From positions 558,001 through 622,000 of the forward strand of contig AP026134.1 of the NCBI GenBank assembly GCA_030295235.1: a stretch of 64,000 nucleotides of DNA, given 5' to 3'. The notes beneath the pieces are model-generated. The model worked only from the letters and a program-made list of their open reading frames with translations. It was not told the origin of the DNA and did no database searches. Positions 1-64,000 of the stretch are shown piece by piece. Every line of letters begins with the position of its first letter. Position 1 is the first letter of the stretch. Origin of the DNA: Fistulifera solaris. Its lineage: Eukaryota. Made by a program: the position numbers and the translations under genes.

Positions 1-1
1 T

Positions 2-1341
2 GAAGAAGGACGGTGGCAGTGTCCGGTTTTGACCAAGCCGTTTGCGGATCATACTAAAATAATAGGAATATTACAACCAGGCGGAAAAGAAGCCAATGTT
101 ATATCGTATGAGGCCTATCACGAACTGAATATCAAAACCAAAAACTACGAAGACTTGATTAGTGGTGTCAAATTCGATAAGCACAAGGATGTGCTCGTAT
201 TGAATGATCCGGATGACGAAGAATTGAATCGACGTCGTGATATTAATCAATTTTATCACATTTTGCATTCAAGGGAATTGCAGACGGAGCAAAACGCGGA
301 GGGGAATGTTCGTCACAGTGTCACGGCCTCACGTGTCATGGAGAAGCTCAAACAACAACAAGCCAAAGAAGCAGTGAAAAGTGAATCCCCATCTAACGAA
401 TGTACGGCACACTCGATGCTTTACGTAGATATCGATGGAGAAAAGGTACCCATCATGGCTTCGGATGTGACCGGAGTGGAATTCACGACGGGCCGAGTTT
501 CCGTTTCCTTGACATCTTCCGCGTCGGCTATTGCCCATGATAATGTACAGAGAATCGCCACCGTCGAAGAAGTTCTTCAGTCACAATTTCAGACCATGCG
601 CAAATTGAAGAAAAAGGGATACGTGATTCTCGAAACCAACATGGGAAACATCACCCTAGAACTCCATTGCGACATGGCTCCTCGAACGTGTACTAATTTT
701 CTCGGTCTTTGTCATCAGCACAAATACGACGACACGACATGTCATCGACTGATCAAGTCTTTTATGGTGCAGTTGGGAAAAGCACCGAAGGGCGAAGAAG
801 AGGAGAGTCTTTGGGGTGAGGCCTTTCCCGATGAGTTCGATGAGCGGCTGTCGCACAACGAGGAAGGTGTTCTCAGTATGGCCAATGCGGGTCCGGGAAC
901 GAACCGACGTCAGTTTTTCATCACATTTCAAAGCTGTACACATCTCGATCGTAAGCATTCTGTATTTGGGAAAGTCATCAAAGGAATGGATGTAGTAAAG
1001 AATCTGGAAACAATACCGACGGACAAGAAAGAAAAGACCGATGGAGGAAATCAGAATACTAAAAACAGTTGTGAAAACGGATCCTGCCGAAGAAGCCAAA
1101 CAGTTAGATTTGGAACGAATCGAAAAGATTATTCGTGAACGACGAAAAGCTGGTTCGAGCGCCAAAAGTGTTAAAGAATCAAAATCAAGCGCACTCGATA
1201 ATGGGCCGGCCGTTGGGAAATACCTTACTCAGAAAACAGCAGGAAAGGCATCCTCGGACGAAGATCAGGGGGCTGGTGACACGTCAAGGTTGGCACCGCC
1301 TCCTAAGAAAAACTAAATTTGGGAACTTTAGTGGATGGTAA
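2..1341 (+). CDS. PPIL2: Peptidyl-prolyl cis-trans isomerase-like 2 (Cyp60; RING/U-box-like region + cyclophilin domain), 5'-truncated by the window edge
   Basis: Frame open from base 2 (EEGRWQCPVLTKPF). Cyclophilin motifs: GYVILETNMGNITLELHCDMAPRTCTNF, LSMANAGPGTNRRQFFIT, HLDRKHSVFGKV. C-terminal FGNFSGW is typical of PPIL2. Removing one A in each of the runs at ~1032-1035 and ~1308-1312 joins ORFs 29..1138, 1041..1316 and 1135..1341. Confidence 0.9.
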
Positions 1342-1378
1342 CCCTGAAGCGTGGCATCAAAGTTAGCAAATCTTTCTT

Positions 1379-2239
1379 TTAGCCTAATATGTTAAATCCG
1401 AATAATGTGCCATCAAATTGAGATAGATCGTCTATCACTTGATCCGCCTCCCGTACGAAAGATTCTTTTTCTTCTGTTGTGAATCGAGGATCCGGAATGG
1501 CAATGACTCTGCAGCCAGCCGCTTTGCCAGACTTCACTCCGGACAAGGCATCCTCAAAGACCAAACACTCTTTCGGATCCACGCCCATTTGTCGGGCCGC
1601 TTCCAAATAAATATCCGGAGCCGGTTTACCTTCTTTGACGAGAGGATGATCGCCTGGTACGATGACTTGAATTCTGTCAAACATGGGACCATGTCGTGTC
1701 CGTTTTTTCGCGACGGAAGCGGCTCGACTCGAAGTGGCAATGGCCATGGGTATCCCGGCCGCCGTGAACCGTTCCACGAGCTCGGAAGCACCTTTACATT
1801 TTCCCACTTCCTCACAATATTCGTCCAACTTTTCTTCCCATCCCTGCCATAACTCGGTTACCGTCGGTAGATTGTAATCGGCGATATTCCATACGTCTCG
1901 TGCATAAGATATGACAATGGGAGCCCATTCCGATCCTCGTAATCCAAGCAATTGTTTTTTGAGTTCCCAAGGCAATCGATATCCTTCTGAAGCGTACGAT
2001 TGCCATAAAGACTCGGGCAATTTATTTTGAAAGACGGCGAGTATCGCCTTGTCACTGAGTGCTTCAGTGTCGAGCAAAGTTCCATCGAGGTCGAAAAGAA
2101 CTGCCTTAATTGGCTTGTTAGTCGCGGTCATTGGTCTAATATGTCGTGCTGGACTTGCTTGTCGATCACTCTTTGCGAGGAGGCAATATCTCGGCCATGA
2201 CAGGGTTATTGCAAACAAGATGATGATGAACATGTGCAA
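1379..2239 (-). CDS. HAD-superfamily hydrolase, pseudouridine-5'-phosphatase (HDHD1/GS1)-like
   Basis: Motif I FDLDGTLLDTE, motif II IATSS, motif III GKPAPDIYL, motif IV VFEDALSGV. Start codon uncertain; the N-terminus is hydrophobic. Confidence 0.85.
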   Translation of the reverse strand: MHMFIIILFAITLSWPRYCLLAKSDRQASPARHIRPMTATNKPIKAVLFDLDGTLLDTEALSDKAILAVFQNKLPESLWQSYASEGYRLPWELKKQLLGLRGSEWAPIVISYARDVWNIADYNLPTVTELWQGWEEKLDEYCEEVGKCKGASELVERFTAAGIPMAIATSSRAASVAKKRTRHGPMFDRIQVIVPGDHPLVKEGKPAPDIYLEAARQMGVDPKECLVFEDALSGVKSGKAAGCRVIAIPDPRFTTEEKESFVREADQVIDDLSQFDGTLFGFNILG

Positions 2240-2601
2240 GAACGGTGTAATATTATGGGGAAAAAATGCAGCCTTGTCGTGATTCGTGACTGAATTCTAA
2301 TCGTTATTCCGTACGCACTACCGCACTACGCACGTGGTGAAGTCATGTCAATAAAAGGTTAGGGGTTAATGAGGATCCGTTTTGTCTGTCTTTTGTCCGT
2401 AATTTGCTCGTTCGTCGTACGTTGATTTTCGTGTAAAAAAGCACGTCAAAACGAAGCAACGATCGACCGCAGCGATTATTGTTGCGATGACTTATGTAAG
2501 GACAACAAACAAAACAAGAACAGACTCATTTAATTTACTAATTATCTCTTTCGTTACCCATTTGACTCAGTTACAGGTTTGTTAGAGCCTGTGCAAGAAT
2601 C

Positions 2602-3617
2602 ATGACAAATCCGTTGTTAGGTATGAATAATTATTCCATTTTGCTGCGATATACCTCCTTGCCCAAGAGTAATCCAGCTCGGCAATATTTGTATCGTCGC
2701 TGACACCCTTCTTCTTTGTAGGCAAGCGAATTTCTCTCGTTTCCAAGAAAAATATTCGTTACGAAGGCGTCTTGTACTCCATCAATGAACAAAATGCTAC
2801 GGTAGCGTTGCAAAACGTCAAAACCTTCGGGACGGAGGGTCGTGAATTGGCCGAAGAAGGATGCATTTTTGTACCGCCTGCCGATACGGTACATCCGTAT
2901 CTTCTCTTTCGTGGTCAAGATATCAAAGATTTGCATGTACATGAACAACCAGCCGAGGAGCAACCGACACATACGACGGAGACTGCCCCCGCATCGCCGG
3001 TCACCGAAGCACCCAAGCCCCCGGATGCAGCGGCAACGCAACCAAATAAACCTGCGAAAACACCGCAATCAACGCAGCCGGCACCGACTAAGACGGCCAG
3101 TGAGAATGCTGGAAGAGGAGGAGAAGGCCGAGGAAATAACATTAATCGCCGTGCACGAAACAGCAAGGCTGCTCCCGGGACGGGCGCGAGTTTACTAAAT
3201 CGCACCGCTCGTGGTGTCGTAGGAGACACTGCCACCCCGCAGGAAGATTTCGATTTTCAATCCAGCTTGGAGAAATTCAAAGAACAGAGTGACGATAACG
3301 ATGAACCATATGCGGAAACGGCTTACGAGAAGGACGACTTTTTCGACTCGATTTCGTGTGATGCTCTCGACAAGCAATCTGGAATGGACAATCGATTGAA
3401 AGGAGCGGAAGAGCGTCGTTTGAATACAGAGACCTTTGGTGCGGTGGCTTTAAATACGCAGAGCCGAAGACGAGGCGGTATGAATGGACGCGGAGGCCGA
3501 GGACGTGGTGGTGGACGTGAAGGTCGAGGCAGCAATACCGGAAGAGGTCGCGGAGGACGTGGAGGCCGCGCTGGTGGAAGAGGTCGTGGACGTGGACGCG
3601 CGGTAGCGTCGGAATAA
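2602..3617 (+). CDS. LSM14: LSM14/Scd6/DCP5 mRNA decapping activator (P-body protein)
   Basis: Exon 2602-2620, GT-AG intron 2621-2721, exon 2722-3617 give MTNPLLGKRISLVSKKNIRYEGVL...VKTFGTEGR (LSm domain). FDF, FFD and TFG boxes and a C-terminal RGG tract follow. Confidence 0.93.
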
Positions 3618-4253
3618 TAAGAGAGGCAATAATGCTGCAAGCAAGTGGGAGCGCCTCTTGTGTTGAGGAAAATCCTTACCACAATCGCACGTAACACTAA
3701 ATATCATCTTGCTATTCCTCTTTCATTACAGAGTAATTGGTTCCCTGTCTTGCACCGCTATCTTTGAGGCAGATAACAATGCGAGACGACGAAGAATATC
3801 GTAATTTATTCAAACCTTTTGGAGAGTGCTCCCTCTAGAGTATTAGAGTTCAGCGGCACTGTGTGTTTCGGTCATTTTTCCTTCATCACGAGGCGGTTTC
3901 ATGAATGGAAGATGACTTATCATTTATCATATATCATATTCTGGTGTTTTAGTACGATCATTAGAAAGTTTTTCTCGTTATGGAAGAGTAGCTGGTTGAA
4001 CTAAACGCCGACCTGGAAATTCAGTCCTGGCGAGATTCCGTGTACAGGTTGAACCTATAGTGGTCAATCATTCTGAAATAGTCTCATCCGATGGCAAGAT
4101 TTGTTCCTCGTATTTTTTTTATTGCGGCTGCAATTTTTGACATTAAAGTTTGCCGTAAAGATCAAAATATTCGTGCAAACAACACACATACGTCCCGACA
4201 ATGCCAGCGAGTAGGAGAACGAAGAGGCATTTTTATTCACTGCTTTAACCATC

Positions 4254-6083
4254 ATGATTTTTGGATTCTCACGCCATGTAGCGAGTTGGAGCCAGACGCT
4301 GACCAAGTCGAGCTTCACGCAATCCATGAGACTTTCGTTCGTTCAGCGGCGGACGTTGGCTTCGTACCGTAAAAGTCAAATATTTATGATGCCCGAGGGT
4401 CCAGAGGTCCGAACTCTTGTGGATCAGTTGCAAGGAGGTGTGGGGAAACGACTTGTTAACATACAGGTGCTGTCCGGTCGATATCGTCAAAATGGCCCGC
4501 CCGATGGGTTTGTGGAGTTTGCGTCTACTATTACGCGATACGTTCCGGGTGACGACGAAGTGGACAACGTGGATATCATTCAAGAATGGAACTGCAAAGG
4601 GAAGTTCATCTATATCGTGTTGGATGATGGAAAACAAGAGCATCAGGATCCAAATTTTCAAAGGACAATTTTTGTTACTTTGGGAATGACGGGAAAGTTT
4701 GTAGCAGAAAAAGTGCACCGACAGGATAGTAGATTCGCTCGATGGTCCATGGAGCTTCTTGATGTGAATACGATGAAAACTATTAAGATATTTTACCATG
4801 ATCAAAGAAACTTTGGTACACTGAAGTTTTGTTTGAAGCGTGCCGATCTGCAGGAGAAACTAGATTCGCTGGGACCCGACATTCTGGATAACTATATCAC
4901 TGACCAAATGTTTCTGGATATTGTGGCTGCGCAAAAGCAAGATCTTAACATTTGCAAGTTTCTTATGAACCAAACAAAGATTTCTGGTGTTGGAAACTAT
5001 ATCCTTGCTGAAGCGCTGTACCGAGCACGGATCGATCCTTTCGCGTCATTGCACGAAATCAACGAAAGCCAGCTAAAGAGTCTTTTCCGTGAAATTCGCA
5101 CCACGGCACTACAGTCGTATCAGGCAAACGGCTTGACCAGGCAAAATGGTGGGCAATACAATAACATGGACGGCGAAGCGGGCCGATTCAGCTTTGAACT
5201 ACAATGCTATGGCAAGGAAACATGTGCGAAAGGGAAGCCAGTACTCAGAGAAACCAATGGACCTCATGATCGAACTATCTGGTACACGGAAGATCAATTG
5301 TTTATGCCTCGAGATTTGAGAATGACAGAATCCGCTCAATCTTTCCAGCGGGATGATTCTTCATCCGAACAAATGGAAGAGACTGACTCGGTTGGTCTCT
5401 CCGATGGGCTGACTGAGCCCAGTTGGCGAAATGTCCTTGCGGAAACATTTGAAACCGAGTCGTTTAGGGCTTTGGAAGCATTTTTAGAAGACGAAAGGCG
5501 ACAGGGCGCTACTGTCTATCCGCCACCGCAAGACATTTTTTCAGCTCTGAACAGTTGCCCGTTTGATCAAGTCAAGGTGGTCATCGTGGGGCAGGATCCG
5601 TACCATGGTCCCGGGCAGGGAAACGGCATGGCGTTTTCGGTTCGATCCGGAATACAACCTCCTCCGTCTTTGCAAAACATATTTCGCGAGGCTATGTCAG
5701 ACGTCGGCATTGCACAGCCTCTTCATGGCAACCTGCAATGCTGGGCAAGGCAAGGTATTTTACTTTTGAATTCGGTTCTAACGGTACGTCAAGGCGAGGC
5801 AAATAGCCATGCTAATAAAGGCTGGGAAGAGTTTACCGATTTAATCATCCGACGACTCAATGATGACCGCGAGAATCTCGTCTTTCTTCTTTGGGGGCGT
5901 CCTGCTGCGACGAAAGCGAAATGCGTCGACGAAGGGCGCCATCATGTCATAAGAACCAGCCACCCTAGTCCTCTGGGTGCTACTAAAACCACTTCGCCGT
6001 TTTTATCGTCGAAGTGTTTCAGCAGATGCAACGAGTATCTGACTTCTGTCGGAAACGCTCCTATCGACTGGAGTGTTGTGTAA
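4254..6083 (+). CDS. Fusion of an Fpg/Nei-family DNA glycosylase/AP lyase and a family-1 uracil-DNA glycosylase, with a possible N-terminal targeting peptide
   Basis: Single uninterrupted ORF. Fpg/Nei part: MPEGPEV (Met 4389, Pro 4392), KGKFIY, LGMTG, DQRNFG, H2TH motif ISGVGNYILAEALYRARIDP. UNG part from ~5415: GQDPYH (5589), PPSLQN, LLLNSVLTV, SHANKGWE, HPSPL (5961). Confidence 0.92.
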   Translation: MIFGFSRHVASWSQTLTKSSFTQSMRLSFVQRRTLASYRKSQIFMMPEGPEVRTLVDQLQGGVGKRLVNIQVLSGRYRQNGPPDGFVEFASTITRYVPGDDEVDNVDIIQEWNCKGKFIYIVLDDGKQEHQDPNFQRTIFVTLGMTGKFVAEKVHRQDSRFARWSMELLDVNTMKTIKIFYHDQRNFGTLKFCLKRADLQEKLDSLGPDILDNYITDQMFLDIVAAQKQDLNICKFLMNQTKISGVGNYILAEALYRARIDPFASLHEINESQLKSLFREIRTTALQSYQANGLTRQNGGQYNNMDGEAGRFSFELQCYGKETCAKGKPVLRETNGPHDRTIWYTEDQLFMPRDLRMTESAQSFQRDDSSSEQMEETDSVGLSDGLTEPSWRNVLAETFETESFRALEAFLEDERRQGATVYPPPQDIFSALNSCPFDQVKVVIVGQDPYHGPGQGNGMAFSVRSGIQPPPSLQNIFREAMSDVGIAQPLHGNLQCWARQGILLLNSVLTVRQGEANSHANKGWEEFTDLIIRRLNDDRENLVFLLWGRPAATKAKCVDEGRHHVIRTSHPSPLGATKTTSPFLSSKCFSRCNEYLTSVGNAPIDWSVV

Positions 6084-6271
6084 AAATACGGGAGCGGCTA
6101 GGGGACTCAAGACACTCAAGACGGGGGCTACTTAAACCACTTAGCCTTATCGTCGACGTTATTCAGCAGGTGCAACAAGTAGCTGACTTTTGACGGTAAC
6201 GCTCTTTTCGATTGGAGTATTGCAAGATGCTGGATGGATAGGGGACTAGGGACTAGGGACTCAATATACAC
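5975..6271 (+). repeat. Degenerate tandem duplication (~145 bp) of the 3' end of the UNG domain and its 3' flank
   Basis: ~5975-6115 (gggtgctactaaaaccacttcgcc...ttcagcagatgcaacgagtatctgac...tcgactggagtgttg...gggactcaagacac) aligns with ~6123-6271 (ggggctacttaaaccacttagcc...ttcagcaggtgcaacaagtagctgac...tcgattggagtattg...gggactcaatatacac). Confidence 0.85.
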
Positions 6272-6678
6272 GAGACTCACCACGCGTCCTGTGATGATTG
6301 GTACCGGTACCAGTACCGTTACGATTTTTCTTGGTGGATGCAAGTTCTTGTATTCCGATGTCCGATGATGTAGTTTCACTTCAACAAACGAATGATGACG
6401 GCGCCCTCTCGACGAACTTCCAAACATCGTCATTCTCATTATCACTTCTTTCTTTCACAAAGAGAAAGATCACGTTAAATTTCAAGCAGTTGTTCTCGAA
6501 CGAAAACGAAAAATTCTGTTTTTCAGCGCGTCGACTCTTGACAGCCAATTGTGTTCGCAAAACTTGCAGAAATAAATCGAATAGAGATATCAGCCGAAAT
6601 GCGAATTGTTAATCGCATTTCATTTCATTGGACCGGATTATTGTTCTCAATATAATTTCGAAATTTCATACAACGACG

Positions 6679-8406
6679 ATGAATCATTTGATCTGCTCCC
6701 TGCTTGCTTTTAGCTCGCTCCCTCATGGGCTATTTGGCTTTAACGTGAATACCCCTTCGATAAGAACGCCGTCGTCTCTTGAGTCGTCTGTTTCGGTTTC
6801 TTCAAATCAAGCAAAGGCCCAGCCAAACGAGGCGATGCCTTGGCCACTCAACGTTGAAAAATACGGCGAGTTCGATCAACACAATGATTGGGGTTTCGTG
6901 TATTCGTCTGTACCTCCGGAAGCTTCTTCGTCGTATGAAATTGACGATATTGAAGGTCAGATTCCAGCAGACTTGTCTGGAGCATACTACAAGGCAGGGC
7001 CTGGAAATTTCGAGCGAGAAGGACGCAGATACGCGCACGTTCTCGATGGCGACGGCTTTGTAGCGGCTTTTCACTTTGGAAATGGAAAGGCTAGATACAC
7101 TGGTCGCTTTGTGGAGACAGAGTATTTTGTCCGTGAGTCACTGGAAGACAAAATCAAGTATCGTAATGTATTTGGAACTCAACGCTCTGGAAGCATACTC
7201 AAGAATGCATTCGACTTGGTTCTAAAGAATGTCGCAAACACGAATGTGGTGAAATGGGGTGGAAGATTATTCGCGTTATGGGAAGCAGGTCGTCCCTATG
7301 AGCTAGACCCTGATACTCTGGAAACATTGAAGCAAGCAGATGATGGGCCCTATGAGGGACTTGGAACTGATGCTAGGATCAGAGGTATCACAGTTGATCA
7401 TGGCGGTCAAATTGATAAGCTGATGGGAGTAGGACGCGCATTTACAGCACATCCCCATATCCTCGATGATGACACGATGGTCGCATTCAAAGCAGCCACC
7501 AGCGTGACAGACAAGAAATCCTGCTTGGAGTTCTTGGAGTACAATAATAAGTGGGAGGTGAAAAAGGCAGTCGAATACTCGTTTGATGTTGGACCACCAC
7601 CACATGATTTCAGCATTTCAGAAAACTATTACTGCTTCTTCGAAAACCCTTTTGGTGCCATGGACAACGTCCCGTACTTGTTCGGCGTCAAAGCCCCAAC
7701 TCAAATAATGCAGCTTCTGCTCCGTCGGCCAGCTATTTTACACTTGGTACCGCGCCATTCATTTGCAAAAGCCATGACGGTGGAAGTCGCGCCCTACTTT
7801 AATATTCACAATGTTCCGGAAGCAATTGAAAGAAACGGGAAGCTTTACTTGTACTCTAATGGATGGGATTTGAATGATCGACGATTCTTCCCAGATTCAA
7901 AGGATTCTGTTCCTTTCCTCGGCTCGTGGGGTGGTCTCTACCCAGATTTCATAAATGGCGTCGTTCCTCCGAGTTTCCTTTATGAAACAGTGGTGGATTT
8001 GCAGTCCAAGACGACGGTTCGTCATAAAGAAGTTGCACCGGGAGTAGTCATGGAGTTCCCTGTTTCGGATCCAAACAACGCTGAAATTGTGTATTGTACA
8101 GTTGCCGCCACAGATTACACCTCTTTGCCTGGAACCGGATTATGTAAAATGAACGTAAAGACGTCGGAAGTGGAGTGCTGGTGGGCCGAAAACAAAATCT
8201 TCACACATGAGATCACTCCAGTATCAAAGCTGAATGGCGAGGCGGGTTCCTGGCTCCTTACCCTTTTCTACGATTCTGGTAAAAAACGAGCATCTTTAGC
8301 CATTTTTGACAGCGAGAAATTCCAGGAAGGTCCAGTCTGCCGAATGCATTTAAAGCATCATTTGAGTTATGGCCTTCACGGTTCCTTCTCGTCGTGCTTG
8401 AACTAA
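6679..8406 (+). CDS. Carotenoid oxygenase (RPE65/CCD/ACO family), predicted plastid-targeted
   Basis: Motifs G-x-IP-x-DL-x-G, GPG, HVLDGDG, NVANTNVV, LFALWEAGRPYELDPDTLETL. Four Fe-ligand His candidates (AHPH, PHDF, IHN, GLHGSF). Signal peptide ending LFG-F followed by a Ser-rich transit-like region. Confidence 0.9.
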   Translation: MNHLICSLLAFSSLPHGLFGFNVNTPSIRTPSSLESSVSVSSNQAKAQPNEAMPWPLNVEKYGEFDQHNDWGFVYSSVPPEASSSYEIDDIEGQIPADLSGAYYKAGPGNFEREGRRYAHVLDGDGFVAAFHFGNGKARYTGRFVETEYFVRESLEDKIKYRNVFGTQRSGSILKNAFDLVLKNVANTNVVKWGGRLFALWEAGRPYELDPDTLETLKQADDGPYEGLGTDARIRGITVDHGGQIDKLMGVGRAFTAHPHILDDDTMVAFKAATSVTDKKSCLEFLEYNNKWEVKKAVEYSFDVGPPPHDFSISENYYCFFENPFGAMDNVPYLFGVKAPTQIMQLLLRRPAILHLVPRHSFAKAMTVEVAPYFNIHNVPEAIERNGKLYLYSNGWDLNDRRFFPDSKDSVPFLGSWGGLYPDFINGVVPPSFLYETVVDLQSKTTVRHKEVAPGVVMEFPVSDPNNAEIVYCTVAATDYTSLPGTGLCKMNVKTSEVECWWAENKIFTHEITPVSKLNGEAGSWLLTLFYDSGKKRASLAIFDSEKFQEGPVCRMHLKHHLSYGLHGSFSSCLN

Positions 8407-8637
8407 GAGAATGTTAGGTGAAGGGATAATCCAATGTGAATTGTTGCGTAGTAGAAGAATGAGCCCCGTCTGATCCAGAATAGATTATTTAGAGAGTTAA
8501 TGTTAAATGACTACAAAATATTAGGTCTAGTGAAAGACTTTTTGAATTCAATCATTCTGTCTGCAAATGATTTCGTCGTTGATTTAGACCCATGATAATG
8601 ATTATCATCGATGACCTTAGTAGCAGGTTAAGCTTAT

Positions 8638-8664
8638 TACCTGGTACTGGTACGGTACCAGGTA
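8638..8664. promoter_or_regulatory. Inverted pair of TACCWGGTA palindromic motifs
   Basis: tacctggtac-tggtacg-gtaccaggta. The same 9-mer recurs in several intergenic regions of this window. Confidence 0.45.
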
Positions 8665-8993
8665 TTGATTTGAACTATGGACAGTACTTGTACCGGTAGC
8701 TGTACGACAGACAAAGAAGAGGTTGACAAAGTGACTCAGTTTTTTTGCGTCAACAGTCAACTCTCACAAAACACGGAGTAAATGATCATGATGTCAAAAC
8801 ACACGCCAGAACAGATCAAAAAAACAAACGATTAAGTTCGTGTCATGGCCCATGTCAGCGCTAAACACTCAGCGAAAAGTCGGCCATACCTCTCCCTCGT
8901 CTTACATCTCATCGTACTTTGGATCTCCCAACGGGAGGCATAAGAGCTGCTCAATTTGAGAGGTCAATCCCGAACTGTCTATCGCGCATCAAC

Positions 8994-9591
8994 ATGAAAC
9001 CTTTTGTGGCTGTACTAATATGTCTTTTTTACCATTAGTGACGCTCTGGTCCCTAGCTTCCGAAGGAATATTGTCCGACATGAGACGCAGCTCGGTATGT
9101 TCAACTTCTTCGACTCGTTACGACGATACATTGATCCCTCCTGGGAAAACAATGAAGAGAAGGCAGACGAGAAGGATGACGAAGCCGCCGGTTCTCATCG
9201 CCTAGTTTCGATCCCTGTCCAATCCCTCAAACCAGGGGCGTTACGTCTGTTTCTTATGTTTTATCTCATGGGAATGCAAAACACTCCTGATCGTCAAACT
9301 TGGCGAGCCAATCAGCCGTCTTCGGACGAATACATCGTAGACTTTTACTATCACGATCAGTCAGGTATATTATCCATCAAACTCGGAGAAAATGAAGTGA
9401 CGATTGACCGCTTGGGGACAAATCCATCCAATGCTTATATCATGCAAGAATCGGTGATAATTGAAGGAGTGTTGAATGAACTGCATACGTGTGCGTTTGA
9501 TGAATCTGTTGCAAAGGAGGATCGTCTTTTACTTTTAAAAGAGCCTCATGATGCCATTGAAAAAGCACGGGATGCTCTGTCTTTTGGCTAA
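8994..9591 (+). CDS. Uncharacterised plastid-targeted protein, paralogue A
   Basis: ATG 8994 plus removal of one T in the run at ~9025-9030 gives MKPFVAVLICLFTISDA-LVPSFRR..., joining ORF 9097..9591. Clear similarity to the protein at 11829..12404. Confidence 0.8.
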
Positions 9592-10137
9592 CAAATGCTG
9601 GGCACCTCGTCGACAATTTTAAAAAAACGATAGAAGGCTGGGGCCTTTATTTTTTTGCTCCGTGTACACAATTGGATTGATTATTGGTCGAACAATTCAA
9701 AGTATGCAGCTCCAATATTAAAAAAAGAACATAGTAATAGAGCTTTTCGAATCAAGTCATAGCTGTAATTTACATCAGAACAAGCAGCTATTGATTCATA
9801 ATATGGAGATGTTTTTGCGAAGTCTCCTAGTTCGCTTTTGCAACCTGAGCCATGACGCTGAAATAACCTAACCAATCTATAGTAGATCTTTTGGAATCAA
9901 CTGTCATTGTTGTGGTGTTATCGTAAAATCAAGTCATACTGGCGCGGATATGGGGCATTGACAGTTGACTATCGAGTCCCCATCAATACTTAGTTGTAAT
10001 GCAATCTTTCATTTCATCGTGACCTTGCTAAGGATAAATGAATGTAGGACTGAGTTTTCGTCAACGTTCTGAACTTGTGCCGTTCAGAAGCTCCAAAACT
10101 ACATTATTTGAGATACCCAAATAGTACAATCAATCCT

Positions 10138-10959
10138 CTAAAATATATCTTCATCTGTGTCATTATCGGAGGCAACAACATCCTCCAGAGAGGTGTAGGT
10201 CCGCACACCATGTGGAGCATAGTGATGCTGTGGGGGACGATGTTGAGCAATTCTTGATATCACAGGTTGATATTCATCCACATCTCGAGTTTCGGGGTGA
10301 TAGGCGGCCGAGTGCACTCCAAAGTAGACTGGTCCTTTCGGACCACAAGAGTGAGCTGGTATGTTCAAACAAAGTAGAGGACAAAATCGACGACGCACCA
10401 TCATATCCAAAGAGTTGCTTTCGGCGGCTGATTCTGAATCAGAATTGTGCTCGGACGGTTGTGCCACTGGGTATGAGCCGGAGGAAGAAACATCATCGTC
10501 TTCGTCATCATCGTCTTTTTGGCTTTCGGTAGCGTCCGAATCCGGCGAAGGAGGGCGATTCTCTGTTACAACTGGCAACATCCGCATCTTGATTTTCACA
10601 GATGGTCCCTTTTTTAGAGAAGGTTTAGCTGCCGCCGATTTTATCCTCGTGGTTTCGCTGTCCTTCTTTTTCGTTCGGGGCTTTTTAGCTGGTTTCGTCT
10701 CAGAGGATGATTCAAGCGAGTTCTTTTTGCGCTTCAGATTACCTCCCTTCCTTCCAGGAGGAACCTTGACTGTCACCGGTCGTTTCCAAATCGAAGTTGA
10801 TTGTAGATTACCTTCCTCATCTAGATTTGAACAAATTTCTTCCAACCAAAATCGGCGCTGTGCAAGCTGTGCATTCACAGCCGACTCTGCCGTTTTGACA
10901 GCTTCCATGAGCAACGCGTGAACCTTTCTCAGTGACTCTAATTCGGCATTTGTGTCCAT
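10138..10959 (-). CDS. Hypothetical protein with basic (NLS-like) and acidic low-complexity tracts
   Basis: 273-aa ATG-initiated ORF between the two paralogues. Probable intron ~10335-10398 (GTGCGT...CTCAC...AAAG). Confidence 0.6.
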   Translation of the reverse strand: MDTNAELESLRKVHALLMEAVKTAESAVNAQLAQRRFWLEEICSNLDEEGNLQSTSIWKRPVTVKVPPGRKGGNLKRKKNSLESSSETKPAKKPRTKKKDSETTRIKSAAAKPSLKKGPSVKIKMRMLPVVTENRPPSPDSDATESQKDDDDEDDDVSSSGSYPVAQPSEHNSDSESAAESNSLDMMVRRRFCPLLCLNIPAHSCGPKGPVYFGVHSAAYHPETRDVDEYQPVISRIAQHRPPQHHYAPHGVRTYTSLEDVVASDNDTDEDIF

Positions 10960-11828
10960 GTTATAAAAAAGTGTTTTGTAAAATGTTGATTAAGGCAATG
11001 CTTTTGACTAAAAGAATACTCCGTAATAGATATTGCAATGCATCATCGTCGCGTCGTCGCCGCTTTTTTCGTGACTGGATTATTCATTAATGAATGAATC
11101 GTGATTCTGGCGGACACGCCTATTTTATCTAAAAGCAAAAACGTGTGATCTCGACGTCAGTAATCTTAGACCATTGCCAAGCCGATACGGGTGACACATG
11201 GATGTTGATAATCAAAGGTGGGATTTCAAACACAAAGCCAACAAACTACGCGACCCCTGCAAACGCCTTTGATTCGAGAAGTGACATCTTTAGAGTACCA
11301 GGTACAATCTAGTCAAGCATCGTCGCTGCTGAAGACTTTCGGTCGTTCGAATCGTCCTTCAAGCTGAAAAAAGCGCCCCTCTCTCATTCTGTCGCATGCG
11401 TTTTGAAAACACCATGGAAAATGAAAATGATAGAAGTGAAAGGAAATGCAAAGAAAGTAACGGCGAGTCGAACAGGAAATTGACTTTTAACTTTACCAAT
11501 CGCGTCGTAGTTGTTTGCGTATGGATAAGCCAAAGAAATGTTTCTTTGCTTTCTCAATTCATTGCGAACGAAAAGTATAGCATTTCCTACTACACCGTTT
11601 GTGTCGCGTACTATTTTTTCAATCAAACACAATTAATAGTGAAGGGGCCTGACACAGAAAATCGCAAATGTCTGCAATCAAAAAGACATAAATCCTCTCT
11701 TTTTATCAAAAGCCGTCATTGCACGCCTCTCTCATCGACTTCTTTCGAGTGACTAAGACTTGTGACGTCCAGCACGGCATCGACGATGATAGATGCATTT
11801 TGGATGGTGTTGCTGGATTTAGTTCGCA

Positions 11829-12404
11829 TTATGCTTTACGTGCTGGCAATTTAAAACGAGCCTTTTGAATATCATCCGGTTCATTGAGCTGCAACAGTCG
11901 TTTTTCCTGCTCAATGTCATCCACTTCGACTGCAACGTTATTCAACTCGTCCAAAATACCGTGAAGTAAAACACTCTCTTGCAACATGTATTGCAGCGAC
12001 GGCGCATCCCCGAATCGGCGAACCTTGACTCCGTTCTCTTGAAAATCAATCGACACCATAGCTGTCCCGTCTTTAAAATAGACTTGCAAATCACCATCGC
12101 CTCCTTGTTTGGTCAGCCACGACTTGGGTGCCGGTTCGTTCTGAATTCCAACCAAATATATTTGCATGAGAAAGCGCAGCGCACCCACTTTTACATTCTT
12201 GGCGGGAATATCGATAATGACGGGTGGACCGGACGTTTCCTGTTTCCCTAATACGCCTCCGAAAAGCTCCAGCGAGCTGTGCTGCGATCGACTGACACTG
12301 GAACGATGGAGCGAGAATGCTAGACAAGGAAAGGTAAATTGACCGAGCGCCAGCAGTAGGCATGTCATGTACATGAAGTAGGAAGAGAATTGATGATTCA
12401 TCAT
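11829..12404 (-). CDS. Uncharacterised plastid-targeted protein, paralogue B
   Basis: Signal peptide ending CLA-FS, then a Ser/Arg-rich transit-like region. The mature part aligns with 9097..9591 (GALR, QESV..G.L.EL, RLL.L.EP). Confidence 0.8.
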   Translation of the reverse strand: MMNHQFSSYFMYMTCLLLALGQFTFPCLAFSLHRSSVSRSQHSSLELFGGVLGKQETSGPPVIIDIPAKNVKVGALRFLMQIYLVGIQNEPAPKSWLTKQGGDGDLQVYFKDGTAMVSIDFQENGVKVRRFGDAPSLQYMLQESVLLHGILDELNNVAVEVDDIEQEKRLLQLNEPDDIQKARFKLPARKA

Positions 12405-12570
12405 GGTAGAAACGTTTTTCTATCAATTGTTTTCAATAAGGCAGGATCGCTTTTATGCGAATGAACAAGAAAGGCGGACACAGCATTTTTTGCTGCGATT
12501 TGATTTTGGGTTGACAAGTGAGTCACGTGGCACGAACGAGTCATGAGAACAACGGTCGGTGCGCACCGCA

Positions 12571-12618
12571 CCGGTACCCGGTACAGGTACCATGTACGGT
12601 ACCCGTACCTGGTACAGC
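12571..12618. promoter_or_regulatory. Cluster of GTAC/GTACC motifs in a divergent intergenic region
   Basis: ccggtacccggtacaggtaccatgtacggtacccgtacctggtacag: seven GTAC cores in 48 bp. Confidence 0.45.
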
Positions 12619-13037
12619 TGTTTGCTTCCGGTCACTGACCTATGTAACTTTCGTAGAAAATGTACCGGATCGTACAAAATCTACGTGCCATTTTCGCGTA
12701 GGAGCTAAGTCTACTTCACGAAAACCTATGATTTGACTGAAAAAGCATCTTTTTCAGAAAATAAATTGATCATACTGACACTAATCATATTTGACAGCAA
12801 TTTCTTGTCATCAATTCTTTTTAAACCTACCTTTTTTTGAACAAATGGTCGGTTTCATTTCAGTCCCGGGTCAGTCACGCATCGTCACACGACCGACAGG
12901 CACGCACCGTTTCGCGCAAAATCTCGCTCCCTTCTTGCAACTTGCAACATGCCCTCATTACCATTCTTGTTCATGTTGCTGCATCTTAAAGCGAATTTCT
13001 TGATAAAGTAAGTTGAAATTACATGAAATTAGTACTC

Positions 13038-13106
13038 TGCCATGAGCGCTGAAGCGATCCAGCGCTGTTTAGTCTGTTTCATCCTCTATTTCGCCCTCTG
13101 ACGGCA
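13038..13106 (+). ncRNA. Weak box C/D snoRNA candidate
   Basis: Terminal TGCC/GGCA stem and box D CTGA at 13098. TTTCGCCC just upstream of box D is complementary to the conserved LSU rRNA sequence GGGCGAAA. Box C (ATGAGCG) is poor. Confidence 0.3.
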
Positions 13107-13141
13107 ACTTGTCCATATCGTCACTTCCGTCTTCATCATCG

Positions 13142-13245
13142 ATTTCATGATTGGAATGGCTTTCTTCAACAATGATCGTGTCAATTTTGTTGAACCAAGC
13201 TCTCTTTGAGTGCTGGGTGATGATCTTTCAAGGTCTGAAGGAAAT
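13142..13245 (+). ncRNA. Box C/D snoRNA candidate
   Basis: Box C-like ATGATTG (13147), D'-like ATGA (13172), C' GTGATGA (13217), D CTGA (13235), terminal ATTTC/GAAAT complementarity. Target not identified. Confidence 0.5.
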
Positions 13246-13261
13246 GCTCTCCACAAATCCA

Positions 13262-13590
13262 TTTGTCTGGATAGCCCGCGAGTCATCACTGCACACAAAC
13301 GTGTGCCAATTTTCACCGACAGTTTTGAGAACCGAAATGTTGCGAGTCAGGCACGATATATATACCAATCGACGCTAAATAAAAAAAGGAACAATATGTG
13401 TGTTGATCGTGCCTGACTAAAGCAGTCTGCAAGTGTTATTAGCAATGTAATGATAGGATCGGCATTCTCGAAAACAACACGAGATTTGTCGCGATAGGAG
13501 TAGGGCGGTGGAGTAGTCGGACCGTGACTCAACTCCGTTGTGGTAGGCTTCTGCGGAGCCTACATGAAGTCTGGGCCATTGTGCAAACAG
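13262..13590 (+). ncRNA. Unidentified ~330-nt structured RNA
   Basis: Nested helices: 13280-85/13525-30, 13287-92/13505-10, 13317-22/13486-91, 13323-31/13465-73, 13332-35/13459-62, 13337-43/13442-48, and a perfect 13-bp 13345-57/13406-18. A 3' hairpin lies at 13543-63. G-U wobbles work only on the + strand. Confidence 0.65.
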
Positions 13591-13844
13591 CTGTACCGGT
13601 ACTCGATTGCTAATTCTCAATTATTTATCGTTCCCGCTTACTTTCCTGATCCGAGCAGTCCGTACCTGGTACGTGACACGTGTGATGCTGTACCGCTTAC
13701 CGCTTTACTTTCTGCAAAACCCAATAACAATTTTTGTTTGCTCCGCCGCGATGGAAACAGACTCGGACGTTCATCACCAAGTTGATTGAATTAACAAGTT
13801 TCTTTCACTACCAATCAAGCATTGTCATCTAAAACTATCTCATT

Positions 13845-14357
13845 ATGTCAGGTAAGGAGATCTTGTCGCTAAAAGCCGACGCTTGAAGAGCGCTAGAAAA
13901 GCCATGTCTCACGCTGCCGATTGTTTTTCGATGAATAAAATTAGGCAAGGCAAAAGCAGTTTCAAAGGCGTTGAGCAAGGGAATTTCCAAGAAGGGAACT
14001 CGCATTCACACCAAAGTTCACTTCTACAAACCCAAAACTCTTCAACACACGCGAAAGCCCAAGTATGCCCGAACCAGCGTCCCAAAGAAGAGTACAACGG
14101 ATAAGTTCGGTATTATCAAATATCCTTTGACAACAGAATCTTCGATGAAATTGATCGAAGACAGCAACACACTTGTTTTCATCGTTGATATCAAAGCCAA
14201 CAAACGTCAGATCAAGGCGGCCATCCAAGACCTGCACAAAATTGAATGCGAGAAAGTAAACACCCTTATTACTCCCCGTGGTTTGAAGAAGTGCTACGTC
14301 AAATTGACAAAGGATTACGATGCATTGGATGTTGCCAACAGAATTGGAGTAATTTAA
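13845..14357 (+). CDS. RPL23A: 60S ribosomal protein L23a (uL23)
   Basis: Exon 13845-13851, intron 13852-13944, exon 13945-14357 give [15 protein letters not shown]...[26 protein letters not shown]...KVNTLITP...[14 protein letters not shown]. Confidence 0.97.
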
Positions 14358-14471
14358 ACATCGAAATAGACTTTGATTGAAATTTGCTGCAATTCGAATC
14401 AAGTGCGTTCAAATACTGGCAGTATGTGCGGATATCAAAGTTACTCTGTTGTTATGAATACGGCAGAAAAA

Positions 14472-16369
14472 CTACAATCCTTTATCAGTTTCTTTGCGCG
14501 TAATCTGATATCCTCGCATCTTGATTACTTCGTCGTCACTCGTCTCGTCTTTTTCGAAGATCCATCCCTCATTTTTCACTTCTTTGTTGATCGTGATCGG
14601 CTCGCTACTTTTTCCGTCAATGACCATGGCGCCGTCCAGTTCAAGGCTATCAATAATGACTCCTTCTCCACGAACAATGAGAGTAGAGCGCTTGCTAATC
14701 TTTACCTTATCGGGTTGACGAAAACGCTTTTTCAAATCGCCTGGGCAAGTCAGGAAGCTTGGGTCCAAGACAATAGCTGGTAAAAGATCAACCTCGATAC
14801 CCAAATGCGTCTCCGTATCGCCTTGCTCCACTCGACATCCAATCGATCGAAGCATCCTACGAAATGCCCCATACTGGTCGCGTTCGCCGGTGGCTGCCGT
14901 ACCAGGAGCAATCCCTTGCGCTTGCAAAGCTACACCGTCAGGAGTGGCATTTTTCACCGGTGAAAAGCACAAATCGGCTGGGACGCTCGTATAACCGACC
15001 TTCTTGGTATCTTCTCCTTCCAGAACCGTGGGAAAATCTTGCATCATACATTCAAGACGGGTGGGCTTCTTGAATACAGTTTTGGTTTCATCCTTGTATT
15101 TCGGGTTGACGAATTCCGGCATGATTCCATTTGTTCGTTCCAGTGCTTTGTGGTACCCATCAAGCTGAAAAAGGAGCTGATTAATATTACCTGGAAATGG
15201 TGAATACCCCGTTTCTTCGTCATTCACATCACCGTTCGGGCTCCCAGTCGCGCGAAGAAGAGGGTCGAGTTGGTTGTATTCGACGTTGATTGTTCTACAA
15301 ACGCGGCGGTCAGGTTGTTGTTCCACATGTTGCAGTCAAACTTAATACTTGTTCGGACTTACCTCGTCTCGCCCGTTGCTTTGTTTTCCAGCTTTGCAAT
15401 TCCTCCGATGGCTTGCTTGGCCTTTCTCGGGACCGCCAAAGAGTTCATAATCAAGTCCATTTTCTTGGACACACCGAGCATCAGTGGAAGCGTGTGAAAA
15501 GCTAAACCATTCGTATCCTGAAACAAAATCAGCCATTTAATCCCTTGCTCGATCCATTTTTTCGCAACACGGTGTCGATAGAGAAGCTCGTGAATGTCAC
15601 CGTGACCGTGAGGTTTCGTTAGCACCTTGAACGGCTCATCGGGGTCGATGGCGATTGTTGCATCGTTATCTGTAAGAGCAGGAACTCCCTGACCTTGTTG
15701 CACAATAGTAATTTGTTCCTTTTTCATGCCAAAGAAATTGTTGTCCTCCAAAAGTTTGATGGTTCGATCGTTCGTATCGTTTGAAGTCATAATACACATG
15801 GGAAGATGCTTTCCGTTCGAATACTTTTGCTGCAACGCCAGGATATAGTTTATGTAATACTCTAGGTAGCAAGTCATAGTTGCTGTTTCCGTGGGTAGCG
15901 CGATCTGAAAAACGCAGGGTTAGATAGATCAAAAAGAATACCAACTGGATGGGATCCTGGCGCCTACCTTGATGCCACTGTATCCGAGTCGTTCGCCAAG
16001 CCCACCAGCAACGAGCACAAAACCGATGCTACCAAGTTCCTGCATGCCGATTGCTTCTGTTTCTTGGTACTCGGTAGTACCAAGCTCAAAGGCTTCACCT
16101 TTTGGAACACTGGGAATCCACCCATCGAGTGGGTTGACTCCATTTCGACTATCCTCCAAGAGTTCACGTGCTCGCTTTGTGTAGCCTAAAATTCCGGTCG
16201 GATAGGACTCGTCCAATGCTTCCAGCTGACTCGCCAAAGTCTGTCGTGATTCGAGACTAGCTTGAGGAAAATCTTTGAAGAGATGACTTTGCCCTCCCGA
16301 GTGCAAATTTCGAAGAAGTTCCTGTTGCTTGGGAGATAAATCTCTAATTGACTCTGCAAAGTCCGTCAT
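14472..16369 (-). CDS. USP: UDP-sugar pyrophosphorylase
   Basis: Three exons (16369-15968, 15904-15363, 15294-14472) with GT-AG introns. Motifs VLVAGGLGERLGYSGIK, TKPHGHGD, FQDTN, TINVEYNQLDPLLR, FPGNINQL, PTRLECMMQD, FSPVKN. Confidence 0.94.
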
Positions 16370-16804
16370 GTTGCTCGTTTATCGATGAACGTACAAGGGG
16401 TGCAAATATTTCGACAAACGTTTTGCTTTCGCTTCCTTGCCTCTTTCAATAAACTCCGTAACTCTTTCTTTTCGAATCTATTTTAGTCTTCAGTTGATCA
16501 AGCTTGGATCAAGGAAACGCTTCGAGGCGGAGGAGTACGGTACGGTACCAGGTACAATAGTCGTCGATTGCGCATAGATGTTCGATCGAGGAGGGTCGTC
16601 GTCTCGTTGCGACGTTGGATGATTGTGACGTCAAACCCAGCACTCAAGTCATTCAACAGTGCCAGTCGAGTCAATAGTCAATACTGGAATTCTTTCTTCT
16701 CATTTTTGTTCTGACATCCCTGATACCAGGTAACCATTGTCTGATTTTTATTTAGCTGAGAACTCAAATAAATCTGCATCAAGGCTTCCTGGGTTGCATA
16801 CAAT

Positions 16805-17911
16805 ATGTCCTCCCCCTCAAGTGCTGGTCGCAGTTTTAGTCGGCGTGCTTTTTGCTGGTTACCAACGTAAGTGATGACAACGATCTGCCGGCTGGCAGCA
16901 GAATTCCTCGCATTGTCTCCTTGTTTCTCGTTCTAAGTTCCTCATCATTGCCTCTGGCCGAACAATTCTCAACCAGTTCAAGTAGCGGACAATGCAGTAG
17001 CATCGACAAGGCTACGAAGTGGAGATATGTTCCCTACGGTGTTTCAGCAATGTGAACCTGATTTGGTTCAGTATTGCGGAGCAGCGGATATGGGAGCCAA
17101 GGTTTCGCTGACGTTGCATGGGAAAGTAACCGGCAGTGAGATTTTGGCAGGTACAACACTAACCGCGATTTCGGAGGAAGACAGGCTTGTGAAACACCTC
17201 TCATCGGAAGAACCAGAAGATGCTGGGAAAGGTCGACTCCGCGCATCCGCTTACGTCGACGATGTCAAGACAGAAGAATCAATTTTAGGCACTACCCTAG
17301 CCCCATTTCCGTGTTTGGAAATGTTTTGGAAGAAAAATCTCGTCAGTCTGAACTGCTCCCGTGCCTTGAACCAGTTGAGGAACGTTCAAGAACTGAGGCA
17401 TCAACAAGAAAGGAATCAGAGAAGAGCAGAGTATATATTAATTGGTGCTTTGATGCTGTTTCTCTGTTCCTTGGGGATCGGTCAACAAATTCAGCTCTTA
17501 TTGAAAGAGCTCAGCAAATACCGCTTTGTCGTGTGGGGTTTCTTCAACCGTTGGTGCTTGTTACTCACGTTTTTTATGGCCATTATTGGGTGTTGCGAAA
17601 TTGACAGCTCGATTTCTCTGAATGTAGTTTGGATCGCAATCTTTTTGTATGTGCGCGGCAGCAAGAAAGGTCCCGGTATCGGCTGCTGCAAGGAACATAC
17701 GGGTACGGTGGAAAGTATGTTCAACACATCGATTACAGGCAACGGGCAAATTGAGTCCGGACAAGGCAGTTGCAAGCCTTCTTCATACTCGTACTCTGGC
17801 GTTTCGTCAGAGCAATCCGAAAGTTCTTGTGAATGCTCCATTGGATCGGGCCTCAGTAGTGCAGATTGCGAATTTTGTGGCGGTGAAGAATTATCCAGGA
17901 CCCTTTTCTAA
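16805..17911 (+). CDS. Hypothetical membrane protein; exon structure uncertain
   Basis: 294-codon ORF 17027..17911 with several hydrophobic segments. An upstream ATG at 16805 begins a signal-like stretch that needs homopolymer corrections, followed by a GTAAGT donor at ~16867. Confidence 0.45.
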
Positions 17912-18491
17912 CACAGCATTTGAGGCTTAAAAGTACACCACTTTCTGCTCGGGGACGGGAGTCTCATCGAAAAATCGATTTCTTTGTGATATTTATTGTC
18001 GAGTCGAACTTGGGGCACCCAGTCAGTTCAGGAGGGCGAGAATGGACAAGAGACTCAGTAGCATGAGAAGTTAGACCAAGATTTATTATAACATCTATTT
18101 ATTTCATCTCAGCCTTGGCTAATTGATACCAACTAGATATTTGGGTCAGCCCTACAACACAGTTGGAAACAGAAGCTGTCTGCACATCACGTATCTCGAA
18201 AACGCTTTCGCATACGATTTAAAATACATGTGAAAGTAAAAATCCTGGAATTCGAGTTATGGCTTTCAATAAGAACGTCCAGGATGCACTGCCCTCGTAA
18301 AGGTTGTTAGGGAAAAAGAATAGGAGGTATACACTAATAGTGCACATTTAAGGCTTGCATTTATATACGGAGTAGTCATTTCTCTATCACATAAAGCATC
18401 GGAAAGAAACCGGTCTGGATTTTCCAAGCTAGCAGCATAATGTGGTAATCCGTCTTCAGAAGACGAAGAAACGGCAGCTGAACGTATCTGC

Positions 18492-19247
18492 CTATAGAAT
18501 AATGCACCCGCAATTGTTTGGCTCGACAGCCTCTTCACTCACGGCCGGTCGATCGAATGAAGGTGCCGATTTAATAGTAGGTTTGGAAGCTGACACGGCC
18601 TTTGTGGGAGACGACGGAACCGGTGTGGCTGCTGGGGTAACAACAGGCGCAGAGTCTTCCGCTTTTACTTCTAATTCTTTCGCGGCAACTGGAGCGTCAG
18701 CTTCTACTGTAAGAGCGACAGCAGCAGGTTTGGTCTCTGGTACCTCAACGGGCTCTGGTTCGGGCTCGTTTTTAACAACTGGCTCTGGTTCAGGCTCGGG
18801 TTCAGGCACAACGGGCTCTGGTTCAGGTTCCGGCAAAGCAGCGGGCTCTGGTTCGGGTTCCGGAACAGCAGGAGGCTCTGGCTCCGGTTCTGAAACAGCA
18901 ACGGGTTCTGGCTCCGGCTCCGAGATAGCGACAGGTTCAGGTGCGGGCACGGACTCGGGTACGGCAACGGTTTCTGGTTCGGCCACAACCGCACGCTCCG
19001 TCAGCACGGGCTCTTCTATCGAAACTTCGGCCGCCACCTTGCTATTCAATACTTCCGTATTGACTTCCTCATCTTGGGAAGGAATCTCTGGCGTTGTTTC
19101 GACAACGTCAGACGGTATATCTTCCAGAGTGTCGACCGACTTGATCTCGGTCAAAGTAGGGCCACTCTCGACCGATTGCGCATCGTTCCCCGGCTTCTTG
19201 GCGCCCTTACCTTTGCCTCCTTTTCCTTTCTTGTTCTTCTTGCCCAT
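18492..19247 (-). CDS. Glu-Pro repeat protein with polybasic N-terminus and C-terminal CaaX box
   Basis: [18 protein letters not shown] start, (PE)n repeats, and an ending of NNCGCIIL. Confidence 0.8.
18750..18985 (-). repeat. Coding minisatellite encoding PEPEPEP units
   Basis: Repeated ggctctggttc(a/g)gg blocks on the + strand. Confidence 0.8.
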
Positions 19248-19722
19248 CTTAAAGGATATCCTTGGCTCTCAAATTGAATACGTTGCTTCGCCGATTGACG
19301 ACTCACCTCGTAAAGTGGTTGCGTTGTCGTTTGTCGATTGACACTTGGCGAAATGTCATCTGCAACCATGACCGTGTCCAGAGTACATTATACGATAGAG
19401 AGAACGCGCGATGAAGCTCTCATTTAAATCATAGTAACGTCTTTCAACGTCCTGTACACAAGAATGATAGTTGACAACGAATACAATCGTAAACGAGCCA
19501 GCCTGTCCGAGCCATTCGTGACCCATAAGCTGAGACGTGAGCCGCATTCCCCAAACTCGCGTGCGACGTGCGACACAAAGGAAAGAAACACCCAACACTC
19601 GATCTTTTCGAAAACGAAAGAACAACAATACCTGGTAACAATCGATAAACTAACAAACCAAACAGCGCACGGCTTCATGTATGGAATGATTGATGCGATA
19701 ACCAACGACGTGAGGTGAACGG

Positions 19723-22007
19723 ATGAAGCCTATTGCCTTTGTTAAACATGTTCCGCTGTGGTGGTTTCTGTTCAGCGATCTTCGTTTCACGGATGGATTT
19801 CAAATAGTGAGATCTTTGTCCGTGGCGCCACGAGAGGTGCCGCAAAGGACACCAAGGAAGCTCTTACGGAACGCCAAATGCCTTGGGGAAGATGATTCAA
19901 TGACGTCGAACAAAACACAATCGAACAATTCCGTCCTTTTGGCCGAAAAAATGGAGGAAGATTTCAACGACATGTCAGGCTGGGTCACTGGATTGCGTCA
20001 ATGGCCTTTGATTCCCATGGATATGAAGGCAAATGAAACAGAATATTACGATTCGTCGAACGAGCAGTCTTCCGGTGGATTTCCTTTGACTCGAATTCTT
20101 AATATGGAAGCACTGTTGGCGTTTGCGACTCGCAAAGGAGAAGAAAGGGAAATTCCCTCCAAGTTGACCGCGGAAAGAGACGAGTTGAATGATGATATAG
20201 TCTCTTCTATTGTGACTTCTGTGGTCAATACTACATCGAACATCTCGAGCGACTTACTGGATTTCTCCTTTTTAGAAGAATTGAGCGCTTGGGACAAGTG
20301 GGTCGATGGGCTTCGAGAAAACATTGGAGGTATTCGTAACCAAGGAACTGTACTCAGTCGCTCCACTGGTTTTCTAAGGCAGACAACGTCCAGAATCGAG
20401 TCTCTTTTGGTAGACGCTTCATCGGTTGTATCACCCAAAACCTTACAGGCCACGTTACGGTGGGCGAGCGAAACCATTCTCAACCAGACACTGGCGGATC
20501 GATTGCTGGAAACGGCCCGTGATATTGCTCTCGATCGTGGTTTGAACATGTCGGAGGCGACCGAATCGGCGCGGGGAACAACGGATTTTACTATTGACCT
20601 TGTGACTGTGGCCGATGGAGTTCTGAGGAAAGGATACGTGGAAGGCGATCCTATTCCTCGTAGAAGAAATGACATTCTCTACGGTATTCCAAGCATCCCG
20701 ACATCCCGTGCACTCTTTTCTGACTTTGCATCGGCGATAGAAATTAATATAATGTCACCAGTGATTGCGAAAGATGCCGAAATGGGAGCTTTGGCAGGAG
20801 CTATCTATCAAGAAACGGTACCTAGAACGCAAGCCTTGGGTCAAAATATTGTCGCGCAAGGAGTTTCCGAAGACGTCAAATGGATGATCACTGACAGTAT
20901 TGCAAATGAAACATCCTTTACACTTGCTAAAGGATTAAATGGCAACCCATTTCTCGTCAGAACAATAACGATTCGGGGTTATGATGCATCCGACGAAGCT
21001 GTTGATCGTGAACGTCTTCTGAATCGCGTTTGTGCGGCGTCGCCGGAGTTGGTGGATGTTGGCAGTGGTGTTTACTTGCACTCTGGTTTACGAAATATTG
21101 CCAAGGCAATTTACAACGACACGAAGCAGTACATTGACTGGACCGCTCCCGACTGCAAAATCGTGCTCAACGGACATTCCATTGGCGGGTCTCTTTCTAT
21201 TTTGGTTCTGTTTGAAATGATTTTGGAAAGAGGGTCTGACTTTGTGCTGAATAAGATCAAAAGGTTTACACGTACGGGTCACCGCCGATTGCAACATTGG
21301 TGACACCTCCCAAAGCACCTCGCCCAGGGGTCTGCTACGTTTTAAATTCCTTTGGTGTACCGTCGTCACTCGTTTCGTCATACATCCAGCCCTGGGATCC
21401 GATTGTTCGGCTTTTCTCAGGCATCGATGCATTGTATCCTCTTGTTGGAGATCTTGGTACCGATGGAGTAACACCATGGGCAAACGGCCCACCTCGTACC
21501 TTGCGACCCGTTGTAAAAGCCTTGTTGGAAGCATGGGATGGATGGCCGAGTTTTCGCGCGAATATTCAAGTGAATCTGAAACAGAATTATACAATTGTTG
21601 GTACTCCGTTCCTTCTTTTACCAGACCCAACTCGCTATCTTGCGGATCGATACTTTTCGGTGAACATTCCAGTGCCGGCGGTGGAAACGATACTTCGGTT
21701 GTCACCTCATGAAGTTTTACCTGCACTCGGAACCCTTTTTGTATTGGACGTTTTTGAACTGAGTCTATTACCACAAGCCATCCGTGGATTTGTACATCAT
21801 TTTTATCCCGCCTACGACAATCCGCTGATTGATTATGCCAGGCGGATGTCTCAAAAGCCGAAAGATCAACAAGTCTCGAGTGTTTCTGTTCTTGAGAAGC
21901 AGAAAACTGCCGAACTAGCCGAGCCAATAGCAAAGGTCAAAGTTCCTCCCCGACAGGACAAAACGAGTGGATGGCGCGTGGCTACACAGTGGTTCCAAGG
22001 TGAATGA
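19723..22007 (+). CDS. Class-3 lipase-domain protein, predicted plastid-targeted
   Basis: TITIRG, YLHSG and the nucleophile elbow NGHSIGG. Adding one base at ~21262 restores VYTYGSPPI and joins ORF 21297..22007 (DPIVRL). N-terminal signal ends TDG-FQ. Confidence 0.85.
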
Positions 22008-22085
22008 AGGAGCTTACGATAAACGTTTTACAATACCTCCCCCTCCTGTAACACATTTAATTGTCACACTTAGATCACTACTTCT

Positions 22086-22784
22086 TTACGAGCTTTTGGA
22101 TTTCTTCAACTTCGTGAGCAGTCGTCCTACCGCGCTGAATAATCGTAAACGCTTCGATGGCTTGTAGGGTTGACATTCCGGAAAGGGCAGAGCTTTACCG
22201 ACACCATAAAAGTAGGCGAACGCACCTCCTAGGCCGCCGGTATTCCCAATGCGGCGATCGACCGTGTAAAAGCCAAACTCTTTGATTTTTCCGTCTTCCG
22301 AAAAGTCCAAATGAAGCACTTGCGGAGGCAAAATCAACTTTTTCCCGGTGGGCTGAGCTCCCATAAAGGGAGCTTTGTGAACGGATTCAACGCGACTAAA
22401 GAACCACACCCGATTGGTTTGAAGAGGATCGACGAGAAATCCAAAGAACTGGTTGTTAATGTCAAAGGAGTCGGTCAACTTGAAACCCGCCAAGGAGTCT
22501 AAAAATTCCGTTTTCCCGATCGGTCCGATGACCGGGGCACAAAATTCAAAATCATCGGCCAAACATTCTCCATTGTCGACCGTACCGATGGCCGTATCTG
22601 GTCCCAAGACTTCCTTGGCCTTTTGAATCAAATCAGCCGGAGCAATGGGAAATTTGGATTGAGCGAGAAGGGCGGCTTCGTCCAGGGTCGCTACTGGCGT
22701 GGGCTTCACATTGATGGACGAGAAGGCTAACACGACAGATGGAAGAAGAGGAAGGATTGTCAAGGAGACTTTCATAATGTACAA
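22086..22784 (-). CDS. Uncharacterised plastid-targeted protein, possibly NTF2/SnoaL-like
   Basis: Signal peptide ending VLA-FS. LADDFEF..P..GP.GK and F.EDGKI patterns resemble SnoaL-like proteins; VDRRIGNTGGLGG looks like a conserved motif. Confidence 0.75.
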   Translation of the reverse strand: MYIMKVSLTILPLLPSVVLAFSSINVKPTPVATLDEAALLAQSKFPIAPADLIQKAKEVLGPDTAIGTVDNGECLADDFEFCAPVIGPIGKTEFLDSLAGFKLTDSFDINNQFFGFLVDPLQTNRVWFFSRVESVHKAPFMGAQPTGKKLILPPQVLHLDFSEDGKIKEFGFYTVDRRIGNTGGLGGAFAYFYGVGKALPFPECQPYKPSKRLRLFSAVGRLLTKLKKSKSS

Positions 22785-23376
22785 CCTTGTGGAATGGCGT
22801 CTTTGAAGTCTTTATTACTAGTAAATTAAGTGATGCTTCGTAGGCAATTATTGCTCACGCGAAACGCACAAGTGGAAATAAATGATGAGCGAGAAGGAAA
22901 AGGCAAACAGTAACCTTTACAGTACCATGAATTTCGAGTGACGTTGAGGATGGACGGATGACGTGTCTCTCACTAACCAAGTACTGGTGAAAGGAAAGGA
23001 CATTAGCTAGGATATGAATCTAAGAAACGACCTTGAACTAACTCGTAACTCAGATCTAAGTTTAGTCGCTTCGTCAAGACTCTTAACCTCGAGATTTGAC
23101 ATGTTTTTGAGGTACAACTGTTTTAATCCTTTTTCGAAATCAGGAAAGATTGCTTTAGATTAGGGAACCATGAGTGACACAACAACAATTTCAATCAGGG
23201 TAGTTATTTCGCGACCTTATCCTAAAGTGTGTTTCTACCCTTTGCGGTTCGACATAAAAGAACTTGTCATCGCTATCTTGTTGGTATTAGTCTACGTAAG
23301 GAAAAGTGAAAGCCAAACATTCGATTTCACCGCGATTCTTCAAAAGACGCTAGACCCCAAATCAAAACCAAACACG

Positions 23377-25441
23377 TTAGCTTAGTGATTGTAAGAATGA
23401 ACAACCGTTCATAACTTTTGTAGTGAGGCACACGATATGATAGGGAAAGCTTGGTCGTTTCGATAAAAATCGAAGGGCGGCCAATTCTGTAAATGTCACG
23501 CCACCAACGTAAGTCACAATCAAGACTGGCTTCTTTCCCTTCACTCCGTCTGCGACTTCGACTTCCGCTAGTGCTCCCAATGTCTTGTTTGGAGGGGTTT
23601 TCAATGCGGAAGCTAAGTCTTGAGGGGGGCTATGTTGTTCCACATCGACGATTCTTCCAGGAATTTCACGTAGAATCTCATCTCGTCCATTCCATCCTTT
23701 CATTGCTGTCTGGATAAGACGTACGCTTATTGGTGCGTACCCACTGGACACATAGGACACGTCATCGGGTTCTACCGTATCTACCTCTGCATTGATCAGA
23801 ATCAACGACTTGCGTAAATTGTTGAAAGGGGAAGTAGTGTCAATCCACAGACCGTCCCGCCGGCGAAGTAAACCAGCCTTTTCTAGATTCCCTAAAATAA
23901 ACAAATATTCATATCCGTACGTCTGGATGACATCGCGGCGTAAGCTGTCGTAACGCGAGGACTTGATACCTCCCGCGCATAGTGATTGCAAGCATAAAAG
24001 TCGAAAAAAGCGATAGGGTGGAAATTGACAGGCGACCAAATCGTCCAGCATATCGTAGCAAGTATCACCTTCTAAAATAGAACGCTCCATTTGCCACCTT
24101 TCTCGAGAATGTCGTCTCTTCGCTTGTATGTTTGACAAGCTCCGCGAGATGTATATGATTCGTCAGCGATCTCAGATTTTGCGTAAAGACCGGAATATTT
24201 TTGACAAATTGATGGATTTCGGCCAAGTCTTTCTTCTTGTCCTTGCTGGTAAAGTTGGCATGGGACTCTCGAAGAGCTTTGGCCTGATTTTGAAGGAATG
24301 ATCCGAACTTCTCAACATGCTGGTCGCGGACTTCGGCATAGAGAGTGTCTGATCCGTTGACGCCCAGTGAAACAAGTTCTTTCTTCTTTTCCTTCACTTG
24401 ATCTTGCTTAAGTGCATCAGTATTGTCGTTTTCATCAGGGTTGATTGTACTGACATCGAGTGTAATGAATCCACAATCGATTCCTACAACATCATCAAGA
24501 AGTCCTTCATACGTCAATGGAGATATCATGGGCGTCACCAAATCCACCTTGCGATCGATGATGATCAGCGCTGTGACGTCGCCTCCGCTAATCACTTGTC
24601 CCGATTGCTCCTCGGGGCGATCTCTGTCGGCCAAGTACTCGTCTACAGTCAAACTGAATAGCTTTCGCGCCACTTCCTCGCCAAGTGGTCCATATGCTTG
24701 AATGCGAGGTATTTTGCCACATACATCTTGCAATTTGAGCAAGCTCCGAGCTACCGTTGATATGAGAGAACTTGGCGTACTTTCGACTGCGCATTCCCGA
24801 AATGCTTCATTGTATTCTATCGACAAGACGTCTGTTTCTAGAGGGTATATATCCATTTGCAAGCGATGAATCGAGACATTTGGGGCAGAGGTAAGCCCTA
24901 AATCTTTCATCATTTTGTGAATAATGGCCGAGGGCTGAGGAAGAAATATCAGTCGGTGGTGAATTCGAAACGACTTCTTTAAGTTTCGAATATATTTGGC
25001 GACAAGATGCATTTGTGAAAGATCCGCTGGTGATAGAAAGTATGTGATAACATCAACATTGCCCTCCGTCTCGTCTCCGCCGTGTTCTTGGTTCAGAATT
25101 TGGGTGCCTACAATAGTAATTGATGCTGGTAGAGGGAAAAACAAATGAGAGTCCCAGTTTTTCTTCTTTCCCTGAAACGTTCGCGCATGTGGGTCGGAAA
25201 GAACCTGCCGTAAAAGCAACGTCCGCAAGCTTTCTGTTCCAAACACTAAAAGTTGTCGAAAAGAAGATGAAGCAAGCCCCGCTGAAGGATCTGATTGCAG
25301 CAGTGTCAAGAGTTGCTCTTTGTTGTCGAGACGAAGTGCTACGGATACTGCCGGCAGCGGATTAAGCGGCGTAGGCGGTGGCAGAATAATTTCAGATTCC
25401 TTGTCGGCAACAATTCCAGGATTATCCATGTTTGCTAACAT
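23377..25441 (-). CDS. VPS33: Sec1/Munc18-family vacuolar sorting protein VPS33
   Basis: PLETDVLSIE, LIIIDRKVDLVTPMISPLTYEGLLD, LYAEVRD, IQTYGYE, DVSYVSSGYAPISVRL, YVGGVTFTELAALRFL. Two ORFs are joined by a 1-nt shift near 24105. Confidence 0.93.
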
Positions 25442-25519
25442 TCTAGATCGGTTTGTTTGTTGGTTGTTGTTTGTTGTTTGCTACTGGAAGGTTTTCAATA
25501 AATACATCTAAGATGCCAG

Positions 25520-26360
25520 CAGGTATGCATTATGCACAACGAAAATCCGGCAGCGTGATGTTGCTCGCACGACCTCATCTTTGGTATCCGGGTTCCCCTC
25601 TGTCGATAAGTTTCCCTACGAAGGCTACGTGAAATACACGTTCCTGGTAGCCTTTTCAAGAGTAGACTTTTCAAGAGTGTTGCATCTTTTGTCATTTCTA
25701 CGTTATTTTGACTCCAATCGATGTCGATTGCTGTTTGCGGGTACAAATGAGTTGTAACGGCGAGGATAATGATGTTGTTGAGTGGCATTTTCACCCAAAA
25801 TAAGTGAAATGAAATTCTGAAATGTCCGGGTGGTCCTACGAGGGCTACGTGAAACGGACGTAGACATTCGAAGCGATCCGGCTTTGATGTTGTCTATGTT
25901 TTGAAATACATTCAAAGTCGAATATTGTTAAACAGCACAAGTTAAATATGTTGGGCAAAATTAGTTCGACATGGTGGCATGAGCTAGTAACGAAAATGGA
26001 TGGTGAAAAATCTGAACCATATCCGGATTCTCCTCTGTCGATAAATTTCCCTACGAGGCCTACGTGAAATACACGTAGACTTTTCAAGGGTAGCACTTTT
26101 TGTCATTTCTACATTATTTTGACTCCAATCGATGTCAATTGCAGTTTGATGGTACAAATGAGCTGTGGCGGCGAGGGTAATGATGTTGTTGAGTGGCATT
26201 CTTACCCCGATTAAGTGAGGTGAAACGTTGAAATGGTCTGATGCTACCTACATCGATGAAATTCCTACAAGGGCTACGTGAAACGCACGTACACATTCGA
26301 AGCGTTGCATCTTCCCTCTGTTTCCTATGTTATGTTCAATTCGATGTAAAGTATTGCTTA
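25520..26360. repeat. Degenerate tandem array with ~430-bp dimer and ~215-bp subunits, each carrying a CTACGTG-AAAYR-CACGTAG hairpin
   Basis: 25585-25875 aligns with 26020-26305. The core CTACGTGAAA occurs at 25625, 25845, 26060 and 26274. Confidence 0.85.
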
Positions 26361-26451
26361 TTGTTCCTAACGAGCTATGTTGATGATGGTTGAAGTGACA
26401 TTTGATGCAAAGAGAGCCCAACTGATTGCCTGGTCGAATTTTGCCAAAGAG

Positions 26452-26474
26452 TGACGTAAGCAGGCATTACGTCA
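26452..26474. promoter_or_regulatory. Inverted pair of bZIP/CRE-like sites
   Basis: TGACGTAA-gcaggca-TTACGTCA, about 140-160 bp upstream of ATG 26613. Confidence 0.4.
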
Positions 26475-26612
26475 GCATGGCGTCAGCCTCGCGAAGATTT
26501 CGATGTCGGTTTGTCATTCTGACACAGAACGGTGCAACCATTTTCCTCTTATACCTTCCGTCTTCCATTGTTGTAAAACTTACTTTCATTTCCGATTGTC
26601 GAACAACTCAAC

Positions 26613-27037
26613 ATGAAGGTTTCGAACGTAGTTTCTTCATCTCTCTTGCTAATTAGTGCGGCACAAGCCTTTACCGTTCCTTCGAATGGTTCTCTCCGAA
26701 CCGAAACGTCTTTGAATGGTCTTTTGACGGATTCAAAGGTATGGGAAGTGGAAAGGCGGACTTGGACGAGGAATGGAGAAGACAGCAAGCCTATTTGGCG
26801 AATCGCCAGAAATTACTGAAAGAAGGATATTTCGAAGGACAGATGGAAGCCAGAATGAACGCCAGAAAAGCCGCCATGGAGAAGTACAATGCTGGCGTCG
26901 TCGCGCCCTCACAGGCCACGAAGGAAGAGGAAGTCAGTCAGCCTGTAAAGAAGCGTGCCTCTGTTGACGAAGAGGTCTTTGTGGACGAAAGTGCCGACTT
27001 CATGGGAGCCTTGAAAAGCTTCTTCAAGAAGGACTAA
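26613..27037 (+). CDS. Small uncharacterised plastid-targeted protein
   Basis: Classic bipartite presequence (SAAQA-FTVP...TSLN). Adding one T at ~26722-26725 gives GLFDGFKGMGSG and joins ORF 26741..27037. Confidence 0.75.
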
Positions 27038-27381
27038 GCAGTATACAGCGAGTGTACTGGAACAAGCCGGGTCGGCTGTTGCGAGAGTTTCCTTTATTTC
27101 CAAACATATATCCTCATGTACGATTATATCTAATGCGAGGTTTTATAGAGCTCAATGACTTTTTATGTTAACGAATCTCCACATTGTTGATGCAAGAGAA
27201 CTGGAAGCGCTACTAAAACCAATCAAACGAAATCGGAATCGAAGGATTGTGCATTGCAGATTTCGATACAACATGTTAGATCTACTGGTATTATGATGCC
27301 CCATCAAAGATGTCTATGAAGATTAGGTTTTTCCGTGAAAATAATGGCATACCCATGGTAAAGTCGAATAAACATAGATGT

Positions 27382-27630
27382 TTCGTGACTTGAATGCATT
27401 CGTGAAAAAAGGTCGCCTACACGTTGGGCTTATAGTCGAACTTAAAAGCAAAGTTCCGCAAGACTTTCCGACGTAATCATCGTTGAAGAGTTCACGGCAA
27501 ATTGCTGCATTATTTAGCAGCATAATGTCAAAGCAATGTCAGTTGAATGAAATGATCAGGGAGGACGCATATAGTTAAGCAGTCTAGTTTAGCACCTTCA
27601 TGACTCGTGATTGAAATCTGGCCGTGGCAA
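27382..27630 (+). repeat. Degenerate copy of a dispersed ~235-bp hairpin-bounded element
   Basis: TTCGTGACTTGAATGCATTCGTG followed by aaaaaaggtcgcctacacgttg matches 34237-34281. A second degenerate end lies at 27597. Confidence 0.65.
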
Positions 27631-27931
27631 GAAACAGACAACACTTTAAGCTAGAGTAAATTTTCAAGCGCATTACCTGGTATGATCCGGGACGACTTTT
27701 CTTGGTTTAGCTCACACAATAACGTTTTGCATCGTTTTGTATTAGAACAGAAAGGTGCAGAAATTTCTGTGACCCCCTTTGGCTGTGTGTTAACAAACGC
27801 TCGCTCTTCTAAGCTCTTGTTTGTCACAAAACGGTCCGTAATGGATTCATGGCGGCTTCGAGGCGCGATGTGAAAATAATTGTGTCATGTCGCGACGACA
27901 GCGATTTCTTTCCAAAATGTACACTTAGAGG

Positions 27932-29230
27932 ATGTATTCAGCGACATCTGATCTGCCTTTGTCGACCATGGTGCTCCGCTCCACGCATACCACCACTCCC
28001 TGCGAACCTGCGCTAGCACGACATTGGCAAATGGCCGTCGACAATCCGTCGTGTATCACGCACGAAATTCTGTGCACTATGCTTCGACATCACCCTCCTT
28101 TACACGTCGTTCAAAGTTTGTTGTCATTGAACCGGACGCTGGCTGTTTGTCCGCCTAACGAAATGACTCCCGCGCTTCACGTCGGGCTGCAAAGCAATTG
28201 TGAACTGGCTATTATCGCTTGTTTAATAGACGCTTGGCCAGAAGCTTTGCTGCGAAAGGCCCCTTGTGGGCGCAATCAAGTTCGCATGGACCCATTGATG
28301 TATGCAAAACTATACCGACGCCAAGATTCCCGCCTTATCGAGCTCTTGAGTACCAACAACGGGTCGGGGTGCAAGAGGAGCGCCACCATAACTTCTAATG
28401 AGTTGTGTCAGCCTCGGTATTCGACGCTCACCAACGACTCATCTGAAGCTACAAAGATAGACACCGAAAAATCCATCTCTCCGAAAGTGCACTTTGTAAA
28501 TCATGCTTCGAGTTCTGCCATCCCTACGCTGGCTGTCAGGCGATTCACATCCTGCTCTTGTGACGACGGCAATAATGCCGGTGAAACGCCGGGTGGTGGG
28601 AACGATGAGGAAAGTCGGCTTGGTGAGAAGCCGATTTATTCACCCCTTATTGAACCAACGTATACCGGCGACAGGATGGACCAAATCAATTATCAACAGA
28701 TTCATGTTGCGATGTCCTACGAACAAGAAATGGCTGAATTGCAAGCTACATGTAGGTGCGTCTTGAGAGATCATCAGCGTCTTGTAGAGCAAGTGGAAAC
28801 TTACCAAACTCAAAATGAAGAAGGAAATGAGACGTGGCGCTCAGAGCTATTGTCGACCATCGCAATACAAGTAAATAGGCAACTCTTCCAGCAGTCGAAG
28901 GCACTGGAAAAGATCGCGGAATGTTTTGAGCATGACCTCTTCAGTTCTCTTAAGGATGCACGTGTGCAACTGGAACGTATGAACAGCAGGATGTCGCAAA
29001 CGGAGTTGATGATGTTTTACATGCAGCAGCACATGGAGGAGAGATTTCGTGGTTATCACATACATGCCCGAAAACGCTCAAAGAAGCCTAACGTGCAAGT
29101 AGATACTGCCGACGATTCTCGTTCATTACTTCGTGAAGACGAATACCCTGATCTTTCAAAAAAGCCTTATCAGCTGGGACACAAGCGTCGGTTTGTAAAA
29201 AAGGTTTGGTTTCTGCTATGCCGGGCATAG
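27932..29230 (+). CDS. Hypothetical protein with ankyrin-like N-terminal helices and a C-terminal coiled coil
   Basis: 432-aa ORF. TPALHVGL...IIACLIDAWPEAL...PLMYA pattern and a heptad-rich second half. Confidence 0.7.
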   Translation: MYSATSDLPLSTMVLRSTHTTTPCEPALARHWQMAVDNPSCITHEILCTMLRHHPPLHVVQSLLSLNRTLAVCPPNEMTPALHVGLQSNCELAIIACLIDAWPEALLRKAPCGRNQVRMDPLMYAKLYRRQDSRLIELLSTNNGSGCKRSATITSNELCQPRYSTLTNDSSEATKIDTEKSISPKVHFVNHASSSAIPTLAVRRFTSCSCDDGNNAGETPGGGNDEESRLGEKPIYSPLIEPTYTGDRMDQINYQQIHVAMSYEQEMAELQATCRCVLRDHQRLVEQVETYQTQNEEGNETWRSELLSTIAIQVNRQLFQQSKALEKIAECFEHDLFSSLKDARVQLERMNSRMSQTELMMFYMQQHMEERFRGYHIHARKRSKKPNVQVDTADDSRSLLREDEYPDLSKKPYQLGHKRRFVKKVWFLLCRA

Positions 29231-29365
29231 TTGGACTCGATATACTAGCAGGCTTCACGTCCCCTTATGACCTTAAAAGTTCTCTTGTTAAAAATACTAC
29301 TCGAGGCAAGCGTAGCGTAATGAAGAAGTACATGTTAATGGTCATAAAAGAGTGAGAGCACTAGC

Positions 29366-30739
29366 TTATCTTCCATTGCCGGTATTGGCAAGCGGTCGAG
29401 TATGGATTTTCCCTGACGATGTTCTACCGACAAGCGCCACCTTCTCTTCCAGCGAAGGAGGTTGCGGGGCATTATGCAAATGGACCTTCATCTGCTTGAG
29501 GTTCTCCCATTCTACACGCAACAAGTTCCATATTGCTCTACGGAACACTTCCAAAAATTGCGTACAAAGAACGAATGAATCCTCGCTCGGAAACATGCTC
29601 TTCGAGAAGCGCAGCAGCCAACTGAATCGTAGCACGGCGTCCGCCACTAAAATCAATGCCGACATAGCAGCTCCAAACCGAAGCCTTTGTCGTAGTATGG
29701 CGCGCCCACAATTCGTTGCTTTCATTGGATTTTGCATCATTCCCCAGTCCATAACAATATCCCAATACAAAGCATAGAGAGCATTGATGACCAGTAGAGC
29801 TATCAGATAGCTTTCCAACTCTTGTTCTTTCTTTGGAGAAAGAGTTTTTGAGTATGCAGATAAGCAAAGAGGGAAAATACTTGTCGAATACTTGAGCGCG
29901 TTCCAGAGATGTTGGAATCGCTTGGGGTCTCCCTTCAAGTAGCCGACACGATACATTACAAAGCATTGCCGCGCCCGAATGACATAAGGTACCGCTGCTA
30001 ACGCTGAAGGAATCAGAATGTTTTGAGCAGAAGCTTTCATAGGACCAGGGTTGGAAGCCATGTGTAACAATATGCCCCAGTCAAAGAATACTTTACTCAG
30101 TGAGCACATGGCATCAGCAAAAAATACATCAACAAACGGAATGGGTCGCGGAGGGTATCTTGAATCGGGTGACACAAGACCGGAACATCGTGGGTTGAAT
30201 AGTTCGAACCCACGTTGTAAGACAATACCAGTAGCTCGCCGTAACCAGTGCAGTGACGGGAAAGGCAACGCAATGCTCACGGCGACCACCAAGTAGAACG
30301 AAAAAACCGCTCCGACGGGTCCGCCGTGCAAGCGATCAATCCAAATGAAATATGTGAAATGAAGTAACAAAATCCAAAGAATCGACAGCGATACTAATCG
30401 AGACCAGGTAATTGAAGAAGCAGATTCGTTTAGGCCCTCCATAATGAAATCTTCGTCACTCAAACCACCTCCCTCGTCCTCCCCTGAATATTCATTCATC
30501 CCCGAAAATGGTCGCATCTCGGTTACTTTCATTTCTTTCGCCGAAATTTCGTCACTGTCTAGATGCACCAAGTCGTGCTTTAAAACCTTGGCGTAATCAA
30601 TACCGAAGAGTCGAAAAAAGTAAATGTTCATACCCCAAAGACCAACGGACGCAATGAGCACCGTCGGACTTCTTAACATGGCGTGGGCGGGTCCTAGCCC
30701 CGGTCCAAAAACATCACCGGCTTCTTGCGTAGACGACAT
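29366..30739 (-). CDS. EXS-family membrane protein (ERD1/XPR1/PHO1-like, no SPX domain)
   Basis: FVDVFFADAMCSLSKVF, RARQC, HLWNALKYSTS, YWDIVMDWG, LRFSW, LEVFRRAIWNLLRVEWE. Confidence 0.92.
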   Translation of the reverse strand: MSSTQEAGDVFGPGLGPAHAMLRSPTVLIASVGLWGMNIYFFRLFGIDYAKVLKHDLVHLDSDEISAKEMKVTEMRPFSGMNEYSGEDEGGGLSDEDFIMEGLNESASSITWSRLVSLSILWILLLHFTYFIWIDRLHGGPVGAVFSFYLVVAVSIALPFPSLHWLRRATGIVLQRGFELFNPRCSGLVSPDSRYPPRPIPFVDVFFADAMCSLSKVFFDWGILLHMASNPGPMKASAQNILIPSALAAVPYVIRARQCFVMYRVGYLKGDPKRFQHLWNALKYSTSIFPLCLSAYSKTLSPKKEQELESYLIALLVINALYALYWDIVMDWGMMQNPMKATNCGRAILRQRLRFGAAMSALILVADAVLRFSWLLRFSKSMFPSEDSFVLCTQFLEVFRRAIWNLLRVEWENLKQMKVHLHNAPQPPSLEEKVALVGRTSSGKIHTRPLANTGNGR

Positions 30740-31151
30740 ATTGTATGCTTTTGTAAGGAAGGGAAGTACTCGACCAGGATGAAATAAATGACTTCCTTTT
30801 GTCGTTGGAAGACAACAAAGACGCGGAGACGTCCTTTAAAGCTGGTTCGTCATTTTCACCGTTTTTTCCGCCTTTGGTTATGGTATCTTTCCGGTTCTCT
30901 CAATTGATATCTATGAAACGCAATATAATTTTTGAAGTACTCCGTTATACAAGAACAGGCGCTCCTAGTTTGGTGTACCGGTGCGTCAAACATTATGAGT
31001 GAACCTTACCCCTCGTCGCCATTTGAGCCGCCATTCAATAAAAGCAGACGACACCGACGAAAGCGCATGAAGCTTTTTCTTTTGACAATAGCAAAGAAAT
31101 TTGTTATCATCTAGACTGTTTCCTTCAAGCTTATTAGCATTTAAAAGGGAA

Positions 31152-34034
31152 ATGTCAGCTTTCCGGGGACGAGGCGCAGTACCGCCGAAGAATTACGTTC
31201 CTGGACTGGGTCGCGGTGCCGCTGGCTTTACGACGCGCAGTGATGTGGGCCCAGTCGTCCCCGAAGACGCCGTCACCGGAAGTGGTAGTCGAGCGGCGGA
31301 AGCGCGGAAGCAATTACAATTTGGAGCCCCGCCCGCCAATTATGTAGCGGGGGCGGGGAGAGGGGCCGGGACTCTAAATGCTCAGGGAGACGAAGGACCC
31401 GTCGGAGCTTACGATAGCTTTTCCGGATATTCGGCGGCACCCCAAAAAGGTCAATACGATGATGACGATGACGAAGCTGATAAAATATGGGCAACTATTG
31501 ATGAGCGAATGAATCGAAAACGAAAGAAAAAAGGCGACAATACACAAGATGATGCTGATGACGACGCTGGTGGACGAAAACGAGTCAGAGCAAGGATCGG
31601 CGCGCAATTTCACGAACTCAAGGAGAAATTAGCCGAAGTCACAGAAGATCAATGGGCTAGTATTCCGGATGTTGGGGATCATAGTTTGAAGTATAAGCAG
31701 CAGAGGCGACAGCAAGATACGTTCACGCCTTTATCAGATTCACTCATCGAGCAGAGGAATAAGTCGCAACTGGACGCGTCGGCAGGCAATGCTGCTCTTG
31801 CGGGTACTACGATAGCAGATGACGGATCTGGGTTCAAATCAGTCGTAGCTGATATGTCTGGCCTCAGTGCTGCTCGTGGTACGGTTCTTGGTATAAGTCT
31901 GGATCGAATGTCGGGTTCAGTTGCCGGCAATCAGACATCAATCGATCCAAAAGGTTATCTGACGAGCCTTTCTGGTATTCAGTCAGTGTCAAATGCTGAG
32001 GTGGCGGATATCAATAAAGCCCGCTTACTTCTTAAGTCCGTTCGCGACACGAATCCAAAACACGGTCCAGGGTGGATTGCGGCTGCTCGAGTGGAAGAGG
32101 CGGCTGGAAAGTTACTGCAGGCGCGAAAAATCATCCAGGAGGCTTGTGAGATCTGTGCCGACAACGAGGATGTGTGGTTGGAAGCAGCAAGGTTGCACCC
32201 TCATGATGTTGCAAAAAGTATCTTAGCTACAGCCGTTCGCCGTGTCCCAAAATCTGTGAAAATCTTTCTCAAGGCAGCAGATCTTGAACATGTCGAAGCG
32301 AACAAGAAAGCAGTGTTGCGAAAAGGTTTGGAAGCTAATCCCTCGTCGATTACGCTATGGAAAGCAGCTATTGCTTTAGAAAATGCTGAGGATGCACGAC
32401 TTCTGCTACAAGTTGCAGTAGAAAAGGTTCCTCATTCGGTAGAAATGTGGCTGGCTCTAGCACGTTTGGAGTCTTACAAAAATGCTCAGAGAGTTCTCAA
32501 TAGTGCAAGAAAAGCTTTACCGAATGATCGGTCGATATGGATTGCAGCTGCGAGACTGGAAGAATCACAAAATCACGATGAAGTCATTGACAAGATTATT
32601 CAGAGAGCTGTCAAGTCTCTTGAAAAGAATGAAGCTGTCGTAACTCGCGCGCAGTGGCTTCAAGAAGCTGAAGCGGCAGAAAGTTCCGGTGCACCATTGA
32701 CGAGTGCTGCTATAATAAAGTATACAATTGGTAAAGATGTTGATGACGAAGATCGACAACGGACGTGGACGGAAGATGCAAAAGGAGCTGCCGCCCGTGG
32801 TTCCATAGCAACTGCCAGAGCTATCCTGTCACACGCGCTGTCTGCGTTTCCAACGAAAAGGACCCTTTGGACACAGGCGATTGATCTTGAACGCAACCAT
32901 GGAACGGCGAAAACGTTGGATGAAGTGCTTGAAGCTGCTAGTGAGCGGCTTCCTCAAGTTGAGATTTTCTGGTTGCTACGGGCAAAAGAGCAGTGGGTCA
33001 ATGGGGATGTGAATAAAGCTCGCGATATTCTTGCAAAGGCTTTTGCTGTGAACCCTGAATCTGAAGCCGTTTGGTTGGCGGCATCCAAGCTCGAGCATGA
33101 GAACGGCGAAGTCGAACGCGCTCGTTTCTTCCTTGAAAGAGCCAGACAAAGAGCACCAACGGCTCGAGTTTATATGAAAGCTGCTCTTCTAGAGAGAGAA
33201 CAAACGAATTTCGATGACGCACTCCAACTAATTGAAGAAGGCTTATCAAAGTTTGTTAAATTTAGCAAACTATACATGATGGGTGGTCAAATATGCTCAG
33301 AAAATTTACCACGCAATAAGACCAGTTTATCACGTGCAAGAAAGTTTTATGAAAGAGGGTTGAAGGAATGCCCTGAAAGCCACATCTTGTGGATTCTAGC
33401 GAGTCGCTTGGAGGAAGAGGCTGTGCACTTTGAGGACGTAGCGACGAACAGTCAAGGGTCTGGTGCAACGAAGGCTAGAAGTATCCTTGAGTTGGCGCGG
33501 TTGAAGAATCCAAAGAACCCAGATCTTTGGCTGGAATCCATAAGACTTGAACGCCGGGTGGGGACAACGAAACTCGCTGAGACGCAGATGGCAAAAGCCT
33601 TACAGGAGTGTCCAAAGTCTGGAATTCTCCTAGCCGAGTCAATATTGAGCAGTCCGCGTGTCGAGCAGAAGTCAAAGGCAGCAGAAGCGATTAAGCGTTG
33701 TCCAGATGATCCTTTGGTTATCGCGGCAGTTGCTTCTCTGTTTGCGTCAGAAAACAAAAATGACAAGGCGCGTAAGTGGTTTGATAGAGCCACGGTTTTG
33801 AATCCAGATATTGGTGACATCTGGGCTCGATTCTATTTATTCGAATTGAAATCCGGTACGCAAGATCAACAGGAAAAGGTCAAAGCGGCTTGCATTGCAG
33901 CAGAACCAAAACATGGAGATATTTGGGCGTCGATTATGAAAGATATGAAAAATAGGGGTAAATCTGTTGCCGAAGGGTTGGAGCTGGTTGCTGAACACAT
34001 TCTACTGGAACAGAAGAAAGCGCTTGTGTCATGA
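31152..34034 (+). CDS. PRPF6: Pre-mRNA splicing factor PRP6 (U5-102K)
   Basis: PPKNYVPGLGRGAAGFTTRSDVGP, IDPKGYLTSL, KARLLLKSVRDTNPKHGPGWIAAAR, then HAT repeats and AEPKHGDIW. Confidence 0.97.
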   Translation: MSAFRGRGAVPPKNYVPGLGRGAAGFTTRSDVGPVVPEDAVTGSGSRAAEARKQLQFGAPPANYVAGAGRGAGTLNAQGDEGPVGAYDSFSGYSAAPQKGQYDDDDDEADKIWATIDERMNRKRKKKGDNTQDDADDDAGGRKRVRARIGAQFHELKEKLAEVTEDQWASIPDVGDHSLKYKQQRRQQDTFTPLSDSLIEQRNKSQLDASAGNAALAGTTIADDGSGFKSVVADMSGLSAARGTVLGISLDRMSGSVAGNQTSIDPKGYLTSLSGIQSVSNAEVADINKARLLLKSVRDTNPKHGPGWIAAARVEEAAGKLLQARKIIQEACEICADNEDVWLEAARLHPHDVAKSILATAVRRVPKSVKIFLKAADLEHVEANKKAVLRKGLEANPSSITLWKAAIALENAEDARLLLQVAVEKVPHSVEMWLALARLESYKNAQRVLNSARKALPNDRSIWIAAARLEESQNHDEVIDKIIQRAVKSLEKNEAVVTRAQWLQEAEAAESSGAPLTSAAIIKYTIGKDVDDEDRQRTWTEDAKGAAARGSIATARAILSHALSAFPTKRTLWTQAIDLERNHGTAKTLDEVLEAASERLPQVEIFWLLRAKEQWVNGDVNKARDILAKAFAVNPESEAVWLAASKLEHENGEVERARFFLERARQRAPTARVYMKAALLEREQTNFDDALQLIEEGLSKFVKFSKLYMMGGQICSENLPRNKTSLSRARKFYERGLKECPESHILWILASRLEEEAVHFEDVATNSQGSGATKARSILELARLKNPKNPDLWLESIRLERRVGTTKLAETQMAKALQECPKSGILLAESILSSPRVEQKSKAAEAIKRCPDDPLVIAAVASLFASENKNDKARKWFDRATVLNPDIGDIWARFYLFELKSGTQDQQEKVKAACIAAEPKHGDIWASIMKDMKNRGKSVAEGLELVAEHILLEQKKALVS

Positions 34035-34236
34035 ACCCCGTTTCGGTCATAGTTGGTTGTTTAAAACGCAAGAACAAAACTCATATAGGAATTCTAAGTT
34101 ATTGCCCAGGTTCATAAATGAATTGTATGTGACTGGAATTCTGTAAAATTCAATTAGGGACAATCTTTAATTACGAAGTATTTAAAATAAAATTATCAGC
34201 CCCTCTAGCTTTCGAGCAACTTTCCGATCTATTTAC

Positions 34237-34467
34237 TTCATGACTGAAATGCAGTCGTGAAGAAAGGTCGCCTACACGTTGATCTATAGTATTTCGATAA
34301 GACGACATTTCACAACGGCTTTCAACATGAAAAAAACAAGACATGCATTCCAAATGCTGTATGATATTAATAACAAATACTATTGTTGTTGCTGAACGAA
34401 AGGAGGTTTAAGTAGCATTGTGGTACGCCGAAACCATGATTCATGACTGAAATGCAGTCGTGGCGAA
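34237..34467 (+). repeat. Dispersed ~230-bp element bounded by two identical 23-bp hairpins
   Basis: TTCATGACTGAAATGCAGTCGTG at 34237 and at 34440. Confidence 0.8.
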
Positions 34468-35023
34468 GTGAAAATACTCGAACCTTACTCGTGGCTGACG
34501 GGTCACGAGCGCGCGAAATGTGCGCGACCAACGGGAAGGTGGAGGGAATGCGGCGGGCCCGCCCGATCGGAACGTCAACACGCAGCCTCGTCTTGCGGTG
34601 AAATACGAAGTTCATGTCCAAGGTAAAAAAGAGAGAGAAGTGTACGAAATCTTTGGCCAAAGCCATGCATCTCGCAATTGCACACAATATCAGAAGCACT
34701 CGCCAGCCATACGCTACAATACGATTTAAGTGCTTTTGAAAAGGTGCGTATCCATCTGAATTGTTCTCGTGACAGGATCATTGCATTCGATTGCTTCTGT
34801 TGTTTGCTGTACATGCTATTGCTAGAAAGCCCCGCTAACGTAGCGGCGCTACGGCTCGAGTACTGCCAGCAATCGTGTGAGAGCTACCGCTGTGTGTGTG
34901 TTCATAATTACCGATCGTTTGTAAGGCCTGGTCTCAGTCTCACATTTTGTGATTTATTATCCGATTCGATAGTTTCTTTTTCCCCCAAGTCGGATAAGTG
35001 CAAAAACAAAGACCTTGATTATA

Positions 35024-38000
35024 ATGGATCAAGACGAAGACCGTGCGGAAGATTCAGCCTTCGACACGGATGAGGATGAGGTCGAAGACGAGAACGAAGG
35101 CGATGGCGTTTCGGACGCGGGAGATGGGTCTGCTGAGGAGGAGGAGGAGGAGGAGGAAGTCGCGGAACCTATGGTGCACGATGAAGATGAGGACGAAGAG
35201 GACGAACATGAAGATGACCTTGGCGGCGAACAAGAAGAAGAGGATATCGACGAAGGAGAAGAGGTCGGACATGAAGAACTAGAGGGCAACGATGAAGAAG
35301 AGGAAGAGGCTGCAGTGGAAAGTGTGGTCAAAGAAAATGGCGACGATGAAGATGATGACGAAGGAGAAGAAGTACTCGCTGCTGTCATCATTGAAGATGA
35401 ACCCATTGCTGCTACAGAGGAAGCAGAAGGTATTGATGTGCAGCCAACGGTGGAGGTTGAAAAAGTGTACAAAGCCAAACCTGTTGCCAAAAAAAAGCAG
35501 GCCATCGTCCGTTGGGAGAAAGAAGAAGAAAGCCGGTAAGATAACTTTATCGGCTGATGGGTTAAGAATGGATGTTCGACCTGAAAACTTAGAAGCTGCT
35601 AAAGATGCGCGAGCCACTTTGCGGGATATGGTCCAAAGTCTCCCTATTCCTTTCGGTGACATTCAAGTACGCTCATTTGGACGGATTCATGTCGAGTCCG
35701 ATAAATCTGCAAAAGAGGCCAAGTTTTCATCCGCAGGCTCTATTTACCCTGTCGGATTCTCTTGTGATCGTTTCGAGTTCAGTCCAGTTCACGGGCGAGT
35801 GCTCAAAATGCGATGCACTATTTTGGATGGAAGAAGAATCAAGCAGTTACAGAGAGAGAAGGGTTTTCCGGTAACGGATCGATTGGCTGACGGGCCAGTC
35901 TTTCGTGTTGTGTGGGGCCAGGGAATAGACGAGGAAAATGATGACGACTTGGGACCGTTTGATCCAGAAATTGATGCACCGTTGATCGATACCTCTAAAA
36001 GAATAACGACAAATACAAGTATGAGACCCAAAGTTGGTATGCAAGTGCAGGTTCGCTTCGGCAAGAATCACACTCACGGCGGGGTAATTACCAGAGTTGG
36101 AGCTGTGCACCCGAGCACGAAAGAATCCAATCGCAAGGGGCTGACCTCAAACCAAGATATTACAATCAAATACGACGATGGCTTTTCTGAGACAATTTCT
36201 TATCCAGACGCCGATGTTGCGTTAGTAGTCCCCGGTACGTTAAAAGGTATCTTGTGGTCGGGCATGTCAAGCGTTTTTAACCTTTTGTTCCAGGACTGGA
36301 ATATGAAATCGACTCTCAAGGTAATGCCGAACTTTTGGAGTGGGGTGGCAAACAAGTTACCTCAGTTGTTGCGAATTCGCCATTGGAAGCTTGGGGGAAC
36401 GTACTTGTCAAACTTGGTCTCGTTGATGAATTGATGCTCTCAAGTGCTCTTGAAGCGGTCGATACTGCTCGAAAAGAAGTCCTGCAAGAAGCTAAAGACA
36501 AATTAGAGGGCAAAGCTAAGACGCCGACAAAAAGTCGCAGCGAGAAGTCAGAGGAGTCACCATGCAGTGTTGGTGAAGCTCCGATGGAAAACAAGGAAAC
36601 GCAAAGTGTAGTGGACAGATCAACGGATGAATTATCTCAGAGTGTTATATCAATGGACGATAGGCAACCAGCGACTGACCAAGAAAACAAGTTACGCGAG
36701 CGGCTTAGTGATCTCCTAGCTCAGCTAGAGCAAGTCGAAGTAGAAGATGGGAAAGCGACGGTAGCCCTTGCGGATTCGCGAATTCATCTTCTCGGTCGCT
36801 TCATGTGCAATCCGTTCCAAGATGATCTTAATGGAAAGGCTCAACAAATAACGTGGCTAGCGACCGCGGTAAGGAAGGAAAAAGCCCGAATGGGAAGTAC
36901 GGGTAATCGAAAGAAAGTCGTCACAGCTGTTGATCTATTGGAAAGAAATGATTCTATCTACAACATTGACATTGAAACGCTTATTGAAGGTCTTCCCGGC
37001 AGTGAATTTTGTAAATCCTACATTTTCCAAGCATTTCGAAGTGGTGGATCGGCCATAAATCGGGCCTGGATGCTCGAGGCTCAGCTTCGACAAGAAAAGG
37101 ATGAGATTAGGCGGATGAAGAAGTCGCGAGAACTGGAAGAAAAAGAGTTGGAGAGAGTATCACAAGAAAGCGAACGAAAGAAGAAACGCCTTCAAAATGA
37201 AGAAGTTCGCGATTCCAGAAAACGACAAAAGCTGGAGGAAGAGGAAGGAAAGAAGAAACAGAGAGTCGAAGAGCGGCTATCTCGTTTACGAGTACAAGTC
37301 GAAGAGCGTCTGCTAAAGGAGGCTGCGGCTCAAAGAGAGAAAGTGTTGACATCTTTCGCCAAGAGTCTTGGTAAGGAATTCATTAGGAGACGAAAAGCGG
37401 CTGAAATCGTTGCACTACAAAACGCAGTGGGTACGAAGCGTTCATTTGAAGCGCAGATGTCGCCATCACACCATCCTTTACCTCCGTCTTCGGAATCATT
37501 CGAAGAAGATGCAGTCCGCGTTTGGAACTTTTTTTCGACTTTCAAAGATTTTTTTTCTGCAACGCGGGTATTTGAACGAAATTCCAAGTCTAGAATCGCT
37601 CCAGAAAGCTATCGACTGTTTGCGGGATCACAATCATTCAAGTATTGATTTGAGAGATGAGGCCATTAACTTGTTAACTGACTTAGCGATAGCCTTGTGC
37701 CAGCCTTTAGCGGCAAGCTTAACCAGGATTCTTTTGCCAGTCTCATTGCCCTGAATCCAACACTCCAGAAGGATTTCGGAGCTGCTTTCTTTAACGAAGT
37801 CAATTCGGTCGAAGACAATGCTGAAGTCCAACAGAGTGATGTCCTGATACCAGTTAACAAGCATACCTGGAGGGATGTAGCACGACAGTCCTTACTTGCA
37901 GATGCGCTTGCTGAGCTCGGGATGCAAAGGTACGGTTTTTCTGATTTTCCTCTTCTGTTCTTTGTCTGCGGGCGCGACCCTGACAAATTTTTTTGTGGTA

Positions 38001-41000
38001 AAGACACGAGGTGGCACACATACTTCGCGGTTACCGATCAGCAGGTCACCCCAACTCCAAAGAAGCTAGACGGCTAAGACAAGCGGAGGATTTTAACGTA
38101 GCCGTTCTTCGCCAGGCAATTCATGAAAGTCGGACGGTCCGCGGGAGATTTTCCGGCGGCGATTCGTTGACGAGAGTAGACATCCCGTGTGACCCACTTT
38201 GCGATCCCTCAGACTATCGGTTCTTTCTCCATGTTATCAACACTGGTGGCGATAATTCTGAGTTTATGAAAGATCACTTGCAAAACGCCATTCGCCTGCT
38301 CGATGAAAGTTCAGATAAAGCCAGTGTTGGACGCATTCGCCAAGATCTGGAAAAACTTCTTACCATGTTTCATGGCTTGGATCTTTCTAACAATATTACA
38401 AAGAGTGACACAAAAATCTTCAGAAAAGTTCGCGATGGTGTAAAGAAGCTTTTAAAAGGCATTACGCTTGATACTAAGCCTGTACCTATGAAACAAAAAC
38501 AAGTCGTCACCAGATCGGGTTATTGAGATCACTTGAGATGAGCTCGTTTCAATACAAGCGGCTTGCACATTCTCGGGAAATTTACATTGAAGAAGCCCTT
38601 AAACTCAAAGAAGATCTCAGCCGCGAAAAGGGCGACGATGACGATGAAGATGACGAGGAAGATGAAGACAACGAAGCGGCGAATGCAGAAGTGCTCGACA
38701 ACGGAGATGATACGAAGAATGAAAACTCAGGAACTACCATTGAAGGTGGAAAGAGTGAAGTAAGCCCGGATGAACAGGGTGTCGATAAGTCTGCTAAAGA
38801 AAAGGAGTTGATTCTTGATGAATTTTTCAAGGATATACCTGGGGCACCAGAAGGGATTCGACGCTGTTTGGCTGTTCTCCGGACACTATCGAACACAGCT
38901 TGTGCCGAGCCCTTTCTATACCCAGTCGATCCACAAAGTAACCCTGCGTATTACGATTCGCTTGTCAGGCCGATGTGCTTACGCGAGGTAGGAAGGCTTC
39001 TTCAAGAAGCAACCGAAGGTATGTTGGGCGCCGATGAAACTGCTAGAATCGTGGCGGAATTTGGGAGAAATATGCGTTTGATAGGTCAAAATTGCCTATC
39101 CTATGCAAATGCCGGTCCAACTGTAATCGCCGCCGGCTCGGAGCTGCTTCGCATCTTTGAGCGGCTTTTTTCTCGATTGGGTTCTTTCCCCGGAACACTT
39201 ATTACCTCCTTTGGACAACCTCGATGATGACAAGTGCATTGAGCCTCATCCAACTGATTCGGAGTCAACTGTACTGTTGTGCGACGGATGCGAGGGCAAG
39301 TATAACATAGCTCGTCTAGATCCTCCTCTTCGTGAAATTCCGAAAGGGGATTGGTACTGTCCAAGGTGTGTCCAGGGAAGGTGGTGGGGGTCGCTTGACC
39401 CAAGAATCGGGAAAAAGATTGAAAAGAGCTTAGGTGATTGTGGGGATTCGAATCCCATTATTCGAGAGGGAGTCGTCGAAAGTTGTTTTCTTGATTATGG
39501 CGACGGAAGTTCATCTCCGTCTTTGGCGTACACGATTGGATTCGAGGACAACAGCCAAGAAGTCTGGAGTCTTTCCGAAATAGATGAACAGCTTTCCTTG
39601 CAAGGATGCCCAGTTCCTCCCATCAAGTACTTGGCTGCAGCAGCAGAGAGTTTAGGGTATGGGTTCGGTGTTGATCACGGTGTCCGACACGATCTTGTTC
39701 CTGTTGCAGCAAATCCAAACGTTTCTGAAACAGCAGCGCAGGTTTCTTTGTCAAGCTCTGTGTTCCGTGACACAATTGCTGCATCAGGTGGCCTGCTAAT
39801 AGTTGATCCACGTGACATGACTGCCGCAGAATGGCTCCGTTTACTTGTCCTACTAGCCATGAAATGTGCTTCAAGCGATGTTCTTCAGGCCTTGATTGGA
39901 AAAATGGAGACTGAAGCCGCCGAGAAGATGACTGGGCCACTCGAATCAGTACAGCAGATTTCCGCTTTATCACAAATACTCCCGCCGGTTGAGATCTCTG
40001 AAGTCACAGATATTCAACTTGCATCTAAACCAAGTGATAATGGACAAACTCCTTGTGCTAAAGAGACTAAAGAGGTGAAAGGTTCTCATGCCGACTCAGT
40101 CGTTGTTGAGGCTAGTTCAGTCGAAGTTGTTGATGAAATTGATGTTGATACTCAAGCTGTCGCAGTTCCTCTGAATGCCAACTCTGAAGGGAATATCGAA
40201 ACGGATGGTCGTGGTACAACAGAAGCATTCCATGATTTTGCGGATCCGCTAGATACTGCCAGTCTTGAAAAGAAAAGACGCCAAAAATCATCGAAGACAG
40301 CTTCACTGCCTATTGCATCAAGAATCAGATCCGATCGATTGTGGCCTCATTCGAAGAGGATATGTTCTCACCCCTTGTCGACGCCGTAATGTCTTCGAAG
40401 AACTCTCCGTTGAGTTTTTCTAGTCTACGGTGCCATAGAGTTACATGTTATTTCTGTGGATTGACTGATGTAGCTCTGGGAGCACCACTGGTGCGTGTCC
40501 CCTCAGATAGTGAATGGGATCAACTTATACCACACTGTGCTAGGGCCCGACAGACTCACCTAATAGCTGAGATACCAGTGCAAGAGACAGCTAGCACTAC
40601 GAAGTTGTTATCTGTTAAGGTTGCGCTGGGAGACGAGCTTTTTCTATTCCGTTTTCTTCGTCTGGCAATGAGACTTTTCTAGACAGCGGCATGATAGAGT
40701 TCTTGCCGAGATCACCATCAGGATTCCAGGATGAGCTCCGATTTCGGACTGACTCGGGACTTCCATTCGTCACTGGTTGTTTATCTGCTCACGAATGTTG
40801 TGCAGTTGCTGCCCACAATGCCCGAAAAGAGAAAATGGTACAATCACACAAAGAAAGGGAAACAGATTGGGTAGAAAAGAAATTTGGTATGGAATGCGGC
40901 AGGACGCTTGAAATTGGTCGAGATTGTGCTGGGAGATCATACTGGAAATTCTTTTCTGACCAAAGTGCTCTTTTGTATGCGGAGTAACGGATATTGACAC

Positions 41001-42147
41001 ACAAGAAGGCTCATGGCACAGATACAACGATAACGCCACGATAGCAAGTGTCATTGTCAGCTTGGGAAAACAACATATTGTCAAAGACTTGAAACGATCG
41101 TATCCGGGTGCTAACGAATTAATCGTTAGTGGCCTCTGGTCAGACCGGCTATTAAAGCGTGCTTTTCCGGGAGTCGCCAAATACCTAGCGGGACGGGTTG
41201 GTCCGAATTTAAATGCTGATGTTGAAAGTGAGAGCGTAATAGAAGTCGAAGGAGGCTTTGAGGTAAGAATTGTTATGTGGTTATCATAGACACGTTACTG
41301 TTCGGACTAACATTTCATAACCACCAGCCCTACAACATAGGGGAAAAGGTTTTAGTGGAAGCTCGCTCAGGGAATTTGCTTTGGGATGCGACCGTGGTTG
41401 GTCAATCATCGCGGAAGAAGGATGGCTGTGAGGCACTAATAATTGACGCCTATCAGGTCAGCTATACCGATTGGAGCTCTCGCTTTACAGAATGGGTGGC
41501 CCCAAATAGAGTTGTCGAACCAAATGAAAACAATCGACTTTTGCAGGTAGGTACTCAAATTCCCTTTGAATAAAAGCAAAGCTGCATCTCAACAAATATT
41601 GGCTGCAATCCAGGATGAGCTTGAGGCGGAGAATACATTTTCTCGTTATGGTCTTCCGCATGAATTAAATAACCTTACAGCTGCGGACTTTCTTGATGCT
41701 AGAGAACGTGCGCGTGGCAAAGATCCTCTTCCCGACTTTTCTCACATCGCACGATGCGATCCTAAAGCGTCTTCTGATGGCAAAACACTTCGCATAATGA
41801 AGGCTGCTTTATTTGCAATTGAAGCTGCTTTGCCCGTAGGGTGCATCGATAACCGTGAAAGTGGACCGTGGAGGAAGAATTTTGCCGAAAAATGGAAACG
41901 CACTGTTGAGGGCGCTGAGGGCCCTGACATTCTTACGCGCTGCACTATTATTCTGGAAGATACCATTTCACAGGAGTGGATCAGAGAAGATATAGGACAT
42001 CTACGATCTTGTTTACCTGCCAGGTGGAAAGCCGTTGGGGAAGGATCCGCGTCTGCTCTTGCTCTTCGGGTCCTTTTGTTGGACCGATCGATCATGTATG
42101 GGCAGATCGACCGCAAGCGTTTCTCGTCGCGCAAAAGAAAACGATGA
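35024..42147 (+). CDS. Very large chromatin reader, MBD9/BAZ-like (acidic tail, FYR-N/FYR-C, Tudor-like, DDT, bromodomain, PHD, WHIM/WSD, chromo-barrel)
   Basis: FYR-N: VRSFGRI..IYPVGFSCDR. FYR-C: SPLEAW and IEGLPGSEFC..Y. DDT-like: VWNFFSTF. Bromodomain: EPFLYPVDP...YY...PMCL...NCLSY. PHD: LLCDGCEGKY...PPLREIPKGDWYCPRC. WSD: IGRDCAGRSYW. Chromo-barrel: YQVSYTDWSSRFTEWV. C-terminal block: AALFAIEAALP. Introns at ~36235-36293, ~37930-38010, ~41263-41327 and ~41548-41613, plus several 1-nt shifts. Confidence 0.8.
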
Positions 42148-42176
42148 TAAGGTTACAACAACGAAACTTAAAAAAA

Positions 42177-45100
42177 CTATAATTGCAATCCAATTCCAAG
42201 TGATTCTGCTGTCTGTTGGATTGCTTCTAAAATCTCCATCATTAAAGCTTTTTGTCGGGCGGCAACTGACACAGGCAAGCCAGTTTGCGTCTCTGCCTTG
42301 CATAATGCGGCAAGTTTTTGCAGCGAAGACGAGCATTCAGCCTTCAAGTCACGTTGAAAAGATTTAAGTCTGCCCACTAATTCTATAATTCGAGACGAGG
42401 CTTTTCGTGCCGCCTTCGTAGCATCAGCCACATTACCCTCAGCTATTAAGGCGACGGGGACACCGACAGGCCCTAGCACTAACGGAAAGCATGCTATAAG
42501 ATGTGCTAAGACAGCACGTACAAGTTTTTGTGACTCAAGCTCCAGGCGAAGACCTTGAAAGAGAACTATACGTAATACTCGACCAGATACGACTAACAGA
42601 TCCACAGATGGCATACTGCTTCGTTCGGCAAGAATATATAAGTATGCTCTCCAATCATTGATAGCTTCTGGGATTGTGTCACAAAAGTAGTCCAACGCCA
42701 AGTCATCAGATACCTGCTTGATAATTATGGCAGCCAGGCCTTCTTGTGAAGCCACCAGTCGGCGGATTACACTTATCGATACCATACATCGTTCTGCAAC
42801 GGCCAGAGTAAAGAAGGACTGACAGAGACACTGCAGAACGATACAATTGCGAGCTGAGATGTACTCGGCGTCGGCACAATTGTCTTTCATCATTCCTTGA
42901 GTCAACCCGTCATTTATTTCAAGAAGGCGACAAAGAACGAAAAGTACAATCCTTCGGAATGCGCTCTTTTGCAAGACGGCAAATGGGACTTTAAAGACTA
43001 GCAATGGATCTCTACACAATACTCCATAGGAATAGTGCGGATGCGGTTTGATTTTATTTCCCAACAAGCCATTGACCGTTGTAGTAATAAGATCCGCATC
43101 ACTGAGCGATCCTGTTGCCATCAAGAAAAGCTTTTCGACGGATGTGTAGAATACATCACCTCTCTCCTTAAGACCCAAATAAATTGCGTTGCGTAGTTCA
43201 ACTTTCCCTACCAACGCCCAGCCTTTCCGGCTCTTTAGGTTAATTACCTGATTCCAAAACGGCACTTCTGGGGCCAATTTTCCAATCAAACGTAAAAAAG
43301 TAAATGATGCAGCCTGACTCATAATATATTGTTTTGAATTTCTGATACACAGTCCATAAATTTCCCGCATCGGGATCGTTCCTAAATCGATACCGAATGG
43401 TGTAGCGGGAACGGCTTCTAAATATTCTAGGCAGTACAAAACCATCAACAAGAAGCGAGCACCTTGAGGGCTCAAAGTCGGGTATCCATGAGCCGATAGG
43501 AAATTCGCTTTTAGACTCTGAACCTGTAGTGGCAACACAAGGGGGATCATCAGATCATTTTCTGATCGGAGAAGCTTTATGGATAAACGCACGAACTCGG
43601 GGACTGCTGAACACAGAAGCAAACTAGTGCTCAAAGATTCATCTGTAAAGATGGTAATCAATAATCTTGTGCAATCGCTTTGCAGTTGGTCCTTAGCAAC
43701 AGCACCACTTTGCTGTAAGAATCTCAGTGTTTTAGAAATCTGAGTTTCAAGTTGCAGTTCATTCGTTGCCTTTCCAGAGAATTTGTGTTCTGGATTCGTA
43801 GAAAACCATTGGCATAACTTAATTGATTTCCCAATAACTGAATTAAAGAACCAAGGTGGAGCATTGGGTTTCATCACTTCCGTCGCGGAAAGCAAACGGA
43901 AAACATCAGAACAAAGATTATGCGGGTTGTTGTAAAATAACGAATCTGTCAACTCCGCGACATGTGCCTCACACTGTCGCGAACGACTAGCTGCACGGAG
44001 CGTATCCCCAAGGCTATCTACAGCTTTCTGTTGATTCGACTCATTGGACATAGTGCTGCTGCACTGAACCATGGCGAAGCTCAGGCTGCAACAGAGTACC
44101 ATGGAATAACATCGATCGAAAGGGCTCGACGCATAGTTGCCTGCATCTCCTATGGGAATTGGAAGATGCTCCCGTATCTTGATTAATGAGCCCAACAACA
44201 ACTTCTGTTTTGTTGCATCAATGACTGTGAGTAAGTTATCAGCTGGAAGGCGAAGAAGTACCCATGATAACGCTGACATAGCAAAGCGAAGACGAGTCAA
44301 CATTTTTGACAAGATTCGGCGGTCGTCAGCTTCACGAGGTCATCCACCACAAATGCAATCACTGAGCTCAGAAATGTCGAATTCTCTGTCAAATGACTAG
44401 CCAATGTCCTCATTTTGACGCGACCAGGACCTTGTTCTTTACTAGATAGCATTTCCTCTTCCGTGGACAGTGAGTCCGTCAACAAGCACAATGCCAACAA
44501 TGGATCATGTTTCATAGCCAGTTCCAATTGGACATCAATCATCACCCCGTCTCGTTCCAACAAACTCCGAATCCGACTCGCTTCTCGCGCTGATAAAGAC
44601 GCTAATGACCGAATGGCTTGCCGCGCGGAGGATGCAATGGCGTGATTTTTGGCTCTGGACTGTGACGCCTTTTCGTAGGCCCGAATGCAACCGCGTACTA
44701 AAGTCGGTATGGAGGCAGGAGCGTTGGCTCCCATACGAGCAATTAAGCTAGGAGTTTGAGGGACAGCGGCTCGACAAAGCGCGCACTGTAAGCAGTAATT
44801 AGAGTTAGTGATTTATGAAATGGGAATCCGCTTGAATATACACTTGAGATTGTTGTATCACACTTACCGCTACATGATCGTGCCTCAAAACTGCCGCGTG
44901 ATGCATAAGCGATACCACAGTAGCTCCTAGATCACTGCTCACCATGGCTCCGCCAACGTTTTGGTCCACTTTAGAGCCCGGTTCGGCCAAGAGCGACTCT
45001 TCCAGGGAGATGGACCAGTCGACAAGCTCATCATCATCCTTTTTGGGTGGTTTCAGTGACTGTACCACCAGGGAAGAAAGTTCCGCCAGTATTCGTACTA

Positions 45101-45605
45101 CATTTGCCTCTTGCGAGTCTTCGCCTTGTGTATTGATGGTCAATCGCGGATCAACGCTGGAGCGACGTGGACCCTGACGATGAGTCGTCGTCGTTGTCTC
45201 TTTCGCGGATACAACATCATCATCGCCCGACAAAGAGTCATCGTCATGGTCATCGATTTCCATTTCTCCCGCATCCTTGGGTCGTGCCAACAACAAATCT
45301 TCCGTCTCTCTTGTCAAGGTCCGCAGAGGTTTGAGTTTGGATATTTTCCGACACACGGCCGGTGCTAAGTGAACGGCCGTCACTTCGACTCCTTCCGCGA
45401 TGGAATAGATGGCCGCTCGTTGTTCCAAACGTCGAACAGCTTCCTGCAGTACTTTGTCATCGTTGTGACTATCATTTTCCTGGTGTTTCGTCGTATCAAA
45501 TGCGGGTACACTGGACAACGGACGAGCCGCAGCGAGAATGCGCAAAAGCGTGGGCAGACGACGCATTTCGGGTGCGGACGGAGTTGGTTGCGTCGGTAAA
45601 CCCAT
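42177..45605 (-). CDS. Large helical-repeat protein, possibly Integrator subunit 2-like
   Basis: Three consecutive minus-strand ORFs, with an intron at ~44789-44867 and a probable shift. LLMVLYCLEYLE and LCRDPLLVFKV...FRRIVLFVL resemble the INTS2 C-terminal region as I recall it; not verified. Confidence 0.55.
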
Positions 45606-46088
45606 TTCGATTTCCCCAAGGCAATCCCGTCGTGTAAGGACAGTTTCAATGTCATTTTAATAATATTGTGTGAATTGGAAGATGTGGAGTTGTTGGATGA
45701 TATATGTCACAATGCAATTACAAGTAATATGTAATATGAAGGTAATTGACGACGAAAAAAAAGCGTGCAAGGAAACATCCAACGTGCGACATGATGTCAT
45801 GTGCTTCATGACTCAAAAGTCAGTCGGGACTCTGTACAAAGGGGTAACCCATAAAAAAACACTTTGGGCCTACTTGGTATACATTTGGCAGTAAGCAACA
45901 CTACTACTTGTAAACAGATAGAGTTATTCATTCGCGGTCATCCGCGACCCAACACCAAGATCCAATTGTCTGGTGAAAAAGACTTTTGCCATTATTACAA
46001 AGTACAAAGTACATTCTCCTTGGAAGAGTATCACATTCTTTCTATCTTTCTTTCAACATTTTCATCTAATGCACTCGTCACTTCCATA

Positions 46089-47540
46089 ATGGCTCCGAAA
46101 AACAAGAATTTCGAAGAACTCAAGGAGCGATTGAATGCGCTGAAAACAGAACAGCGAGAGCTACAAGCGCTCTACCAAGAACGAGCCCACCAGCGCGTCG
46201 AGTACCAAAACAAAATGGCCAACCTCAACGTCATGTTGCAAAAACGCAGCATGGATACGATGTTGATTGAAGATGTCGTCGTTGTGACGCTCGTGGCCGA
46301 AAACGATGCGCGCGAACGTTACGCTCTCCTGCCTCCGGCACCCACGAAAACGGCCATTGCGGTGGAACCGGGGCAGAAAACGAAAAGTCTCGAGGAGGCC
46401 TGTAACATTTACCGAAGCCAAATTGAAGTATTGGAGGAAATGATTGAATACCGAAGAATATTGACAGCGACCGAACGAGATTTGGATCTTTTGTATCGAC
46501 AAGCCGTTGATGACATACTGGATATAATGGACGAGTATTGTGACGACGAGAAATTGAAAGCCGACATGATCTCGTTCGCCGCAGCTGGGACTGCTCCGTG
46601 TTCTCCACGCAAAGAGACAAAGAAGCGGACGATTAGTAGAATACTTTCGTCACCGGGAACTTTCTTCTCGCCCAAGAAAGAAGCGGTAAAAGACACCATG
46701 CAGAACGACTTGTTGCCCGCCCCTCTCTCGGTCGAGCCACCGAAAACGCCGAAACAAGCATTTTCCCAATTCAAAGAGAACACCGCGTTGAATGATTTAA
46801 AAGCGGCACCCCTTATCGATGTGACCGAAAACGACGGTAGCATGAATGATGGAGACGTGTTCATGAACACGGATCATGACAAAACCAGTGGATCCCCAGA
46901 TCGGCGGAAAAGAAAAAGAGTGGTAAAAAGATTGTTGAAGTAGGAGAAAAGCATGTTGACGAGGGTGTTGATGAAAAGAAGAAAAAGAAGAAGAAGAAGA
47001 AAAAGAGCGACGCTGTCGCGGGAGAATCAACCACACCGGAAATTCACGAGTCGTCGGAAGCAGACCAAGAAGCAGAAACTGATGTTATAGAAAAAACAAA
47101 AGAAAAAGAAGAAAGAACAACAAGTTGCCGAGAATGATGCTCCACTGGAAGATCCAGTTGAAAGCACTAAAGGAACAAAGAAAAAGAAGAAAGAGAAGGG
47201 CGGCAACGATCAATCGAAAAGTCATGGTGAAAAGCTCGAGGGCGACCGAGACATCGAAGCTTTGCCGGAAGATGTCAGCGAAGCAGTCGAAGCAATTCCT
47301 GTCGAGAAGACAAAGAAAAAGACAAAGAGCAAAAGCGAAGTCACGGAAAACAACAATCCCCCCTTCATTGATTGACGAGGAACCTGTAGCTGACCGTCAG
47401 GAGAGCCCCAAGAAGAAGAAAAAGAAAAAAGCCAAAAGGCGAAGAAGAAACGGAATGCAAAATCACGAATGAGAAAATCAAGAAGAAAAATAATAATGGA
47501 AAAGAGGCGTCCACTGTTGGGAGAAAAGCTGATCTGTAAT
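46089..47540 (+). CDS. Hypothetical coiled-coil protein with a Lys/Glu-rich low-complexity tail; 3' end uncertain
   Basis: ORF from ATG 46089 to 46943 with heptads. K/E-rich coding-like sequence continues to ~47540 across A-run frameshifts. Confidence 0.55.
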
Positions 47541-48228
47541 TGAGCGAAGCGTGTTTCCATATCATTGACTCGGTTCAACGCAAGCGTAGTTTCCGAGTTT
47601 CCTATGAAATGGATTTAATGGAACCGTTGATGAGCTGAAAAATTGAAGGCATTTCTATCTTCTATAATCATCACAATGGGGAGGTGGCAACCTGATTTCT
47701 CGGCTGCAAAAACGGATACAAGCATCAAAAGAATGATCAAGATGAATTGTTTTTCAATTGACGAAAGGGCGTTTCTGTCATTAGTAACTTCTCAAATTCG
47801 TGAAGGTAAAGCACTTACTTCACGTTTTTCATCTTAATAATTACTTTCTGACTAGGAAATTGGGAATAAATATTAGGATTTTTTATTGTGAATACTTATA
47901 AAGGGAAGGCAGATAACGTAGTTCTCTAGCTCTCCCATTCTAATTCTTTAAGAGTTACCAGTTTTTTTTACGGAGTATAAACATTTCCAGGACTGAAATT
48001 AATGAGTCGGAAAAATAGCAGAAAGTCTGCTTTTTGTACAGTTGGAGTCAGAGTTGACTTTATCGCCTAAAATCTTTACTGGCGAGTATTAGAGCGCCGG
48101 CCGACCTCCATTTGTATTTGACGGCTAATTTTTTGCAAAACTCGACACGTTCCCCCCTCGCACCTCGGCGAAACAAATCCGACAACTGCCATAACCGAGA
48201 TCATATCTTGTTGTGCACAATATTTGAG

Positions 48229-50561
48229 ATGACAGAGGCTTGGGATACAGCCTTTAGAGGCGAGACACTAGCTGCCGCTTCGTCCAGGCGGACTAAGCGC
48301 GTTTCCGATCGCTTGCGGTTTATTGAGATAATTCGCTCGTCTTCTTTACCTGAAGACGACAGTTCGAGCCTCCATGCAGGGCACGACACATATGAGTTCT
48401 CATCAGAAACTAGAGGGAGCACAACACACAACGAGAGGTTAGACGACACCGTGCGAATAACAAACAGAGACGTCAACAAAACAAGGCTGTCTATATCAGC
48501 CAGTATTCTAGAGGAAACACTAGCAAATGAGCAAACTCCGTTAAGTTGGCATGCTCGAAATCGTATCCCAGGTGGAGCAGCCGCCAAGCTCATGATTGTC
48601 GGACCTAACAAGACAGACGACTCAGACGACACTGGATTGAAAACCACCGCTTCGCATCCGGACACACATTCCGTAGGGAGTGCAGGACAGATTGAGGATA
48701 AGCTCAAGGAAATTGAATTACAAATGCAGCAAGCCAAAAAGGAATTTGAAAGAGGCAGTACCGAGAACCGCCGCTACAACCAACGTGATGACGAAGATTT
48801 TATAGATCGCGACGAAAATAGAGCAGCTCGTATTGACTGCTCTACTACGCCGAAATTTCTGAATCGCGGTGAAAGTTTTCACGAGACTGCGGCGGCCGCG
48901 GTTCTGGCCTTGCTTTCCACCAGAACAAATCAATCTGTTTTTGGTAGCTTCGATGAATTGGTGTTTACCTATTCGACTAACAAAAAACCACTAAGCCCCC
49001 GCAACAACGTTGTCATCGACAGTGCATCCTATGAGTCTCCCGAAAAACGTGACATCGCCCAATTTGTACTATCCGACCATACTGAGAAGAAACTGCAAAG
49101 TCTGCGTACTCAAATGCGAAATCCCAATAAGACGATGACTGATTTACTGACAAAGATTGCCAGTCCCGACGACGGAGAGATGGATTTGGGATACATGGTA
49201 CGAAGGAAGAATGCATGCGGTGCTTTACACACGTTGACAGCAACAAAAAAAAATCAGCACCCTATTTGCTGGACCTTAGGAGTTTTGACCGCACTTACAA
49301 GTGTACTAGTGGACGGACGTGGCGCCTCGGAGACTCAGCTGAAACGTACGTTTCCGGACGATCGCATTCGGGAAGAATACAAACAAGCCCGTAACCGTGC
49401 TGTTGCGGCACTGATGAATCTGTGCATGCCGAAGGAGAATCGCATCGCCATCACGCATACTCCTGATCTGGTTCAAACCGCTATATCAATTATTCTGGAA
49501 GACGACGATGACGGTGTTGCCAGGAGGGATGTTGCGCCATTCTGGCTTATCTTGGCAAATCATCCGAAAATCGGTTGCTGTTAGCCCAAGTGCCTGGTTT
49601 ACTAGACGCCCTGATGAAAGTTCTCACACCCAGAGGAGAAAATCAGTCGACGGTTGTCATCCCAGAGTGCAACTCAAGTACAAGCAACCTCAAAATGACT
49701 TCTCTATCCGCCGAGTCCACGCTTAACTCTTCTTCGGCAGACAGCGGCGACTCAACAATCAGCGCAGAATCGAGCTACAGAAGTTCCTTCAGCAGGGGAA
49801 CAGACGAACTCGATTCCCTGCCCGCATCACCACGAGCCGAAGAATACCTCTATGATGATGGGGTAGATGATCTTCTGAAAGCCGCACGACAAAATGCATT
49901 TGCGTTAATTCTTCATTTGATCAAAGAAAAAGACAATGCTTATCACTTCGCCCGCAACGACGAATTCGTAAGGACAATGGTTGAAATTTCTAAATTTCAA
50001 GAAAGCCCCTCGCATGTGTTGGCAGTCAAAGTACTTGCAAATCTTACCCGTCATCGCTTGAATACAAATGTCCTTGTTTTTGAGAGACGTGTGGTTGTTT
50101 TTGCTTTGGTCCGCGCCCTTGGTTCACCCCATTCACACTCCCGTGAATACGCCTGTTATGCTCTCCAGAATATCGCCCAAGACAAATCCTGCCGCCAAGA
50201 ATTAGCAACGACACCCAACTTGATCGAATCACTCTGTCAATGCACACGCCAATCGTCCGGAGAAGCCGAGCGATTGGCAGCTACATCGGCATTGAAGAAC
50301 ATGTGCGACGAGCCAGCCAATTTGATCCCCATTTCCAACACACCCGATGGTATCTCGTCACTGATGCTTTTGACACACGACGAAGGTGTGTCGGATGTTA
50401 TCCAGTATCGAGCATGCGATGCCATTTCGACATTGAGTTACTGGTTGCGAAAGATCGCCACCAGCGGGAAGGCTTTGGATGCCAATTTGCAAGGGACGAC
50501 ACCACCGGACGATCTTTTCGTACCAACTCTCCGGGTAGTGACATGGAATCAGTGGCAATGA
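48229..50561 (+). CDS. Armadillo-repeat protein
   Basis: ARM-like units (RKNACGAL, RAVAALMNL, REYACYALQNIA, AATSALKNM, RACDAI). Two ORFs are joined by a shift near 49525. Confidence 0.8.
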
Positions 50562-50680
50562 AAAGCAAAAACTACCAAATTTATAATTCAGTGTATTAGT
50601 CTGTGTGTAAGAATACATTTTTGCGCGTCAACAAAAATAAGAATGGATCATCTCTTAAAATGGCTGCTTCGACACTTTTT

Positions 50681-51340
50681 TCAGTACGTTCTGATACGCC
50701 GTTGTACAACTAATTCTCGTTCAATGTGTTGTTCATCCCTTTGCGCTCGTAAAATAGCGTACGACGTGATGGATGTGATTAAATACACGAATCCTGTTAC
50801 CATGCTCTGTATCATAACGAACGCATGCCCATGTAGTTCCATCGTGGAACACGTTCGAGCATCCTCGAACCACCATCGCTTCGTCGTACAAGGTTGAAAG
50901 GACGCCAAGGCAGCAAAGAGAGGTGTCCACATGAATAGGTCGATGATTGCTGTAGAAAATGTAACGAAAGCAAGGGAAATGCAAAATACCGGTGAGTGAT
51001 GCATCGCACACCCGTGAGCGAGGAGAGCAATCGCCATTTCCCAAAGCAATCGTGGCAATCGCAAGGGCCACGGTATCGAAGAGTCAATGCGTAGACTATT
51101 GACAATTACATTGATAACGGCGACGGTTGATGTTAAGCGAAACTGAGGAACGGCATGTGCAATGACACTTTGGGTGCTGGATAGATAAGTTTTGTCGTTT
51201 CGATGTTCTGCAGCGTTTCCGGAAACTAGAAGAGCTCGTTTGTTTTGTGAAAAGTCGCGAGGAGACGTTTCTGCATGAGAGTTACAAATTGGGAGTAGAA
51301 CAATGAATAAAAAGAAGACAAAGCGGATGCATTTCGTCAT
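50681..51340 (-). CDS. Hypothetical protein with signal peptide and about four transmembrane segments
   Basis: 219-aa ATG ORF with a hydrophobic N-terminus and several hydrophobic helices. Confidence 0.6.
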   Translation of the reverse strand: MTKCIRFVFFLFIVLLPICNSHAETSPRDFSQNKRALLVSGNAAEHRNDKTYLSSTQSVIAHAVPQFRLTSTVAVINVIVNSLRIDSSIPWPLRLPRLLWEMAIALLAHGCAMHHSPVFCISLAFVTFSTAIIDLFMWTPLFAALASFQPCTTKRWWFEDARTCSTMELHGHAFVMIQSMVTGFVYLITSITSYAILRAQRDEQHIERELVVQRRIRTY

Positions 51341-51590
51341 GGTTATTCATGATCGACTTTCTTGCATTTGGTTGGTAAGTTTGGTTGCATTTGTTGGGTT
51401 GTTTGAGTCGTCTTCAGGTCAATCATGAATCAAAAGGTATCTCGGGTCACGAAGAACATGAAAAGTTCTCCGGGTATTGTGTAGGAAAGAATAACGTTGC
51501 TACTAGTATTATGTCTGTGTGCGGTGTGACGTGTGACGTGGCAATTTTGCTTCTCCGCGTCGTCGGTCGTCACGACAGATTTTTATTGAG

Positions 51591-52286
51591 ATGATTCTTC
51601 ATGCTGTCTCTCTGCATAGAAGCAATCCCTTTCCATTCAATTCTTCAACACCAACTATGAGGACTATTCCATTTTGCATTCAACATACACCACACCAGCT
51701 GTTGTATCGAGGCACCTGCCGCGCGTTCTTTACGAACACGGATCAAATGAAACGAGAAGATCCGTATCAACAGCTCGGTTTGCAATGGGGCGACGGCGCC
51801 ACCACGGCCGAAATTCGACAAGCCTATCGTCGAAAAGCCGCACAACTACACCCAGATGTCAACACGCAAGATGCTCCTCAAGTGGCATTACGCAAGTTTC
51901 AAGAACTGCAACGCGCTTATCAGTCACTGATGAAAATACACAGCCACGTCGGTGGTCTTTGCTGCGCCGAGAAGGATGAGGAATGGAGATTTTCGGTCTG
52001 GAGGAACGGGGATCGGATTGCCACCAATCGAACGGATGTAGCGGGAGTGTTACGGAAACGACCGAAACCACCGGCGGAGTTGTCGTCGCGACAGCGGGGC
52101 GCATTGTTGGGTCATCCATCGGGGACGGGCACTTTAACAAGGAACGAATATTTAGGAGACGGAGAAGCAGCGCCTTCGTCATCGGTAGGGAGAGGTCAAA
52201 GCAAGTGGGTGAAACCGAAAGAATTTGTTCCGTGGGATGGGAAAGTGGTTCTTTCTGCTAGCAAACGAATCAAGAGCAAAAAGTAG
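51591..52286 (+). CDS. DnaJ-domain protein, possibly mitochondrial
   Basis: DPYQQLGL...EIRQAYRRKAAQLHPDVN...FQELQRAYQSL (HPD motif). The true start may be Met 51657. Confidence 0.85.
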   Translation: MILHAVSLHRSNPFPFNSSTPTMRTIPFCIQHTPHQLLYRGTCRAFFTNTDQMKREDPYQQLGLQWGDGATTAEIRQAYRRKAAQLHPDVNTQDAPQVALRKFQELQRAYQSLMKIHSHVGGLCCAEKDEEWRFSVWRNGDRIATNRTDVAGVLRKRPKPPAELSSRQRGALLGHPSGTGTLTRNEYLGDGEAAPSSSVGRGQSKWVKPKEFVPWDGKVVLSASKRIKSKK

Positions 52287-52944
52287 TCTCTAGCGGCTAG
52301 TTTTGAACAGGCACGGGATGTCATTGCTGCACACCAATTCTGCACGTTTTTTTTGAACGAAAAACGATCTTTTGCACCGTTGCAGTGAGTCGTCAAAGCT
52401 CATCATGCCCTGTACTCTATCTAATAGAGAAAAAACTCTTCCCGCTAGGTGATATGACGTCGCCGCATTATTGGTAGTTGACGTTTTGAATGTCCATGGT
52501 TGATAAGCTGGTTTTAAGAAAAGAATTTGAAATAAATAGTATCATTTTTGTTTTGTTGAAACAATGCTTTGGTTTTTAGGATCTAAAAACATCATGGGAT
52601 TGACGTAACTTCTCCAACCCACAACCCACTGGTAGTCTTCGTGGACATACAGCGTACACTTTTCGGCATAATAGGCCTTACTGGTACCCTTGTACTTTGT
52701 GAAAAGAACTGGGAGATTAACCTCCACTAAGCACACAACGTCCTTGAGCACAATGTGGTATCATAAAGACTGCGCAACTTTTGGCATGCATTTGACGCAA
52801 CCAAACTCGGCGCAAAACACCGAAACGCTTGATTTCATTAAACATTATTATAAAAATCAGACAAACCCATCAACCTTGAAGGTATTGCCTCTATTAGCCA
52901 AGCAAGAAAGGCAATACTGCTGGCGGTACATCGCTTATACGATT

Positions 52945-53928
52945 ATGATAGCCGACGATTCTTCTTCTTCTTCTTCTTTCTGGACCGTCGGCCTGCTCGG
53001 TTTGCTTTTGATGGGAGGATTGTGTTATTTGTTTTACCCGGCCTTTGTCGCACGAGAAGGCCGTGGTCGCGTATTACCCCAGGCCACCAATATAGGAGGA
53101 ACGAAGAGTAACACGGAAGATGTCCTATTATCGATCATTATTCCTGCCTTCAATGAAGAACTCCGATTGCCCATCATGCTGGAAGATGCCTTTCACTATT
53201 TGACCTCCCCCCTCATGTCCGGCATTGAAACAACTCGGAAAAGGCGCCGTGGAATGGATTGTGGTCGATGATGGATCCTCGGATCAAACCGGACGGGCCT
53301 TTCGTCGTTATGTCGAAGAGAAACCACCATCACACAACATGTGCTACAAACTCATTACTCTGCCCCGAAATTTGGGCAGGGTGCGGCCGTCCAGTCGGGT
53401 ATGTTGGCCGCGACCGGACAGTTTTGTTTGTACGTCGATGCCGATGGAGCCACGTCGTTTGGTCCGGGATTGGAGGCGTTGACCCACCAACTAATGTCTG
53501 GAAAGGAATTTGTGTTCATGGGAAGTCGCGCGCATTTGCAACAAGAACGCAGCTTCCTTCGTCGATTTCTGGCATTGGCGTTTCGAGTGCTACTGACGAT
53601 CACACTAGGACCGGCGGCGCAACACATTCGTGACACACAGTGTGGTTTTAAATTAATTTCCCGGAATGCGGCACAACGGATCTTTCGAACGTTGCATCTG
53701 CAACGGTGGGCGTTTGACATTGAGGTCTTGTATTTGGCGGTTCATTTGCAAGTGACGGTGAAGGAAGAAGTTGTACCGTGGCATGAAGTAGAAGGATCCA
53801 AATTGAATACGAGTATTTGGAATTTGGCTCTGGTGTCTCTATCCATGTTGCGGGACATGATTTGTGTGCGGCTCTGTTACCAGTTGGGTATTTGGAGCTT
53901 CGACAATGACGTGAAAAAACATAGATAG
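52945..53928 (+). CDS. ALG5: Dolichyl-phosphate beta-glucosyltransferase
   Basis: N-terminal TM, LSIIIPAFNEELRL, IVVDDGSSD, DADGAT, GSRAHL, IRDTQCGFKL, RWAFDIE, WHEVEGSKL. Two 1-nt shifts at ~53210 and ~53379. Confidence 0.9.
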
Positions 53929-54250
53929 CCGGAGGAGGACACAGTCAGTGCGCAACTTGCTTTTTTCGTCTACAAAGTTACACTCGATCGAAATGGCAAG
54001 CGATCGCACGTCAAATTCATTGAAGCGGCCTAGTATCGTAGATGCGATTGGGTCTTGATGCCCTACGAGTCGTCGGTAGTGTGACAAATGAATTGATCGC
54101 TTCAACTCGAATTGAGGCTCTTCACGCAGCATCGACGAAATTGTACCCATTGGATCGATCAGACGTTAACTTTGTTCACAAGTAACACTTTCAACTTGCT
54201 AACTACTATTCTATTGATACAAATCGTTGACATTTTACTTGCAACTGAGA

Positions 54251-55234
54251 TTACCTCATCCACCGCGCAAAGCCTTCTTCTGCATCCGGAGGACGCTCGT
54301 CTGATTGGAACGAATCCAAGTAATGACGCTTGTCTCTCCAGTTACAGAACCCGGCTCCGACGAAACAGGAACAGCACGGCAGCTGATAAATCGATATCCA
54401 CCATAGAATACCAAAGATGACGAATCCGACTCCTACCAAGACGGCGACGCAATAAATGGTACTTTCGATAGGTTCCTGTTTCCAGTCAACGTGATTGAAT
54501 AATTGATGTGGGTTTTCATTGTAAGGATTTTCCAATTTCAAAACCAGCTGATAAATCACAGACCAAACCACCCACAGCGATTCAATGGGCAGTATGTAGA
54601 AAAACCAATGTAGCCACCGGAACGGGATTCGATGGATAACAAATAGATCCCCGATCATGAGAAACGAAAGAATCAGTGTCGACATCGTCTTATGGGAAAT
54701 GTCATGTCCATCATGATCACCCGGATGAGGCACAAAGGCATCGGCACAATGCACGACCGCCATTAACGTTACGGAATGTAGTGCTAATTCACCGCATACC
54801 CACGTGAAAGCGATGCGAGACGAAACTCGTTCGTCAGCCGAAGTCCGCATCATCAGAGTGTTGCACAGACTGCCGATTGCATATACCGCCGCAAACAGAA
54901 ACGTCCAATGCGTTGGCCATGCTAAATAAAATGGCGTTTGAGGTCCTTGAACAAGCCAATCGTAGACAATATAACCAACAATAGCCGTGAGGAAGAGCAA
55001 TTTCCAAAAGACCACGGCGAAAGTAGCTGCCGGAGCAAAAGATGCGGAAATGTTCAGTACACGACCCGTCGCAGGATCTTTCGTTTGAAAGTGCGGTCGT
55101 TTCGTAAATTCGGTCACGAGACGACCGTAGCAAGAGATGGTAGAACTTCGTTCGTGGGAGGTATCGGACTCGGTCGCATCGACGACGTCCGTTTCCGCCA
55201 CGGAACGACGAGACTTGTTGGCGGGGAGGGACAA
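54251..55234 (-). CDS. Multi-pass membrane protein, rolling-stone/FAR-17a-like; start uncertain
   Basis: About six hydrophobic helices and a FYLAWPTHW motif. The likely ATG at ~55241-55247 is out of frame by one base. Confidence 0.6.
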   Translation of the reverse strand: MSLPANKSRRSVAETDVVDATESDTSHERSSTISCYGRLVTEFTKRPHFQTKDPATGRVLNISASFAPAATFAVVFWKLLFLTAIVGYIVYDWLVQGPQTPFYLAWPTHWTFLFAAVYAIGSLCNTLMMRTSADERVSSRIAFTWVCGELALHSVTLMAVVHCADAFVPHPGDHDGHDISHKTMSTLILSFLMIGDLFVIHRIPFRWLHWFFYILPIESLWVVWSVIYQLVLKLENPYNENPHQLFNHVDWKQEPIESTIYCVAVLVGVGFVIFGILWWISIYQLPCCSCFVGAGFCNWRDKRHYLDSFQSDERPPDAEEGFARWMR

Positions 55235-55933
55235 AAGTCATCATCAAAGGCCTCCCAAGTCATTTGTTGATGATTCTCACAGAACGAAGAAGATATATAG
55301 ATTCGATTCGATTCGATTAGATTATTGCTTTATACTGGTAAAGAAGTAAAGCAATTCAAGTAATACATATTCGTTTGGTTTGGTTTGATTTGATTGCGAT
55401 GTTCGTAATTCATTCATGGAAAATGCTACGAGGCCTATGACATTATTTATTATTATTATTTGTGGAGGTGCAAAATGGCACGATCCGGCGCTCCGAGACG
55501 TCTGTACATATTTTTTTACAGAATGCCCTTCTAATTACAAAAAACGATTCAAATTCTGTGCATGTCCGGAATACCGCTTCAATGAAACATAGCAAATATA
55601 GTTTCCGTTGATCTCTGTTGGAATGAAGTGTTCTACTTTTTAGGCCATGGAGGAACATTCGGAGGGAGGAGACTTCACGACCTCAGAAACTTCCTTTTGT
55701 CGCAGTGGAAAACATTCGAAAGCCACCAAATAATAATAATAGTGAAGGAAGGCCATACGAGCATAATTAACGAGAAAAAATAAAATCTTCCAACAACATC
55801 ATTGTTCTTCTTCCGAGGCTTTCATCGCTTTCCGTAGCGTGCGCGAGCAGAAAGGCTTTCAAAGATTCATAACAAAAGGAAAGGGCGACAACAAAACGCA
55901 CTCGACGAACCATCCGGCATTACGGAATTTTCC

Positions 55934-57668
55934 ATGCAACCATTCTATTTCTTTTCCTTTCTCTCTCTGCTATTCATTCAACAAACACGGGCATTTTTAA
56001 TTCACCGCACACACCATCATCATCATCATCATCCAACCACCACCACTTCCTTGTCCATGACACCACAGATTGCGGTCATTGGTGGTGGAGCGGCCGGTTT
56101 GGCGGCGGCGCGTATCTTGACACGAGATTTGCCGTCGTGCCAGATTACCGTATTGGAACAACGAGAAGCCTTGGGTGGAGTATGGAAGTATGACAAAGAC
56201 AAGCAGCAGCAACAACAACAACAGCAACAACAACATCCCATGTACCAGAATTTGCGGACCAATTTGCCCAAAGAAATCATGCAGTTTCGGGAATATCCCT
56301 GGACGCACGTCGATTATGAACCCGGTCAACCAAACAGTAGTTTTTTGACGCATCGACAAGTCTTGCAGTATTTACAAAATTACGCACAACAGTTTGGTCT
56401 GGAATCGTTCATTCAATTCCGTGCCGAGGTGCAGCAATTGACCGTTCTGGAGGGTACCCCTTCGATCTTTCAGCCTTCCAACGAGACATGGCCCAAAATT
56501 CAATTGCAATGGAAAGAAGGGAATGATTCAACCACGCAGTCTGCGATATTTGATGCTGTTTGTATTTGCAACGGCCACTATTACAAACCAGCCCAGCCGG
56601 CGATACCTGGTCTCCAAGAGTTCTTTCATGGTGAAGTGCTGCATTCGGTTTCGTACAATGAACCCTCGTCGTTCGCCGGAAAGACCATTTTGTGTATTGG
56701 TGGCCGTGCCAGTGGTTCCGACATTGCCCGAGAATTGGTGACACAAGGAAACGCCGCGCATGTCTATTTGTCCGACTCGGTGTGTCGACAAGCCCAAACA
56801 ACGCCCAATCGCGTCACAATAGTTCCTGCTACCACCCAATTTCGACCCGGAGGAAAAGTTCAGTTTGGTGCGGACTGTCCTTTGGAACCGACGGTAGATA
56901 CGGTCATGTTTTGTACGGGATATGATTATGATTTCCCTTTTGTGCAAAGTTCATTGGTTCAGGCGGACCAGCGACGCGTGCGTCCACTCTATCATCAATT
57001 GTGGCATGCCCAATATCCAAACGTAAGTAGGATAACGATCCATGAGATTCATTCTTTTGTGACCACAAAATTCTCATGCAACATCACTTTCCTACGATAC
57101 GCAGTTGGCATTCATTGGCTTGCCACACTCGGTTGTGCCATTTCCTTTGTTTGAATTACAAATGGAAGCATTTTGTAGTCAACTCGTAAACTGGAGACTG
57201 GGTGGACTTTCCGAACGACTGGTGTCTGCGGAAAAGACGCTTCGTCCGGAGGTGTTTGTCGTTTGCGCGTCCCGGACGACACGCATTTTCTGGGTGATGC
57301 TCAATGGGATTATTGCCGTCAGCTGGCGCAATTTGCGAGTTTGTTGCAGGCTTCGGAAGACGATAATGGAAATGACATTTTAAACTACATTGCGACGAAC
57401 AAGGTAGGTGATTGGGCGATATGGTGACATGTGATTTATTACGTTATGAAGTGAGCCACACTCACGTAAAATTGCTTGCATTATTTGGTCGTCACTCCAG
57501 GCAATTTATGATCATGCGGGAAAAGCACGCAAGAGCGCTATACCGGGAAGTGTCGACGCGTACAAGTCACTTTGTTATGAAAGAAACGATTCATTGCAGA
57601 CGTTTACGTCATGGTCCTGCGAAGGCAGCAACACTTTGCAAGATGTGTCGGCTTGCACGGGGATCTAA
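55934..57668 (+). CDS. Flavin-containing monooxygenase (FMO GS-OX-like), predicted plastid-targeted
   Basis: GGGAAG (FAD), MYQNLRTNLP, FMO signature FHGEVLHSVSY, GGRASG (NADPH), CTGY. Introns ~57023-57103 and ~57403-57500, shift ~57235, stop TAA 57666-57668. Signal ends TRA-FL. Confidence 0.9.
56203..56234 (+). repeat. CAG/CAA coding microsatellite (poly-Gln) inside the FMO
   Basis: cagcagcaacaacaacaacagcaacaacaa. Confidence 0.8.
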
Positions 57669-58527
57669 CGGAGGACTAGCTGGCTGTACGAAGAAGGCCA
57701 ACCTCTTTGTGAATACTCATCAGAGAGTCATGGCTTGTCGGATCAAGACTTTTCTTCGCGTCATCTTGACAGGTTGTTACCTGAAAAGAGTGTTTATCCG
57801 TTAGGAGATCGGGGATCACTGAAACGACTACAAGGCCGGACATTCAGTCGCCAATGCTTTCTTGCGAGCGATAGGTCGCTGGACGATTCGTGGCCGTTCC
57901 ATTTATCAACGTGTCTCAAATTGGTCAACGGGCTTTCTCGATAAAAAAATGCAACGGACCTATTTCGGCAAAATTTGAATGGTCCACACGGGATTGAGTC
58001 ACAAAATTGTTGAGCGCGGCGAAGCGTCCAGTCACGCAGTCACTCCTCAGTCGGGTCGAGGTACGGATACGGTTTTTAGATGATATAGTTTATCCAGTAA
58101 TGACAAATTTTGCTATGTCTTTGGTACTTAACCGATACACACTGGGGATTCCGACCTTCGGAAGCTCAGAATTATTCTACTCATTAGACTGATACACCAA
58201 GCGTTGACAAAAATTTGAGCCAGACAGAAACGCGTAAAACAGACTCGATCACAAAATTGCATTCTTGTAACACACCTTGCCAATTTTGCCTGTCGGCATC
58301 ACGCGAGTCAACCATCTCCTCCCACAAGACCATTTTCCCGACCGGCAAGAGTGGCCGATTCATCGACAACAAATCGCTTCTTTCTCCTTCATCACAAATT
58401 GTGGAAAGCTTTCCGGAAACTTGCCGGATACGTGGGACGAAAGGCGAAAGAGTTGTGAAGAAGCTGCAGGCTCCTTGTCCAAGCGAACATCAAACAACAT
58501 TCGAATAGAAAATAATTGTAAGGAAAA

Positions 58528-60337
58528 ATGATGTACACTCAGGAAAGCCATGGTGCCAATGGTAAGTCGTTAGCAGCTTTGATTGGGTGTAGCGAAGGTT
58601 CGTTGGTTGACTCACTTATCGGAAACCTTTTAGTCGGAAGAAATATGAAAGGAGATATCTTGCAGGGACGTGGACCTGAAGATGGTTTTTCGAGAGATGG
58701 ATCAAGAGAAGATTCGACTGGAATGAAAAGAAAGTACACCGACCGCGATCCAGAGTCTCCGGGGCACCTCGATGTGGATGTAGACACTCCGCTTGCGAAG
58801 AAGGAACGAAACTATTTTACCGATATGGATACCGATTCCCCTTCATCCTACCCTAAACATGTTCTTGTTCCATCCGAGCGATCCCTTGAGCCTAAGCATT
58901 ACATGCCGCACACAACACACTTGGGAGATGACCAACGTCTAGATCAGATTTCTTTTCCGACCAATGATGCCCCTCAGGGTGTTCAAGTGTTGACTCCAGA
59001 CAGTGTTGGACGTGGACGACCTTACGAACCCCAGCCATACCCCCCCTCGTCACTATCAGCAGTTTCATGATGTGTATCGAACCCCGTCTTACACTCCTGA
59101 CATGGATTATGGACGTTCCTATCCAGGACATCACGCTCAAGGACCCAGTGGTCATCCAGCTGCTGACGGATTTCCTCGTTCTCGTCGATGGGCGTGTGAT
59201 TACTGCAATGTTGCGACTTTTTTGAGCTATGAAGAGGCTTGCGCTCACGAAGACGTATGCAGTCGTCGTCACCACGACTCTTCCTATTATGCTGAGCCTT
59301 TCCGTCACCGGCCATCTCATCCTGCGTATGGCGGCCAGCCGGCGCCGCAGGGCAGCGGACTCGGCGCGCTCTACCACGCAAGCCAAGAAGTTGTCACCCC
59401 TCCTACTCCATACCATCAGCAACCCCCGAATCGATGGGGCGCTCATCACGCTCCTCCTCTTCCCGTGTTGCCCCATGAGCAAAACTACTACCGCCATGGC
59501 TACTATGACATGAGAGAAGAGCATCCTCACTACCCACCGAGCGACCCGTACTACCACGCTCACATGCAACCATCGTACCCGCACACCCAACCACCGCCTC
59601 AAGACTACTATCAGAAGCGGTTGCTACTGGCATTGCCTTCCGACAGAGACTCTCTTTCGGACCGACAATGCTTTGTTCGCTCAGAAATGGTTGAAATCTT
59701 CGCCGCTACGCAGAAAGATGTCTCCGCACGTCACTCAAAAGGTGCGCAGAAGCTTGTGTTGGGTCAAGTTGGCATTCGATGTGTTCACTGCAGTCACTTG
59801 CGTCCACGTGATCGTGCAGAGCGCTCGGTATGCTACCCCAAGTCCATCTGTCGCATCTACCAGACGGTGGCAGATATGCAGCGATTCCACTTTGAGAACT
59901 GCCGGGAGATCCCCGATCATGTCCGTCAACTCTACAAGAAGCTGAAGACTACACGTCCTCGTGGTGTCGGATCACCTCAGAGTTATTGGGTGTCAAGTGC
60001 CAAATCATTGGGCTTGGTTGACACCGGCGACGGTATTTGCTTTGAAGCTGACGCCGACAGTCAAGTCAAGAATGAAGAACAGCAACAGGAACAGCCGCAG
60101 CAGCCACAAGAGCTAGCCGAGCAACAACCGCAGGCATCTCATGGAGACGAGAAGTCAGACGAGCCGCAATCCAGTGAGCTTAACGAGCCACCGCGTGATA
60201 AAGTAGTAATCAAGGAACCAACGGAGGAACCCGCGGAGGAACTAGTTCAAAACGAAGCTGCTTCATGTCAACCCACTCAGCAAGAAGAGCAAGTACTCGA
60301 GCTCCAGTCTTCCGAGATGTCGCTTGGAGAGAACTGA
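58528..60337 (+). CDS. Diatom-type putative Zn-binding regulatory protein
   Basis: C2HC finger WACDYC...EEACAHEDVC, a Pro/His/Tyr-rich region, and the domain DRDSLSDRQCFVR...VGIRCVHC...YPKSI...RFHFENC. Frameshift in the C-run at ~59040-59046. Confidence 0.75.
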
Positions 60338-60606
60338 AAAAGAATTTGACGGCAAAGTTTTAACGGGGAAGAAAAAGAAGAATAAACATGGGTTACAAAG
60401 CATTATATGTTGTTTTACGTGCACGGTGCGCAATTTAAACTCTAAACTATCAACAAGGGAAACAGTTCAAGGAATTATCTGCTCTAGTATTCCACAACAA
60501 CTAGTTTCGTCACTTCTCGGATACATCCTATACTTGTTACTCCGAAAACGTTCAAGAAATACAACAAAAATTAACTTTTGGTCTCTACTACGCATTCTAC
60601 TTCTTA

Positions 60607-60696
60607 CAACCCACGCAAAACTTCTGCGTCGCTCTTGTAGGACCACGGGTTGATCAGTCCTTCAAAAGTTCATTCCGAAGTTACACTTGTGGGTTA
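60607..60696 (-). promoter_or_regulatory. SECIS element in the 3' UTR of the selenoprotein H gene
   Basis: Minus strand: AACTTC-GGA-ATGAA-CTTTTGAAGGAC-TGATCAACCCGTG-GTCCTACAAGAG-CGAC-GCA-GAAGTT. This gives helix I, an AUGA/GA core and a 12-13 bp helix II, plus an outer AACCCAC/GTGGGTT stem. Confidence 0.8.
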
Positions 60697-60736
60697 TACG
60701 ATGCATCATGACGACGAATTATTGAATTCGCTTACT

Positions 60737-61227
60737 TTAAAAATTGCAAGCTTTCGAGATATCTTGACAGACTTGATCCATGTCGAGTGCCTTGAGGGCC
60801 GGAAAGGGGCGTTTCAATGCCAACAACTCTACTACGGGATCGTCTTTACCACTTACTCGAACAACGAAATTGCCTTTACCAGGCTTCTCTTCGTTGATCT
60901 TGACGGATGCCTTTCCTTTGACTGCAAAAAAATACATGATGAGATCAACAACAACGTGAATGAAAAGAATATATAATCTACTTACAATACGCTTCAATTT
61001 TCAACGCCCTTGTTTTGAATGCATTTCATTGCTTGCAAGCTTCGATGGATATAATGACTTCTTTGCCTGCTGCAGTGAGTTTATCCTCCTTTTGCTTTCC
61101 GTCTTCTTGGGAGGCTGGACCGTAGTCTTGACTGGCTTGGCCTTGGTCTTCCCGGCCGAGATCGGTTCTTCTTTCTTTTCGATGCTTTCGCCTCAGCAGC
61201 TGGTGCGGCACTTCTCAATGTACGCAT
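60737..61227 (-). CDS. SELENOH: Selenoprotein H-like (Rdx family, CxxU) with in-frame UGA
   Basis: ISIEACKQ-UGA(61026-61028)-NAFKTRALKIEAY, intron 60922-60985, then FKGKASVKINEEKPGKGNFVVR...LLALKRPFPALKALDMD. The Lys-rich N-terminus from ATG 61227 needs two A-run corrections. Confidence 0.9.
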
Positions 61228-61395
61228 CTTTGTCGAATAAGAATACAACTAACAGAAAGAACAAGTTTAACGATAGAGAATGTGCTAAAAGAAAAGATGC
61301 GGAGCAATAAGATGCAGCGATGCAGCAAAGAAAAGTTGTAGTCAGCACAAAAAGTAACTACTTGTATAGTTGCGAAAGTAGTCTTAACGTTTCAC

Positions 61396-61633
61396 CACGA
61401 CTGCATTTCAGTCATGAACAATGAATATCGGATTTACTTTCCGTTCGTTCTGCTACTGTTTCAATTCAACATTGCTTTACTTTATTTACTATGATATTTC
61501 TTTGACAGCATTTGTATTGCACTCATCGAAGATTTATAGCGAAATAGGCTTGCAAATCAACCGGTTGCATATTTACTATGGGTCAGTATACTTTGTAAAC
61601 GACTTTTCACCAAGACTGCCTTTCAGTCATGAA
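61396..61633 (-). repeat. Third copy (reverse orientation) of the hairpin-bounded element
   Basis: Exact reverse complement of the 23-mer at 61396-61418 and a 2-mismatch copy at 61611-61633. Internal blocks align with 34262-34405. Confidence 0.8.
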
Positions 61634-61853
61634 ACCAGGAAGGCTATTACGCTTACGCCGCAGCCGCAGGCGAAAAATGACGCCCGGCCCAACATTCCAT
61701 CTCCGCCGCATAGTGAATAGTGAATAGTGAAGTGGATTTTTTCGACGATCATGCTTTTCACACACAACGCCAGCAACCTAACACGTTATCATTATTTCAT
61801 TTATCACTTTCATCATTGATCTTCCACTTTATATACCTCTACTCTAGTGGCCG

Positions 61854-62777
61854 ATGCACCTTATCGAAGAAGCTTTCGGCAAAGGCTGTTCACTTTACCA
61901 TGACGTTCTCAAATGCCCGAAAGATGCTTCCGCAGCGCAATTGCGGAAAGCGTATTACCGGGCCGCATTGCTCTATCACCCCGACAAGAATCCCGATGGT
62001 CATAAGCAGTTTCAAGCCATTTCCATGGCGTATCAAATTTTGAAAGATAAGGACATGAGAGATGCGTACGATGAATCGGGAGAAATTCCGGATACACCCG
62101 ACGACGATGATGACATGGGAACATCCCATAAACGCAATCCGTGGAAAGAATACTTCGATCGCATCTTTGGTAAGGTGACTACGTCCGATATTGACGCCTT
62201 TTCGGCTAAATACAAATGTAGTGATGAAGAGAAAAAGGATGTCTTGCAGCAATTCGTACAGCGAAAAGGAGATTTGATGCAAATGCTCGAATTTGTCATG
62301 TTGAGTACCGAAAAGGATGCCGTGCGGTGGGTGGAAGATTATCTCCGACCGGCCCTGGAAGCTAACGAAATTCCGAACGAATATCAGTCGACTATGAACA
62401 AGACACTGGAAAAAATCCAAAAGAAACTCAGTAAGCAGAAGGATTTCGAGGAACAAGCCGAAGAAGACAACGACAACGACGACGACGACGACGACGCCAC
62501 CGAGTCGGAAGAGGATTTGCCTCCCGTCCTGCGCAAACCCAAACGCACCGTCAAAAGGGGAAACCAACGCAAGCGAAAAGAAAAAGAACGACGATATGAC
62601 CGATTTGATTGCACAAATTCAAAACAAGCGGGGTGGTGCGAATAGCCTCCTCCAAAGTATAGCGTCACGCTACGGTGTCGACAATCACGATCCGCTGAAC
62701 GACGACGAATTTTCCAAACTTCAGGCTCGTGTCGAGTCGAAGCGAAAAAAGAAGTAATTATCGGAACTGCAGCATAG
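61854..62777 (+). CDS. DNAJC9: DnaJ subfamily C member 9-like; 3' end frameshifted
   Basis: J-domain with HPD, then WKEYFDRIFGKVT..DIDAF...YK.SDEEK.DV....KGD, an acidic/basic tail and DLIAQIQNK in a shifted frame. Confidence 0.82.
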
Positions 62778-62852
62778 CAATCGTATGAAGAATGCATTTA
62801 CTACAATTTAGAAAAGAATTTTTAGTAATTCATTGTTGAATAGCTTCAATCA

Positions 62853-64000
62853 CTAGACTCCCAGAACACGTGGGAAATACGAATGCAGTACGGCGGTTAT
62901 GGCTCCCAGGATCGAGCACGCAAAGCCGAATCCAACAAGGAACTTGCAAAAGTAGCGTTCCAATTTATCCTTCGTCTTTCTTGTCACATCCTTGGATGTA
63001 TGCTTCAAATAAAGCAAGGCCGGATACGTGTAAATAATGGCCGTCCCCGTCAAAGCCCCATTGAAACTAATGACAAATCCCGCATCTTTGACAAACAGCG
63101 CCATGCCCGTCAATATGGATAACAAAAGTGCCGTCACTTTCTTCGTTTCCCCTTCCCGACCCTTGCCCCACAATTGCAGAGCGGCGGAACGACACGCATC
63201 AAAGACAAAGGGAAAACCACCCACAACGGAAGTGACAATGAGTGACTTGGAGACTTTGGCGCCCCAGTCATGGGCGGGATAATTGTTCAGAATAATCCCT
63301 TGTGCATTCGCACCAAACGTCAAGAATCCAAACGCCATGGCCGCCATGCTGATGAGTGTGACCACAGTATACGAGAATCCCGTCATGAGATGGAACTGGT
63401 TCAAGACTGACTCGTCCTTGATCGCGGCTTGGTTACTTTTGCGTCCCGTCAAGGCATGATAGAATTCCGGTGCCGAGAAATGTGCCATGAGAGCGACACA
63501 ACTCATGGCAATCAAGAGAAGCGGTGCCGGTGAAGCCACTCGGTTGTAGGTATGAAACGAACCGGCGGTCGCATACGGACTGGTGGGTTGGAAAACGGGA
63601 CACCGCCAGGCCAAAAAGGCGGTCGTAAAGGCCGTTCCGGTGACTCCGACGAACGACAAGGGCGCCAAGGAAGCGAGCGATTGTAAATTACAAAGTGGCC
63701 AAAGAATACCTCCAGCCACGGCCAAAATGGAGGCCGAACGATTGGACCACCTCGTCCCGATCAAACTGGTAACAGAATCTCCAATGACCAAGATATACGC
63801 CAAGGCACAACCAAAGCAATAAATAAAGTTGGAAAACGGAATTAGAGTCGACTTTTTGTCCGCATAGACTGCTTGCCACAAATCCCCCCAAATTGTGGGC
63901 TTTCGGAAAATAAGCATGCGTCAATCGTCCGTACAACGCAAACGTGTAGGCCGAGAGAGCGGCAATGAGCGAAAAGAAGGTACATCCAGCCCACAAACTG
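62853..64000 (-). CDS. Amino-acid transporter (AAAP/SLC38-like), 5'-truncated by the window edge
   Basis: About 10 TM helices. WPLCNLQSLASLAPLSFVG, FGFLTFG...GIILNNY, NGALTG....YTYP. Confidence 0.88.

Follow-up and report, generated by a model that had tools for sequence, protein, structure and literature searches.

Uracil-DNA glycosylase (UNG) is monofunctional and leaves an AP site, and the Fpg/Nei enzymes are glycosylase/beta,delta-lyases; the two are normally separate proteins. AP sites left by monofunctional glycosylases are toxic, and the way in which they reach the next enzyme is a key issue in the field of base excision repair (BER). In AP-endonuclease-independent BER, which is carried out by NEIL1/2 with PNKP in mammals and by FPG with ZDP in Arabidopsis, a lyase takes over the AP site from a monofunctional glycosylase and the partners are separate, whereas the partners in the diatom protein described here, which is known from its sequence, are covalently linked. 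Uracil repair in APEX1-null cells is reported to have required NTHL1 once AP-site hydrolysis was blocked (PMC10778768). The nearest structurally described counterpart of the Nei half of the diatom protein is MvNei1 of Mimivirus (PDB 3A42, 3A45, 3A46, 3VK7, 3VK8 and 4NRW), which resembles it in the MPEGPE start and in a finger without four Cys. The UNG half shares its catalytic domain with E. coli Ung, B. subtilis UDG and human UNG.

The window, i.e., the whole 64,000-nucleotide stretch of DNA analysed here, carries a 609-aa ORF in a single open frame at 4254..6083 (+), stop codon included. The gene is genuine, nuclear and free of introns, and it belongs to a raphid pennate diatom; the top named match of its product is a Fistulifera solaris protein with 90% identity. 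The features of the locus are as follows.

4201..4203, + strand: candidate true start ATG, in frame only if the T-run at 4230-4234 has six T
4230..4234, + strand: run of five T in the window, of another length in an independent read assembly (read contig, run X1)
4254..6083, + strand: annotated ORF, comprising extension, Nei, linker and UNG (ORF, Pfam, NCBIfam)
4254..4388, + strand: N-terminal extension, aa 1-45 (pLDDT, composition in homologs)
4386..4394, + strand: Met45-Met46-Pro47 (ATG ATG CCC), Pro47 being the catalytic residue (homolog alignment)
4389..5303, + strand: Fpg/Nei glycosylase/AP-lyase domain, aa 46-350, opening with a beta-sandwich (Pfam, domain model, Foldseek, conserved residues)
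4869-5114, + strand: H2TH within the Nei domain (Pfam)
about 5193-5291, + strand: zincless beta-hairpin finger with R340 (model, Cys conservation)
5304..5408, + strand: flexible acidic/Ser-rich linker, aa 351-385 (composition, homolog lengths, pLDDT)
5409..6080, + strand: family-1 UNG domain, aa 386-609 (NCBIfam, PDB matches, fold)
5595-5597, + strand: UNG Asp448 (motif GQDPY)
5961-5963, + strand: UNG His570 (motif HPSPL)

The ORF encodes a complete Nei and a complete UNG in one polypeptide. Three Pfam domains scored above cut-off, namely Fapy_DNA_glyco (PF01149; aa 46-189, 42.6 bits against a cut-off of 25.5), H2TH (PF06831; aa 206-287, 48.4 bits against 34.7) and UDG (aa 437-596, 62.4 bits), and five UNG equivalog models of NCBIfam did so as well, the top one being NF003589 (aa 387-608, 293.8 bits against 223). 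The motifs of the Nei half are MPEGPEV (46-52), KGK (115-117) and RTIWY (340-344), and those of the UNG half are GQDPY (446-450) and HPSPL (570-574). The uninterrupted ORF with both domains and these motifs, as described in an earlier sequence-only reading, was thus confirmed by the ORF scan, Pfam and NCBIfam. That reading was also right about the completeness of the Nei domain and the acidic/Ser character of the linker (nine D/E and seven S), but it overlooked the 45-aa extension, behind which the domain starts at M46-P47. The linker is 35 aa long.

We think it fairly probable that the protein is an organelle-directed, two-enzyme initiator of BER that originated from a gene fusion in the diatom stem, with the targeting, the processing, both activities and the hand-off between them being predicted properties. 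The evidence for each part is described below.

The Nei half is assigned to the Fpg/Nei H2TH superfamily by family models. It missed the equivalog cut-offs for bacterial Fpg and Nei (TIGR00577, 116.3 vs 203.3 bits; PRK01103, 116.3 vs 212 bits; PRK10445, 54.2 vs 252 bits), and is therefore a member of the superfamily without being an equivalog of bacterial Fpg or Nei. By sequence, Mimivirus Nei1 (3a45/3a42) matched aa 46-295 at E ~5e-23, compared with 1e-13 for Thermus MutM. The Foldseek search, for which the isolated domain was modelled with high confidence (pLDDT 93, pTM 0.89), placed MvNei1 entries at ranks 1-5 (TM 0.78-0.82 on target, 26-27% identity), with the top matches 3a42, 3vk7, 3a45 and 4nrw at E 5e-22 to 1e-19. 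The MutM fold was also matched, Arabidopsis FPG appeared first at rank 33, and NEIL1 was absent from the best 50 rows. Within the Nei half no four-Cys finger was found: the sole conserved Cys is C318 (111 of the 124 homologs), and C325 of the window protein is aligned with Pro or Ala in other homologs. As only one Cys is conserved, we read the finger, modelled as a beta-hairpin (aa 331-333 and 342-344) bearing R340, as zincless. The Nei half thus belongs with the MvNei1/NEIL1-like zincless subgroup, in which we take human NEIL1 to be a fellow relative beside MvNei1, and stands nearer to MvNei1 than to the Fpg of bacteria or plants. Both the likeness to Mimivirus Nei1 rather than bacterial Fpg and the lack of a canonical four-Cys finger had been noticed from the sequence alone, and both hold in the searches and in the 124-homolog alignment.

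The UNG half is a canonical family-1 UNG by equivalog score, motifs and fold. It matched PDB sequences at E values down to 1.7e-69, with 46-49% identity to solved UNGs, and its fold is superimposable on human, B. subtilis and E. coli UNG (TM 0.93-0.95, rmsd 1.0-1.6 A). All of its functional residues are present, namely the Asp that activates water, the Asn of the LLLN motif that specifies uracil, the catalytic His and the intercalation-loop Leu; uracil excision is its predicted activity.

Residue conservation was counted over an alignment of 124 fused homologs, in which the N-terminal positions are represented by 117 or 120 rows. The homologs diverge by ~50% overall while the catalytic residues stay near-invariant. 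In the Nei half, P47 and E48 are conserved in 117/117, K117 in 119/120 and R340 in 123/124, and E51 is likewise conserved within the same range (117/117 to 123/124); in the UNG half, D448, N506 and H570 are each found in 124/124. The linker is a different matter: among 119 diatom-type homologs its length varies from 32 to 157 aa around a median of 50, and the majority fraction averages 0.276 in it, compared with 0.657 for Nei and 0.729 for UNG.

A total of 505 public proteins matched the fused protein at E<=1e-5. The best 120 of the 505 all carry H2TH and UDG, and Fapy_DNA_glyco was also detected in 112 of these 120. The named species among the matches are all diatoms (Fistulifera, Cylindrotheca, Nitzschia, Stephanodiscus, Thalassiosira, Conticribra and Mayamaea), and transcriptome ORFs labelled 'type:complete' (P0026, P0064 and P0094) indicate that the two halves lie on one mRNA in relatives. 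Nei-UNG is thus the standard, conserved form across diatoms. Accordingly, the sequence-only reading pointed in the right direction in naming diatoms as a place to seek the architecture, in which the fusion proved widespread, but its impression of a singular or rare architecture was not borne out, given the 505 matching proteins and a second family in Amoebozoa. The database label of the diatom fusions is 'uracil-DNA glycosylase' only. Our literature searches on the fusion and on diatom UNG found no paper describing the fusion, which agrees with the earlier statement that no characterised protein of this architecture was known. The component families of the diatom Nei-UNG enzyme are known.

Members of Parmales, the sister group of diatoms, help to date the fusion. 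Triparma possesses stand-alone Nei proteins (P0291, P0545 and P0546; 309-346 aa) and a stand-alone UNG (P0537; 323 aa), which are separate genes as annotated, and therefore the fusion looks specific to diatoms. The Triparma Nei proteins are 43-45% identical to the diatom Nei half over 97% of its length, compared with 36-40% for viral-type and 20-26% for amoebozoan Nei. For the UNG half, we prepared a careful tree of 43 rows hand-picked from 84, with 11/22 diatom-fused, 5/5 other Nei-UNG, 4/7 oomycete, 5/14 'short' and 8/21 'mid' UNGs. The 11 diatom-fused UNGs and a stand-alone UNG of Chaetoceros formed a clade (96/89), to which the Triparma UNG was sister (85/84); the Chaetoceros protein had no firm place in this tree with respect to the fused UNGs. 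The main split was recovered as well in a quick tree of all 84 rows (SH-aLRT 96). These phylogenies argue that the UNG half is a vertically inherited stramenopile UNG.

Nei-UNG fusions of the amoebozoan type were found in Pelomyxa schiedti (KAH3743406.1), a transcript of Rhizamoeba saxonica and three further proteins. They share the Nei-then-UNG order with the diatom protein, and the Pelomyxa protein opens with MPELPEV. They differ in the low identity of the Nei half given above and in a linker of 102-340 aa, in which a conserved middle segment was recognised by eye. In the 43-row tree, a branch with 99/99 support separates the amoebozoan fused UNGs from those of diatoms, and a single clade of all Nei-UNG fusions was rejected, if modestly (AU p=0.029), suggesting that the amoebozoan fusions arose independently of the diatom ones.

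Giant viruses, another place where the architecture had been proposed to be sought, gave a different picture. Nei relatives were found on 217 giant-virus-type contigs, the best 80 of which are 31-36% identical across the whole domain, but none of these 80 best loci has UNG within 3 kb of Nei, and a giant-virus origin of the fusion is ruled out for them. The giant-virus Nei proteins are stand-alone and 233-291 aa long (median 268), while the diatom domain is larger, extended N-terminally and fused to UNG. In contrast to the Met-Met of diatoms, the eight commonest codons before the viral Nei start at the 80 best loci do not include Met.

The extension (aa 1-45) is disordered, rich in S/T/R and devoid of acidic residues. 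A diatom bipartite plastid presequence consists of a signal peptide and a transit tract with an aromatic residue or Leu at +1, as known from the literature on the ASAFAP motif. We therefore scanned 74 homologs with long extensions by a home-made, crude test with a shuffle control. The last 30 aa of the extensions contain 25.5% S/T, 19.1% R/K and 0.8% D/E, compared with 12.9%, 12.7% and 13.7%, respectively, in the mature domain of the same 74 homologs. By this crude criterion a hydrophobic h-region was detected in 52/74 and 22/74 failed; a small-x-small motif followed by F/W/Y/L was found in 39/74 and was missing in 35/74 (shuffle mean 4.1, max 11). This composition suggests that the homolog extensions are built like a bipartite diatom plastid presequence, with a signal peptide and a transit tract. 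Thus, the fused protein probably goes to an organelle, most likely to the plastid via the bipartite signal, while the mitochondrion is a possible destination. Triparma P0546 also has a signal-peptide-like extension, which ends in YMMPEGPEV, and so the presequence and the Met-Met-Pro junction appear to be older than the fusion. We suppose that, in the diatom stem after the Parmales split, the resident stramenopile UNG was duplicated and one copy became fused to the 3' end of a Nei gene that would already have borne the presequence and the junction.

These observations are also what would be expected if the fusion served co-targeting only, such that UNG rides on a presequence-bearing Nei across the four plastid membranes at equal dosage and the two enzymes act independently, without hand-off. 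The presequence and the junction would predate the fusion; the linker is variable both in length and in sequence; and the N-terminus of the stand-alone diatom and Parmales UNGs differs from that of the fused form. In Chaetoceros and Triparma, the stand-alone UNG has an N-terminal region of its own, beginning with SYF/SFGF followed by a basic tract, in place of which the fused UNG has a whole Nei enzyme; we take this N-terminus to resemble the nuclear UNG2 type, and the region is presumably PCNA/RPA-binding or mitochondrial. In addition, the full-length model (pLDDT 87.8, pTM 0.61), in which aa 1-41 of the extension and aa 368-375 of the linker are below pLDDT 50, gives no indication of a fixed interface between the two active sites or of a channel joining them, as judged from the pTM and the low-confidence linker. 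On the other hand, UNG has repeatedly been fused to cleavers of AP sites: to Nei twice independently, and, among 42 proteins scanned of 150 listed matches, to Nth-like HhH-GPD (three), OGG1 (one) and an ExoIII/APE-like EEP domain (one). These other fusions are mostly metagenome gene calls and are taken as predicted; the cluster represented by P0168 has six members, five of which are 516-533 aa long, and that of a Deinococcus photolyase-UNG has 35. Some of the UNG fusions are of bacterial type, for which import into an organelle is not expected, and targeting alone is hard put to explain them. We therefore regard co-targeting as the sole role of the fusion as rather unlikely, albeit the strongest competitor of the two-enzyme initiator.

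The position of the catalytic Pro poses a separate problem. The Nei signature consists of M46-P47-E48, E51, K117 and R340, with Pro directly after Met46, and Fpg/Nei chemistry requires a free N-terminal Pro. Pro47 is internal in every extended gene model (102/117), and the extension would block it unless removed, meaning that translation would have to begin internally at Met46, or the precursor would have to be cut by a protease. The residue just before the Met of MPEGPE is Met in all 102 homologs having any upstream residue, and the junction as a whole, R-R-[S/T]-x-[I/P/L]-[V/T]-M-M-P, is conserved (-2 is M in 74/74, -6 is S/T in 69/74), suggesting a defined site of cleavage or internal initiation. 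The motifs R-2, R-3 and R-10 are known for mitochondrial processing; applied to the junction by eye, they place no cut before Met46 or Pro47.

It may be asked whether Pro47 stays blocked in the main form, leaving the Nei half as a non-catalytic module that binds DNA or AP sites and thereby recruits or retains UNG. In favour of this idea are the internal Pro47 of all extended gene models, the fact that Met aminopeptidase leaves a Met that precedes another Met, and a sequence that allows no processing site to be assigned. Nevertheless, the near-invariance of P47, E48, E51, K117 and R340 is unexpected for a mere binding module, and the conserved junction hints at a specific place of cleavage or internal initiation; we consider a non-catalytic Nei half improbable.

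The start of the gene requires a comment, as translation probably does not begin at the annotated ATG (4254). The main frame upstream of this ATG reads AFLFTALTI, a stretch that matches the hydrophobic core of the signal peptide in a relative, P0004, and the BLASTP alignment with the same protein (33/59 identical, E 1e-15) begins 10 residues before the annotated Met. The translation of 4201-4230 is MPASRRTKRH, and a similar basic n-region opens P0003 and P0004. The ORF as assembled in the window lacks an adequate h-region, which is gained only with the extra T of one read contig: in run X1 the contig carries an additional T at 4229/4230 (depth 18.4/18.4), with which the ATG at 4201 would come in frame and supply the missing signal-peptide start. 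An upstream exon from the ATG at 4091, which also has a hydrophobic start, was set aside, as the one-base homopolymer account is simpler and is backed by the relatives. Run X1 covers 30/30 bins, genes and spacers evenly, and thus behaves as DNA, not RNA; runs X2 and X3 cover 2700-3650 only, which belongs to a neighbouring gene. That an error of assembly or gene modelling merged two adjacent genes is hardly credible, since, despite two homopolymers just upstream (at 4113 and 4229) that differ in length between the read contigs and the window, which show that the assembly is not error-free, the fusion lies in one unbroken frame, the contigs of run X1 do not differ from the window within 4254-5900, the same architecture occurs in hundreds of independent assemblies and in transcriptome ORFs, and a stop codon in the linker was found in none of the 124 aligned homologs.

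Under the two-enzyme initiator that we favour, the protein would be imported into an organelle, the plastid being the most likely and the mitochondrion a possible one, and either the extension would be removed or a short isoform would begin at Met46, so that Pro47 becomes a free N-terminal nucleophile. The UNG half would then excise uracil, and the tethered Nei would excise oxidised pyrimidines and Fapy lesions and cleave AP sites, including those made by UNG, by beta,delta-elimination. Repair begun in this way would need a 3'-phosphatase, not an AP endonuclease. By analogy with the systems of separate partners, a hand-off of the AP site from UNG to Nei is plausible.

A bolder version can be put forward tentatively, and we hold it to be doubtful as a whole. 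The single-chain initiator, in diatoms and separately in some Amoebozoa, would have UNG hand its AP site to Nei; uracil repair in the diatom plastid, mitochondrion or both would be AP-endonuclease-independent; and Arg-Arg-Ser/Thr-x-Ile-Val-Met-Met-Pro would be a maturation site that unmasks the Pro after import, either by a cut of the presequence followed by Met removal or by a protected internal start. As the Pro would be unmasked only after import, the same proposal implies that the enzyme is switched on by its arrival in the organelle.

The combination of UNG and Nei has been kept across diatoms, appears to have arisen a second time in Amoebozoa and has parallels in the fusions with Nth-like, OGG1 and ExoIII-like partners, which together constitute Rosetta-stone evidence of a coupling between UNG and AP-site cleavage. 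The diatom fusion offers a system for the study of hand-off, as the joined enzyme can be set against its two halves taken apart, and it poses a biochemical puzzle, namely how an enzyme that needs a free N-terminal Pro matures from a precursor. If the protein is genuinely organellar, it would be the main repair enzyme for uracil and oxidised bases in diatom plastids or mitochondria, on which we found nothing in print. The finding is also relevant to cytosine base editing in diatoms, in which endogenous UNG activity limits the efficiency.

A single uninterrupted ORF of 609 amino acids occupies positions 4254..6083, in which an Fpg/Nei domain (the Nei half) is followed by a family-1 uracil-DNA glycosylase (the UNG half). 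The gene, its parts and its neighbours are as follows.

2772-3617, + strand: upstream neighbour, LSM14/Scd6-like Sm domain and FDF domain with an RGG-rich tail
4254-6083, + strand: fused gene
aa 46-189 of the fused protein: Fapy_DNA_glyco (Pfam, above the gathering score)
aa 206-287: H2TH (Pfam, above the gathering score)
aa 351-385: linker, 35 residues including 9 D/E and 7 S
aa 437-596: UDG (Pfam, above the gathering score)
6628-8406, + strand: downstream neighbour, RPE65-type carotenoid cleavage oxygenase (PF03055, 277.5 bits)

Five NCBIfam equivalog models for UNG scored above their cut-offs over aa 386-608 (the top one, NF003589, at 293.8 bits vs. 223), and the bacterial fpg and nei equivalogs matched far below theirs (e.g., TIGR00577, 116.3 vs. 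203.3). The ORF, Pfam and NCBIfam results confirm the fusion described in the sequence-only reading, at the same coordinates, and every motif quoted there was found in the ORF. A DNA-like read run (X1), the only one to contain the stretch, evenly covered genes and spacers, and for its contigs no differences were reported against the window in 4254-5900. The Sm match of the upstream neighbour begins at profile position 22, so that the true start of this gene is probably further upstream; two further read runs (X2 and X3), transcriptome-like, covered this gene only, at depths up to about 75. Elsewhere in the window, a GC skew of 0.12-0.165 accompanies an AT skew of about 0.11 at 32001-38000, and the AT skew reaches 0.25 at 46001-48000 and 0.24 at 62001-64000; these extremes may reflect long single-strand-biased genes or repeats.

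The fusion is real and common. Among 8000 scored candidates of 334-1066 aa, 505 matched at E<=1e-5. All of the best 120 of these 505, the matches listed, carry H2TH and UDG, and 112 the Fapy N-terminal domain as well. The organisms named among the matches listed are diatoms only: Fistulifera solaris itself (90% identity), Cylindrotheca, Nitzschia, Stephanodiscus, Thalassiosira, Conticribra, Mayamaea and one Bacillariaceae MAG. Several of the matches listed are transcriptome ORFs marked 'type:complete', indicating that the fusion is carried on a single mRNA in these relatives; for the organism of the window, a search for RNA runs found none. Aligned across 124 fused proteins, the Nei half has nearly invariant catalytic residues (P47 and E48, 117/117 each; K117, 119/120; R340, 123/124) and the UNG half entirely invariant ones (D448, N506 and H570, 124/124 each). 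The linker, 32-157 aa long across the homologues, is poorly conserved (mean majority fraction 0.276 vs. 0.657 for Nei and 0.729 for UNG). It follows that selection acts on both enzymes, with a flexible tether between them. One diatom-type protein in the public data, P0083 (1011 aa, from a 3888-base contig), bears an extra C-terminal Exo_endo_phos (EEP) nuclease/phosphatase domain; it is a repair fusion of three parts or, alternatively, a gene call that reads through.

The full-length AlphaFold model has a mean pLDDT of 87.8, with both domains confident, aa 1-41 disordered and a low-confidence linker stretch at aa 368-375. Its pTM is 0.61, and the model thus leaves the relative position of the domains undefined. 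The modelled UNG half gives TM scores of 0.93-0.95 (rmsd 1.0-1.6 A) when superposed on the human, B. subtilis and E. coli enzymes. For the Nei half, modelled separately (pLDDT 93, pTM 0.89), both Foldseek and sequence comparison ranked Mimivirus Nei1 as the closest solved structure, before bacterial MutM and Arabidopsis FPG, bearing out the suggestion made from sequence that this half is nearer to Mimivirus Nei1 than to bacterial Fpg. Its C-terminal finger is predicted to be a beta-hairpin bearing R340, and probably zincless, as only one Cys is conserved there. Relatives of the Nei half are encoded on 217 IMG/VR contigs, many labelled giant-virus MAGs; the best 80 of these share 31-36% identity across the whole domain. 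Unlike the diatom fusion, these best 80 are stand-alone genes of 233-291 aa, and none of them (0/80) has a UNG within 3 kb.

The nucleophile of Fpg/Nei enzymes is the secondary amine of a proline at the N-terminus. In the fused ORF this proline is residue 47, behind an extension that the sequence-only reading had missed. Upstream residues are present in 102 of the 117 homologues with an MPEGPE start, and in all 102 another Met precedes the Met of this motif. The 74 extensions of at least 35 aa share the junction consensus R-R-[S/T]-x-[I/P/L]-[V/T]-M-M-P (M at -2 in 74/74, S/T at -6 in 69/74, R at -7 in 45/74), and their final 30 residues are rich in S/T (25.5%) and R/K (19.1%) and almost free of D/E (0.8%). 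A hydrophobic stretch lies near the start in 52/74, followed by small-x-small|F/W/Y/L in 39/74 (200 shuffles: mean 4.1, maximum 11). Diatom bipartite plastid presequences have this build, which makes the extensions candidate plastid presequences. As assembled, the ORF opens with MIFGFSRHVAS, which is not long enough to be a signal peptide. 5' of the annotated ATG the main frame is open, reading AFLFTALTI, and this region matches the signal-peptide hydrophobic core of a close relative, P0004 (33/59 identical, E 1e-15), the alignment beginning 10 residues ahead of the annotated Met. In a different frame, a basic n-region, MPASRRTKRH, starts with an ATG at 4201. The X1 read contig has one more T than the window after 4229 (T-run 4230-4234) and one fewer in the T-run at 4113 (4113-4120). 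The T count after 4229 decides the reading frame of the 5' end: one extra T would, by computation, join the 4201 frame to the main frame, adding 18 residues and giving the n-region, a 13-residue h-region and a VAS|W site. We read the difference as an assembly homopolymer error or an allelic difference; further homopolymer errors may occur elsewhere in the assembly.

The extension and double Met appear older than the fusion, since a stand-alone Nei model (P0546) of Triparma, a member of the Parmales, the sister group of diatoms, already has the same kind of extension, ending YMMPEGPEV. The viral Nei genes (best 80 of 217 loci) have no such extension, Met being outside their eight commonest preceding codons. 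Stand-alone Nei proteins of Triparma (309-346 aa) share 43-45% identity over 97% of the Nei domain. Among named stand-alone UNGs, those nearest to the UNG half are oomycete proteins (55-61% identity); others were found in Triparma (323 aa) and a Chaetoceros transcriptome (320 aa). Both the Triparma and Chaetoceros UNGs begin with SYF/SFGF and a basic tract, which we take to resemble the PCNA-binding, nuclear UNG2 style. Besides the fused protein with its presequence, at least some diatoms thus appear also to possess a nuclear UNG.

A careful maximum-likelihood analysis of 43 UNG domains placed the 11 diatom-fused domains and the Chaetoceros stand-alone UNG in one clade (support 96/89), with Triparma UNG as sister (85/84), and oomycetes and one labyrinthulid nearby. 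The non-diatom Nei-UNG fusions (Pelomyxa schiedti, a Rhizamoeba transcript and three unnamed proteins) lay across a 99/99 branch, and constraining all 16 fused sequences to one clade cost 49.6 log-likelihood units (p-AU 0.029). The amoebozoan fusions also differ in their Nei half, only 20-26% identical to that of diatoms, and in their linker of 102-340 aa (diatom-type, 32-157 aa). The simplest reading is that a resident UNG was duplicated in the diatom lineage and one copy fused to Nei, and that an independent fusion took place in Amoebozoa. By eye, a mid-linker acidic helix-like segment is conserved in the amoebozoan-type proteins P0188, P0187, P0177, P0194 and P0246; it had no Pfam match among those of the architecture scan.

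That scan covered 42 long or multi-stretch proteins chosen among the 150 best UNG representatives. H2TH+UDG occurred in 16, Nth-like HhH-GPD+UDG in three, photolyase+UDG in two, and OGG1, EEP, zf-PARP, RNase_T (each with UDG) and UDG+Macro in one each; 16 had no second domain above the Pfam cut-off. The putative UNG fusions other than those to H2TH and photolyase (gene calls P0141, P0249, P0214, P0162, P0168, P0185, P0236 and P0172) have as partners Nth-like HhH-GPD (in both orders), OGG1, ExoIII/APE-like EEP (a cluster of six members, five of 516-533 aa), zf-PARP, RNase_T exonuclease and Macro. In Deinococcus spp., photolyase (DNA_photolyase + FAD_binding_7) is fused to family-1 UNG (P0244, P0273-P0286, mostly 761 aa), an arrangement kept across many genomes under the label 'uracil-DNA glycosylase' only.

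The fused protein thus comprises two conserved catalytic domains and a flexible tether, with a presequence-like extension in front. We propose that it would be imported into an organelle and that either processing or a translation start at Met46 would expose Pro47; the UNG half would remove uracil, and the tethered Nei half would remove oxidised bases and cut AP sites by beta,delta-elimination, allowing repair independent of AP endonuclease. That UNG and the cleavage of AP sites are functionally connected is supported by the recurrence of UNG fusions and by literature precedents: NTHL1 is reported to be needed for uracil repair in APEX1-null human cells when AP-site hydrolysis is blocked (PMC10778768), and glycosylases are reviewed as product-inhibited at AP sites (PMC12190888). 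A strong rival is that the fusion serves co-targeting only, mainly lending the Nei presequence to UNG. The full-length model predicts no fixed interface between the halves, which counts against a structural channel. The sequence-only reading, in which AP sites might pass from one half to the other, is supported in part, in its two-enzyme architecture.

A Nei-UNG fusion or any diatom UNG enzyme was not found described in the full-text literature (main texts, mostly outside subscription journals), nor by term search in PMC8307549, PMC6728418 and PMC3493329. Public databases show the architecture solely under the automatic label 'uracil-DNA glycosylase', the only one on most of the matches listed. 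The architecture is neither singular nor categorically new: two textbook enzymes are known, and what is new is their uncharacterised lineage-wide arrangement and an unexplained maturation junction. In the organelles of diatoms, the fused protein is likely to be a key DNA-repair enzyme, and the conserved, twice-evolved fusion offers a clean natural experiment on glycosylase-lyase coupling.
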